45,983 bases of DNA from an uncultured bacterium (GTDB taxonomy: Bacteria > Patescibacteriota > Minisyncoccia > Phycocordibacterales > UBA918). The translations under genes and the position numbers were made by a program. Below the pieces are notes generated by a model, which saw only the letters and a program-made list of their open reading frames with translations, searched no databases and was not told where the DNA came from. Every line of letters starts with the position of its first letter. The first letter of the stretch is position 1. Of the stretch, positions 1 to 45,983 are shown in pieces. The stretch is taken from NCBI GenBank assembly GCA_913050645.1, contig CAJXAG010000001.1, forward strand, positions 1 through 45,983, read 5' to 3'.

Positions 1-80
1 CCGAACTATATACTGACCCGTACAATAGTCTCCCAGACTATTGTACTCCCCGGGGCAGAGCCCGCGGGGCATTTGGGGAC
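1..80 (+). other. truncated copy of GC-rich multi-hairpin element (related to 29989-30110)
   Basis: A 12-bp hairpin at 20-46 is followed by actcc-ccccggggcagagcccgcgggg-catttgggga. This aligns with aactcc...ccccgggcttacgccgcgggg-tatttgtgggga at 30067-30111. Strand and function are unknown. Confidence 0.4.
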
Positions 81-238
81 AATGCTAGTAAAATAATGCC
101 TTATATCAGTATGGAGCTACACGCCAGCGTGAAAGTAAGGATGACAGCTATGCTCATTAATTTCCTGGATCGCTTCGACTATAGTCTCGCGAAGACGGAA
201 AAACCTTTGGTTTTTTCGTAGACGGCAACTTCGTTGCC

Positions 239-266
239 GTCATTGCGAGCTTCTGCGAAGCAATCC
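239..266 (+). repeat. short dispersed repeat GTCATTGCGAG-N-GAAGCAATCC (copy 1)
   Basis: gtcattgcgagcttctgcgaagcaatcc, with ATTGC/GCAAT inverted ends. Confidence 0.55.
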
Positions 267-340
267 AAGTTGTGTACAACTGAAGTACGGCTTTCTTGCT
301 AGGTTTTATTAGCATAGGTGCCAGGTCTAGAGGGGAGGGG

Positions 341-369
341 TTGATTTTATAATCAAATTATTGCATAAT
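341..369 (+). promoter_or_regulatory. sigma-70-like promoter for 405..776
   Basis: TTGATT (341-346), 17-nt spacer, CATAAT (364-369). Confidence 0.45.
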
Positions 370-404
370 CATACTCATACAAAAATCAAACATGAGGCAG
401 AACA

Positions 405-776
405 ATGAGAGCTCTTTTGGTACTTTTCTTTTCCTTTCTTCCCTTCACCGCCGGAGCTGAAGACGGGAGTGAGCAGTTCTTGGCATGCGATATGCCAATT
501 CTTAAGTACACCACCGGTGACATCAACGATGACCCCGAATGGTTCTACAGTGACTCGGTCGAATGGGTCATCGAGAACTATTATCCATACCCCAATGTAA
601 ATGGACTACCGGGCTATGCGGGATGGGTAGTACTCATCCGTATGATCGTCGACGGCGACGAAGATCTTGAAGACCATATCGTGCGCAGTGATAATCTTGC
701 ACAAGTAAAGTTCAACGGCCGCTGGATTCTCCAGCAAGACTTTGAACGCATGCTGTGTAATACAATAGTCTCATAA
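405..776 (+). CDS. hypothetical secreted protein (signal-peptide-like N-terminus)
   Basis: 123-aa ORF. N-terminus MRALLVLFFSFLPFTAGA is signal-peptide-like. GAGG (394-397) lies 7 nt before the ATG and a hairpin terminator follows at 780-806. No family recognised. Confidence 0.5.
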   Translation: MRALLVLFFSFLPFTAGAEDGSEQFLACDMPILKYTTGDINDDPEWFYSDSVEWVIENYYPYPNVNGLPGYAGWVVLIRMIVDGDEDLEDHIVRSDNLAQVKFNGRWILQQDFERMLCNTIVS

Positions 777-779
777 TCC

Positions 780-806
780 ACAAGCGTCTCAAAATGAGAC
801 GCTTGT
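780..806 (+). terminator. intrinsic terminator hairpin
   Basis: acaagcgtctc / gagacgcttgt, an 11-bp stem with a 5-nt loop, followed by a T-rich tail. Confidence 0.6.
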
Positions 807-857
807 TTCTTGCTTTTTACTCTTTTTTTTGCCAAAGTGGTATTAGGAGGTGTAACT

Positions 858-1151
858 ATGTACATACCATACGCAAGTATCATTATGTTCTTTTCCATAT
901 CATTTGCTGCGGCTGAGATCGTTCCAGTCCGCAGCAATATCGCGCCAACAACGTACTCTATAGAATACGAGAACACAATCAAAAATTTTGATGGTGACTG
1001 TCTTGCAATATTTCGGATCAACTACGAAAAAGTTAATCAAGAAATATCTGCAGGTACGCAAATATATATTTGGGAACCCACAACAGATCAGCTCTATCCT
1101 GCAAATATTTTTTACACAATGATAGACCCTGATACGTGTAGGCTAAACTAA
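858..1151 (+). CDS. hypothetical small secreted/membrane protein
   Basis: ORF track gives 810..1151. I prefer ATG 858 because AGGAGG (845-850) lies 7 nt upstream and the product then begins with a hydrophobic segment (MYIPYASIIMFFSISFAAA). Confidence 0.45.
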   Translation: MYIPYASIIMFFSISFAAAEIVPVRSNIAPTTYSIEYENTIKNFDGDCLAIFRINYEKVNQEISAGTQIYIWEPTTDQLYPANIFYTMIDPDTCRLN

Positions 1152-1194
1152 AATACTCTCGCTTAAAAACGAGCAGCATCCACCCCCAATGTCA

Positions 1195-1224
1195 AAAACG
1201 TAATCGCATCAGTGGTTACGTTTT
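1195..1224 (+). terminator. intrinsic terminator hairpin
   Basis: aaaacgtaa / ttacgtttt, a 9-bp stem with a 12-nt loop and a T/A-rich tail. Confidence 0.4.
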
Positions 1225-1249
1225 ATTTATTTATGCTACGCTATAGGCC

Positions 1250-2065
1250 ATGAAACGATACGTCGTACTCAATAAAGAAATCGGACAAACACCCCTTTCA
1301 TGCATGGAGGCCTGGCGAGAAAAAAACAACCTTGCTCCAGACATATCGCTTACCTATGCAGGGCGCCTCGATCCGATGGCCTCCGGAAAACTACTGGTGC
1401 TCATCGGTGAAGAATGCAAGAAAAAAGAAACGTACCTACACCTCGACAAAGAGTATGAGTTCGAAATACTGTTTGGACTTGCTTCAGACACCCAAGACGT
1501 CTTGGGTCGCCTCACGACCTCTGATCCGATACTTTTTGATACGCGAGTTATCACTCAAACACTGCAAACACTCGTGGGTAACATTGCACTTCCCTACCCG
1601 CACTTTTCTTCAAAAACAGTACAGGGGAAACCACTACACACGTGGACACTTGAAAATAAGCTTGATGAAATTACGATACCCACACAGACCTCAATAATCT
1701 ACGCTCTGAAGCTTCTTGAAACTCATATTCAAACACGGAAAGAAGTATACGATTACACAACCAAAAAAATTGAAACTATCCCGCCTGTAACCGAGCTCCG
1801 CAAAGCGCTCGGCAATGACTTTCGACGTGAAGATGTACGAGCAGACTGGAATCAATTTCTTGCTGAAGGAAATAAAACAGATCCCTTTTACAGAGCAAAA
1901 ATACAATGCATCGCCTCCTCAGGAACCTACATGCGTTCGCTTGCAGCATTGATTGCGGCACGTCTGGGTACTACCGGGCTTGCCTACAGTATCCATCGCA
2001 CAAAAATAGGCACCTATAAAAAGATTCCTATCATAGGCGGCCTTTGGACTAGCATGTATACCTAG
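1250..2065 (+). CDS. truB: tRNA pseudouridine(55) synthase TruB
   Basis: 271 aa. GRLDPMASGKLLVLIGEECKK matches the TruB catalytic-Asp block (G-x-LDP-x-A-x-G-x-L), followed by a DKEY...FG..SDTQD region typical of the family. Confidence 0.8.
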   Translation: MKRYVVLNKEIGQTPLSCMEAWREKNNLAPDISLTYAGRLDPMASGKLLVLIGEECKKKETYLHLDKEYEFEILFGLASDTQDVLGRLTTSDPILFDTRVITQTLQTLVGNIALPYPHFSSKTVQGKPLHTWTLENKLDEITIPTQTSIIYALKLLETHIQTRKEVYDYTTKKIETIPPVTELRKALGNDFRREDVRADWNQFLAEGNKTDPFYRAKIQCIASSGTYMRSLAALIAARLGTTGLAYSIHRTKIGTYKKIPIIGGLWTSMYT

Positions 2066-4044
2066 CACTTGTTTCCTGAAAGTTCTTTATGCTTCTGAAT
2101 ATATGCATCCACCGTCACCACAAACTCGGCATGGCTCCAAATAAGCGGTGCTGTTGAAAGATGCGCGCCCGTTTGCGGATGCATCTGCTCTGCCAGTACA
2201 CCGCTTTTTGTTGCCTGGTTACAGGTCCATTCTAAAATGTCATACGCCTCTTTCAGACCCTTGATGGTTTCAGCAGCTTTAATAGCGTACTGAGCACGCC
2301 AGAGCGTAGTAATCACCCACGGGTTGGGTGTACCTGTTTCTTGTAGCGTATAGTACGTATCATTTTCATAACGAATATAACCGGTGGTGTGTGCGTCCAC
2401 ACGAAGTCGATCTTCAACTGTCTGCAGTGCCTTACGTACACGTGGATCATCTACCTCCACCACGCCAAAGTACACTGGTCCAAAGAAACTACTCATATCA
2501 ACGGTCATGTCTCGCTCATCCTCTTTATTGTCGTACGCACGGATATGTTTGATGAACATACCAAGCTTTTCATCATATAAATGCTCCATTATGGCGCCTT
2601 GGATGCGCTGTGCTACTGCACTATAAGTACGTGCCGCTTCCTGCTTCCCAAGGATATTTGCAAACCTCGATGCAGCATTAAGTGCTCCATACACTGCACT
2701 TGCGGTGTATGTTGAGATACCAAACTTTTCTTCCCAGAGATCAAACGAATTATTCGGTAGGCCAAGGCGCGCTTCAATAAACTCTGTCATGAAATCTGCA
2801 GCTTTCTCAATAAATGGATTATATAGTGACTCAATAAACTCCAAATCCTTCACCTTTTCATAATGTTCCCAAAGAGCGTAGAGTACCAACGCAGTCTCAT
2901 CTTCTTGTATGGGGAACTCGGGCGTGCCTTCAATAATCCACGGATGCCACGAACTACCAAGACATCCATCAGCCCGATACTTGTGCATAAAGTATCCACC
3001 TCGCTCCAGACGTTCTGTCATAAACCGGAAGAACTGCTGTGTCACGTCAGCATATCCTGCGGTATCCAGTGCAATTGCAACAAGTGCCGCGTCACGTGGC
3101 CAAACGTAGCTATAGGTATCGCGACCGTGATGAAGCATATCGGTATCGCTCGATGCAATAATCGCACCACCGTTGTCGGTATGTACACGAATAGTGGTGA
3201 GGGATCGTTTATAAAGCATTTGCATCTCAAACGAGAACAGTGAGAGATCCCGCCCATCTTCTTTATCAAGCCATGCCTTCCAGTAGTTTTGTGTGGTGCG
3301 CAACAACGCCTCTGGTGTCTCCTTCAGTACGTAGGCATTCAGATCATGTGCCTCACCCATGGTTTCACCACACACAATCCAGTATGCAATCTGTGTCGCA
3401 CCTTTGGGTTTTAGTTTTGCAGTAATCCCAATAATCGAATCAACTGAACCGTGTTCTATAGGGTTCTGTTCAAGCTTCCCGTCAGCAGCATCATGAAACG
3501 TTCCTTCTTTTCCTTCGATACCAAACAGACCAATATTGTATTCCTTAAACTGCTCTTCGCCATGGTAGGCATTTACTAAAAAAGTATTTTTTCCTTTGTA
3601 GTGTACGATTGCATTGACGCGTGGGTCATAATACCCCGTGTCACCTCGGCGCGACTCGGAAATACGAAACTGTTGCGAAAGAAAGAGTTTTACCTCGCGC
3701 TGCTCATTGCGCTCGTTACTTAGGGTAAATGAACGTATAAATACATTCTGCTCGTTGTGTACCACATCAACACTCGAAAGTGTGATTCCAAGCTTGTCAT
3801 TAACCGCATGCATACTTCCAACCACTGTCTCCGGGTCAGAGCCGACCGTTATATGCCAATCAGCATCGTCAAGCCATGAAATCTGCTCATCGGCATACAC
3901 TCCAATACGATGCACAAAGCTCCCACTTGCACCACTGACATGATTACTAAACCCGACATGGGGATAGTATAAATCGCGCACTTGACCACGATAGTCAAGT
4001 CCGACGAGCATGTTGCCATTTCCTAGTGTAACTGCTCGTGCCAT
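2062..4044 (-). CDS. glycoside hydrolase family 15 (glucoamylase-like)
   Basis: 660 aa. YVWPRDAA and FDLWEEKFG blocks of the GH15 (alpha/alpha)6 catalytic domain are present. The 3' end overlaps the truB 3' end by 4 nt (convergent). Confidence 0.85.
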   Translation of the reverse strand: MARAVTLGNGNMLVGLDYRGQVRDLYYPHVGFSNHVSGASGSFVHRIGVYADEQISWLDDADWHITVGSDPETVVGSMHAVNDKLGITLSSVDVVHNEQNVFIRSFTLSNERNEQREVKLFLSQQFRISESRRGDTGYYDPRVNAIVHYKGKNTFLVNAYHGEEQFKEYNIGLFGIEGKEGTFHDAADGKLEQNPIEHGSVDSIIGITAKLKPKGATQIAYWIVCGETMGEAHDLNAYVLKETPEALLRTTQNYWKAWLDKEDGRDLSLFSFEMQMLYKRSLTTIRVHTDNGGAIIASSDTDMLHHGRDTYSYVWPRDAALVAIALDTAGYADVTQQFFRFMTERLERGGYFMHKYRADGCLGSSWHPWIIEGTPEFPIQEDETALVLYALWEHYEKVKDLEFIESLYNPFIEKAADFMTEFIEARLGLPNNSFDLWEEKFGISTYTASAVYGALNAASRFANILGKQEAARTYSAVAQRIQGAIMEHLYDEKLGMFIKHIRAYDNKEDERDMTVDMSSFFGPVYFGVVEVDDPRVRKALQTVEDRLRVDAHTTGYIRYENDTYYTLQETGTPNPWVITTLWRAQYAIKAAETIKGLKEAYDILEWTCNQATKSGVLAEQMHPQTGAHLSTAPLIWSHAEFVVTVDAYIQKHKELSGNKC

Positions 4045-4048
4045 AGGT

Positions 4049-4435
4049 TTAGATAGTGTAGAGTCGAAGGTGACGCTTTACGACTGTTCGAGCACTTGAT
4101 GGCTTCTTGCTTCGTCGTAAGTCTGCTGCACACGCAGCATCATCAAGCACGTGTTCTACCCAGTCTGCGAAATCGTTCTTTTCCTTTGTCACGTGATGCA
4201 AAAACACCTCATCTTCCATTGAGCCAAAAGCTGTCTCAAGCTGTTGTAAATCCTCAAGCACCGCACCATCGGTTGTCCAGAAGCATGACGCATCTTCTGC
4301 ACACACAAGTGCACGCATCTTCTGTGGCTTCTTAGAGGCTGTCTTCTTAGAAGTTGCCTTCTTTTTTACAGCTTTCTTTGCTGCTTTTTTAACTGCCTTT
4401 TTAACAGTTTTTTTAGTTGTTTTTTTTGCGGACAT
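4049..4435 (-). CDS. Lys/Ala-rich N-terminal tail protein with acidic globular C-domain, glycogen-cluster associated
   Basis: 128 aa. The first ~40 aa are KKTVKKAVKKAAKKAVKKK-type low complexity, followed by an ~85-aa Asp/Glu-rich domain. It is packed between GH57 and GH15 with gaps of 4 and 12 nt. Confidence 0.6.
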   Translation of the reverse strand: MSAKKTTKKTVKKAVKKAAKKAVKKKATSKKTASKKPQKMRALVCAEDASCFWTTDGAVLEDLQQLETAFGSMEDEVFLHHVTKEKNDFADWVEHVLDDAACAADLRRSKKPSSARTVVKRHLRLYTI

Positions 4436-4447
4436 AAGAACTATTGT

Positions 4448-5779
4448 TTATGAAAATGTGAATAAAGAACGAAATCGCTTAAAGAGACCGTGCCACCAAA
4501 TACGTAGACGTTCCCAGAACGTCAACGTCGACTCAGACGACGCTACCTCCTGCCGTCGCTTTTCTTTTTCTGCGACTGCATGTTGTACCCTTAATTGTAA
4601 ATCACTTAAGGCATTCATAAAAGCGACATATGCATCATATGGGGATTCATACGGAGAGAAGTATGCATGCACGTCTCCGTCTTCGGACCACTTGGTACAC
4701 ATATAGTAGAAATGATCAGACGTTTGCAACTTTCGCCACGTTTCAATAATCTCCGGATCTTCTGTCGCCATCACATCACGTTCGATGCCGTAAATTGCCG
4801 CGATTGCATCTTTCTGGATATCATTCCCCGTCCATGCAGTCAGATCACGATCAGTATCAGCCCAGGTCATCACGTCAGGAACATCGATCTCTCCAACCGC
4901 ATCGTAGCTCAGCGCCGTTTCAGTCGCTGTTTTAAAGGTGGTGTCGGGATGTTCAGTCAACAAGTGCGGCAGCGTGCGCATAAAGTTGAAGATACCCGTA
5001 TCTTCCCACTGATGCTCCCCAAACGTTTCATAATCCATAAAGAGATTGATCGTTTGTCCATCGCCATGATGCGCATGGATCCAGTCAGTGTAAGTCTCTG
5101 CAGAAAGTGGAAAACTCTCCCATGCTTGATTACCAAACCGGAATGCCACATCATCAGACAACTTGTAATTTTTTAAGAGCACCTTTATCTTGCTACACCC
5201 TTGTGGGTTGTATACGTAGTTTGGACTGCGCCATCCAAGTACTGGGTCCCACCCTTCAGCCATGATCCCAATGTAGCCATTGTCTTCACACCACTTGGCC
5301 AGGTCATTTCGATATGAAAGTTCTGTGTTACGGAATACTTTTGGTGTGTACCCAAAGAGTTCATGAATGCGTTTTGCATGCTGCGCAACCTGTCGCTCAA
5401 ACTCCGGCACTGAGTAGAAAAATGCAAGTGAGTGGTGATAAGTGTCCGCGAGAATTTCCACGCGTCCCGACGCAACAAGTTTCTGAAAACTCTCCAGCAC
5501 ATCTGGTGCATACGCTTCAAACTGATCAAGCACCGTACCTGAGAATGAAAGTGAGAACTTAAACTCAGGATGCGTATCTAAAAGTTCTTGCAACACCGCG
5601 TTCATCGGTCGGTACGACTTCTCTGCAACTTTCTCAATGATTTTTCGGTTGTTCAAGTCTGTTTCTGACGCATCGTTGAAATATTCATTGTCATTTCCAA
5701 TGTCAAATACACGATACTTTTTTACCCGGTAGGGTTGGTGTACATGAAAATAGGGACAGACTGTTAACATAGCAAGCAA
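4448..5779 (-). CDS. glycoside hydrolase family 57 (alpha-amylase / branching-enzyme family)
   Basis: 443 aa. N-terminal FHVHQPYR block and overall layout are typical of GH57. It lies 4 nt downstream of the glycosyltransferase. Confidence 0.8.
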   Translation of the reverse strand: MLAMLTVCPYFHVHQPYRVKKYRVFDIGNDNEYFNDASETDLNNRKIIEKVAEKSYRPMNAVLQELLDTHPEFKFSLSFSGTVLDQFEAYAPDVLESFQKLVASGRVEILADTYHHSLAFFYSVPEFERQVAQHAKRIHELFGYTPKVFRNTELSYRNDLAKWCEDNGYIGIMAEGWDPVLGWRSPNYVYNPQGCSKIKVLLKNYKLSDDVAFRFGNQAWESFPLSAETYTDWIHAHHGDGQTINLFMDYETFGEHQWEDTGIFNFMRTLPHLLTEHPDTTFKTATETALSYDAVGEIDVPDVMTWADTDRDLTAWTGNDIQKDAIAAIYGIERDVMATEDPEIIETWRKLQTSDHFYYMCTKWSEDGDVHAYFSPYESPYDAYVAFMNALSDLQLRVQHAVAEKEKRRQEVASSESTLTFWERLRIWWHGLFKRFRSLFTFS

Positions 5780-5783
5780 GTAG

Positions 5784-6995
5784 TTACGTTACCCATTCTA
5801 TCAGATGGCGGTATAAATCGAGAACTTTACGCGCCACCCCTTTCCACGATAGCTGCGCGCTCTCCTTCTGTCCTTCTTTCACTAATTGTCCGTGCATTAC
5901 CGGATAACGCAATGCAGCAAGGATTTTATTTGCCATTTCTTCAACATCCCAAAAGTCTACCTTCAGGACATGTGTAATCACCTCAGCTACACCTGACTGT
6001 TTTGAAATAAGTGACGGTGCACCATGCTGAATCGCCTCAAGCGGTACCAATCCAAAAGGCTCAGAGACCGAGGGCATCACGACCAAGTCAACGCTTTGAT
6101 ACATCTGGTCACGTTCTTCATACCAAAGTGCCCCCGCAAACAACACGTGCTGAGAAAGCCCGAGTGCCCCTACCTGCTGCATGATCTGTCCAGTCATGTC
6201 TCCCTTTCCCGAAATAACAAAAACGACGTTTGGGTCATATGAAACAACCTTTTGGGCTGCCTGCACAAAATAATCAACACCTTTCTGAACTGTGATGCGT
6301 CCATGGTACAACACAATCTTCTTTCCTTGCGCACGTAACTCCTGCAAGGTTGGCTCATGTCGCTTCACTTCTTGCGTGTCGATACCGTTATGTACCACCG
6401 TAACTTTATCTGGGTTCACGTCATACTTTTGCGTCACGATGTCTTTTGTAAACTGACTGACGGCAACTACTTTGTCTGCGACAGCAAAAGATTCTTTTTC
6501 AATCTCGTATACTTGTGGATCAACATTTTCTCCAGCAGCCTGATCAAACGCTGTCGCATGCACATGGAGAATCAGCGGCTTTCCAGTGGCAATCTTTGCT
6601 GCAACACCAGCAAGATATGACGTCCAGTCGTGTGCATGGATGAGATCAAACTCTTCCTCCATAGCAATCTCTGCCGCCTTGTGCGCGTATGCATGCACCT
6701 CCTGCAGAAGCGTCCGGCTGTACAAATGATGCCGACCATACTCATCGTACACATCAATCATGGTTTGTGAGCCGGTGTAGGGCACCATTGCTGAGGGTAC
6801 CTCGCGAGTGCGTACCATTTTCTCTACATCAGCAAAAATAAAGCGAGAATGTCCATCGACAGCTTGCGACTTCGGCAACACAAAAATCACCTCGACACCA
6901 CTTTGTGCGAGTTCACGTGTAATGCCCTGGCATGCCATACCGAGGCCTCCAGTTGTGTGTGGCGGGAAATCCCAACCAAACGTAAGAACTTTCAT
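5784..6995 (-). CDS. GT-B glycosyltransferase, glycogen/starch-synthase-like (GT4/GT5)
   Basis: N-terminal KVLTFGWDFPPHTTGGLG (synthase-like GGL motif) and C-terminal SEPFGLVPLEAIQHG (E-x7-E region). ORF track starts at 7025; I prefer ATG 6995 (MKVLTF). Confidence 0.8.
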   Translation of the reverse strand: MKVLTFGWDFPPHTTGGLGMACQGITRELAQSGVEVIFVLPKSQAVDGHSRFIFADVEKMVRTREVPSAMVPYTGSQTMIDVYDEYGRHHLYSRTLLQEVHAYAHKAAEIAMEEEFDLIHAHDWTSYLAGVAAKIATGKPLILHVHATAFDQAAGENVDPQVYEIEKESFAVADKVVAVSQFTKDIVTQKYDVNPDKVTVVHNGIDTQEVKRHEPTLQELRAQGKKIVLYHGRITVQKGVDYFVQAAQKVVSYDPNVVFVISGKGDMTGQIMQQVGALGLSQHVLFAGALWYEERDQMYQSVDLVVMPSVSEPFGLVPLEAIQHGAPSLISKQSGVAEVITHVLKVDFWDVEEMANKILAALRYPVMHGQLVKEGQKESAQLSWKGVARKVLDLYRHLIEWVT

Positions 6996-7100
6996 GTGTA
7001 CTTGGCAATCGTCCGACCGTATCAAAATAAGGAGAAATATAGACGATTACGCATATATAATACCACGTTGTTACAGGACTGGCTTTTGCCGCTGTGCGTA

Positions 7101-7129
7101 TTGACTGCATGGGTCAGCTCTGGTAATAT
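7101..7129 (+). promoter_or_regulatory. sigma-70-like promoter for rpmG
   Basis: TTGACT (7101-7106), 17-nt spacer, TAATAT (7124-7129). This implies a ~100-nt leader with repeated CGAGCGAGCG and TTGAG(C)TTACAT motifs. Confidence 0.55.
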
Positions 7130-7235
7130 TGCGCCACTACAGCCAAGCGAGCGAGCGTCGTGAGCAAATTTCAAGCTTGAGTTACATACTTAATTTGAGC
7201 TTACATTTGGACATGACCGAGCGAGCGAAGGGTGT

Positions 7236-7430
7236 ATGAATAAAATTCATATGTCACAAGATCGACTCATAAAAATGGTTAGCAAGGGCGACGAAAACGG
7301 CGTTGGTAAAGGTCATGTGTACTACACAACCTACAACAACAAGAACAAGAAGGACCCGAGCAAAAAGCACGAGGAACGAAAGTTCAACCCCGTTTCAAAG
7401 ACCCACACACAGTACGTGCAGAAAAAATAG
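7236..7430 (+). CDS. rpmG: 50S ribosomal protein L33
   Basis: GHVYYTTYNNKN...RKFNPVSKTHTQYVQKK aligns with the L33 core (GHFYTTTKNKR...RKFDPVVRKH). An alternative start at ATG 7251 is possible. Promoter at 7101-7129 and terminator at 7442-7480. Confidence 0.8.
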   Translation: MNKIHMSQDRLIKMVSKGDENGVGKGHVYYTTYNNKNKKDPSKKHEERKFNPVSKTHTQYVQKK

Positions 7431-7441
7431 TTTATCTATAA

Positions 7442-7480
7442 ACAAAGACAACGGCGCCCTGTGGGCGCCGTTGTCTTTGT
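7442..7480 (+). terminator. rpmG terminator, 18-bp perfect stem
   Basis: acaaagacaacggcgccc-tgt-gggcgccgttgtctttgt. Confidence 0.65.
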
Positions 7481-7484
7481 CCAA

Positions 7485-7512
7485 AAAACCTTTCATTCGA
7501 ATGAAAGGTTTT
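7485..7512. repeat. perfect palindrome AAAACCTTTCATTC|GAATGAAAGGTTTT (copy 1)
   Basis: 28-nt perfect palindrome immediately after the rpmG terminator. Confidence 0.6.
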
Positions 7513-7513
7513 A

Positions 7514-7541
7514 TTGACTTCTCTCCCCCTTTTGCTACATT
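7514..7541 (+). promoter_or_regulatory. sigma-70-like promoter for 7577..7939
   Basis: TTGACT (7514-7519), 16-nt spacer, TACATT (7536-7541). Confidence 0.5.
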
Positions 7542-7576
7542 TGCCTGTAGAAACAACCCTGAGGAGTTAGTCAACA

Positions 7577-7939
7577 ATGCATATCGCAAGAGTCTCTTCA
7601 ACGACGTTCCGCTCGAGTCGTCAGTACAGGTTTCCGTACCGAATCTGGAACAAAGAAAGCGAAGCAAAGCCGATTCAAAAGCTCTGGGAAGACGTAGATC
7701 CCTATGGAGCTGGCCCACAAAACTTTCCTGACTGCTTTCCCAAAAATGGCTTCGATGTCAAAGAGCGTATGCTGGAACTACTCGGAAGTCTAGGGATGAA
7801 ACAAGCACACATTGCACATATGGACGTAAGTGCATACATACTTGAAGCAAGAGTCCTCAATGACCAAAGTAGAAACATTGAAAATTGGGACGCTTTTGAA
7901 GCACTGCTCGAAAGAACATTCTGCCTTGAAGTTCGGTAA
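7577..7939 (+). CDS. hypothetical protein
   Basis: 120-aa ORF. GAGGAG (7561-7566) lies 10 nt upstream, a TTGACT-16-TACATT promoter sits at 7514-7541, and a hairpin terminator sits at 7943-7970. No family recognised. Confidence 0.5.
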   Translation: MHIARVSSTTFRSSRQYRFPYRIWNKESEAKPIQKLWEDVDPYGAGPQNFPDCFPKNGFDVKERMLELLGSLGMKQAHIAHMDVSAYILEARVLNDQSRNIENWDAFEALLERTFCLEVR

Positions 7940-7942
7940 TCA

Positions 7943-7970
7943 AAAACCTCGCAATCAATCGCGAGGTTTT
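7943..7970 (+). terminator. intrinsic terminator hairpin
   Basis: aaaacctcgc / gcgaggtttt, a 10-bp stem with an 8-nt loop, directly after the stop at 7939. Confidence 0.6.
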
Positions 7971-8001
7971 CTTATACCTGTACCACATTCGTCATTGCTT
8001 C

Positions 8002-8033
8002 GTCATTGCGAGGAACTTGCGACGAAGCAATCC
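8002..8033 (+). repeat. short dispersed repeat GTCATTGCGAG-N-GAAGCAATCC (copy 2, with partial duplicate 7991-8001)
   Basis: gtcattgcgaggaacttgcgacgaagcaatcc, preceded by gtcattgcttc. Confidence 0.55.
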
Positions 8034-8039
8034 AGAAAG

Positions 8040-8073
8040 CACAAAACCTTTCATTCGAATGAAAGGTTTTGTG
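8040..8073. repeat. perfect palindrome CACAAAACCTTTCATTC|GAATGAAAGGTTTTGTG (copy 2)
   Basis: 34-nt perfect palindrome sharing its 28-nt core with 7485-7512. Confidence 0.6.
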
Positions 8074-8122
8074 TGTAACTAATTTCCTCAAATTACTATG
8101 AAATGCAAAGTAGCAATTGTGC

Positions 8123-8334
8123 AATAGAAGCGATTTGCTTGAGTGCAGTTCTAAGCGTAAAAAATAACGTAAAGCGTACTGATACGTACTGTGTGAGACA
8201 GTGTCTAAACACTGTCGCAGGACTCATTGAGATATTTTGAGGGACGAGAAATATCCAATGAGTGGACAACTTCTGTAAGAAGCGTTATTTTCTGCATTAC
8301 AACAAAGAAATGTGCCTAGAAAATCGCTTCTATT
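8123..8334 (-). repeat. gene-3'-end structured element, expanded copy (after fba)
   Basis: An outer 14-bp perfect helix pairs 8123-8136 with 8321-8334 and includes the fba TAG. The S1-like helix pairs aaaaataacg (8160-8169) with cgttatttt (8283-8291) and encloses three extra hairpins. A CAACAAAG motif lies at 8300-8307. Confidence 0.45.
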
Positions 8335-9355
8335 CCATACTCGGGTCATAAGTCCCCTGATCCGCCATACTATTGAGTTGCAATCGCTTGATAAGTGCCG
8401 CTTGTGCTGCCTCTATATTCTCATCTTTTCCTTGCCATGCTTCCTGCACCGGTTGCTCAAGCCCTCGTGAGAATGAAAACGCTAACTCCCATGGAAATCC
8501 ACCTTCCTGTGCCTCAAGCTCTGCAATCGCGTCTAAGTTCTCTGTCGCTCTCTGTGGTGTCTGTCCTCCTGAAAGAAAGACGATACCAGGAACTTCTGGG
8601 GGTACACTATTCATAAAGGTACGTAGTGTTGCCTGTGCAACGTCTGCAGCAGACGTCTGCTCACTCCACTCACTTCCTGCAAGCACCATACTCGACTTCA
8701 GAATCACCCCTTCCAGGTCAACGTTGTTCCACTGCAGCTGCTCAAATAGTTTCTGCAGCACCATAGTTGTCACCTCTTCAGCGCGCTCTAATGAATGACT
8801 ACCGCTGAAAAGGACTTCTGGCTCTACCATTGGCACAATCCCTGCTTCCTGACAAAGCGCTGCGTAACGCGCGAGTGTCATACAGTCAAAGAGAATATTT
8901 TGCTCAGTCGGCGTATTTTCTGAAATGGTAAACACAGCACGCCACTTTGCTGCTCGCGCACCCATGTCGTAATACTCTTGCAAACGATCAGCAAGACCAT
9001 CGAGCCCTTGGGTTACCACCTCACCTTCAAAGTTCGTGTGTGGGACTGTACTCTTGTCCACCTTAATGATTGGCACAACACCTTTAGCGATGAGCAGGTC
9101 AGAAAACTCGGTACCGTCGTCGGCATGGTTACGAATCGTGCCATCATGAAGAATAACTCCAGTGACATACTCTTGGAGACCTTCAGTGGTAAATAGAAGT
9201 TGCCGGTACTTTCGCCGAAGCTCAGCCTCGGGAGGTAACCCGAGTGCTTCTAATTGCTTATTCATAGTGCGCGGCGACTGGTCGGCCGCAAGAATTCCCT
9301 TATGTGGCGTTACCAGTGTCTTCGCCATCTCTCGGAGTTGTTCTGTGTTTGACAT
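8330..9355 (-). CDS. fba: fructose-bisphosphate aldolase, class I
   Basis: GILAADQSPRTMNKQL and overall similarity to class I (Schiff-base) aldolases. I prefer the start at MSNTEQ (9355) because the longer ORF (to 9382) would run into the 9370-9402 hairpin. Confidence 0.88.
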   Translation of the reverse strand: MSNTEQLREMAKTLVTPHKGILAADQSPRTMNKQLEALGLPPEAELRRKYRQLLFTTEGLQEYVTGVILHDGTIRNHADDGTEFSDLLIAKGVVPIIKVDKSTVPHTNFEGEVVTQGLDGLADRLQEYYDMGARAAKWRAVFTISENTPTEQNILFDCMTLARYAALCQEAGIVPMVEPEVLFSGSHSLERAEEVTTMVLQKLFEQLQWNNVDLEGVILKSSMVLAGSEWSEQTSAADVAQATLRTFMNSVPPEVPGIVFLSGGQTPQRATENLDAIAELEAQEGGFPWELAFSFSRGLEQPVQEAWQGKDENIEAAQAALIKRLQLNSMADQGTYDPSME

Positions 9356-9369
9356 ACTGCTTATAGTGT

Positions 9370-9402
9370 AACAGCCTTGCAAGAAAAGCTTGCAAGGCTG
9401 TT
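9370..9402 (-). terminator. hairpin between ABC permease and fba
   Basis: aacagccttgcaag / cttgcaaggctgtt, a 14-bp perfect stem. Confidence 0.5.
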
Positions 9403-9444
9403 GTGGAATCCCAGCTCATATTCCATACAGTTCCATACAACATT

Positions 9445-9469
9445 ACAGGGGACATCCGATGTCCCCTGT
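9445..9469 (-). terminator. hairpin, ACAGGGGACAT stem family (copy 1)
   Basis: acaggggacat-ccg-atgtcccctgt. The same 11-bp stem recurs at 38491-38515. Confidence 0.55.
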
Positions 9470-9484
9470 TTCAGCACGCTAGGC

Positions 9485-10267
9485 CTAGTAGCGTATCTTC
9501 CAGCCAATACTAAACAAATACTTCACAAGACCCACCAAAAATACAGCTAGGCCAACAATCACTACAAGACCCACTTCACTATTTGCTTCAGAGTACCCGA
9601 TCATGCTGCTTCGGATACCATCAGCGAAGTAGAAGAAGGGGTTCAGGAGTGTAATTTTTGCAGCAAGCTCTGGCAAAAAGGTAATCGAGTAGAAGATACC
9701 GCCGAGATACGTCAGTGGTGTAATCACAAATGTATTCATCACCTGCAGCTGTTCGAAGCTCTCTGCCCAAAGCGCAACCAGCATCCCCAGCGAACCGAAT
9801 ATAGCAGCAATCGCAAGCACATAGAACACAAACATAATAGGATTCACCAACTGCACCGCACCAAAGAGTGACCCTACCCCCAGAATCAGAAATGCAACCA
9901 GAAGCGCTCGCCCAAGTGACTCAGAAAGCAGGCCGATGATCATCTCAGTGTATGATAGTGGCGCAATCAAAATCTCCTCGAGTCCTCTTCCCCAGCGCAG
10001 GAAATAGAGCGCTGAAGACGCGCTCGAGAACGATGCGTTAATGATCGCAAGCATCAAGATACCGGGAAACACAAACGATATGTACGGCACGCCGGCAAAA
10101 TCATCAATCTTCGTACCGATCACCGTCCCAAAGATAAAAATATACAACGCAGAAGACACCACTGGTGCAACGAGCGTCTGTATCGCTACCCGAAAGGTGC
10201 GCTTCATCCCTTTACGGAGGAATGTGTAAATTCCAATCCAATTAACTTTCATCATGTTTTCATTCAT
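9485..10267 (-). CDS. ABC-2 type transporter permease
   Basis: 260 aa with about six hydrophobic spans and ABC-2 exporter permease architecture. It lies downstream of the ATPase gene on the same strand. Confidence 0.8.
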   Translation of the reverse strand: MNENMMKVNWIGIYTFLRKGMKRTFRVAIQTLVAPVVSSALYIFIFGTVIGTKIDDFAGVPYISFVFPGILMLAIINASFSSASSALYFLRWGRGLEEILIAPLSYTEMIIGLLSESLGRALLVAFLILGVGSLFGAVQLVNPIMFVFYVLAIAAIFGSLGMLVALWAESFEQLQVMNTFVITPLTYLGGIFYSITFLPELAAKITLLNPFFYFADGIRSSMIGYSEANSEVGLVVIVGLAVFLVGLVKYLFSIGWKIRY

Positions 10268-10280
10268 AGTCCAATAATTT

Positions 10281-10404
10281 GATTAAAATTGATTTAAATG
10301 GGATGAGCTACGAGGAAGACAAGAAAAATAAATCGAGGTGTATGTTGGTATACAGTGAGATTTCTTTTTTACAGTCTGACAAAGTAGATCGATCATTTTA
10401 ATTA
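10281..10404 (-). repeat. gene-3'-end structured element (between ABC ATPase and permease genes)
   Basis: cgaggaagacaag-aaaaataaatc-gag-[tgtat/ataca hairpin]-tga-gatttcttttt-acagtctgacaaagtag. An imperfect outer helix includes the TAA stop at 10398-10400. Confidence 0.6.
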
Positions 10405-11153
10405 TTTTTTGCTTCGCGAGTAATCTCTAAGTATGTTTCTTCGACCGATTTTCCGTCTTTCATAAACTCTTCTTTTGTTCCTTGCGCAACAATCTTCCCT
10501 TTGTTAATAATCGCAATATGGTTACATAAGTACTGAATCTCCTCAAGATAGTGCGAGGTAAGAATGATCGTCTTCCCACGTTCATTCATTTCTTTAAGAT
10601 ATTCCCAAAGATCATGCCGTTGCTCCACATCTACTCCAGCAGTCGGCTCATCGAGAATCAACAGGTCAGGTGTATGAATGAGCGCGCGGGCAAGAATTGC
10701 TCGTCGCTTCAGACCCCCGGAAAGCTTCTGAAAGCTGGTATCCTTGTGCTCATTGAGATCAAATCGATCAAGTAGTTCAGCACCTCGTTTTCTTCGCACC
10801 GCAGCCGAAATACCATAAAACCCACCCATGAAGTCAATAAGCTGCGAAGGGGTTGCAAATATATCAACATTGAACTCCTGTGGTGAGAGCCCTACCTTCA
10901 ATCGCGCTTGCTTGTAGTCTTTGACTACATCGAGTCCATCAATAGTAATTGACCCTTCGGTTGGTTGTGCAATACCCGTTATACAGTGAATGGTTGTACT
11001 TTTTCCTGCACCGTTTGGACCCAACAGACCATAAAAACTCCCTTTGGGTATAGACAGCGATACACCATCTACCGCACGCTTTGCACTCTTCCCTTTTCCG
11101 TAGACTTTTACCAAGTCTTTTATTTCAAGCATTACATCAGTCATGGGTACCAT
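10398..11153 (-). CDS. ABC transporter ATP-binding protein
   Basis: Walker A GPNGAGKST, signature LSGGLKRR, Walker B LLILDEPT. The start could instead be at 11144 or 11132. Confidence 0.9.
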   Translation of the reverse strand: MVPMTDVMLEIKDLVKVYGKGKSAKRAVDGVSLSIPKGSFYGLLGPNGAGKSTTIHCITGIAQPTEGSITIDGLDVVKDYKQARLKVGLSPQEFNVDIFATPSQLIDFMGGFYGISAAVRRKRGAELLDRFDLNEHKDTSFQKLSGGLKRRAILARALIHTPDLLILDEPTAGVDVEQRHDLWEYLKEMNERGKTIILTSHYLEEIQYLCNHIAIINKGKIVAQGTKEEFMKDGKSVEETYLEITREAKNN

Positions 11154-11208
11154 TGTATCAGTTCACACTCTTTGACGCACAAACGGAAACTTGTCTACAA
11201 TACTTGTC

Positions 11209-11769
11209 CTACAGATTAAATCTTTCTTTGATTGCACTAGCTACTGCTTCAGGACCTAATTTTGTGTTGTTGATACGTAGGTAATTCTCTTCTTCTATCT
11301 CCCCTTCTTTTGAATTAAGTCTGTGATTCTCTACAGAATTTAATAAGTTAGATTCTGACCATTCAACATCACGCTTACTGGGTTTATGTACCAGTCTATG
11401 TTCCGTTTTATTTCTTTCAATTCGGACTTCTGTATCTGCTTCTAACTCAACTAAACAAACCTCAGCATTTTCACTTGAGAAAAAATTTGAAATCTCTTTT
11501 ACACGCTTCCATTCTGCAGGATCGTCAAAGTTACAAATTATTGTGAAGACAAGACCGTACTTGTCACTGCTTGCAAAAGTTTTAAAAATCTCATCTCTAA
11601 ACAATTTAATTAATTTTTGAGCTTCGGGAGTCTCATAATCAAAAAGACTCACAACAAGTTCTATTGTCATGTGATTATGGAAAAGTTTGAGGTCAGTAAT
11701 CTTTTCCAGCTCATGTCCTACTGTCATTTTTCCTACTGCTTGTGGGCCAGTAATAATTACAAGTTTCAT
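11209..11769 (-). CDS. P-loop NTPase (small AAA/kinase-like ATP-binding protein)
   Basis: MKLVIITGPQAVGKMT is a Walker A motif at the N-terminus. I prefer ATG 11769 over the ORF-track start at 11805. The gene is visibly more A/T-rich than its neighbours. Confidence 0.6.
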   Translation of the reverse strand: MKLVIITGPQAVGKMTVGHELEKITDLKLFHNHMTIELVVSLFDYETPEAQKLIKLFRDEIFKTFASSDKYGLVFTIICNFDDPAEWKRVKEISNFFSSENAEVCLVELEADTEVRIERNKTEHRLVHKPSKRDVEWSESNLLNSVENHRLNSKEGEIEEENYLRINNTKLGPEAVASAIKERFNL

Positions 11770-11872
11770 GACTCTAGTGTAGCAAAAACGGTATATGTAG
11801 AACAAGCTGGAGGACAGGTACTAAAATATAGGTCTTGCAATTTGGGCACAGGAACTGCATAGTGCTTTCGTT

Positions 11873-12766
11873 ATGGACGAAGAAGAAAAGTGGTTGCTGG
11901 AGGAGAAATACAGTGGCACGGAAAGCTTCGCTTTCCGTGCAGATTTAGAACTGCTCAAAAACGGCACTCCTCTCGCCTACCTCATTGGATCAATCCCCTT
12001 TTTAGACTGCACCATTCACCTCGACTCACACCCACTGATCCCACGTTCTGAAACCGAATTCTGGACCGAGCAAGCTATCAAGGTCATTCGAAATTTCGAG
12101 CGTACGTACGAACGTACGTACGACCATAACTCCCCCCAAGGCAGCCCTAGGGAACTCCCCGGACAAAACCCGAGGCCCGGCCTAGGGCTGGCCCTAGGCC
12201 GGGCCTCGGGAGAAGTTCATGTCCTGGATCTGTGTGCGGGCTCAGGAGCAATCGGTGTCGCCGTCGCCAAAGCGATCCCACAAGCACAGGTCGATTTTGC
12301 AGAAATTGACCCAGCTCACCTCCCTACCATCGAAAAAAACATCGAACACAACCTCAAACCGACATGTCGGAGGTCTAACCTCCAACATGGGCAATGTCGT
12401 GTGATTGAAAGCAATCTCTTTACGCCGAGTGCAGGGTTAAACCGCGAACTTGGGAAATATGACTTTATTCTCACTAACCCGCCCTATATTGATCCTGCAA
12501 TCGACCGTACTGAAACTTCCGTAAAGCTGCACGAGCCACACCTTGCGCTGTATGGCGGAGCTGAAGGTATGGAATGTATTGCAAAAATCATAGCAGAAGC
12601 ACCGAAACATCTCACGTTACATGGTCAACTCTGGATCGAACACGAACCTGAGCAGGTAGATGCAATTACTGCTCTTGCTGCAGAAAATGATTTGTTTAGC
12701 ACGACTCACAACGACCAGTACAACACACCTCGCTATAGTGTTGTAACGCGCACTGTGGCAGAATAA
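11873..12766 (+). CDS. prmC: release factor glutamine N5-methyltransferase PrmC (HemK) with ~35-aa palindrome-encoded insertion
   Basis: SAM motif VLDLCAGSGAIG and catalytic LTNPPYI. The segment FERTYERTYDHNSPQGSPRELPGQNPRPGLGLALGRASGE lies where E. coli PrmC has only about 6 residues. Confidence 0.85.
   Translation: MDEEEKWLLEEKYSGTESFAFRADLELLKNGTPLAYLIGSIPFLDCTIHLDSHPLIPRSETEFWTEQAIKVIRNFERTYERTYDHNSPQGSPRELPGQNPRPGLGLALGRASGEVHVLDLCAGSGAIGVAVAKAIPQAQVDFAEIDPAHLPTIEKNIEHNLKPTCRRSNLQHGQCRVIESNLFTPSAGLNRELGKYDFILTNPPYIDPAIDRTETSVKLHEPHLALYGGAEGMECIAKIIAEAPKHLTLHGQLWIEHEPEQVDAITALAAENDLFSTTHNDQYNTPRYSVVTRTVAE
12101..12122. repeat. intragenic palindrome CGTACGTACG-AA-CGTACGTACG (in prmC)
   Basis: Self-complementary 22-mer, read in frame as RTYERTY. 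Confidence 0.8.
12169..12210. repeat. intragenic GC-rich 42-nt perfect palindrome (in prmC)
   Basis: cccgaggcccggcctagggc-tg-gccctaggccgggcctcggg, read in frame as PRPGLGLALGRASG. Its composition is far more GC-rich than the surrounding gene. Confidence 0.8.
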
Positions 12767-12770
12767 AGCA

Positions 12771-13004
12771 ATGGAACCCATTATTGACGGATCGATACCT
12801 ACCCGCGTTATGGAGTTTGGTGCTGAAGGTCTTTTTTACCTTATCACGCTCATTTTCCTTTTCTTTTCGCTGAGTATTGCATATCATTGGCTCGCATACG
12901 GCACCAACCGCTCACAAAGCGTCTTGTTTCTGGTCATCTTTATCATGGTAAGCATGCTCTTTTTTATTGGTATGACAGTCTCACTTAACACCTTCCAGTT
13001 CTAG
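12771..13004 (+). CDS. small membrane protein (2 predicted TM)
   Basis: 77-aa ORF with two long hydrophobic stretches. It is tightly spaced between prmC and the next gene. Confidence 0.45.
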   Translation: MEPIIDGSIPTRVMEFGAEGLFYLITLIFLFFSLSIAYHWLAYGTNRSQSVLFLVIFIMVSMLFFIGMTVSLNTFQF

Positions 13005-13007
13005 GCT

Positions 13008-13577
13008 ATGTTGTTTGAAAAAATAAAACTCGAAGATGACGAGAAGGTGCGGAAGGTCGTACATAAGCACTGGTTTGTACTTTTCAGTAGAACTGTTGGG
13101 GTTGTTGCGGCAGCACTATTCCCCGCAGTTGCCTGGATCGTACTTGGTATACTGCTGCAATCAGATCAAAGTCCACTGCTGATAGATCTTTCCGGCTATC
13201 TTTCCTATTTTATCTTCTTCTACAGTGCTTGGCTTTTGTTTAGCTGGATGACACTCGCGTACATATTTACTGACCATCACCTCGACATCTGGATTATTAC
13301 CGATCGAAGAATCATCTCAATTGACCAAAAAGGTCTATTTCGCCGATACATCGGAAGCTTCCGTCTGGAAAAACTACAGGACATAAATATCGCCATCGAT
13401 GGTATCGTCGCAACATTCCTCAACTACGGCATGGTGGAAGCACAAACCGCCAGTGGCAGCGAAGAGGAGTTCCAATCATTCCATCTACCAAAGCCGCGAG
13501 AACTCAAAGCGATTATTCTTGAAGCAGCCGACAATCGTATGCACACACAAAGCACACAGCAGCAACAGACCGAATAA
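13008..13577 (+). CDS. membrane protein with bacterial PH-like (YdbS/YdbT-type) domain
   Basis: 189 aa. EDDEKVRKVVHKHWFVLF is followed by two TM spans and then a soluble domain, matching the bPH_2-type layout. Confidence 0.5.
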   Translation: MLFEKIKLEDDEKVRKVVHKHWFVLFSRTVGVVAAALFPAVAWIVLGILLQSDQSPLLIDLSGYLSYFIFFYSAWLLFSWMTLAYIFTDHHLDIWIITDRRIISIDQKGLFRRYIGSFRLEKLQDINIAIDGIVATFLNYGMVEAQTASGSEEEFQSFHLPKPRELKAIILEAADNRMHTQSTQQQQTE

Positions 13578-13618
13578 GTTGCAATTACTATCCGACTTCA
13601 CTAAAATCAACCAACACT

Positions 13619-14908
13619 ATGACAAACAAGCTTTCAACTGATCCGTACAAGGGCGTACGCGACTTTTATCCAGAAGACATGGCCGTGCAACGGTACATGT
13701 TTGATGTATGGCGCATGACCGCCGAGCATTTTGGGTTTGAGGCATATGACGCGTCGGTACTTGAACCAGCAGAACTCTATCGAAGCAAAACAAGTGAAGA
13801 GATCATCAACGAACAAACCTACACGTTTACCGACCGTGGTGACCGTGAAGTAACGCTTCGTCCAGAGATGACCCCGACGGTTGCACGTATGGTTGCAGGA
13901 CGACGTCGTGAACTTACATTTCCAGTACGATGGTACTCTATCCCCAATCTCTTTCGGTACGAACGAATGCAACGCGGACGTCTGCGCGAACACTGGCAGT
14001 TAAACTGCGACATCTTTGGGGTGGATGATGTATCTGCAGACATTGAAATTCTGCTGCTGGCTAACGAAATCTTCAAAAACTTTGGTGCGGAAAACGGCAC
14101 ACACTATGCGATATATGTCTCAAGTCGCAAACTGCTTGAGGTGTTATATGACACACTAGATCTCGACACTCAAGCGCGCACCGCAGCAACACGACTGTCT
14201 GACCGAAAGAACAAAATGGGAGCTGATGAGTTTAAAGCAAAAATGCAGCTTATCTGCGGTGGCGCTACCGCAGACGTACTCACATTTCTCAATGCAGACA
14301 ATATCGATGTCGTTCCAGAGGCAGTCAAAGAAAGTGATGCGTATACAGAACTCCAGACACTCATTGCAACCATGAAAGAAACAGGTACTCCGGTGGCGTT
14401 TGACCCAACGATTATTCGCGGTTTCGACTACTACACAGGCATTGTGTTTGAAGTGGTCGACCTACACCCCGAAAACAACCGAGCAATGATGGGGGGCGGC
14501 CGTTACGACAACCTAACTGGGCTGTTTGGTGGTGAACCAATCCCCGGTATTGGATTTGGTTTTGGTGACGTGACCTTACGTGACTTCCTTATCAGCCATG
14601 AGCTTATGACTACTGATATTACATCACCACAACTGGCAGTACTGCCGACCGACACTGAGAACAATGTCGCCGCACAAAAGCTTGCCCAGAACTTCCGTAA
14701 CGCAGGTATCTCTACCTCGGTGGACCTCAGCCCAAAAAAAGTTGGTAAGAAGATTGCAAACGCCGGGGCGCAGTTTATTGATTACGCACTAGTATTAGGT
14801 GAAGATGAGATCGCTTCAGGAACTTACACGGTGAAAGACCTACTGGAAGGCTCAGAACTCTCTGGTACACTACAGGAACTTATTGATCAACTGAGTAACA
14901 ATGGCTAA
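13619..14908 (+). CDS. hisS: histidine--tRNA ligase
   Basis: Class II motifs are present: FRYERMQRGRLREHWQ (motif 2) and GGGRYDNL (motif 3), plus a C-terminal anticodon-binding region. Confidence 0.92.
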   Translation: MTNKLSTDPYKGVRDFYPEDMAVQRYMFDVWRMTAEHFGFEAYDASVLEPAELYRSKTSEEIINEQTYTFTDRGDREVTLRPEMTPTVARMVAGRRRELTFPVRWYSIPNLFRYERMQRGRLREHWQLNCDIFGVDDVSADIEILLLANEIFKNFGAENGTHYAIYVSSRKLLEVLYDTLDLDTQARTAATRLSDRKNKMGADEFKAKMQLICGGATADVLTFLNADNIDVVPEAVKESDAYTELQTLIATMKETGTPVAFDPTIIRGFDYYTGIVFEVVDLHPENNRAMMGGGRYDNLTGLFGGEPIPGIGFGFGDVTLRDFLISHELMTTDITSPQLAVLPTDTENNVAAQKLAQNFRNAGISTSVDLSPKKVGKKIANAGAQFIDYALVLGEDEIASGTYTVKDLLEGSELSGTLQELIDQLSNNG

Positions 14909-15500
14909 CACACCACAGTACAAACTGAACTACGTTATTTTTGACCTTGAAACCCAAAACATCTTCCAAGATGTTGGTTCTAACGATGCTGCTGACCTGG
15001 ATATCTCAGTCGCAACGTTTTACGAGACCAGTACCGACAAGTACACCACCGTCCATATCGATGACCTGGAGAGCGTGTGGCCAATCCTTGAGCGTGCAGA
15101 CGCATTGGTAACCTACAATGGTAACCATTTTGACATTCCACTATTAAATAAGTACTATCCAGGCGACCTTACACAGATCAAAAGTATTGATATGCTTGTG
15201 TCGATTAAAGACTCTCTTGGACGTCGACTTCGTCTTGATTCAGTCGCAAGCGCAACGGTAGGCGCAAAGAAGTCAGCAGACGGCCTCCAAGCCGTGCGTT
15301 GGTGGCGTGAAGGAAAAGTGAAAGAGATCATGAAGTATTGTGAACAAGACGTAAAGGTCACCAAGAAAGTATTCGACTATGCACTTCTCAATAGTGCCGT
15401 TAAGTTCAAAGACGGCTACCGCAAGAAAGACATCGAGCTCGACACCTCAGACTGGGAAACAAAGGAGGAGGTTTCCATGACACACTCGCTTCTGTTTTAA
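14901..15500 (+). CDS. DEDD-type 3'-5' exonuclease / RNase H-like fold protein
   Basis: FDLET (Exo I), YNGNHFDIPLL (Exo II) and YCEQDVKVT (Exo III). It overlaps hisS by 8 nt. Confidence 0.6.
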   Translation: MANTPQYKLNYVIFDLETQNIFQDVGSNDAADLDISVATFYETSTDKYTTVHIDDLESVWPILERADALVTYNGNHFDIPLLNKYYPGDLTQIKSIDMLVSIKDSLGRRLRLDSVASATVGAKKSADGLQAVRWWREGKVKEIMKYCEQDVKVTKKVFDYALLNSAVKFKDGYRKKDIELDTSDWETKEEVSMTHSLLF

Positions 15501-15507
15501 ATCTCCT

Positions 15508-15537
15508 GGATTGCTTCACCTAAAGGTTCGCAATGAC
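15508..15537 (-). repeat. short dispersed repeat GTCATTGCGA-N-GAAGCAATCC (copy 3, inverted)
   Basis: The plus strand reads ggattgcttcacctaaaggttcgcaatgac, the reverse complement of the motif. Confidence 0.5.
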
Positions 15538-15539
15538 AG

Positions 15540-15562
15540 CACCGCTCGCTTCGCGAGCGGTG
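15540..15562 (+). terminator. intrinsic terminator after exonuclease gene
   Basis: caccgctcgc-ttc-gcgagcggtg followed by ttgtttttt. Confidence 0.65.
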
Positions 15563-15635
15563 TTGTTTTTTATTGACTTTTAGTCCAATTTTGCTTTACT
15601 GCACACAGACGAAACGCCATAGAAAAGAATGGAAA

Positions 15636-15926
15636 ATGGCCTATGCAACTCGTGATGATCTCGCTAACCAAGTGTACTCACTTGAAAAAAGGTTAAAAGA
15701 GGAGCAGGAAGCTTTTAAGGTAAAACAAATGGAACTACGTACTCTTCTTGAGAACTACGACACACTTAAGGAGGACCGAGATCAATATATTAAAAAGTAT
15801 CACAATGCCCTTCGTGACATTGGAGCAGTCAAAATAAAGTTCCGCAAGTGGGAAAAGAAACAGCGTCAGAAATATAATGAACTTATGCGCACACACCTCG
15901 CAGTGATTGCATTTCTAACAAAATAG
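15636..15926 (+). CDS. hypothetical coiled-coil protein
   Basis: 96 aa from the internal ATG (ORF track starts at 15573). It is rich in charged heptad-like sequence. A weak TTGACT -35 lies at 15573-15578. Confidence 0.4.
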   Translation: MAYATRDDLANQVYSLEKRLKEEQEAFKVKQMELRTLLENYDTLKEDRDQYIKKYHNALRDIGAVKIKFRKWEKKQRQKYNELMRTHLAVIAFLTK

Positions 15927-16115
15927 ATACACTGAACAGGTAAAATTACTCAGTGTTGACATTATGGGAGAACCTGTTCTTACAGTTGATTCTGGAGAAG
16001 AATACACATAACAACCATCCGATACTTTCGGGTGGTTTTCTTATTGATTACGTCAACTTATCTTTGGATAAATGGAACAAATGCGTAATACTGAAAATTT
16101 CAAAATCACGTTACA

Positions 16116-16245
16116 CGTGTTCGGTTAAAATTGGATGAAGTACAAGGCACGCAAAGCAAATGACGCCGAGCCTTACTTTACTGTAAGGTGAGCGCTCATT
16201 TGTCTGCAGCGTAACGCAGTAGTTCGCCAATTTTAACCGAACACG
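16116..16245 (-). repeat. gene-3'-end structured element (after uppP)
   Basis: A 19-bp perfect outer helix pairs 16116-16134 with 16227-16245 and covers the last uppP codons plus the stop. S1 is caaatgacgc/gcgctcatttg and S2 is ccttac/gtaagg, with GAG and TGA linkers. Confidence 0.6.
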
Positions 16246-17042
16246 AAGATGAAGATGACGAAAGAAGCTAAAATAATTCTGTACCAAATGAACGGCCATA
16301 GCGTGTGCTTTTTTAGAAAACTAATCATAAAATGAATGGCAGCAAGACCGATTAAAAATGACACCGCTGCCCCCACTGTCACCGGGAGCCACGCAACTGA
16401 TTCGTTGCTGGCCAATAGCTCAAGAAATTTCTTCAAACCCGCTCCAGTAATGACCGGTACGGCCATCAAAAATGCAAACCGCGTTGCCTCCGAACGAGAA
16501 AGTCCCAGCATCATACCTCCAGAAATAGTTGCTCCCGACCGAGACATCCCCGGAATAAGTGCAAGTGCTTGAAAAAGCCCTATCTTGAAACCTTTTTTGG
16601 GACTCATGGTATTGGTCTGTGGGCGATTTTGATACACCCATTCTGCATATATAAAAAACACTGATCCTGCAATCAGTACACCTGCCACCAGAAGCGGATG
16701 TCGAAACGTTTTCTCCATAAGTGACTCAAGGAAAAATCCAAGCACCACTGCAGGTATCGTTGCTACTAACAACGAATACAATAGGGTCTCATCGCGTTTA
16801 TTTACCGGCAAGCGTCCAAGCTTACGCAACCCCGCTTGTGTTAGTTGCCAGATATCGGGAAAGAAATACACGATTACTGCGGTTGCTGTTGCTAAATGCA
16901 AAACTGCATCAAAAGCAAGACCGTACGCGTCTTCGACTCCAAAGAGAGCACGTACGAGAATCAGGTGCCCTGTCGAAGAAACGGGAAGGAATTCTGTTAG
17001 ACCTTGCACTACACCCAGCATCACCGCTTCGAAAATAGTCAT
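16233..17042 (-). CDS. uppP: undecaprenyl-diphosphate phosphatase
   Basis: EFLPVSSTGH and PGMSRSGATISGG motifs of the BacA/UppP family. I prefer the start at MTIFEA (17042). Confidence 0.9.
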   Translation of the reverse strand: MTIFEAVMLGVVQGLTEFLPVSSTGHLILVRALFGVEDAYGLAFDAVLHLATATAVIVYFFPDIWQLTQAGLRKLGRLPVNKRDETLLYSLLVATIPAVVLGFFLESLMEKTFRHPLLVAGVLIAGSVFFIYAEWVYQNRPQTNTMSPKKGFKIGLFQALALIPGMSRSGATISGGMMLGLSRSEATRFAFLMAVPVITGAGLKKFLELLASNESVAWLPVTVGAAVSFLIGLAAIHFMISFLKKHTLWPFIWYRIILASFVIFIFVFG

Positions 17043-17192
17043 ATTGTAGAAATAGTTTAAAACGCACATCGCTAGGATTAATAAAATAGTTTCGTACCTT
17101 TATGCGCTGAGAAGTTTCAAACCACTTCTTATATTTTAGCCCTTTATAGACACATCTTCCACTTTATCCTAGGTATAAAGGTAAATTGTGCA

Positions 17193-17201
17193 TGTTATAA
17201 T
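17193..17201 (+). promoter_or_regulatory. extended -10 element upstream of DsbA-like gene
   Basis: TGtTATAAT at 17193-17201, 31 nt before the ATG. No clear -35. Confidence 0.3.
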
Positions 17202-17232
17202 TTTTATATATCACTATATGTAAAGATTATCT

Positions 17233-18009
17233 ATGGAGCCTGAAACAACACAAGAAAATATACGGGCACAAGCGCCAGCATCACAAGCACAAAATCCTTT
17301 TATCATTCCAGGAGCAATCCTTATTGGTTTTGCAATGATCGCCGCTGCCATCTACTTCAGCGGGGGCTTTGGTGGAGGAAGCACTACGCCTATTGTTGCA
17401 CAAGAACAGCCAAAAGAAGCTCAAGAAGTTGGATCAATTCGTCCTATTAACGAGGATGATCACGTTCTTGGGAATCCAAACGCACCAATTGTCATTATAG
17501 AATACTCAGACTATGACTGCCCATTCTGTAAAAAATTCCACGAAACAATGAAAAGCATTGTGGCAGACTACGGCCCAACTGGACAAGTTGCGTGGGTGTA
17601 CCGACAATTCCCAATTGACCAGCTCCATCCAAACGCTACCGGTATTGCGCTCGCTTCTGAATGTGTGGCAGACCTAGCTGGCAATGATGCCTTTTGGACT
17701 TTCACTGACCTTGTCTTCAGTGAACGTACCGCAGACGCGCCAACGAACACCACGAAGCTTGTAGATTATGCTGTCCAGGCCGGTGCAGATCAGACAGCGT
17801 TTGAAAGCTGTGTTTCAGAAGGAAAATTCATCGATCACATAACAGAAGAGTACCAAGAGGGTGTCGCCGCTGGTGTACAAGGTACTCCACACTCATTTGT
17901 GCAAGTTGCTGGTCAGCAAATTGTCATCAACGGTGCCCAGCCATATGAAAACGTAAAGCAAACCATTGAAACGATCTTAACCCAGGTTACCGGGGGTACC
18001 ACCGAGTAA
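17233..18009 (+). CDS. DsbA-family thioredoxin-fold thiol:disulfide oxidoreductase (membrane-anchored)
   Basis: N-terminal TM segment and a CPFC active site embedded in a thioredoxin/DsbA-like domain. Confidence 0.75.
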   Translation: MEPETTQENIRAQAPASQAQNPFIIPGAILIGFAMIAAAIYFSGGFGGGSTTPIVAQEQPKEAQEVGSIRPINEDDHVLGNPNAPIVIIEYSDYDCPFCKKFHETMKSIVADYGPTGQVAWVYRQFPIDQLHPNATGIALASECVADLAGNDAFWTFTDLVFSERTADAPTNTTKLVDYAVQAGADQTAFESCVSEGKFIDHITEEYQEGVAAGVQGTPHSFVQVAGQQIVINGAQPYENVKQTIETILTQVTGGTTE

Positions 18010-18028
18010 GAAATGTATCGCAAGCAAC

Positions 18029-18058
18029 AAAAAACCGACACTATTACGTCGGTTTTTT
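18029..18058. terminator. bidirectional terminator between DsbA-like gene and helicase (convergent)
   Basis: aaaaaaccgac ... gtcggtttttt, with an A-run and a T-run flanking a GC core. Confidence 0.6.
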
Positions 18059-18059
18059 G

Positions 18060-21000
18060 TTAGACAAGCAACTGTGCCAAGTGACAATACTCGCTTTCCT
18101 TTTCGTCACACGGCTTAGTCAGAAAATCACCTGCAATAATTTCTTTTGTGACCGTAATAATTTCTTGTTTGAGTACTGCAATCTCTTTCGCCGTTATCGT
18201 AAACGTCTCTTCGTGTATCACTCCCTTACTGTCGGGCTCTACAAACGACAGTGTCCCTGTGTTGGTTACATACCGCTCATCGTCATACAGTGAAAGGAGC
18301 AGGGCATAAAACACTAACTGTCTTTTATAGCCACCATCAGAGCTCGCAGTCTTTCCTTCAATCACATTTCGTGTCTTTGGCTTTCCTGTTTTGTAGTCAA
18401 CCACGCGCACCGCAAAGCCTTCATCGTTTAAGTCGAGTCGATCGAGCATACCGGTAAGTGGCAGCTCGGGAAGTTCAGGGATGTCAGTTTGCAACACTAC
18501 ACGTAGTTTCAGCTCTTCTTTGGTCTGTTTCGGCAATGTCGATTCCATATGCTGCATGTACCCATACAGCACCTCAAGACCCCGTGCATGCAGCCGTGTA
18601 TGATCTTCTGTGGTAATCGGCATACGCCCAAGTTCTACCTCTAACTTCTCTTTGACTTTCGTGTCGCTTGGAAATACACCGTCTGCCGTATGGTGCCCCG
18701 TAATATACTCAAGTGTATTATGCACTGCTGTACCAAACTGCATATGCACCGGCTGTACCTCAGGAATCCGGAGCACATTACGATAGAGGTAATCCCACGG
18801 ACTCCGTAAATAATTATTCAACGACGTCGCAGAAAATCCACGTTCAGCCAAAAGGTGTGTCAGAAGCTGGACGTCAATAGCAACAGACTTCTTGCTTTGC
18901 GTAAGCATTGCTGCTGGGTCAAACTGCTGCTCTGCTTCTGTGGTTTCCAGTGTTTGGTATACGTCATCTGCGATATCAGCAAAGAGTCGTGTGGTTTGCA
19001 ATTCCTTCCCGTCAGCATTTGTTTGTGAGCACGACAAGTGAAGCTCCTTCTTTGCACGTGTCATCACCACATAGAGCAAACGCCGCTCGTCATCTATCGG
19101 GTCAAAATCTTCTTCCTTCAGATGTTTCGTAACGGGAATATCGAAATACTTTCGCTTGGTAGACCCACCCCACGAACTATCTTGCAGGTGTGGTGCATAC
19201 ACGACCTCGAACTCCAACCCTTTGGACTTATGTGCGGTCATCACCTGCACCGCAGCTGAGTTTGTTGCGATGTATGGCGCATTCAGTGGTAGTCCATACT
19301 CACGAGCTGTTGTAAACACTGCCTCCACCTGCGCGAGCGTTCCCGCACCATCGCGTCGCACCAGCTCTTCTACCTCATCATAAATACGGCGCACCACCCG
19401 TGCTCCTTCAAATGGGTCGTGTTCCATAACGTGATCTAAAAATCCACTCTCTTGCAAAACAAACGCAAGTACCTGATGTGGTGCTTCGTGTACCTCACGC
19501 TTTCGTGCATCGTCGAGTACTTGTGATACGCGCAATACTGCTTCAATGTCCTCCACACCTATCTCCTTGAGTTTCTGCGCATCAGATAACAACGCTCCAA
19601 GCTGCAGAGTGTAGCTGCGGGCAGCAAGCACGCGCACCAAGTCATTATTACCAATTCCCCAATATGCTCCATGCAGCACGGTAAACAGCGCGAGCTGATC
19701 GCCGGCACTCACTACCGCGGCAATCAGACTCTGCACTGCCTGTGTTATCGGGTGTCGAAGAATATCACCATCTGCTGACGCCGTAACTGCAATGCCCTTT
19801 TTGCGAAGCATCTCTGCAAGTGCTTCCACTTCACGATTGGTGCGTACAATCACCGCAATCTCCTGTGCTTCTGTTCCCGTATCAATTTTTTGCTTTATTT
19901 CATTTGTTATCACCTCATCCTCAACTGCCTGATGCGAGAAGTCTTGATAGGATACCTGCGAAGCATGCACCGCTTCAGCAGACAGCGGCACACGCAAGTC
20001 CTTAAGTGGCCCGTCTTCAACTTCAACAAGCGAGTGTGCTGCATCGAGGATCTCCTGTCCAGAACGATAGTTTTCGGTTAGCGCAATCGTTTTGGTACCT
20101 TTAAACAAGTCTTCAAAATATAAAAAGTTCTCAAGCGATGCTCCCTGGAATCGATAAATAGCCTGCTTTTCATCACCTACTGCAAAAATATTTGGCGAAT
20201 CATGGTATGAAGCAAGTAATTCGAGTATTCTGTTCTGTGAACCGTTCACGTCCTGGTGTTCGTCAGCAAGAATGTACTGATACTGCTCTTGCAAGTCACG
20301 AAGCATATCTTCACTACTCTCAAGCGCATGAACACTCTGCGTAATCATGTCATCAAAGTCATAAAGTTTTTGCTCACTAAGGAGTTGCTGGTACGCTCGA
20401 TACACCGTAAGCAGCTCACGATTTTTTGTGATTGCCTTTTCTTTCTTGGTGTACTCACCGCGCACCTTTCCTTTATGGGCGCCCTTTTGGTGAATCTTTT
20501 CGATCCCCTGAAGGTCCTCTTCTTGTTGTGCAATTATTCTTGCAAACGCATCGGGAGTAAAGTACTCCTGCTTCAATGTTCCAATAATACGTAAAATGTG
20601 CGGTACGTAATACGCAGGGTTCCCCATTGGTCGCAATACGGTGTAGTCACCACTCTCAAGGACATCCTCAATAAGCTTTATCTTTTCAATATCGCTGGCG
20701 GGTCGCCCACCAATCACACGTTCAAACGCATCAGAGTATTCCTTAATCAACTTCCCAGCAAAACCATGAAAGGTAAAGATAGGGACACGGTATGCTTCGC
20801 TCCCCACATACCGCCGTAAGCGCTCACGCATCGCTTTTGCTCCTGACTCGGTAAAAGTAAGTGCGAGAATACTCTCTGGAGCGGTATCAGTCTTTAAAAG
20901 GATGTTCGCAATACGTAAGGTGAGGATCTGCGTTTTCCCGGTACCCGGACCCGCAATCACCATCACCGGACCTTCAACAGTATCTACTGCTTCTTTCTGA

Positions 21001-21065
21001 GCAGCGTTGAGCATCCCATACGCCTCTTTAAAAGCTTGTTCATTCATATCCATGTCTGTTGCCAT
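18060..21065 (-). CDS. UvrD/PcrA-type helicase fused to RecB-family PD-(D/E)XK nuclease
   Basis: AGPGTGKTQ (Walker A), LADEHQDVN (motif II) and a C-terminal VVDYKTGKP nuclease motif with terminal Cys residues. I prefer the start at MATDMDM (21065). Confidence 0.85.
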   Translation of the reverse strand: MATDMDMNEQAFKEAYGMLNAAQKEAVDTVEGPVMVIAGPGTGKTQILTLRIANILLKTDTAPESILALTFTESGAKAMRERLRRYVGSEAYRVPIFTFHGFAGKLIKEYSDAFERVIGGRPASDIEKIKLIEDVLESGDYTVLRPMGNPAYYVPHILRIIGTLKQEYFTPDAFARIIAQQEEDLQGIEKIHQKGAHKGKVRGEYTKKEKAITKNRELLTVYRAYQQLLSEQKLYDFDDMITQSVHALESSEDMLRDLQEQYQYILADEHQDVNGSQNRILELLASYHDSPNIFAVGDEKQAIYRFQGASLENFLYFEDLFKGTKTIALTENYRSGQEILDAAHSLVEVEDGPLKDLRVPLSAEAVHASQVSYQDFSHQAVEDEVITNEIKQKIDTGTEAQEIAVIVRTNREVEALAEMLRKKGIAVTASADGDILRHPITQAVQSLIAAVVSAGDQLALFTVLHGAYWGIGNNDLVRVLAARSYTLQLGALLSDAQKLKEIGVEDIEAVLRVSQVLDDARKREVHEAPHQVLAFVLQESGFLDHVMEHDPFEGARVVRRIYDEVEELVRRDGAGTLAQVEAVFTTAREYGLPLNAPYIATNSAAVQVMTAHKSKGLEFEVVYAPHLQDSSWGGSTKRKYFDIPVTKHLKEEDFDPIDDERRLLYVVMTRAKKELHLSCSQTNADGKELQTTRLFADIADDVYQTLETTEAEQQFDPAAMLTQSKKSVAIDVQLLTHLLAERGFSATSLNNYLRSPWDYLYRNVLRIPEVQPVHMQFGTAVHNTLEYITGHHTADGVFPSDTKVKEKLEVELGRMPITTEDHTRLHARGLEVLYGYMQHMESTLPKQTKEELKLRVVLQTDIPELPELPLTGMLDRLDLNDEGFAVRVVDYKTGKPKTRNVIEGKTASSDGGYKRQLVFYALLLSLYDDERYVTNTGTLSFVEPDSKGVIHEETFTITAKEIAVLKQEIITVTKEIIAGDFLTKPCDEKESEYCHLAQLLV

Positions 21066-21234
21066 ATTGCAGTAAGTATACCCTACCCTTACTTTAACGT
21101 CGTCGGATCGACACATATTCCTTTCGTCGCAACTCTTCAATTACAAGAACAGACGACTGGAACACGGCATCCAACGTTACAAGTCGACGTTTAAGTCAAT
21201 GTGGCAACTACATTACTTCTATGTATACATAAAG

Positions 21235-21789
21235 TCATGTCACACTTCCTGTCTTTGCTAATATACAACGCAAAAGTAAAGGTCGGGGTATACCAAAAAT
21301 AAAGAGCGTCTCATGCCAGACGCTCTTTTGGTTTTTATGTCTACGCTGCGGCAACTGACGTATTTGCAGACTCTGACTCCAATGCCAGAGAAACCAAACA
21401 CCATCTTCACCACGCTGATTCCAAAGTGGGATCACCGTTATGGTCGTATAGTTTAGCTCGTGCAGAATACTCCGAACAAGTGCCGTGGCCTTCAGGATGT
21501 CTTCTTTATGTCGCACATCGTCAACAGGGTGGCCGGCACATTCAGCATGGCCAGAAACAAAAATAATTTCTGACCCATGATTTCCAATAGATACAGGAAG
21601 CTGATCACGCAGCTTTTGCACAAACAGTGCATGCTTCGGATGGCCCACATCGGCCAAAACCCCTACGGTACCAGGCCCATCACAGACACTGTCTACAAAC
21701 AATCCTTGTGCATAATCCTGCACCGCTTTCTTGTCTCGACCGTCCATGCACCATACCGCACCGGCGAATTTTTCATTTTTTGCGCTCAT
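21235..21789 (-). CDS. small beta-carbonic-anhydrase-like zinc-site protein (uncertain 3' end)
   Basis: CMDGR and FVSGHAECAG resemble the two beta-CA zinc-ligand signatures (C-x-D-x-R; G-H-x-x-C). The last ~55 codons read through a terminator-like hairpin at 21301-21328. Confidence 0.35.
   Translation of the reverse strand: MSAKNEKFAGAVWCMDGRDKKAVQDYAQGLFVDSVCDGPGTVGVLADVGHPKHALFVQKLRDQLPVSIGNHGSEIIFVSGHAECAGHPVDDVRHKEDILKATALVRSILHELNYTTITVIPLWNQRGEDGVWFLWHWSQSLQIRQLPQRRHKNQKSVWHETLFIFGIPRPLLLRCILAKTGSVT
21301..21328 (-). terminator. terminator-like hairpin lying inside the 3' part of ORF 21235..21789
   Basis: aaagagcgtc / gacgctcttt, a 10-bp stem. On the minus strand it is followed by atttttgg. 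Confidence 0.4.
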
Positions 21790-21969
21790 AGTTTTTCCTT
21801 ATGTTCAATTACTGTTCTGGTGAACACTTGTCACACAGTGGGCCATACTACGCCTATTTATACGAAAAGCAACCCTCTTTAAACACAGTTTTGACAGACC
21901 GAAAATCATGTATCAAACCTGCATAACTACACTATACAAATGAAATAACAAGAGTATGATACCAACCTT

Positions 21970-22428
21970 ATGGAAGTAAAAGATATTGTAAAAGAAGCAG
22001 TCACCATTGGCGAAGAAGCCTCTTTCAAAGACGCTATTGCTCTCATGATTAATGAAAAGACCAACTCTTTATTAGTAACAGATGGAGATGGTGTATTAAT
22101 CGGAGAAGTAACCGTATCAGACTTACTCGAAGCTATTGTCCCTGAGTACCTCTCAGGTGACAGTGTAGCGGCTCACTTTGCAACAGGAGCAATGTTTGAC
22201 GAAGCTGTCGAACATGCAGCAGAAAAGCAAGTGCAATTTTTCATGACCACAGACATCAGTCCGGTGCAAGAAACTGAAAGCGCTATGGCAGTTGCAGCTA
22301 ATGCAATTGCGCACAGGCGTGTTCGCATTCCCGTTGTAGACGCAAATGGCAAACCGGTTGGTATTATTTCTCGCCGAGGCCTGAAACACATTATCGGCAA
22401 CGCACTACATATTACTGACGAAAAATAA
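21970..22428 (+). CDS. CBS domain pair protein
   Basis: 152 aa with two CBS-like repeats (…LLVTDGDGVLIGEVTVSDLL… and …RIPVVDANGKPVGIISRRGL…). Confidence 0.8.
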   Translation: MEVKDIVKEAVTIGEEASFKDAIALMINEKTNSLLVTDGDGVLIGEVTVSDLLEAIVPEYLSGDSVAAHFATGAMFDEAVEHAAEKQVQFFMTTDISPVQETESAMAVAANAIAHRRVRIPVVDANGKPVGIISRRGLKHIIGNALHITDEK

Positions 22429-22436
22429 TACTGAAC

Positions 22437-23807
22437 ATGGAAACAATTGAGCTTATTGCGCTGCTTATTTTTGGCGTTACATTTTTCTACATTCTGAACG
22501 AACGTATCCACCGTACAGTCATTGGATTGTTTGGTGCGATGACCATGCTTCTTGCGGGTATGTTTTTTGACTTTTATGGTCCCGAAGACCTGCTTGAAGT
22601 TGTAGATTTCAACACACTTGGACTTCTCTTCGGCATGATGCTTTTAGTCGGCATGCTTGAGCACACAGGAGCTTTTCAGTACCTCGGTATCTGGACAGCA
22701 AAGAAAACAAAGGGAAACCCGTGGCTTTTGATGGTTGCGCTTTCGGGGATTACCGCGGGTCTTTCAATGATTCTCGATAACGTCACCACGATCATTTTGA
22801 TTGTACCAATTACGATTATCATTGCTGAGATGATCAAAATAAACCCAACGCCAATTCTTATGGCAGAAGCATTACTTTCAAATGTTGGTGGTACCGGAAC
22901 ACTCGTTGGGGACCCGCCAAATATCATGATCGGGTCTGCAGCTGGATTTTCATTTAACGACTTCTTGATCCACACACTACCGGTTGTACTTATTACCTGG
23001 GTACTGACGCTTGCATTCTTCCGTGTGCTCTTCCGTAAGGACCTAAAAAAGAAACCTCAAAACGTCGAGCAGCTCTTAGCAATGAACGAGAAAGAAGCGA
23101 TTACTGATCCAAAGACACTGAAAAAGCTCCTAGTTGTCTTTGCAATCGTCGTTATTCTGTTTTTCCTACACTCCGCCTTGCACCTTGAGGCTGCAATGGT
23201 TGCACTTATCGGTGCCGCGCTTGCACTTATCTGGATCGCACCACAACATGACCCTCAGAAAGTCATTGAGAAATGTGAACTTTCGGTACTTCTTTTCTTT
23301 GGCTCGCTCTTTGTGATTGTCGGCGGGCTTGAAAATGCCGGAGTCCTTGAGCGTGCGGCACAGTTCATAACCAGTAACGCTGAAAACAGTCTGCTTATGA
23401 CTGCACTTATTATCCTTTGGGCGAGTGCCATTCTCTCAGCAATTGTTGATAACATTCCACTGACCGTAGCAATGATCCCGATTATCACCTATCTCGGCTC
23501 ACAGGGCATTCCCGTGGAACTCCTCTGGTGGGCACTGGCACTGGGTGTTGGCTTCGGCGGAAACGGCTCACCGATTGGCTCGACTGCAGGTGTGATTGTG
23601 GTGGCAAAGTCTGAAAAAACTGATAATCCAATTTCGTTTATCGACTGGATAAAGCAGGGTGTCCCAACCATGATACTCGGTCTCGTCATTGCTACCATCG
23701 CATTGACCGTCTTCACTGAATACTTCATGGAAGACCCGGCAACGGTCTATGCGGTAGAAGTCACTGAAACTAACAAAGAAATACCATACTCTGTTTCTTC
23801 AGACTAA
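22437..23807 (+). CDS. ArsB/NhaD (SLC13/CitMHS-like) permease superfamily transporter
   Basis: 456 aa, polytopic. Duplicated LDNVTT / VDNIPLT hairpin-loop motifs are typical of the ion-transporter superfamily. Confidence 0.8.
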   Translation: METIELIALLIFGVTFFYILNERIHRTVIGLFGAMTMLLAGMFFDFYGPEDLLEVVDFNTLGLLFGMMLLVGMLEHTGAFQYLGIWTAKKTKGNPWLLMVALSGITAGLSMILDNVTTIILIVPITIIIAEMIKINPTPILMAEALLSNVGGTGTLVGDPPNIMIGSAAGFSFNDFLIHTLPVVLITWVLTLAFFRVLFRKDLKKKPQNVEQLLAMNEKEAITDPKTLKKLLVVFAIVVILFFLHSALHLEAAMVALIGAALALIWIAPQHDPQKVIEKCELSVLLFFGSLFVIVGGLENAGVLERAAQFITSNAENSLLMTALIILWASAILSAIVDNIPLTVAMIPIITYLGSQGIPVELLWWALALGVGFGGNGSPIGSTAGVIVVAKSEKTDNPISFIDWIKQGVPTMILGLVIATIALTVFTEYFMEDPATVYAVEVTETNKEIPYSVSSD

Positions 23808-23819
23808 ATGCCGTATACC

Positions 23820-23863
23820 GTGCAACAAAAAACTGCGACTTCAGTCGCAGTTTTTTGTTGCAC
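23820..23863 (+). terminator. 20-bp perfect-stem hairpin after the transporter gene
   Basis: gtgcaacaaaaaactgcgac-ttca-gtcgcagttttttgttgcac. Confidence 0.6.
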
Positions 23864-23894
23864 ACAAGAAAATCCAGGTGTACACTTAAGTCAT

Positions 23895-24344
23895 ATGGAA
23901 CTGAAAGACATAACAAAAGAAGCGGTCATTATTTCAGAAAACGGCACCTTTGCTGAAGCACTTGATATGATGCTCAACAACCACACCAACACGCTACTTG
24001 TATCGGGCGAAGATGGCATACTCGTGGGCGAAGTATCAGTATCAGACCTTTTTGAAGGAATGATCCCTATAACAGAGGATGGTGACGCGGCAATGGCACA
24101 CTTTGCAGACGAAATGCACTTCAAGGAAGCACTCCATAACGCAAAAGAAACACCGGTGTTTGAATTTATGTCTTCAGACTTCCACGCGATTACTCCTGAT
24201 GATGATCTTGTAGCTGTGGCAGCAATTGCAGTTGGACACGGACGTGCGCGCATGCCAATTGTTGATCACGAAAACAGACCTATCGGTATGGTCTCACGAC
24301 AAGGCTTAAAACAAATTCTTGGTAAATACATGCACCAACGATAA
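23895..24344 (+). CDS. CBS domain pair protein (paralog of 21970..22428)
   Basis: MELKDITKEAVIISENG... parallels MEVKDIVKEAVTIGEEA... of the upstream CBS gene. I prefer ATG 23895 because the ORF-track start (23808) precedes the 23820-23863 terminator hairpin. Confidence 0.75.
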   Translation: MELKDITKEAVIISENGTFAEALDMMLNNHTNTLLVSGEDGILVGEVSVSDLFEGMIPITEDGDAAMAHFADEMHFKEALHNAKETPVFEFMSSDFHAITPDDDLVAVAAIAVGHGRARMPIVDHENRPIGMVSRQGLKQILGKYMHQR

Positions 24345-24366
24345 AAAGCGCCCATAGGCGCTTTTT
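24343..24366. terminator. bidirectional terminator between convergent genes
   Basis: aaaaagcgcc-cata-ggcgcttttt. It overlaps the stop codon of the minus-strand membrane protein gene. Confidence 0.6.
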
Positions 24367-25144
24367 ATAGCTTATCGTCAAGATAGACCTCGTACACAGT
24401 TCCGATAAAAAACGGTAACGCAAACAGCAATATAATTTCCTCAAGTGGTACACTCTGACCATAAAATGATATCGTAGCGATATACTCTTGTGTATATCCA
24501 AATACCTTGTACACATTTGCAGATGCAAGAAAGAGGTATATACCTGATGGTACTGCTGCAATAAGTGAGAAATCAATAATACGATCGAAAAATGGTACCG
24601 ACAGACTCTTATGGAGTATCAGGATAGCCAACGCAGAACCAACGAGAATGCCAATCATCCACAGGTATGAGTACGGCAGAAAAATACTATCTGCAACATA
24701 CCGCTGAATTCCTATGAGCACCACTACCGCTACCGAAAAGACTGCAAAAAAGCCAAAACGCTGCCACGCACTTCGCGGTGAGTATATTCCATCGTCAAAA
24801 AACACCTCATACAAAAGTGCCAAGAAAACAACTTGGAATACAATTACAATAAGCATCTCAAGTGGCACAAGATTAAACACACGAGTTTCCATGATTCCGA
24901 TGCTATACCAAAGACCGTACATATGCGCGATACCTTCAAGCAAAAAAGCCACGCCAGCACCAAGTACAGTAACCGACAGCAGTACCATAGGTGGAGCTAC
25001 CGTGAAGCGTGCAAGTGCCAGCGCAGGAACTGCAAAAAGTACCAAAGCAGAAACGAGCATGCCGGCGTCAAACACAAACAGACTCCACAACGCAAGCGTG
25101 TAGTAAAGTACGATTATAGAAAACAAAAGAACCGTTCGATGCAT
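24365..25144 (-). CDS. polytopic membrane protein, possible lycopene-cyclase-domain (CrtYc/Yd-like) repeat protein
   Basis: 259 aa with about 7-8 TM spans. Two h-P-h-E-E/M-h motifs (LVPLEMLIVIVF and SVPLEEIILLFALPFF) resemble the conserved motif of heterodimeric lycopene cyclase domains. The family assignment is tentative. Confidence 0.45.
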   Translation of the reverse strand: MHRTVLLFSIIVLYYTLALWSLFVFDAGMLVSALVLFAVPALALARFTVAPPMVLLSVTVLGAGVAFLLEGIAHMYGLWYSIGIMETRVFNLVPLEMLIVIVFQVVFLALLYEVFFDDGIYSPRSAWQRFGFFAVFSVAVVVLIGIQRYVADSIFLPYSYLWMIGILVGSALAILILHKSLSVPFFDRIIDFSLIAAVPSGIYLFLASANVYKVFGYTQEYIATISFYGQSVPLEEIILLFALPFFIGTVYEVYLDDKL

Positions 25145-25170
25145 AATTTAGTCCCCTACATTGTACCAAA

Positions 25171-25209
25171 TACAAAAGCACGGAAAGCGAAGCTTTCCGT
25201 GCTTTTGTA
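25171..25209 (-). terminator. 18-bp hairpin, ACAAAAGCACGG stem family (copy 1), end of dnaG-rpoD unit
   Basis: tacaaaagcacggaaagc-gaa-gctttccgtgcttttgta. Confidence 0.6.
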
Positions 25210-25229
25210 TAAAACTCAATCTTCCTTTA

Positions 25230-25446
25230 CTCAAATCCTGCTACCGAGATGAGATACGCTGCGTGAGAAAGTACTCAACGTACTTTCGCAAGAGGTTGTC
25301 TATGATTCTGAAGTCATGAAGAATCATGGCAACCTAAACAGCTTCAGTAAGAAGCAAGAAAAATTGCCGGAGCCGTACTTAGTGGTACGGTGACCGGCAA
25401 TTTTTTGCAGTCCAACAAAGTAGCTCGCTCGTTAGTAGGATTTGAG
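25230..25446 (-). repeat. gene-3'-end structured element, extended copy (after rpoD)
   Basis: Core at 25351-25423 (gaagcaag-aaaaattgccgg-ag-[ccgtac/gtacgg]-tga-ccggcaattttt-gcagtccaacaaagtag), plus two extra hairpins (25267-25287, 25302-25327). The outer helix pairs 25230-25243 with 25433-25446 and overlaps the rpoD stop codon. Confidence 0.6.
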
Positions 25447-26787
25447 ACGGCGGGCCTTGTCGTGCTGTCTAATCTTCTCCAAAGCCTTCGCCTCAATCTG
25501 TCGAATACGCTCTCGGGTTACCCCAAACTCTTTACCTACCTCTTCAAGCGTGTGATAGGTGCCATCGAGTAGTCCATGTCGCATCTCAAGAATCTTTCGC
25601 TCTTTCTCTGAGAGATGATCGAGAATTTCTTGTATCTGATCAGTAAGAATACTGTGTGCAACTTCCTGGTCTGGTGAGACCATCTTCTCGTCTGAGATAA
25701 AGTCAGACAGACGTGAACGATCATCATCGTCACCAATTGGAAGCTCGAGAGAAATAGTATCCTGAGAAATCTTCTCGATCTGGTAAATCTTCTCCACCTC
25801 AACATCCATTTCGGTCGCAATTTCTTCGGGCATTGGATCTCGTCCTAGGTCCTGTGCAAGCCGTCGTGAGACCTGCTTGTACTTTGCCATGGTTTCAACC
25901 ATATGCACTGGAATACGAATAGTTCGAGACTGGTCAGCAAGCGCTCGGGTGATCGCCTGACGAATCCACCATGTTGCGTACGTAGAGAACTTAAAGCCTT
26001 TGAGGTGGTCAAACTTATCTACTGCTTTAAAGAGACCAAGGTTTCCTTCTTGAATAAGATCAAGCAACGTAAGGTCTGGAGAACGACCAACATACTTCTT
26101 GGCAATCGAAACCACCAAACGAAGGTTTGCACGCGCAAGCAAGTTCCGAGCCTCTTCGTCACCGTCAAGAATACGCTGCGCAAGGTCTCGTTCTTCCTGC
26201 GCGGTAAGCAACGGATACTGTCCGATTTCTCGCAGATACATCTGAATAGAATCGTAGCTGCTGTCGTTACGCTTGTATGCATTCTTCTGCGCAATCACTT
26301 CTGCAGACGGATCGGCACCCAGCATGCCCCCACTGGAGAGCACGTCAATTCCGGCAATTGAAAAGTTCTCGTACATTACCTCAAGAAATGGCACTTCCTT
26401 TTCAATCTGTGGGAAATACTTAAGAATCTCATCATACGTCACATACCCCCGCTCCTTTCCAAGTTTCATCAGCTCAGTCTGCTTCGCACGTTGCAATTTT
26501 TGAGATTTCGTTAGTTTCTTCGCGACCTTCTTTACGGTCTTTTTTGACACCTTTTTAGCCACAACTTTCGTCGCGGTCTTCTTTGTTGTCTTTTTAGTTG
26601 TCTTCTTTGCAGTTTTCTTTACTGCGGTTTTTTTGGCAGATGTTTTTTTAGCTGTAACCTTTGTGGTTTTTTTTGCTACTTTTTTTGTTGCCTTTTTTAC
26701 GGTTTTTTTAACCGCCTTTTTTGCTTGCCCGTTAAGTTTCTGTGAAACTTTTTGGGTTGATTTCTTGGTTGCTTTTTTTGCGACCAT
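25432..26787 (-). CDS. rpoD: RNA polymerase sigma-70 factor RpoD with Lys-rich N-terminal extension
   Basis: [13 protein letters not shown] (region 2) and [24 protein letters not shown] (region 4.2). The first ~100 aa are KKTxKK-type repeats. Confidence 0.92.
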
Positions 26788-26831
26788 AGTGTCCAGTACT
26801 ATACAGTATATTGCAGAAAAAACCAGCTCTT

Positions 26832-28613
26832 TTAGTCCAGCTTTCTCCCCTCTTCGTAACCAAATAGCATCAGATCAACTTCAAGTTCCTTTTGCTCTTT
26901 TTGAAGTTTGTCTATCGCCACAATTGCTTCCATCTGAGCTTTGTCATCACCCGTACGTAACTTCTGATCATACTCTGCGCGTTTCTCTTTTCCGAGAAGT
27001 CCTGCGAGCTCATTAAGCTCCGCGGCTATATCGCTGAGCACCTGCTTAATCGGCAACCGCTCAATATCTTCAGCAAGTCGAAATGGGAGATTCCCAATTT
27101 CTTCTGCAGAATAGAGCTCACGCATATCCTGAGCAGACTTCCCGGTGACTTTTTGCAAATGTTCGGCCAGTGGCGGCACATGCTCTTTGGGCAATTCATC
27201 AATAAGCACTGCAAATCGTTTTAATAAAGCTTCTTTTCGTTGCATGGATTCTTTTGTGTTTGGTTCTGGTTTTACAGGAGCTTGTTCCTGCGACACTGCG
27301 GTGCGCGCAGCTCTTTGCTCTTCTTCTTGTATTTTCTCTATAAAACGCTGTGTCTCAGCATGAATGGCGTCTTTTGTAGTCCCGAGACGCTGCGCAATCA
27401 ACCCTTCGAAGTGTTCTTGGTCAATACGGTTTGGGATACGGGCAACGTATGGAAGAATCTCTTCTCGTGCTTTAAGCTTAAATGCTCGCTCGTCTTTATT
27501 CTGGTCTTGCAGCACATCAAGTAAGTACTCGATCACATGTGTTGCGTGCCCCACCATCTTCTTAAACTCCGCAGCATCTTTTTGAATAATGTCCGCAGGG
27601 TCTTCTCCGTCAGGCATACGCACCACCTTTACATCCATTCCGCGTGAAAGCATCAGCTCTGCTGCTTTCTTCACTGCAGCGATTCCAGCTCGGTCAGCAT
27701 CAAGTGCAAGCACTGCCCGATTACTTAACCGTTGCAGTAGCATAACGTGGTGTGCCGTCAATGCCGTACCTGAGATCGCTATGGTGTTTCCATATCCTGC
27801 CTGGTGCGCCATAACGACATCAAACTGCCCCTCTACGCACAGACAAAAATCCATGGTACGAATGCCTTGCTTTGCCTTATCGTATCCGTAGAGAATTTCA
27901 GACTTGTTAAACAGCTCCGTCTCCGGTGAGTTTACATACTTTGGTGCTTCAGAGTCTTTGGTAAGGATGCGCCCCGAGTATGCAACTACATGACCCGCAT
28001 TATCAAAAATCGGAAACATGATACGGTCACGAAACAGATCATATGCTTCCTTCCCTGCATCAGCACCTTTGGCGAGTCCTGCTTTGAGTAATTCTTGAGT
28101 AGTGAACTTCTCTGCCTCAAGCGCATTTTTAAGCTCTCGCCAACCATGGTCAGGTGGGCCAGGTGCGTAGCCAATACGCCACTTTGCAATGGTTTGAGGG
28201 GTAACCCCGCGGTCCTCTAGGTACTGTTGCGCTTCAGGTTTCTTGTGTCGATACTCTTCAAAAAATTTCGTAGCGTGCTCAAGTACATCGTACTGTCGTT
28301 CACGCTCAGTACGTTTTTGCGGATCTTCTCGCACCAGCTCTACGCCCGCTTTCTCTGCAAGAATCTTCAACGCGCCCTTAAAGTCGACCCCTTCCATTTC
28401 TTGCACAAAGGTAAAGATGTCACCGCCTTGCGAAGTTGAAAAGCAGTAGTACATACCGCGATCAGGAGACACATAAAAAGAAGGGGTCTTTTCAGTAGTA
28501 AAAGGGCTCTTACCCTTCATATTTTTCCCCGCAGGATGCAACTCAACATACGGTGCAATCACATCCACCACCGAAAGCCGCTCTTTTATCTGTCGTACTG
28601 CATCACCTGCCAT
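26832..28613 (-). CDS. dnaG: DNA primase DnaG
   Basis: EKTPSF block, [14 protein letters not shown] and LDADRAG motifs. I prefer the start at MAGDAV (28613). It lies upstream of rpoD, the classic dnaG-rpoD arrangement. Confidence 0.9.
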
Positions 28614-28724
28614 AGTCAGAGTATTATACGCGAAAGTTAATGACAACGCACAGAACTTGACTTTTTTATAATTTTATAGAGAATAGCTATAGAAACAACA
28701 TTCTATGTTCTGGAGGAGACATCA

Positions 28725-29048
28725 ATGAAATACACATACGTAGTTCGCTTGCAACTTAGAGGTGGGGTAGTAACTTTAAAGAATTTTACCTCAGAATGTC
28801 CAATCAATACCGGACACACACTAATTGTCAGAATGGATGTAATTCACTGGCTTTGCGGACTCGAACTTCGAGTCTTGAAGGTACAACATCTAAAAAACTT
28901 GATTGCTCGCCACAACGATCCTGACATATCATCCCTTATGGTTGACTTTGCAAAACAAGAGATTCGCGAGCATCTAGAAAAAATAGGTGATAAAAAAGTG
29001 ATCGGCTCATTCGAAGCTCACGGCTGGCAATACAAAGCCAACTCATAG
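28725..29048 (+). CDS. hypothetical small protein (cassette 1 downstream of rpoC)
   Basis: 107-aa ORF with GGAGGAG at 28712-28718 and its own terminator at 29057-29086. No family recognised. Confidence 0.5.
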   Translation: MKYTYVVRLQLRGGVVTLKNFTSECPINTGHTLIVRMDVIHWLCGLELRVLKVQHLKNLIARHNDPDISSLMVDFAKQEIREHLEKIGDKKVIGSFEAHGWQYKANS

Positions 29049-29056
29049 GCATCCCC

Positions 29057-29086
29057 ACAAACCTCGCTTGGTTTAGCGGGGTTTGT
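29057..29086 (+). terminator. AAACCCCGC...GCGGGGTTT terminator family (copy 1)
   Basis: acaaacctcgc / gcggggtttgt, which includes one T:G pair that is a wobble only in plus-strand RNA. Followed by ttttt. Confidence 0.6.
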
Positions 29087-29147
29087 TTTTATCTACCACT
29101 ATGTTAGGTTTGATACAAATGTTCATCCAGCAGAAAGGAGGTTTATT

Positions 29148-29543
29148 ATGACTGCTGTTGTTCTCTTGAAACCCAAAAACCACACCCTGTTCGAACCAGG
29201 TGATACGCTCATCTACTATCACAAATGGAAGCTTTGGGAAAAACCAAAGAATCAAAAGTGGTTTCACAATCTCAGTCTTGAGGAATGTGAGCAGCTCGCC
29301 CCCGGTGACCAAGTATGGATTGATGTTGATCCTTTGTACCACAACGGTAAAGTGTACGGTTGCATTCTGGTAACCATCACAAGCATTTCCAGAACGGCTC
29401 AAGACACACTTAGTGTCGGCTACAGCTCACCATCAATCAGTGGCCGTTCACTGATCACTTACAAAGGTAAGCTTGCTGTTCTTACCAACGAAGAGCAGGT
29501 ATACAACTGGACAAAAGATGTAGACGCTGCACGCAATGTGTAA
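29148..29543 (+). CDS. hypothetical small protein (cassette 2)
   Basis: 131-aa ORF with AAGGAGG at 29135-29141 and its own terminator at 29557-29580. No family recognised. Confidence 0.55.
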   Translation: MTAVVLLKPKNHTLFEPGDTLIYYHKWKLWEKPKNQKWFHNLSLEECEQLAPGDQVWIDVDPLYHNGKVYGCILVTITSISRTAQDTLSVGYSSPSISGRSLITYKGKLAVLTNEEQVYNWTKDVDAARNV

Positions 29544-29556
29544 CATCACATCCCCT

Positions 29557-29580
29557 AAACCCCGCAGCCATGCGGGGTTT
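29557..29580 (+). terminator. AAACCCCGC...GCGGGGTTT terminator family (copy 2)
   Basis: aaaccccgca-gcca-tgcggggttt followed by gtttttta. Confidence 0.7.
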
Positions 29581-29643
29581 GTTTTTTATTTGTCACTATG
29601 ATACGTTTGACACAAACGCACATTTCTAAAAAGGAGAAATACC

Positions 29644-29877
29644 ATGCTTTCATGCATACTCATCGCTGGCTCACTGTGGATTGAACAAACCCCTGATTCC
29701 GGGTATTACCTAAACATCAACACCTTCACAGGTATCGGGCGTACAGAAGAAAGTGCTGATATCCATTTCACAAAAGACGGAATTGCATCCTACCCTGTCA
29801 CACTGCCCGAGCAGCTCCAGGACGCATCTATACCTGAAATTCTTGCAGCCTGCGAAGCCGTTGCCCGAGAACAGTAA
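29644..29877 (+). CDS. hypothetical small protein (cassette 3)
   Basis: 77-aa ORF with AAGGAG at 29631-29636 and its own terminator at 29885-29909. No family recognised. Confidence 0.5.
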   Translation: MLSCILIAGSLWIEQTPDSGYYLNINTFTGIGRTEESADIHFTKDGIASYPVTLPEQLQDASIPEILAACEAVAREQ

Positions 29878-29884
29878 TAACCCA

Positions 29885-29909
29885 AAACCCCGCACAGTCT
29901 GCGGGGCTT
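29885..29909 (+). terminator. AAACCCCGC...GCGGGGTTT terminator family (copy 3)
   Basis: ccccgca-cagtc-tgcgggg with flanking aa/tt, followed by gtttttta. Confidence 0.6.
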
Positions 29910-29926
29910 GTTTTTTACATGAAAAA

Positions 29927-29962
29927 AATACCACAATTAATTACGTAATTAATTGTGGTATT
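29927..29962. repeat. 36-nt perfect palindrome
   Basis: aataccacaattaattac|gtaattaattgtggtatt. Confidence 0.7.
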
Positions 29963-29988
29963 AATTTTGAAATTCTTTCAAATGAAGC

Positions 29989-30110
29989 CCCCACGAGCTT
30001 ACACTCGGGGTATCTCACCAAGTTACGTAGCTTGCTACGTAACACCTATCGCTATCACGATAGGCAAACTCCCTCCATCCCCGGGCTTACGCCGCGGGGT
30101 ATTTGTGGGG
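29989..30110 (+). other. GC-rich multi-hairpin element (candidate structured RNA or palindromic mobile remnant)
   Basis: A closing helix pairs ccccac (29989-29994) with gtgggg (30105-30110). It encloses perfect hairpins at 30022-30043 (9 bp) and 30045-30064 (7 bp) and a GC hairpin at 30079-30099. Strand is not determined. Confidence 0.4.
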
Positions 30111-30133
30111 AATAAACACCTTACGATTTTTTT

Positions 30134-30159
30134 AATTAGTTCAATATATCGAACTAATT
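30134..30159. repeat. 9-bp hairpin
   Basis: aattagttc-aatatatc-gaactaatt. Confidence 0.5.
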
Positions 30160-30180
30160 TAAGTGTATCGCCTGAGTTTA

Positions 30181-30214
30181 AATACCCATTTAAATTGCAA
30201 TTTAAATGGGTATT
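30181..30214. repeat. 34-nt perfect palindrome
   Basis: aatacccatttaaattg|caatttaaatgggtatt. Confidence 0.7.
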
Positions 30215-30243
30215 CAATCGGGTTATTAATCGCTAGATTTTGC

Positions 30244-30287
30244 AAACACAAAAGCACGGCGCCTAAAGGCGCCGTGCTTTTGTGTTT
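30244..30287 (-). terminator. 20-bp hairpin, ACAAAAGCACGG stem family (copy 2), end of rpoBC unit
   Basis: aaacacaaaagcacggcgcc-taaa-ggcgccgtgcttttgtgttt. Confidence 0.6.
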
Positions 30288-30313
30288 TACTTCTATCCTC
30301 GTCTTTCTCTCTT

Positions 30314-30426
30314 AGAAACTGAATAAGTTGCCTGAGATACGAAACAGACAAGAAAAAAGACCCGAGCGGTACTAAGGTGTACCGTGAGGGTCTTTTTTCG
30401 TAGTCTAATGAAGTAGATTAGGTGAA

Positions 30427-30439
<13 letters not shown>
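30314..30439 (-). repeat. gene-3'-end structured element (after rpoC)
   Basis: gaaacagacaag-aaaaaagaccc-gag-[cggtac/gtaccg]-tga-gggtctttttt-cgtagtctaatgaagtag. The outer 13-bp perfect helix pairs 30314-30326 with 30427-30439 and includes the rpoC TAA. Confidence 0.65.
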
Positions 30440-34113
<3,674 letters not shown>

Positions 34114-34129
34114 ACATTATTGAGGACTA

Positions 34130-37100
34130 TTAATATTCTTCTCGTTTAAGATCAACATCCAGCGACAGACCACGAAGCTGATTTACAAGCACGTTAAACG
34201 CTGCTGGTGTATGCGGGTGGCTGATTCGTTCACCACGTACAATCGCGTCAAATGCTGCAGATCGACCAACGATATCGTCAGACTTGATAGTGAGCATTTC
34301 TCGTAGCGTATATGCCGCGCCGTATCCAAGAAGTGCCCACACTTCCATTTCTCCGAATCGCTGTCCACCAATCTGTGCCTTACCACCAAGCGGCTGCTGT
34401 GTAATAAGACTGTATGGACCAATAGATCGCATGTGGATCTTGTCCTCCACCATGTGGTGCAGTTTCAAGATGTACATGAGACCAACGGCTGTTCGTTGTT
34501 CAAACGCTTCACCCGTTCGTCCGTCGCGTAGTTGTAGCTTTCCGTCTTCTGGAATGTCTGCTTCTTTCAATTCTGCTTTAATCTCTTCTTCAGTTGCTGA
34601 AGCAAATGGAGGCACGATCGCTTGATAGCCAAGTGTGTGTGCGGCCATACCTAAGTGCAACTCAAGAATCTGTCCAAGGTTCATACGTGACGGCACACCA
34701 AGTGGCGTCAAAATGATGTCCACTGGAGTTCCGTCTTCTGTATACGGCATGTCTTCTTCAGGAAGAATTCGTGAGATCACACCCTTGTTACCGTGACGTC
34801 CCGCAAGCTTGTCACCTACTGATACGTTTCGTACCTGGGCTACTGTGATAAGAATCTTCTTGATTACACCGCTGTCGAGATTATCTCCATTTTCACGTGA
34901 GAAGATTTTCACACCGATAACTCGTCCACGCTTTCCAGCCTCAAGTCGCAGTGACGTATCTTTTACGTCCTTTGCCTTTTCACCAAAGATAGAACGAAGC
35001 AGTCGCTCTTCAGGTGTAAGTTGTGCTTCACCCTTGGGTGTTACTTTACCAACCAGAATATCTCCGGGTCGCACTTCAGCACCAACACGGATGATTCCGT
35101 TTTCATCAAGGTTTCGCAGCTTCAGCTCTGAAACGTTCGGGATGTCTGGAGTTGTTACTTCAGGTCCAAGCTTCGTGTCTCGTACAGATACATCAAGCTC
35201 ATCAAGGTGAATGGTTGCAAACTTACTCTTCTTCACTAGTCGCTCAGAAATAATAATCGCATCCTCGTAGTTCGCGCCGCTCCAACTCATAAATGCTACC
35301 ATTGCGTTTTGCCCTACTGCGATTTGTCCTTGGTCAGTTGAAGTTGTGTCAGCAAGCAAGTCCCCGCGCTTTACCTTGTCGCCAACTGTCACTGCTGGCC
35401 GGTGGTAGAATGCTGAAAAGTCGTTTGTTCGCTGGATAGTTGTCAGTGGATATTCATCCTTCTTACCATCCTTTTTCTTGATTACAATGATGTTTGCATC
35501 ACACTCAACTACTTCTCCAGCTTCAACTGCAGTAACAACACGACCCGTGTCGCGTGCGGCCATACCTTCGATACCTGTTCCCACGATCGGAGCTTCAGGA
35601 ATAACACACGGTGTAGCCTGCTTTTGCATGTTTGAACCCATAAGCGTTCGGTTCGCGTCATCATGGTTTAAGAATGGAATCATTGACGTCGCAACTGAGA
35701 ATCCTTGGTTTGTTGCAATATCCATGTAGTCAACTTCCTTCGGCGCAACCACTCGTGGCTCACCATTTCGTCGCACTTCCACGAAGTCAGCTTTGATTTT
35801 TCCGTTGTCAGCAACTTCTACCGCTGCATGTGCAATCGCAAAATTTTCTTCTTCATGTGCATTGAGGTATACGATCTCACCGGTAAGTGTTCCTTTTTCT
35901 ACCTTTACGTATGGCGTTTCGATGATACCAAACCGGTTCACACGCGCATACATAGACAGACGAAGAATCAAACCAATATTCGGTCCTTCTGGAGTATGAA
36001 TCGGACACAGTCGTCCATAGTGAGATGTATGTACGTCACGCACTTCAAAACCAGCACGTTCACGTGTAAGTCCTCCAGGACCAAGCGCTGAGAGTGTTCG
36101 GAGTCCTTCAAGCTCTCCAAGAATGTTCTGCTGTGGCATGAACTGTGAAAGCTGGTTGGTAGTGAAAAATTCTTTAATCGCCGCCTGAAGTGGTCGTGGA
36201 TTAAGAATTTGCATTGGGAGTGAGGTTTCAGCTTCAATAGTCGACATTCGATCTTGAATGTTTCGCTTCATGCGGGTCATACCCACACGTACACGCTGGA
36301 TACACATTTCGCCGAAGTATCGCACACGTCGGAACCCGAGGTGGTCAATATCGTCCGGAAGTGCTCCTGGTTCGTGATTCTTCTCGATGATTGTCTTTAG
36401 AATAAGACGGACATCTTCAAGTGATACCGTTCGCTCGTCGGTTGCTTTCTTGTCGATTGGTCGGTCAAATCGCTGATTGAAGTGGTGTCGTCCAATTTCT
36501 GAAAGGTCGTATCGTTCAGGCGCAAAGATAGAGTTCACAAACTCCTTTGCGTTGTCTACGGTTGCAAGATCACCATCACGAAGCCGTTTGTAGATTTCTA
36601 CATATGCGTCATCAGTGGTCTTCGCTGGGTCCTTGGCGATTGTTGCCTTCATGTACTCCTCCCCACGTTCAACGTCAGAGAAAAGCTTGATCATGTCTTC
36701 CTCTTTTTCAAGACCAAACACGCGAAGCAATGACGATACCGGCACTTTCTTCTTTCGATCAATCTTGATATAGATTACGCCATCTGCTTCAGACTCGATC
36801 TCCACCCATGCACCACGTGCAGGAATGATTTTTGCACCAAAACAAGTTTTTCCCTTAAGCTCCTGTGCAGTAAAGAAGATGCCGTAGCTTCGCGCGAGCT
36901 GTGGAACAATCACACGCTCAACACCGTTGATGATGAACGTTCCGTGTTCAGTCATTACAGGGATGTCCGCAAGGAAAATTTCCTGATCCTTATCAGAATC
37001 AAATGTCTTGTTTTTAAGTACTACCGTTGCCCGCAGTGGTGCATCGTACGTAAGTTTGTTTGCTTTTGCGTACTCAGGGGTACATTTTGGCTGACCCACT

Positions 37101-37327
37101 TCATACTTTTTAAACTTCATCTCAAACTTCTTTTCGGAGTAATCAGTGATTGGTGAAAATTCTTTGAAGATATCCTTCAAACCTTCTTCAACAAACCACT
37201 TGTACGATAGACGTTGTGGCTCAATCAAGTCGGGAAGATCCACCAGTGGATCTTTCGCCAGCTTGAATGTCTTCTGTGGCATAGCGCCCACTGAAGCGTA
37301 GTCTTCTGCTTTTGGATTTGTATACAT
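34130..37327 (-). CDS. rpoB: DNA-directed RNA polymerase subunit beta
   Basis: 1065 aa. RFGEMEVWAL and GRHGNKGV blocks. It lies 16 nt upstream of rpoC. Confidence 0.98.
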   Translation of the reverse strand: MYTNPKAEDYASVGAMPQKTFKLAKDPLVDLPDLIEPQRLSYKWFVEEGLKDIFKEFSPITDYSEKKFEMKFKKYEVGQPKCTPEYAKANKLTYDAPLRATVVLKNKTFDSDKDQEIFLADIPVMTEHGTFIINGVERVIVPQLARSYGIFFTAQELKGKTCFGAKIIPARGAWVEIESEADGVIYIKIDRKKKVPVSSLLRVFGLEKEEDMIKLFSDVERGEEYMKATIAKDPAKTTDDAYVEIYKRLRDGDLATVDNAKEFVNSIFAPERYDLSEIGRHHFNQRFDRPIDKKATDERTVSLEDVRLILKTIIEKNHEPGALPDDIDHLGFRRVRYFGEMCIQRVRVGMTRMKRNIQDRMSTIEAETSLPMQILNPRPLQAAIKEFFTTNQLSQFMPQQNILGELEGLRTLSALGPGGLTRERAGFEVRDVHTSHYGRLCPIHTPEGPNIGLILRLSMYARVNRFGIIETPYVKVEKGTLTGEIVYLNAHEEENFAIAHAAVEVADNGKIKADFVEVRRNGEPRVVAPKEVDYMDIATNQGFSVATSMIPFLNHDDANRTLMGSNMQKQATPCVIPEAPIVGTGIEGMAARDTGRVVTAVEAGEVVECDANIIVIKKKDGKKDEYPLTTIQRTNDFSAFYHRPAVTVGDKVKRGDLLADTTSTDQGQIAVGQNAMVAFMSWSGANYEDAIIISERLVKKSKFATIHLDELDVSVRDTKLGPEVTTPDIPNVSELKLRNLDENGIIRVGAEVRPGDILVGKVTPKGEAQLTPEERLLRSIFGEKAKDVKDTSLRLEAGKRGRVIGVKIFSRENGDNLDSGVIKKILITVAQVRNVSVGDKLAGRHGNKGVISRILPEEDMPYTEDGTPVDIILTPLGVPSRMNLGQILELHLGMAAHTLGYQAIVPPFASATEEEIKAELKEADIPEDGKLQLRDGRTGEAFEQRTAVGLMYILKLHHMVEDKIHMRSIGPYSLITQQPLGGKAQIGGQRFGEMEVWALLGYGAAYTLREMLTIKSDDIVGRSAAFDAIVRGERISHPHTPAAFNVLVNQLRGLSLDVDLKREEY

Positions 37328-37654
37328 ATATATGTAAACGAGTTAAATGATGTGCGCGATCAATACTCAACAAAAAATAAGCGCTTTAAAGCACCTAGAT
37401 TAGCCGTATTTATTTTTGCACGATTACTAATGACATCACTTGAAAAGTGTTGTTTTTTGTGGATGTGTAGATTGTAACTCCCACTACAATCTAATGTCTC
37501 CCGCCTTACAGGCGCAGTACACCTTTTGGTTATTTTAGTTCCCTTTGGTCACAAAAATATCGCAAAAGCTCTTTAAAAAACATCCCATGTTTTTTAAACC
37601 TCCGCTATTCTTAGTACCGTGACTCACTCGAATAGAAATGCGTTAGTGGCCGGA

Positions 37655-37682
37655 ATTATAGCGTATTTTAGATATTGTGCAA
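37655..37682 (-). promoter_or_regulatory. sigma-70-like promoter for rpoBC (long leader)
   Basis: On the minus strand: TTGCAC (37682-37677), 16-nt spacer, TATAAT (37660-37655). This would give a ~320-nt leader before the rpoB ATG at 37327. Confidence 0.45.
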
Positions 37683-37818
37683 CCCCACACTAACTTTTCA
37701 CTTGCTCAGTATGAAATATTTTAAACCTCTAGTTCTGGCAGAGAGAGCTCGTATCAAAAGAGATTTTTAGCTGCAGCAAAGATAGTAAAACGTTGATGTA
37801 GCGGACAGGTCCTATTTC

Positions 37819-37846
37819 TTGACTTTTTTATCAAAAATGGTATATT
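37819..37846 (+). promoter_or_regulatory. sigma-70-like promoter for the 37879 small gene
   Basis: TTGACT (37819-37824), 16-nt spacer, TATATT (37841-37846). Confidence 0.55.
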
Positions 37847-37878
37847 TGAATAAATTGAACTTTCAGGAGAATGTGAAA

Positions 37879-38189
37879 ATGTCACGTGTGAACGGAACCT
37901 TCCGTATTCTGGGTGAAGATGGATGCATCATACTTGTACCCTTCACAGGAATGCCACTGTTTCCTGCCGGGAGCAATTTTGGCTCTACTGGTATGAGCCG
38001 GACCGTGGTGAAATTGCTATCGAAGACGTCACAATAGCATATTATCACCACTTCGGTCCACTTGGACTAACAGTTTTCTGCACAAGTAAACTAGATATGG
38101 AGAATGTACAGCGTGAAATTTTTGAAGATATCGCAAACGCCGATCAGATGAAAGCAAAAGGCATCATCCACTTTGGAGGCACATGCTGA
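37879..38189 (+). pseudogene. small orphan gene split over two frames (frameshift or sequencing indel)
   Basis: Promoter (37819-37846), AGGAG and ATG 37879 open frame A, which stops at 38037. The overlapping frame one nt back (track ORF 37923..38189) ends just before terminator 38201-38224. The span is 311 nt, not a multiple of 3. Confidence 0.35.
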
Positions 38190-38200
38190 ACAAGACACTA

Positions 38201-38224
38201 AACCCCGCCAAACTGGCGGGGGTT
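38201..38224 (+). terminator. AAACCCCGC...GCGGGGTTT terminator family (copy 4)
   Basis: aaccccgcc-aaact-ggcgggggtt (one bulged g) followed by cttttttat. Confidence 0.6.
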
Positions 38225-38279
38225 CTTTTTTATGCAGGTTTTGGTACGCTTAGCAGAGCAACCAAGAGCGGAGGTTAAT

Positions 38280-38483
38280 ATGTTTGACTCATCTGATGAA
38301 CAACCCTTTGCCGACGTACGTGAAGGTGAACGGGTTTGTGTTGAAAACCTGGTCGGCACACGGACAACTGGGACCATCGAACGTTTTTACAATGGTCCCG
38401 AGGGCGAACGTCGCGCGAGGGTAAAGACAGGAGAAAATGAGTACAAAGACTTTGGTGTTGGTCGCATCGTCGCACGATACTAA
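38280..38483 (+). CDS. hypothetical small protein
   Basis: 67 aa from ATG 38280, with GGAGG at 38270-38274. The ORF track starts at 38232, right at the preceding terminator. A hairpin at 38491-38515 follows. Confidence 0.45.
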   Translation: MFDSSDEQPFADVREGERVCVENLVGTRTTGTIERFYNGPEGERRARVKTGENEYKDFGVGRIVARY

Positions 38484-38490
38484 ACACACT

Positions 38491-38515
38491 ACAGGGGACA
38501 TTGAATGTCCCCTGT
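38491..38515. terminator. hairpin, ACAGGGGACAT stem family (copy 2), between convergent genes
   Basis: acaggggacat-tga-atgtcccctgt. The stem is identical to 9445-9469. Confidence 0.55.
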
Positions 38516-38517
38516 TT

Positions 38518-39240
38518 CTATTTTTTCTTAGCTCGGTATTTTTCGATCTCTTTATGGTGTCCTGATAGGAACACTTTAGGTACTTTGTATTTTTTATCTT
38601 TAAACTTTATTTCATCTGGTCGTGTATACATCTCCCCCGAGCTGACTCGTTCATCTTCAAGCGATTCAAATGTTCCGAGTACTCCAGGTACCTGTCGCGA
38701 AGTTGCATCGATAATCGATAGTGCTGGTAGTTCACCACCAGTCAGGACATAATCGCCTACGCTCACCTCCTCTGCGTTGAGTGCTTTTTTGACACGGTAA
38801 TCAATCCCTTCGTAGCGTCCTGAGATAAGTACGATGTGGTCGTACGTACGTGCGTACGTACGTGCAAGCTTGTTGGTAAATTCAGTTCCTCGTGGAGACA
38901 TAATCAACGTCTTCACCTTTCGTTTATTATGCTTGCGCCCCACTGCCTTTTGCCACGCCTTTAGAATTGGCCCCGCCGCCATCACCATACCTGGCCCACC
39001 TCCATACGGCTTATCATCCACTTTCTTGTGTTTATTGGTAGCAAAATCTCGTGGGTTATAGTAGCTGATGTCGATTTTCTTCCCGCGAACCTTTGCCCCT
39101 TTCCCCTTCTTTGTCTTCTGTGCACGACCCAAAACACTTGCGTCGGTGTACGCTTTGCAAACTTCTGGGAATAAAGTTATTACGTGAAAATGCATCCCAT
39201 TAGTTTTGGTTGCTTTGTTTTTACTTTCTACCTTTTTCAT
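38518..39240 (-). CDS. trmD: tRNA (guanine37-N1)-methyltransferase TrmD
   Basis: PYGGGPGMVM, GRYEGIDYRV and LTGGELPAL motifs. The start is at 39240 or 39195. It carries an RTYARTYDH segment encoded by a CGTACG-based palindrome. Confidence 0.9.
   Translation of the reverse strand: MKKVESKNKATKTNGMHFHVITLFPEVCKAYTDASVLGRAQKTKKGKGAKVRGKKIDISYYNPRDFATNKHKKVDDKPYGGGPGMVMAAGPILKAWQKAVGRKHNKRKVKTLIMSPRGTEFTNKLARTYARTYDHIVLISGRYEGIDYRVKKALNAEEVSVGDYVLTGGELPALSIIDATSRQVPGVLGTFESLEDERVSSGEMYTRPDEIKFKDKKYKVPKVFLSGHHKEIEKYRAKKK
38841..38862. repeat. intragenic palindrome CGTACGTACG-NN-CGTACGTACG (in trmD)
   Basis: The plus strand reads cgtacgtacgtgcgtacgtacg. On the coding strand it is read as RTYARTY followed by DH, as in prmC. 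Confidence 0.8.
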
Positions 39241-39296
39241 AATTGTTTTCAATCCAGTGTCTCTGACATAGAGCAAGAAACTAACAGGACAAGTTT

Positions 39297-39728
39297 TTAT
39301 AGTTTGTCTTTATACTTTTCAATAAAAATCGGAAATTGGGAGTGCATTGGTTCAGGGAAATCTTCAATACGACACCACCGCAACTCTAAACACTTGTCAG
39401 GTTCTGTAATACGAACCTGCTCTGGATCAATCTGTACCAAATGATCAAACTGAATCCAGTGTGTCCTCTTCCCTTCATGCTCACGAAAAACCTCTCGTGT
39501 ACCAATAAACTCAATGTTGATCACATCTGACCCACACTCCTCTTTCACCTCTTTTCGAATCGTTTCTTCAATCGTATCACCAAACTCAATACCACCACTG
39601 CCAATTGGATCCCATCGATTATGTTCATCACGACACGTATCACTACGTAACCCAAGTAGATAGTTACCCTGTCCATCATGACACAGCGTCACTGCAGCGT
39701 TACCAATATGGTCAATTCCTTTCGTCAT
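39297..39728 (-). CDS. NUDIX hydrolase
   Basis: Nudix box GGGIEFGDTIEETIRKEVKEECG. I prefer the start at MTKGID (39728) because the longer ORF runs into the 44-nt palindrome at 39771-39814. Confidence 0.8.
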   Translation of the reverse strand: MTKGIDHIGNAAVTLCHDGQGNYLLGLRSDTCRDEHNRWDPIGSGGIEFGDTIEETIRKEVKEECGSDVINIEFIGTREVFREHEGKRTHWIQFDHLVQIDPEQVRITEPDKCLELRWCRIEDFPEPMHSQFPIFIEKYKDKL

Positions 39729-39770
39729 AGTAAAAAGCGTAGCATAGAAATAACTAAACCAGAACTCAGC

Positions 39771-39814
39771 AGCTCCCCAAAACCTTCCAATCGATTGGAA
39801 GGTTTTGGGGAGCT
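39771..39814. repeat. 44-nt perfect palindrome upstream of the NUDIX gene
   Basis: agctccccaaaaccttccaatc|gattggaaggttttggggagct, with 22 + 22 nt arms and no loop. Confidence 0.7.
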
Positions 39815-39932
39815 CTATGGAAAAGTGCAAACTGAGGAAAGTACCTTAAAAATTCCTCACGCACCCATCTCTGCTATTTTATCCTTAATAATAAAATAAC
39901 AATTACAAAACTCTGCAGTGTAGCGACTGCGG

Positions 39933-39956
39933 AACCTTTCTTTCGAAAGACAGGTT
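39933..39956. repeat. degenerate copy of the AACCTTTC.TTCGAA.GAAAGGTT palindrome
   Basis: aacctttctttcgaaagacaggtt, with one arm mismatch and the same TTCGAA centre. Confidence 0.35.
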
Positions 39957-39968
39957 TTGAGAAGGTCT

Positions 39969-40010
39969 ATAGAAAAAACACAAACTAAAAAATGTTTGTG
40001 CTTTTTCTAT
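39969..40010 (-). terminator. 17-position hairpin downstream of the khpA 3' element
   Basis: atagaaaaaacacaaac / gtttgtgctttttctat. The single A:C mismatch on the plus strand becomes a U:G wobble in minus-strand RNA. Confidence 0.5.
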
Positions 40011-40021
40011 TTTGATAATTT

Positions 40022-40141
40022 GAGAATTTAAAATTAAATGAAGTTCGAGGAAGACAAGAAAATTAATTCGAGACGTACTTAACGTACGATGAGAATTAAT
40101 TTATCGTAGTCTGACAAAGAAATTCGTTAATTTTATTTCTC
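40022..40141 (-). repeat. gene-3'-end structured element (after khpA)
   Basis: cgaggaagacaag-aaattaattc-gag-[cgtac/gtacg]-atga-gaattaattt-atcgtagtctgacaaag. The outer helix has two segments (40022-40037 / 40127-40141) and ends 8 nt from the khpA stop. Confidence 0.6.
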
Positions 40142-40148
40142 AAACGAT

Positions 40149-40508
40149 TTAAATTTTCAGGTCGTCGATGGCCTGATCGAGGTCCTTAGGCTCTGCTGAA
40201 ACTTCCGCCCCTGCGTTATCATCCATTGTCTCTTCTGTTGTATCTGCAGTCATAACGCGACCACCTTCTGGCTCGTTAATCTTCAGATTTACCCGTGCAT
40301 CGTGCTTCATACCCACTACGCGAAGAAGTGTACGAATAGCTTTTGCGGTGTTTCCACTTCGGCCAATAATCTTCCCCATGTCTTCTGCATGGACGTCGAG
40401 TGTCAGTAGGACACCCATTTCATCTACCGTACGGTCAATCTTTACACTGTCAGGATGATCTACGAGAGATTTTACTACTGTTTCTAGAAATTGCTGATCT
40501 TCATGCAT
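40149..40508 (-). CDS. khpA: KH-domain RNA-binding protein (KhpA/YlqC-like) with acidic C-tail
   Basis: MGKIIGRSGNTAKAIRTLL carries the GxxG KH loop. The position directly after rpsP matches the Gram-positive rpsP-ylqC arrangement. Confidence 0.75.
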   Translation of the reverse strand: MHEDQQFLETVVKSLVDHPDSVKIDRTVDEMGVLLTLDVHAEDMGKIIGRSGNTAKAIRTLLRVVGMKHDARVNLKINEPEGGRVMTADTTEETMDDNAGAEVSAEPKDLDQAIDDLKI

Positions 40509-40592
40509 ATGCGTTTAATGTGAGAACTGTTAGTAAGTAACCTACGGACTTCCGTAGTACCACTTATATAGTAGCAAGGGGGCATAAAGCGT

Positions 40593-40628
40593 CAATAGCC
40601 CTACGTGCGAAAGCACGCAGGGCTATTG
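40593..40628 (-). terminator. hairpin after rpsP
   Basis: caatagccctacgtgc-gaaa-gcacgcagggctattg. The single A:C mismatch on the plus strand is a U:G wobble on the minus strand. Confidence 0.55.
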
Positions 40629-40642
40629 TATACAAACAAGAC

Positions 40643-41215
40643 TTACGCCTTATCCTTGTCCTCTTCAGAATCTTCTGAAGCCTCTTCCGCTGGAGTTTCT
40701 TCCGAAACTTCCTCTGCAGGGGCCTCAGCTTCTGCTGGAGCTTCAGCTTCCTTGCCTGCCTCAGAATCTGAAGATTCATCTTCAGATTGTGTGGTAGGTT
40801 CCGCTGCTTCTTCCGACGCAACTTCTTCAGAAGTTGTTTCGGATGAATCTGTAGACTCTACTGCTTCTGCTTCAGCCTTTGCAGCTTCTTCTGCCGCTGC
40901 TTTTTCTTCTGCTTCTTTTGCAAGCGCTTCTTCGTCTACAATAGGTGATTTCTTTGGAAGAGGATTAACCTTCTTCTTATCAATCACTTTTTGTCCGACG
41001 AGAATGTTGTGCACGGTATCTGAAGGCTGCACACCCTTTGAAAGCCAATCCTTAGCCGCATCCACATCAAGCTGAATGTGATCCATCTTTGGGTTGTATG
41101 AACCTAAGATAGCCACGTGCTTGTTGCTCTTTGGGCCAGTTCGCTTATCAGTCACCACAATGCGATAGCTAGGATCGTTTTTGCGGCCGACTCGTTGTAA
41201 TCTCATCATTAACAT
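40643..41215 (-). CDS. rpsP: 30S ribosomal protein S16 with long Glu/Ala-rich C-terminal extension
   Basis: MRLQRVGRKNDPSYRIVV...ILGSYNP matches the S16 core. About 100 extra acidic low-complexity residues follow. Confidence 0.9.
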   Translation of the reverse strand: MLMMRLQRVGRKNDPSYRIVVTDKRTGPKSNKHVAILGSYNPKMDHIQLDVDAAKDWLSKGVQPSDTVHNILVGQKVIDKKKVNPLPKKSPIVDEEALAKEAEEKAAAEEAAKAEAEAVESTDSSETTSEEVASEEAAEPTTQSEDESSDSEAGKEAEAPAEAEAPAEEVSEETPAEEASEDSEEDKDKA

Positions 41216-41257
41216 ACGCGCGCAAGAATACTATATATATGTAGATAAGGCAAGAAG

Positions 41258-41285
41258 AAACACCGCGAGGATCCTCGCGGTGTTT
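41258..41285 (-). terminator. 28-nt perfect palindrome, AACACCGCGAG stem family
   Basis: aaacaccgcgaggatcctcgcggtgttt, directly 3' of gene 41292..41642. Confidence 0.55.
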
Positions 41286-41291
41286 TATAAA

Positions 41292-41642
41292 TCACGTTGC
41301 AACTAAAGCAGAACTCGGCATAGTATCACTGTAGCCGTATTTCCCTGCACCAAATTGTCCGGCATTAGGAGTATCTTTTGTCTCCAGGGCAAGTTGTTCA
41401 AGATCACTCGGCAAAATATCCTGCACAAGAACCACTTCATTCTTTTGCTCAACATATCCGGAACGAGGCGAAGTCGATAGCTCCCTAAGCACTTTTTCTT
41501 CAGCCTCTTTTTTATTCCAAGCTGAAACCAGCCGCACAAACTGATCCTGTTCAACCTTTTGAGCAACTGTTGTCCCTGTAAAACTTACGACACAAACAAA
41601 AGCATGTGGTTTAATCGGATCACCTTCAACCCATGGGCCCAT
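41292..41642 (-). CDS. hypothetical protein (possible paralog of 41910..42245)
   Basis: 116-aa ORF with a purine-rich RBS (AAAGGAAAGAGA) before the ATG. A 28-nt perfect palindromic terminator follows at 41258-41285. Confidence 0.5.
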   Translation of the reverse strand: MGPWVEGDPIKPHAFVCVVSFTGTTVAQKVEQDQFVRLVSAWNKKEAEEKVLRELSTSPRSGYVEQKNEVVLVQDILPSDLEQLALETKDTPNAGQFGAGKYGYSDTMPSSALVAT

Positions 41643-41859
41643 TCTCTTTCCTTTCTTTGCTAGATCAAAACTAACCCAAACATACCACCACCTTTCATTT
41701 TTGCAAGAAGCAAGACACTAGCGTATTTTCTTCCTGTGAGGTCGAAAATACTGAGCGTTTCACCACAGAGAGTATTTCCATTTTTATACTCCTTTCAGTC
41801 GTTAAAAATTAGGTCGCATAAGCGAAATATACTCGCTTTTTAAGCTCGTTATTTTCTTA

Positions 41860-41889
41860 AAAAACACCGCGAGATCTCGCGGTGTTTTT
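41860..41889 (-). terminator. 30-nt perfect palindrome, AACACCGCGAG stem family
   Basis: aaaaacaccgcgagatctcgcggtgttttt, 3' of gene 41910..42245. Confidence 0.55.
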
Positions 41890-41909
41890 AACCTACACAT
41901 TCATTTGAG

Positions 41910-42245
41910 CTATCTTAGAATCTCAAGAAGACGACTCAGTGTCCCTTGTGCTCCAGGATTGCCCAGCGTCGTTGTCATCATTGGTTCATAATCAAGACGT
42001 TTCGTTTCTGGAGCAAAACCAGAAATTACATTCTCGATTGCGACCTCTTGCATCTCTTGCAGACTCATCCGAGCTTTGCCAAACACAACAATGACAGATT
42101 CTTCCTCGTTTACATGCGACACAAAACACACAGCGTGAGACTCAGCAGACTGCTGCCTACCAGCCTCTGCAACCTGTGCGGCTATCTTGCCCTTTGTTTT
42201 GAGTACAACACAAAATGGAAAGAGTGGAAATAACGTATCACCCAT
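41910..42245 (-). CDS. hypothetical protein (possible paralog of 41292..41642)
   Basis: 111-aa ORF with GAAAGGAA before the ATG. A 30-nt perfect palindromic terminator at 41860-41889 has nearly the same sequence as 41258-41285. Confidence 0.5.
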   Translation of the reverse strand: MGDTLFPLFPFCVVLKTKGKIAAQVAEAGRQQSAESHAVCFVSHVNEEESVIVVFGKARMSLQEMQEVAIENVISGFAPETKRLDYEPMMTTTLGNPGAQGTLSRLLEILR

Positions 42246-42340
42246 AAGGCATTCCTTTCATAAAACTAAGCTAACCGCAAAATACTATAACTTTCATACC
42301 TTGTAAAGAGTATGAGATATGCTACTATGCCAACCAATAT

Positions 42341-44287
42341 ATGACTGAAAATAAAAACATTTTTAAAGGTCCGGTGATGGTGCGTGGAAAAGGTACTGGT
42401 TTTTTTGCGATACCTGACGCCCCTGACGACGCAGAAGACATTGTAATCGACACTGCAAACCTTAACTTCGCACTTGATGGCGACGTTGTAAAAGTGGAGG
42501 TACTTCCTAAAATTGGTGGTAAACGCCAAGAAGGAAAAGTACTTGAAGTGCTTGAAGTCACACACACAGAGTTTGTTGGTACTGTGAAGCCTGCCGGAGC
42601 TGGTAAACCACAACGATACTTCCAGCCTGATAACCATCGTATCCACGTGCGACCCGTACTTCCTGACGCTACCGAGCTTGATGACGGCATGAAAGTGGTT
42701 ATTGAGATTGACTCATGGAAGTCTCCGCATGTTGACCCTATTGGGAAAATCACTGAAGTACTTGGAAAAGCAGGAGATCACGAAACAGAAATGCAGGCGA
42801 TCATCCGTTCTGGTGGTTTTTCTGAGAACTTCCCGGAAGAAATCTCAAAGGCAGCACAAGAACTCTACGATAATAAAGACAAGATTTTCTCTGAAGCTAT
42901 TGCCGACCCAAAACGACGAGATATGCGCGGGACACTAACGATGACCATCGACCCTGCTGACGCCAAGGACTTTGACGACGCACTCTCATTTAAGACACTT
43001 GAAAACGGAAACTATGAAATTGGTATTCATATCGCTGACGTATCGCACTATGTAAAAGAAGGGCAACCTATCGACACTGAAGCACATGAACGTGGGACTT
43101 CTATCTACTTGGTAGATCGTGTAATCCCGATGCTCCCAGAGGTACTTTCTAATGACCTGTGTTCGCTTCGACCAAATGAAGATCGACTTGCCTTCTCTGC
43201 TGTCTTTGAAGTAAACAGTGATGCTGGTGTGGTAGGACAATGGTACGGACAAACCGTTATTCATTCTGACCGACGCTTTTCATACGAGGAAGCGCAAGAA
43301 GCACTTGATACAAAAACAGGTGACTACGTAGAGGAGCTCAGCACCATGATGGACCTTGGACGACTCCTGCGTAAGCGCCGGTACAAGAATGGTGCCATTG
43401 CATTTGAACAACCTGAGGTAAAGTTTGTACTTGATGAGAACGGGAAACCTATCGATGCGGTCACAAAAATCCGTACCGAAACAATGATGATGATCGAGGA
43501 CTACATGCTTCTTGCCAACATGAAGGTTTCAGAACACATCAACACACTTTGTGAAGACTCCGGAAAAGAACCGAACTTTATCTACCGCATCCACGATGTA
43601 CCCGACCCTGAACGCATCGAGGAACTTGCGATCTTTATCCACGCACTTGGATATGAGTTCAATATAAAAGACGGTGTCAACGCTAAGGACATCAATAAAC
43701 TTCTGAAAGACATCGAAGGAAAACCTGAAGAGAACCTTCTGAAGGTAGCAACCATTCGATCCATGGCCAAGGCGGTGTACTCAACAAAGAACATCGGGCA
43801 CTTTGGGCTTGCATTTAAGCATTACACGCACTTCACCTCCCCGATTCGTCGATACCCTGATCTTATGGCACACCGAATGCTCCGTAAGCACTTAGACGGT
43901 TCAACGATCGGGCCAAAAGAAATCGTAAAGCACGAACGTACCGCCGTACACGCTTCAGAACGCGAAATGTATGCAGTACGCGCAGAACGAGAATCAGTCA
44001 AGTACAAGCAAGTTGAATACATGCTTGATAAAATTGGAGAAGAGTTTGACGGAATCATCACTGGCGTCACCGACTGGGGCATTTATGTCGAGGAAAAGAA
44101 CTCAAAGGCGGAAGGTATGATTCGTCTCGGCAGCATCAAAGGAGACTACTTCACCCACGAAGCAAGCAAGTACCGGGTCAAGGGAGACAAGACCGGTACG
44201 ACCTATGCACTCGGGCAAGAAATACGTATCAAACTGGTACGGGCTGATTTGGCAGAAAAACAAATCGACTACGAGCTCATAAAATAA
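42341..44287 (+). CDS. rnr: ribonuclease R (RNB-family 3'-5' exoribonuclease)
   Basis: 648 aa. The RNB catalytic block is IDPADAKDFDDALS, with a C-terminal S1-like domain (FDGIITGVTDWGIYVEE). Confidence 0.92.
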   Translation: MTENKNIFKGPVMVRGKGTGFFAIPDAPDDAEDIVIDTANLNFALDGDVVKVEVLPKIGGKRQEGKVLEVLEVTHTEFVGTVKPAGAGKPQRYFQPDNHRIHVRPVLPDATELDDGMKVVIEIDSWKSPHVDPIGKITEVLGKAGDHETEMQAIIRSGGFSENFPEEISKAAQELYDNKDKIFSEAIADPKRRDMRGTLTMTIDPADAKDFDDALSFKTLENGNYEIGIHIADVSHYVKEGQPIDTEAHERGTSIYLVDRVIPMLPEVLSNDLCSLRPNEDRLAFSAVFEVNSDAGVVGQWYGQTVIHSDRRFSYEEAQEALDTKTGDYVEELSTMMDLGRLLRKRRYKNGAIAFEQPEVKFVLDENGKPIDAVTKIRTETMMMIEDYMLLANMKVSEHINTLCEDSGKEPNFIYRIHDVPDPERIEELAIFIHALGYEFNIKDGVNAKDINKLLKDIEGKPEENLLKVATIRSMAKAVYSTKNIGHFGLAFKHYTHFTSPIRRYPDLMAHRMLRKHLDGSTIGPKEIVKHERTAVHASEREMYAVRAERESVKYKQVEYMLDKIGEEFDGIITGVTDWGIYVEEKNSKAEGMIRLGSIKGDYFTHEASKYRVKGDKTGTTYALGQEIRIKLVRADLAEKQIDYELIK

Positions 44288-44320
44288 TAGAAAAGACGTG
44301 TCATGCACGTCTTTTCTATT
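44286..44320. terminator. bidirectional terminator overlapping both stop codons (rnr / SLT-like gene)
   Basis: aatagaaaagacgtg-tcatg-cacgtcttttctatt, a 15-bp perfect stem. Confidence 0.6.
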
Positions 44321-45713
44321 AGGTTTTGAGTGCCTCAGTCACTCCTGCGATAGAAAAGAAATACGCTTGTGCATCAGGGCCATATTGTTGTGTATATTGA
44401 TTTACATCACAATCTTTTGCAAAGTGCGTAAATGCTCGAAATAAATCATACCCCACTGGCTCACCTGCCATTTCACGTAACTCTTCATCTGTGTATGCAT
44501 CTACCAGCGCATGGAGGCATGCACCAATAGTCCAAGAGCCCGCATTGTATGCATTTATCATACATGGAACGAGGAAATGCTTTTGCCACAACTGCTCACC
44601 CTCTTGTCCTTCTCCAAACAATGCACGTAATCGTTCATACGTTTCTGGGCGCTCCCGACGCACAGTACCACCCCCTTCCTGCGGCACAATTTCATTCTGC
44701 ATCCAATGCCGGACACGTGTATAAATATTTGAAAAATGCTTTCCTGCCACATCTACTTCTTCCCTAAATGAAAGTCGGCGCTCAGGATCGTAGCCATTCT
44801 CTTCCCGCACATCATCCTTCAGCTGCATAACACCCTCTGCGGTCACACTGTTTTTCGGGAGCCCTGCATTAAACCGCGACTCTTGAGCTGCAAGCCCCAC
44901 CACAAAACCACGCAGCTCATCTTGTACCAGTTGCGGCACACGATTGTGAAACTCTATCTCCTGTTCTAAGTACTCAGACCGCGTGCGCTCCTGTCTGTCT
45001 CCACGAACCATCTTCTCTGGATTCATGCCATAGTACTGTACAACGTCAACCATAGTCTCTATACCATTACCACCGTTGACTGCGTCGAGAATACTCTGCG
45101 CAAGTTCCGGCTCGTCATCGGCCCGAGACACTGCACTTTCAAATTCTTGAGTAACATTACGTTGAGATATTTCATCCGTTGAAACATCATACTCACGTGC
45201 ATGCCTTGCCTCCACATACCGTAACCACTCACCTGCGATATTACCTGCAAGCATACCAGAATCATCAAGCCCACCCGGAGCTAATAAATAATCAAACTCC
45301 TCAGGTTGACCATCGGCACCTGTGCGAGTTCGCTGTACAATAAAATTCTCGAAATCAACCACCTGCCCCACTGGTGCACCAGACTCATCCACAAACAACA
45401 CTTGGTCATACCGCAATTCCCACCACCTTTGCCAACCAAGTCGTTCTCTCTCGAACGATTCGCTACTTGGCAATACTTCTACCGACTCCATCTCTGACTC
45501 AGACATAGCTTCTTCTCGATCCTCACTCTCCTTTAAAAAAGCAGTTCCCACAACCCCTCCTAGAGCTCCTGCAGTCATCGCGCTACTTGCGGCACCACGC
45601 AAAAAACCCCGACGTGTCATTGTCTTCGGTTTTTTCTGTACAGTTTCTTTTTTACGCTTACGTTCGTAAGTCGGATACCCTGCGTTATTCATTCCTGATT
45701 GCTCAAACGCCAT
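44319..45713 (-). CDS. Tat-signal secreted protein with lytic-transglycosylase (SLT)-like domain
   Basis: The twin-arginine segment is TRRGFLRGAASSAMTAGAL. AAQESRFN...AEGVMQL resembles the SLT catalytic Glu-Ser and GLMQ motifs. The remainder is unrecognised. Confidence 0.55.
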   Translation of the reverse strand: MAFEQSGMNNAGYPTYERKRKKETVQKKPKTMTRRGFLRGAASSAMTAGALGGVVGTAFLKESEDREEAMSESEMESVEVLPSSESFERERLGWQRWWELRYDQVLFVDESGAPVGQVVDFENFIVQRTRTGADGQPEEFDYLLAPGGLDDSGMLAGNIAGEWLRYVEARHAREYDVSTDEISQRNVTQEFESAVSRADDEPELAQSILDAVNGGNGIETMVDVVQYYGMNPEKMVRGDRQERTRSEYLEQEIEFHNRVPQLVQDELRGFVVGLAAQESRFNAGLPKNSVTAEGVMQLKDDVREENGYDPERRLSFREEVDVAGKHFSNIYTRVRHWMQNEIVPQEGGGTVRRERPETYERLRALFGEGQEGEQLWQKHFLVPCMINAYNAGSWTIGACLHALVDAYTDEELREMAGEPVGYDLFRAFTHFAKDCDVNQYTQQYGPDAQAYFFSIAGVTEALKT

Positions 45714-45983
45714 ATATATCTATTATTCTACCTGAAAGATTTTCTGATTTGGTACGTCATTAACAGTACAAACAAATTATTATGAGAACACAACACTACA
45801 ACTTCGCATACCGAAATATCGAAACCGCCGATGTCAAAAAGGGTGGCGGTATTTTTGCGTCCATGTGTACCCTTCCAGTACGCTTGTCGCAACTCCGATC
45901 TAGCCGTGGGTATGGTTCTCGTAAATCTGCATACTATATGCAAAACTTTTAGCCAAACAAGAAATATCCCCGTGGCTGCATCG

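Follow-up and report, generated by a model that had tools for sequence, protein, structure and literature searches.

A putative REPIN-like palindromic doublet in frame within prmC of a Patescibacterium, and the palindrome load of Patescibacteria prmC genes

The stretch of DNA analysed here in its full length of 45,983 nucleotides (the window) belongs to a Patescibacterium (CPR; the named relatives are Kaiserbacteria, Parcubacteria and 'Patescibacteria group'), and its prmC gene carries an extra segment where the N-terminal domain joins the methyltransferase fold. On balance, this segment probably consists of a few REP-like palindromic units, clustered and established in frame in a linker modelled as disordered, with the 42-nt palindrome at 12169-12210 as a REPIN-like doublet. 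Because the same unit and doublet flank single-copy Y1 (RAYT/IS200-like) transposase genes in five other Patescibacteria genomes and occur at intergenic sites, we regard the element as REP/REPIN-like, and not as a Rickettsia palindromic element (RPE). A CGTACG-based 22-mer in the same segment is a separate short patch in common with trmD, and has probably spread by short-patch templated copying and not by insertion. The two palindromes form part of a broader accumulation of perfect palindromes in Patescibacteria prmC. The features referred to below are:

11873-12766, + strand: prmC/hemK open reading frame, 297 aa (TIGR03534, TIGR00536, PF05175 MTS, TNPPY and LDLCAGSG motifs).
11916-11940, + strand: site-1 coding hairpin GCACGGAAAGC-ttc-GCTTTCCGTGC, residues 15-23 (GTESFAFRA), conserved across Patescibacteria prmC, with covariation.
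12095-12214, + strand: extra segment relative to the shortest orthologues, residues 75-114, from alignments; linker between helix 59-73 and strand 116-119.
12101-12126, + strand: palindrome CGTACGTACG-aa-CGTACGTACG plus the common flank GACCA, peptide RTYERTYDH; 26/30 nt match to trmD 38837-38866 (- strand).
12128-12152, + strand: AACTCCCC and the degenerate REP-like unit 0 (CCCCAAGGCAGCCCTAGGG), which repeats the left arm in direct orientation; the unit pattern matches at 12137-12151.
12153-12168, + strand: second AACTCCCC and the spacer GGACAAAA, from a direct-repeat search.
12169-12188, + strand: REP-like unit 1, the left arm, CCCGAGG-CCCGG-CCTAGGGC, from inverted-repeat and unit searches.
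12191-12210, - strand: REP-like unit 2, the right arm and an inverted copy of unit 1, with which it pairs as a REPIN-like 42-nt perfect palindrome.
12289-12311, + strand: site-4 imperfect hairpin over VDFAEID, GGTCGATTT...AAATTGACC, with one G.T; relatives have perfect 14-19-nt stems here.
12363-12389, + strand: hairpin CATGT-c-GGAGGT-cta-ACCTCC-a-ACATG in the second variable loop, residues 164-173 (z = -3.9).
25170-25210, no strand assigned: intergenic terminator-like hairpin; its 25-nt core (25178-25202) has exactly the sequence of the site-1 hairpin in prmC.
38841-38862, - strand: twin palindrome CGTACGTACG-nn-CGTACGTACG inside trmD, peptide ARTYARTYDH.

The host reading frame is a genuine PrmC/HemK protein, i.e., a class I SAM methyltransferase of the HemK family, whose hallmarks are an NPPY motif, a GxGxG motif I and the HemK N-terminal domain; its peptide is as quoted in the initial annotation. 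TIGR03534 (RF_mod_PrmC) matches at 9.5e-48 in two stretches, and the score of 162.8 bits remains under the cut-off of 199.1 because the insert splits the match, which provides annotators with a concrete reason for the sub-cut-off family scores of Patescibacteria PrmC proteins. TIGR00536 (hemK_fam) scores 136.7 bits, above its cut-off of 115.5, PF05175 (MTS) matches as well, and the TNPPY and LDLCAGSG motifs are both found. A profile built from the PrmC clade matches E. coli HemK (2b3t, also 1t43) at 2.2e-27, whereas a phmmer search of the PDB with the single PrmC sequence gave no match at a threshold of 1e-10. The AF2 model has a mean pLDDT of 82.5, and its top structural match in Foldseek is 2b3t_A (E = 1.4e-15), the chain of PrmC in its E. 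coli complex with RF1. PrmC and its closest relative share 67% identity, while on the same contigs bPH2, HisS and the exonuclease reach 78%, 87% and 95%, respectively; the neighbours in the syntenic block are 73-95% identical, and TrmD 88%. PrmC is the fastest-evolving gene in its syntenic block, and therefore permissive.

Aligned with the shortest orthologues, the extra PrmC segment comprises about 40 aa (nt 12095-12214), at a position where E. coli HemK has only about 5-6 residues. The initial annotation had assumed about six residues for the E. coli protein, in agreement with this count, and an in-frame insertion of about 105 nt, which is right as to the frame but somewhat too small. Residues 74-115 are coil in the AF2 model, with pLDDT 42-55 (10-residue means of 55, 52 and 42), and the model supports the proposed surface-loop location: the loop that holds the palindromes is predicted to be disordered, permissive and exposed at the surface.

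Both palindromes had been located and spelled exactly, in frame and inside prmC. The first, at 12101-12122, reads CGTACGTACG-aa-CGTACGTACG with perfect 10-nt arms. In the second, 12169-12188 pairs with 12191-12210 at 20 of 20 positions around a 2-nt spacer, and its reported GC-richness is evident from an arm GC of 0.85 against about 0.45 for the window. The DNA hairpin of the 42-mer reaches -28.4 kcal/mol (z = -8.0 relative to shuffles), and RNA folding of 12098-12215 gives z = -7.4 relative to shuffles. A third, decayed REP-like unit is present at 12134-12152, such that 12134-12210 contains three copies of C[CG]AGG-N4-5-CCTAGG(G) of 17-20 nt each; unit 0 (12128-12152) is 73% complementary to the right arm, and the same AACTCCCC precedes unit 0 and unit 1. 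Elsewhere in the 46-kb window there is no further copy of the GC arm at three or fewer mismatches, and no direct repeat (target-site duplication) is found around 12169-12210. The 42-nt hairpin is not followed by a T-run; AGAAGTTCATG comes next, and the reading frame continues. Over the whole window Rfam 15 gives no match at gathering score, and searches at an E-value threshold around 1-650, 7000-8350 and 29500-30450 yield sub-threshold matches at chance level only; no tRNA or tmRNA is found in an ARAGORN scan. A link previously suggested between the sequence aactccccgg in the linker and the hairpins at 45-69 and 30067-30099 is not supported, as ACTCCCCGG occurs six times with at most one mismatch against 4.1 expected, a count equalled in 17 of 100 shuffles. 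Both of these hairpins represent another structured element, present there in two copies.

The exact 297-aa protein is on record from four contigs (NCBI, JGI, Logan and ENA). Because of this, and since palindromes are present at the same codon in independent assemblies of relatives, misassembly is unlikely.

The 22-mer and the GC palindrome were initially taken to form one element of about 105 nt, but the 22-mer has its own length-neutral twin in trmD. With the flank GACCA counted in, the prmC and trmD patches agree at 26 of 30 nt, and both are read in the same frame (RTYxRTYDH). In TrmD, the clade-conserved LAKKYAKKYDH has been overwritten to LARTYARTYDH, with zero net length added relative to H. 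influenzae TrmD. The CGTACG palindrome is absent both from the nearest PrmC relative and from the nearest TrmD relative. Such a pattern suggests templated copying of a short patch between the two loci, or the parallel formation of a palindrome at each, and not the insertion of a mobile unit.

As for the GC palindrome, related sequences were searched for in 185,579 genomes, one per species, with a pattern fixing 25 palindrome bases, for which we estimate about 1e-3 chance hits. The scan returned three loci, namely prmC of L001 and two intergenic loci, both in one Saccharibacteria MAG. One intergenic locus (L084) lies between convergent genes and is followed by TTTTATT. The other (L085) precedes, by 28 nt, an ORF with a PF01797 (Y1_Tnp) match at 6.2e-10. 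In NCBIfam this ORF matches only NF047646 (REP-associated tyrosine transposase), with a score of 48 bits that is under the cut-off of 80. A CCTAGG-A[CT]CGG-CCTAGG hairpin is present on either side of the ORF, from which it follows that each 20-nt arm in the window (CCGAGG-CCCGG-CCTAGG) represents one unit, and the 42-nt palindrome an inverted doublet. The L085 gene is found in identical context in eight independent assemblies, with the flanking palindromes identical too. The initial proposal of selfish or structured DNA tolerated in a loop is thereby borne out for the GC palindrome, which has kin outside prmC and beside a transposase-like gene, but not for the 22-mer.

Y1 homologues in Patescibacteria number in the thousands, and the orthologous slot is conserved (FtsK ... 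PG_binding - Y1 - LCAT ... DUF1360 - L10 - L7/L12). At L088, L097, L098 and L099, the Y1 gene is flanked by genome-specific inverted doublets of a C[CG]AGG-N4-5-CCTAGG unit, e.g., CAAAGGACCGGCCTAGGCAA-c-TTGCCTAGGCCGGTCCTTTG, and, L085 included, a single-copy Y1 gene with flanking units is present in five of five other Patescibacteria genomes. The doublets beside Y1 genes have arms of 17-23 nt and spacers of 0-6 nt. At L041, a Y1 homologue is located 1.7 kb from prmC, together with a CCCCTAGG-accga-CCTAGGGG unit, and L008 has another in-frame unit, inside the TruB gene. In the window, L001, L002, L098 and L088, neither a GTAG nor a CGTC tag is found next to the units. The upstream unit of L085, which ends in ..CCTAGGTAGAG, is the sole exception to the missing tag. 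The Saccharibacteria MAG contains two strict-pattern copies on separate contigs and two single units, and a Nomurabacteria genome has two doublets within 20 kb. Copy number looks low in the sampled genomes, with 2-4 per 8-20 kb near Y1 and none elsewhere in the flanks; within the 46-kb window there is no Y1 gene, and the unit is present at one locus only. Taken together, the data point to a REPIN/RAYT-like system in the tiny, gene-dense genomes of Patescibacteria, with the transposase-like gene in a conserved slot.

At the same site in prmC, the relatives L001 and L002 have palindromes with the geometry and codon position seen in the window, and with compensatory changes on both arms. The arm is CCCGAGGCCCGGCCTAGGGC-tg- in the window (20/20 paired), CCGAGGTCCAACCTAGGGC-ct- in L002 (19/19 paired) and CCCGAGGTCCGACCTAGGGA-gc- in L001 (19/20 paired), and the encoded peptide differs among the three while the pairing is kept. 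The initial annotation had named a conserved, non-palindromic domain in orthologues as the contrary case; in L001 and L002 it is the pairing that is conserved, and not the peptide. Long and diverse inserts occupy the linker position in many relatives, and some close relatives are without the palindrome. L002 and L086 are 99.5-99.7% identical over the rest of prmC and 1.5 kb of flanks, and differ over a mosaic patch of about 200 nt (21/34 and 46/55 identities and a 42-nt indel) with the palindrome at its centre, and presence or absence of the palindrome therefore travels via homologous recombination between prmC alleles. No clean insertion or excision footprint or empty site is seen, the single presence/absence pair (L002/L086) being such a recombination mosaic.

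prmC is a phylum-wide hotspot of perfect palindromes in Patescibacteria. Among 43 unique Patescibacteria prmC genes, 57 perfect hairpins with a stem of at least 8 are observed against 4.4 in codon shuffles, and 43 with a stem of at least 11 bp against 0.14. At the latter stem length, prmC has 1.34 hairpins per kb over the full set of 46 genes, which includes three duplicates, and intergenic DNA of the same contigs 1.36 per kb, compared with 0.053 per kb in other CDS of these contigs, which makes prmC about 25 times denser. At least one hairpin is present in 36 of 46 prmC genes, and no perfect hairpin with a stem of at least 9 is found in 11 non-CPR prmC genes. The hairpins recur at the same codon positions: site 1 (residues 15-24), site 2 (RLAxGEPL), site 3 (the linker), site 4 (VDFxEID) and a pair around strand beta4. 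In relatives, the paired copies that flank beta4 are identical within a genome and differ between genomes. Hairpin families also extend to other places: three further prmC genes have GGACATC[CG]GATGTCC in their linker (one of them in tandem), and the sequence recurs in another ORF and between genes in both the window and L005; the family GAGGT[TC]TAACCTC, to which the 12363-12389 hairpin belongs, is also present in prmC of L047. The hairpins at 11916-11940, 12289-12311 and 12363-12389 had been missed in the initial annotation, as had the palindrome load of prmC as a class.

At site 1 (35 sequences), 89.7% of the cells are paired against about 50% when the partners are slid, and 8 of 13 pairs have changed on both sides, the observed covariation being reached in 0 of 500 shuffles. 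The site-1 residues co-vary as complementary codons (T/R, V/H, K/F, V/Y and Q/L), i.e., residues of the protein appear to co-vary because the DNA must pair. Synonymous third positions of the prmC hairpins show a Watson-Crick excess (z = 11, 4.6 and 5.0, inflated by the relatedness of the sequences), and G.U in the stems is not better tolerated than other mismatches (observed/expected 0.75 vs 0.68-0.76); Watson-Crick excess without G.U tolerance points to maintenance at the DNA level or by templating. An RNA-specific constraint on the stems is unsupported, since G.U is not favoured at synonymous sites. A universal site-3 hairpin was also rejected, as folding is better than in shuffles in 17 of 43 genes only, and this patchiness is more easily reconciled with sporadic gain than with a structure required in every gene. 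Permissiveness of PrmC alone hardly accounts for the 25-fold palindrome excess, or for hairpins in well-folded segments.

The hairpins could be viewed as gene-specific functional DNA or mRNA structures of Patescibacteria prmC, selected for gene control through, e.g., transcription pausing or attenuation, mRNA decay or ribosome pausing, and 12169-12210 would then be one interchangeable solution at a site that calls for a hairpin. This would agree with the 43 hairpins of 11 bp or more found across the 43 unique genes (0.14 in shuffles), the density of 1.34 against 0.053 per kb in other CDS together with the lack of such hairpins in the 11 non-CPR genes, the presence of at least one hairpin in 36 of 46 genes, the fixed codon positions with covariation, and the third-position Watson-Crick excess (z = 11, 4.6 and 5.0, inflated by kinship). 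We nevertheless consider it unlikely, because site 3 is patchy (17 of 43 genes fold better than shuffles), the G.U tolerance of 0.75 vs 0.68-0.76 speaks against constraint at the RNA level, identical hairpin sequences are found at unrelated intergenic loci and in other genes, and no known mechanism ties hairpins to prmC. An origin without any mobile element, in which template-switch errors (quasi-palindrome correction) and short-patch ectopic gene conversion build the palindromes in place, and near-palindromes imposed by the protein (R..GEP, VDFxEID) are extended wherever the protein tolerates it, appears quite improbable as a whole. It has in its favour that complementarity is strictly Watson-Crick, that length-neutral palindromes exist in trmD and in the minimal-length linkers of L004, L006, L031, L044 and L045, that arms co-vary including indels (L044 vs L045), that two hairpin copies per gene evolve in concert (SSRxxLEL twice per protein), and that prmC and trmD have the 26/30-nt patch in common. 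It fails, however, to predict intergenic kin of the 40-nt palindrome in a different class or the flanking of Y1 in five of five genomes, and does not account for the 25 times fewer hairpins in other genes of the same genomes.

A lineage-specific functional loop selected at the protein level, with DNA that is palindromic by happenstance, would explain why long, diverse inserts are found here in many relatives, but is very improbable: a perfect 20/20 inverted repeat with z = -8 is not a product of protein constraint, the pairing is conserved and the peptide is not, and the segment is disordered coil in AF2 and absent from close relatives. It is hardly credible that the palindromes are an assembly or library artefact. 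Although a fold-back chimera can yield perfect palindromes with tiny loops, the reading frame is intact, the identical protein comes from four sources, related palindromes occupy this codon position in separate assemblies of other samples, and those flanking Y1 are identical across eight assemblies.

In-frame settlement of REP-like units, the explanation that we prefer, has difficulties of its own. Random insertion into a tolerant loop explains neither the 25-fold enrichment nor the hairpins at the folded sites 1, 2 and 4, and, as the trmD twin demonstrates, palindromes can arise without net insertion. According to the proposed mechanism, the cluster of units would have settled in frame in the linker that connects the N-terminal domain to the methyltransferase fold. 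When single-stranded, the doublet would fold to a 20-bp hairpin, which may be recognised and copied or moved by a RAYT-like HUH tyrosine transposase; copying of one arm with the other as template would keep the arms strictly Watson-Crick, and the element would be neutral, or nearly so, for the PrmC protein. Intragenic REPs are known in other phyla, where clusters encode 43-82 aa and insertions recur at the same site in orthologues (PMC3733652). More tentatively, and with some doubt, prmC may be kept as a carrier of strict Watson-Crick palindromes at at least five recurrent codon positions, either through a nucleic-acid function tied to this gene or by a hitherto undescribed REPIN-RAYT-like system of the phylum that keeps copies anchored in prmC or targets it. 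If this is true, the pairing constraint is strong enough to dictate amino-acid covariation through codon complementarity.

In-frame palindromic repeats in housekeeping genes are known in Rickettsia and some REP-rich Proteobacteria, but are not described in CPR, and we found no description in the literature of in-frame palindromes in CPR or prmC, or of RAYT in Patescibacteria. prmC, a gene whose product modifies translation factors, gathers perfect palindromes at some 25-fold the rate of its neighbours, at conserved codon positions, and its palindromes constitute a natural test of DNA-level constraints or selfish repeats shaping protein sequence.

Among known systems, bidirectional intrinsic terminators resemble the extragenic members (L084, and 25170-25210 and 9445-9469 in the window), which have an A-tract, a GC-stem and a T-tract, whereas the prmC copies have no T-run (12211-12220 is AGAAGTTCAT) and lie inside an ORF that reads through. 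Identification as a MITE was rejected, as no direct repeat stands beside 12169-12210 and the palindrome-less allele differs over a recombination patch of about 200 nt. Quasi-palindrome correction, or template switching, is an established mutational mechanism that creates perfect inverted repeats in one step and keeps their arms identical, with length unchanged. It fits the trmD twin and prmC sites 1, 2 and 4, but is locus-specific, and does not spread a family to unrelated loci or beside a transposase gene.

The kinship with RPEs that was initially suggested is not upheld. RPEs are multicopy Rickettsia elements of about 150 bp (PMC10969869), one of which interrupts the gene for tRNA pseudouridine synthase B in R. 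conorii (PMC3733652). In analogy to these, the units described here are palindromic repeats in frame in housekeeping genes, tolerated as extra surface peptide, and one is located in TruB (L008). The RPE is, however, CGTC-tagged and encodes a conserved peptide, and, by description, the window element is set apart from it as a doublet of 42 nt whose units are the size of REPs (the cluster measures about 85 nt when the third unit is counted), with a peptide that is not conserved, in Patescibacteria.

The closest resemblance is to REP/REPIN-RAYT systems (PMC3116915, PMC3733652), although several differences are noted. The GTAG/CGTC tag of REPs (PMC3733652) is absent here, the arms are perfect where those of REPs are imperfect, copy number appears low for elements that are typically dispersed in many, mostly extragenic copies per genome, the Y1 proteins score under the NCBIfam RAYT cut-off (48 vs 80 bits), and nothing comparable to the strong concentration in prmC has been described; Patescibacteria are also not among the REP host phyla listed in PMC3733652. 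The features in common are a short palindromic unit of REP size, for which about 20-40 nt is typical, inverted doublets that fold up as a single long hairpin, a Y1 HUH gene that is single-copy, inherited vertically and flanked by units (in other Patescibacteria genomes), genome-specific subfamilies, terminator-like extragenic copies, and occasional intragenic copies in frame, in small clusters that reiterate some of the flanking DNA.

Beyond prmC, the window contains a second palindrome closely resembling the 22-nt palindrome (12101–12122) of the disordered PrmC linker:

38841–38862, minus strand, palindrome CGTACGTACG-tg-CGTACGTACG within trmD

The match to prmC positions 12097–12126 extends over 26 of 30 nt. 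In trmD, the palindrome replaces a clade-conserved TrmD repeat, so that LAKKYAKKYDH becomes LARTYARTYDH, with the length unchanged. Coding kin are also noted for three terminator-like hairpins of the window, of which the latter two share a core:

25170–25210, terminator-like hairpin ATACAAAAGCACGGAAAGC-gaa-GCTTTCCGTGCTTTTGTAT
9445–9469, terminator-like hairpin, core GGACAT[CT]-N-[GA]ATGTCC
38491–38515, terminator-like hairpin, core GGACAT[CT]-N-[GA]ATGTCC

The 25-nt core of the hairpin at 25170–25210 is identical to the reverse complement of a coding hairpin at prmC codons 15–23. Among contigs of other genomes, the 15-nt core GGACATC[CG]GATGTCC is present within the prmC linker of L044, L059 (as a tandem pair) and L061; outside prmC it occurs in an L044 gene for an FAD oxidase, as well as in an intergenic position in L005. 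A further family of zero-loop palindromes, AAAACCTT[TC]C....G[AG]AAGGTTTT, occurs at window positions 7485–7512, 8043–8070, 39771–39814 and 39933–39956; the copies at the first pair of positions match without a difference across 28 nt and enclose a small ORF.

A structured element is present in two copies, listed with their folding z-scores:

15–85, copy 1, two to three hairpins, z = −4.6
30015–30115, copy 2, two to three hairpins, z = −5.6

Both copies end in CCCCGGG..GCC-G-CGGGG-[CT]ATTTG[T]GGGG. The element has no Rfam match, and is unrelated to the prmC palindrome. Copy 2 lies within an 870-nt non-coding stretch rich in hairpins, adjoined by the window's two longest ORFs (30427–34113 and 34130–37327, minus strand), which are taken for putative rpoC and rpoB, judged by size and order alone. 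Across the whole 46 kb window, the search returned no tRNA, no tmRNA and no Rfam family at gathering score.

Related observations were made in coding genes of other genomes. In L008 (1183–1199), a REP-like unit, GCCTAGGCAAGGCCTAGGC, lies in frame in a TruB pseudouridine synthase gene and encodes SPRQGLGY. An RNase_H_2/PolB-exonuclease-like gene contains a conserved palindrome, CAGCGGACGGCCT(G), at the same codon positions in both L014 (8780–8807) and L015 (8303–8330). In L087, the closest relative, ACAAAGGAAGACCCTTCGC in the prmC linker (760–800) is found at the same linker site, and by eye resembles a single L097-type unit, ACAAAGGACCGTCCTTCGT.

Genes for RAYT-like (REP-associated tyrosine transposase) Y1_Tnp proteins were located in five other genomes:

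L085 (a Saccharibacteria MAG), 5790–6603, Y1_Tnp gene
L088, 9941–10736, Y1_Tnp gene
L097, 5865–6709, Y1_Tnp gene
L098, 5913–6727, Y1_Tnp gene
L099, 5800–6711, Y1_Tnp gene

All five occupy a conserved syntenic slot, FtsK ... Y1 - LCAT ... L10 - L7/L12, and in every genome (5/5) the gene is flanked by doublets in which the unit C[AG][AG]AGG-N4-5-CC[CT]T[AT][CG]G is paired with an inverted copy, the doublet sequences being genome-specific. The Y1 gene with its flanking doublets appears to represent a previously undescribed system of the REPIN-RAYT type in Patescibacteria.

Follow-up and report, generated by a model that had tools for sequence, protein, structure and literature searches.

The rpoC gene of an uncultured patescibacterium (lineage UBA918) ends within one arm of a long inverted repeat, which raises the question of whether such a structure is an RNA device serving the gene that it abuts or a piece of DNA that has settled there. 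It lies at positions 30314-30439 of the window, the whole 45,983-nt stretch of contig CAJXAG010000001.1 (assembly GCA_913050645.1) analysed here. An initial annotation, made from the letters alone, described the locus as the best-preserved member of a six-copy family and attributed its structure to selection on a folded RNA.

Architecture of the Element

Read from the outside in, the + strand of the rpoC copy forms one rod: a 13-bp closing helix, an 8-bp helix with G·U pairing, short UAC/GUA and AGAC/GUCU helices, S1, a GAG/UGA 3x3 loop and, at the tip, S2 with its 6-nt loop. The 13-bp helix is exact, as first described. Its distal, non-coding arm (P1; 30314..30326, +) is the perfect reverse complement of the proximal arm (30427..30439, +), which is antisense to the rpoC codons ..E-T-E and the TAA; the distal arm is thus a sense copy of the final codons and stop. 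The stop itself occupies 30427-30429 on the minus strand, where it closes an ORF (30427..34113, minus) whose translation ends ..EVTEETE*. The 5' strands of the outer helices, with their purine-rich loops, occupy 30328..30349 (+; ..CUGAGAUAC-GAAAC-AGAC), where the family consensus is gaugaaaugCGAGGcGcacaAG, and pair with 30403-30425 in the minimum free energy (MFE) fold. Their 3' strands fall within 30400..30425 (+), which holds a conserved CG-N-AG..CAACAAAG-like block, here GUAGUCUAAUGAAGUAG. S1, the 3x3 loop and S2 together span 30352..30399 (+), found both as inverted repeat I12 and in the MFE fold, S1 being GAAAAAAGACCC/GGGUCUUUUUUC and S2 being GCGGUAC/GUACCGU. The MFE is −65.2 kcal/mol on the + strand and −50.0 on the minus strand, and the fold lies at z = −11 relative to shuffled sequence.

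The element in general is a rod of about 125 nt with a closing helix, two short helices, S1, the GAG/UGA loop and S2. Lengths range from 121 to 217 nt, the long forms measuring about 175-215 nt. What defines the family is this shape and a few conserved purine-rich loops, not stem sequence: unrelated copies share a mean identity of about 48%. The GUAG of the window copies is replaced elsewhere by GCAG or GAAA. In a Nitrospira subfamily S1 varies freely and nearly everything else is fixed. There is no conserved ORF within the element. The ATG of the 5' loop is not conserved, and a small peptide starting from the ATG in GGATGAG was rejected, since neither start codon nor frame is kept.

The covariation that was initially reported in nested helices around conserved linkers is borne out on a much larger scale. 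Double changes occur in 37 of 38 pairs in a first sample of copies and in 36 of 38 in a second, independent one, and the pair positions are paired in 90.6% and 90.0% of cases, respectively, against 31-43% when partners are slid; the alignments were fitted to the model, which makes these figures lean toward structure, but the margin is very large. The claim of A- and T-runs flanking S1 holds for the window copies and becomes a mere tendency among relatives: in most outer S1 pairs the 5' base is A and the 3' base is U, and the U-run is missing in many.

Resemblances to known catalytic RNAs do not survive comparison across copies. Hammerhead, hairpin-ribozyme and group II domain-5 likenesses (GAGCCGUAC..GUACGG) rest on motifs that are not conserved or on pairing that is wrong; likewise, neither the CUGAGA..CGAAAC of the rpoC copy nor the AGUC of some copies is a family-wide feature. 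Self-cleaving ribozymes (hammerhead, hairpin, twister-sister, hatchet, pistol) were rejected as well, there being no Rfam match.

Six Copies in the Window

Covariance models place all six window loci in a single family, in agreement with the initial annotation. R1, built from five window copies, recovers those five at 64-118 bits, and R2, built only from copies in other genomes, recovers 6 of 6. Run over both strands of the whole window, R2 gives no match besides these loci; ordinary terminators come next and score no higher than 17.6 bits. S1, the GAG/TGA linkers and S2 are present as described in the rpoC, ABC, uppP, rpoD and khpA copies, and Pfam agrees with the identities given to the abutting genes: class I Fba, ABC ATPase, UppP/BacA, RpoD and KhpA.

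The structured strand is + throughout. Besides the rpoC copy (R1 117.9 bits, R2 99.7 bits), the short form is seen after khpA (40019..40144, +; R1 116 bits, R2 108.5 bits), after the ABC ATPase (10284..10410, +; R1 115.5 bits, R2 97 bits) and after uppP (16116..16245, +; R1 112.2 bits, R2 86.7 bits). The ATPase stop lies at 10398-10400 and this copy is intercistronic, the start codon of an ABC-2 permease following at 10267, about 17 nt off (Pfam for both genes). The uppP stop is at 16233-16235, and the closing helix there is a perfect 19 bp (inverted repeat I9) that takes in the codons ..V-F-G and the TAA. Most copies do end at the stop codon as claimed. The exception is the khpA copy, in which the stop (40149-40151) lies 5-8 nt past the closing helix and the proximal arm resembles a second, degenerate khpA end.

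The idea of one architecture stands for the core, whereas the rpoD and fba copies turn out to be long forms carrying an additional module of about 90 nt. This module comprises three hairpins (GUGAG-hairpin-CGCA, a long hairpin and CUUC-NNUAA-GAAG), and its insertion point differs between the two. In the rpoD copy (25230..25446, +; inverted repeat I17) it lies at about 25263-25354, between P2 and S1; both models match the core at 25318-25444, the closing helix spans the codons L-K-S-Y and the TAA, and the fold reaches −108.3 kcal/mol on the structured strand versus −87.2 on the other. In the divergent fba copy (8120..8337, +; inverted repeat I14; fba stop 8330-8332) the same kind of module follows S2-UGAG, inside S1, and R2 scores the locus at 33.9 bits (E ~1e-6) at 8124-8331. 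The flank motifs fared worse than the core. The supposedly conserved CAGTCTGACAAAGTAG is exact in one copy only, the others being off at 2-3 or more positions, and GAAGACAAG alone does not rise above chance.

Could these loci simply be intrinsic terminators, or hairpins that look alike by chance? S1/S2 with its A-run and T-run does resemble a bidirectional terminator in the window copies. True copies, however, score 34-118 bits where real terminators reach at most 17.6, they possess conserved loops and covarying outer helices, and a separate canonical terminator follows. Beyond the rpoC copy this is a bidirectional intrinsic terminator at 30244..30287 (inverted repeat I3; a 21-bp perfect stem with A-run and T-run), which is outside the element yet belongs to a recurrent layout. 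Equivalents occur at 25170-25210, 39969-40010 and 8040-8073, and in four of the six window copies the ordinary bidirectional terminator lies 20-40 nt beyond the element. Model scores and pair statistics together refute an ordinary terminator or chance hairpin, an explanation whose probability we regard as close to nil, and the initial annotation was right to set the element apart from this class.

A Family Shared by Two Phyla and Phages

The source of the window is a patescibacterium of the Paceibacteria type, for which the best RpoC C-terminus identity is 85%. Related Paceibacteria, Nitrospira and two viral contigs together yielded more than 170 further copies. R1 detects 64 copies in 80 related rpoC loci. 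On metagenome contigs, a pattern scan followed by R1 gives 82 copies in 100 loci, and R2 adds 23 in the remaining 20 metagenome loci. Copies in the sampled loci occur about once per 7 kb.

The GC-rich copies belong to Nitrospira. The HDAC-like protein encoded at one such locus (L307) is 90-95% identical to proteins named Nitrospira or Nitrospiraceae, and another (L327) comes from NCBI assembly GCA_002869885.2, which has a homologue named Nitrospira sp. CG24C. One of the two viral contigs is P22-like. Its copy directly follows the portal gene and is, as usual, antisense to it; the protein that this gene encodes matches known phages at only ~33% identity. A first viral pattern scan was too loose, yielding 1 real copy in 120 loci. 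BLAST of a Nitrospira-type copy against plasmid and phage collections returned no match.

The expectation that this is no known RNA family is upheld: Rfam 15 at gathering thresholds gives zero matches in the whole window, the rpoC, rpoD and fba copies, scanned by E-value, yield sub-threshold noise only, and a literature search found no description of the element. It is a widespread, previously uncatalogued repeat family.

The Folded Strand

The strand that folds best is antisense, that is, template, to the abutting gene. All six window copies are more stable on the + strand, which forms 27 G·U pairs versus 9 on the other. Among relatives the model strand is the stabler one in 60 of 60 copies, with means of −49.7 versus −35.4 kcal/mol. 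Wobble pairs point the same way, with 229 G·U versus 37 A·C oppositions in the first sample and 241 versus 50 in the second; the ratio is still about 3:1 with three conserved G·U columns omitted. It is on this strand that the conserved loops are rich in purines. Mutation bias was rejected as the source of the G·U excess: GC skew on the + strand stays at about −0.05 to −0.10 over the whole window, which makes the structured strand the C-rich, G-poor one, and such a bias acts in the wrong direction. Copies that are oriented in sense have the same strand folded.

This selected fold being antisense to the genes, the element is not a 3'-UTR RNA of those genes. Their mRNA has only the weaker complement, lying between stop codon and ordinary terminator and still folding at about −35 kcal/mol.

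The structured strand might instead be transcribed from a promoter of its own, as an independent cis-antisense small RNA pairing with the mRNA 3' end and stop. The stable fold, the G·U pattern and the purine-rich loops, with a tandem G·A-type GAG/UGA loop among them, do resemble a real structured RNA, and the 3' arm is complementary to the stop region of the mRNA. Window scans and a positional profile of 138 copies nevertheless reveal no promoter 5' of the structured strand, and no −10/−35 enrichment at any fixed distance upstream in the 138 copies. A bidirectional terminator often lies immediately upstream, no terminator lies past the 3' arm, and the folding of the same strand in sense-oriented copies speaks against this account as well, which we consider improbable. 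Given no promoter signal for the structured strand, one expects no transcript other than the mRNA with its weaker complement.

Docking at Stop Codons

The stop of an antisense ORF lies within 25 nt of the element's 3' end in 120 of 153 copies, counting opposite-strand ORFs of at least 70 codons, and only 5 of the 153 are sense-only. The upstream genes are unrelated and mostly housekeeping, ranging over S7, L10, atpE, DnaB, PheS, PilB/C, SSB, RNase J and NusG as well as FtsA, MreB, SecY, TsaD and MurJ. In the gene sense, a canonical terminator follows about half of the copies, at a median of 31 nt, and the remainder are intercistronic. The claim that the element occurs only 3' of genes holds in the window; elsewhere, rplL-rpoB and dnaG-rpoD spacers and the region 5' of a Nitrospira rhodanese gene hold a few sense-oriented copies.

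The closing helix reaches into the gene. Among the 119 stop-docked copies, 78 pair at least 2 stop-codon bases, with a median of 10 coding nt upstream paired too, and the non-coding arm mirrors species-specific synonymous codons of the gene end. The six window copies illustrate this: no pair of them is near-identical, and their closing helices differ, each matching its own gene end.

What sets this polarity? Antisense to sense-only counts are 62:2 and 6:1 on the two replication strands. The ratio being the same on both, polarity tracks the gene and not the replication fork, and orientation by replication direction was rejected, the antisense relation being kept in both skew classes. Orientation by donated stop codons fails too, since early stops are fewer on the gene-sense strand than on its complement. 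Selection against a strong terminator in operons was also rejected, about half of the copies having a canonical terminator and yet only 5 of 153 being sense-only; the two counts were not cross-tabulated, so this rejection is an inference.

Polarity by gene direction, not replication direction, speaks for a host cis-acting RNA device at gene ends, a rod acting on transcripts. In one version it would be a direction-selective terminator or insulator against polymerases entering from downstream, whose antisense RNA makes the strong fold; in the other, an mRNA 3'-UTR or intercistronic stabiliser combined with a translational-coupling helix. Copies follow well-expressed genes and classic differential-expression junctions (rpsG, rplJ, atpE, nusG, ABC ATPase-permease), the A (5') and U (3') outer pairs of S1 are terminator-like, and with the stop codon within the closing helix a terminating ribosome must open that helix. 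Other details speak against it. The mRNA strand has A·C where the other has G·U, by about 5-6:1, which is the wrong way for an mRNA fold. An antisense terminator needs just S1/S2 and U's, leaving the covarying outer helices and the loops past the U-run surplus; moreover, the U-run is often missing among relatives, and a canonical bidirectional terminator already precedes half of the copies on that strand. The history of the copies bears on this possibility further.

Presence, Absence and Constraint

At rpoC, rpoD and khpA the site is filled in some species and empty in others, and the gene ends are native. RpoD ends ..RLKSY* and KhpA ends ..DDLKI*, both native and conserved. Depending on the species, rpoD and khpA show one of two layouts: stop, 10-40 nt and terminator, or stop, element, spacer and terminator. 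A Nitrospira locus documents the same in coupled genes. In one genome an HDAC-like gene shares the letters ATGA with a cytochrome gene that it overlaps; in another the element separates the two, and a degenerate duplicate of the gene end keeps the downstream start. Elsewhere in Nitrospira the order is RelA, element, a 49-aa duplicate of the RelA end and element. In one case a duplicate of the gene end, ~8 nt to ~80 nt long, lies beyond the element.

Copies also lie side by side: there is a tandem triple at one locus (L031) and a head-to-head pair at another (L224), and a third (L274) is again head-to-head or tandem. Cores are common to different sites within one genome, at up to 74% identity. 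Nothing in the window shows recent movement in this genome, where closing helices differ and no copies are near-identical. The splitting of overlapping, coupled Nitrospira genes, and the occurrence in phages and two phyla, count against a host RNA device.

The ends of the element carry marks of their own. Nitrospira copies have conserved terminal inverted repeats (GCAGGATGCTCAAAAAG../..CTTTTTCAGCATCCTGC), and in one Paceibacteria clade the terminal repeat is partly conserved (GGTTTCAAAACG). At the loci examined these repeats never flank an ORF and are always ~108-190 nt apart. In 12 of 15 Nitrospira copies, a partly related sample, CTA/TTA occurs only at the 3' end of the structured strand, where the gene strand reads TAG/TAA. 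No direct target-site duplication is seen at the 15 Nitrospira-type copies or at the window copies, and a classic TA duplication of the IS630/Tc1-like kind was rejected, the TA being on one side only. The initial annotation had proposed that copies with target-site duplications at non-orthologous positions would mark a recent MITE. Filled and empty sites, the Nitrospira terminal repeats and the tandem and phage copies bring the family toward that class, while the clean target-site duplication is lacking.

Set against movement is constraint on each copy. Copies that are 70-93% identical, mostly from the same site in different species, differ by 76 compensatory, 46 pair-keeping and 44 pair-breaking changes, and in this comparison paired columns change less than unpaired ones. 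Such per-copy constraint fits host function at least as well as selfish spread, and the keeping of each copy's structure over time is a point in favour of the host RNA device. The compensatory changes could come from selection for host function or from arm-to-arm copying in a DNA palindrome; much of the covariation could have the latter origin rather than selection on RNA. The proposed selection on a folded RNA is therefore retained in part. Its covariation is real, but the fold is antisense to the genes and lacks a promoter, and arm-to-arm copying could contribute. The host RNA device stays a live but clearly minority possibility.

Comparison with Known Systems

Several described systems share parts of this feature set. 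MITEs that fold into long hairpins include ERIC/IRU (~127 bp), Neisseria Correia/NEMIS, RUP and enterobacterial RU-1/2/3. Like MITEs, the element is 100-200 bp (MITEs being under ~400 bp), contains no ORF or transposase gene and forms an inverted-repeat rod; it is present in many copies in transcribed intergenic DNA near gene ends, differs in presence and absence among relatives, and in Nitrospira has conserved terminal inverted repeats. Unlike MITEs, it has no target-site duplication, a flank signature on one side and variable stems with fixed loops; the terminal helices of the window copies differ, gene orientation is strict, the stop codon is buried, and the range takes in two phyla and phages. 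The general MITE definition is given in PMC3184786.

REP/BIME sequences, REPINs mobilised by RAYT (HUH Y1) and IS200/IS605-derived palindromes are closer in other respects, being strand-specific imperfect hairpins without target duplication. Shared with REP/REPIN are an asymmetric short flank motif, locations at 3' ends and inside operons, head-to-head or tandem arrangement and long vertical persistence. REPs differ in being 20-40 nt long, with a conserved GTAG or CGTC tag and high copy identity, whereas the element is a multi-loop rod of 125 nt whose stems are unconstrained and whose TA flank lies on the 3' rather than the 5' side of the folded strand. In known HUH elements, IS608 for example, the target motif is 5' of that strand. 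Pfam finds no RAYT or TnpA among the 10 window proteins scanned. REPs affect mRNA stability and bind gyrase or IHF (PMC3184786).

A folded strand antisense to an ORF also recalls integrons. In attC sites the bottom strand folds antisense to the ORF, overlaps its stop and keeps a conserved shape with variable sequence. By analogy the element could be a structure-specific single-strand recombination site recognised by a tyrosine recombinase. It is likewise defined by its fold, with the folded strand antisense to the ORF, overlap with the ORF stop, variable sequence around a conserved shape and unpaired bases, and a variable, branched apical part of which the long forms are a counterpart. Neither the consensus nor individual copies, however, contain the R''/R' core sites (RYYYAAC/GTTRRRY) at the helix base. 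The abutting genes are syntenic core housekeeping genes scattered over 46 kb, not cassettes, no arrays and no integrase are nearby in the window, and the internal sequence is far more conserved than in attC. An attC-like origin appears quite unlikely on these grounds.

Bidirectional intrinsic terminators, finally, have in common with the element the GC-cored S1/S2 hairpin flanked by A-tract and U-tract in many AT-rich copies. They differ from it in the extra conserved loops, the three outer helices, the unconserved U-tract and the separate terminator that usually comes after.

A Proposed Model for Spread and Docking

On our best reading, the features of the family resemble those of small mobile DNA more than those of an RNA dedicated to regulation. 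We favour, at about an even chance of being correct, a mobile repeat of the MITE/REPIN kind that is non-autonomous and recognised by its structure. It would insert at stop codons in a single orientation, and its closing helix would afterwards lengthen into the coding end. Pointing to this explanation are a strand-specific fold independent of transcription direction, the lack of a promoter, the asymmetric flank and the missing target duplication, together with same-site presence and absence, terminal repeats in one lineage, phage copies and a two-phylum range.

In this model the element would spread as a folded single strand, recognised by a putative enzyme supplied in trans, by a route closer to single-stranded DNA (HUH-type) transposition or structure-specific recombination than to cut-and-paste. 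Insertion would take place in one orientation beside TA; in Nitrospira the element's first G would rebuild a TAG stop. A stop codon may be the safest TA(R) site in a compact genome, harming neither the ORF nor downstream signals, and if it is such a harmless site, docking and fixed polarity would be explained without function. Fold-back template switching is a known mechanism of quasi-palindrome mutation. After insertion it would lengthen the closing helix into the coding end, and, if only changes in the non-coding arm survive, that arm would come to mirror the last codons.

Several observations weigh against a mobile repeat, the per-copy constraint and the lack of signs of recent movement in the window among them. 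No transposase or other partner enzyme appears among the 10 window proteins scanned. Lacking a target-site duplication, the element fails the classic MITE definition; the TA is 3' of the folded strand, where HUH elements have their motif 5'; and the evidence for TA|R comes from 15 copies that are partly related to one another. A more novel and more tentative possibility, which we hold to be rather unlikely, is a new class of structure-guided element with stop codons as landing pads, or else a domesticated antisense-strand RNA or DNA device at gene boundaries. As a landing-pad element, its single-strand fold would direct one-orientation insertion between TA and the third base of the stop, which is rebuilt, and the element would afterwards copy the gene end into its own closing helix. 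As a boundary device, it would mark where genes end on their 3' side and insulate that boundary in streamlined genomes of different phyla.

Implications

The feature set fits no described repeat class. Its odd parts are a fold selected on the untranscribed strand, fixed polarity, the lack of target duplication and a closing helix that follows the end of the coding sequence. Together they may reflect a mechanism of insertion not yet described, and the question is testable since Nitrospira is culturable. The family also holds a warning for the discovery of RNA motifs: a functional RNA is not proved by strong covariation alone. Linking Patescibacteria, Nitrospira and phages, it provides a marker of gene flow between them.

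If about one copy per 7 kb holds genome-wide, the element would make up ~1-2% of a 1-Mb Paceibacteria genome. Whatever its origin, its mRNA complement must have at least a passive role, as a hairpin in the 3' UTR or between cistrons with the stop codon buried inside, and would be likely to affect 3'-end stability, operon polarity and termination. The stops that it occupies are those of core genes, among them rpoC, rpoD, ribosomal protein genes, atpE, secY and dnaB, and each such mRNA therefore ends in a strong hairpin burying its stop. In organisms poor in regulators, hairpins of this kind would have to influence how those messages are stabilised at their 3' ends, how operon polarity is set and how termination proceeds.

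Gene ends at the element

The KhpA gene of the window (40149-40508, minus strand) encodes a protein of 119 aa in which a KH domain (residues 5-77) is followed by an acidic tail of ~40 aa that terminates in DDLKI, a sequence conserved within the clade. Just past the khpA stop codon, the proximal arm of the element, the gene-side half of its outermost helix, resembles a degenerate duplicate of the khpA 3' end. At the rpoC 3' ends of the related loci (L001-L080), the C-terminal tails of RpoC differ among species in both sequence and length, and in some species the tail extends a few codons into the closing helix of the element, as in L054, where the protein ends in ..NRAS* versus ..NR* in relatives.

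On the gene-sense strand, one frame is usually open across the entire element, considering all copies in the element alignments A3 and A4. The longest open frame has a median of 122 nt on this strand versus 72 nt on the structured strand, a difference that probably reflects the base composition of the pyrimidine-rich loops.

Adjacent copies, and copies in Nitrospira and on viral contigs

Copies of the element also lie side by side, as a tandem triple (L031, 1610-1988), a tandem pair (L274, 630-880), and a head-to-head pair (L224, 5014-5269). Within the triple, the proximal arm of every member holds its own khpA-end-like sequence.

Nitrospira loci carry five copies in L307 (6427-6551, 7769-7891, 8852-8974, 10432-10622, and 13533-13705) and three in L327 (4486-4609, 4781-4905, and 15194-15319). 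These members have a GC content of 56-60% and conserved terminal inverted repeats, and they keep the antisense, stop-codon-abutting layout of the family. One of them separates a gene pair that overlaps by ATGA in a relative. Two viral contigs each hold a copy (L132, 5746-5875, minus strand; L324, 7590-7714, plus strand). On one, the copy follows a P22-like portal gene (locus GC 62%, copy 60%). The other contig encodes a ParB-methylase and a serine recombinase.

Other palindromes in the window

The plus-strand ORF 11873-12766 contains two palindromes (12169-12210 and 12088-12123), one a perfect, GC-rich palindrome of 20+20 nt and the other GTAC-rich; such palindromes within coding sequence are unusual. 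Among the ordinary terminators of the window, a few stem sequences recur: AAACCTTTCATTC/GAATGAAAGGTTT (8040-8073 and 7479-7518), which is also present in other species (L005 and L020), ACAGGGGACAT../..ATGTCCCCTGT (38491-38515 and 9445-9469), and AAAGCACGG... (25170-25210, 11916-11940, and 30244-30287). These recurring stems may represent a second repeat family, simpler than that of the element.
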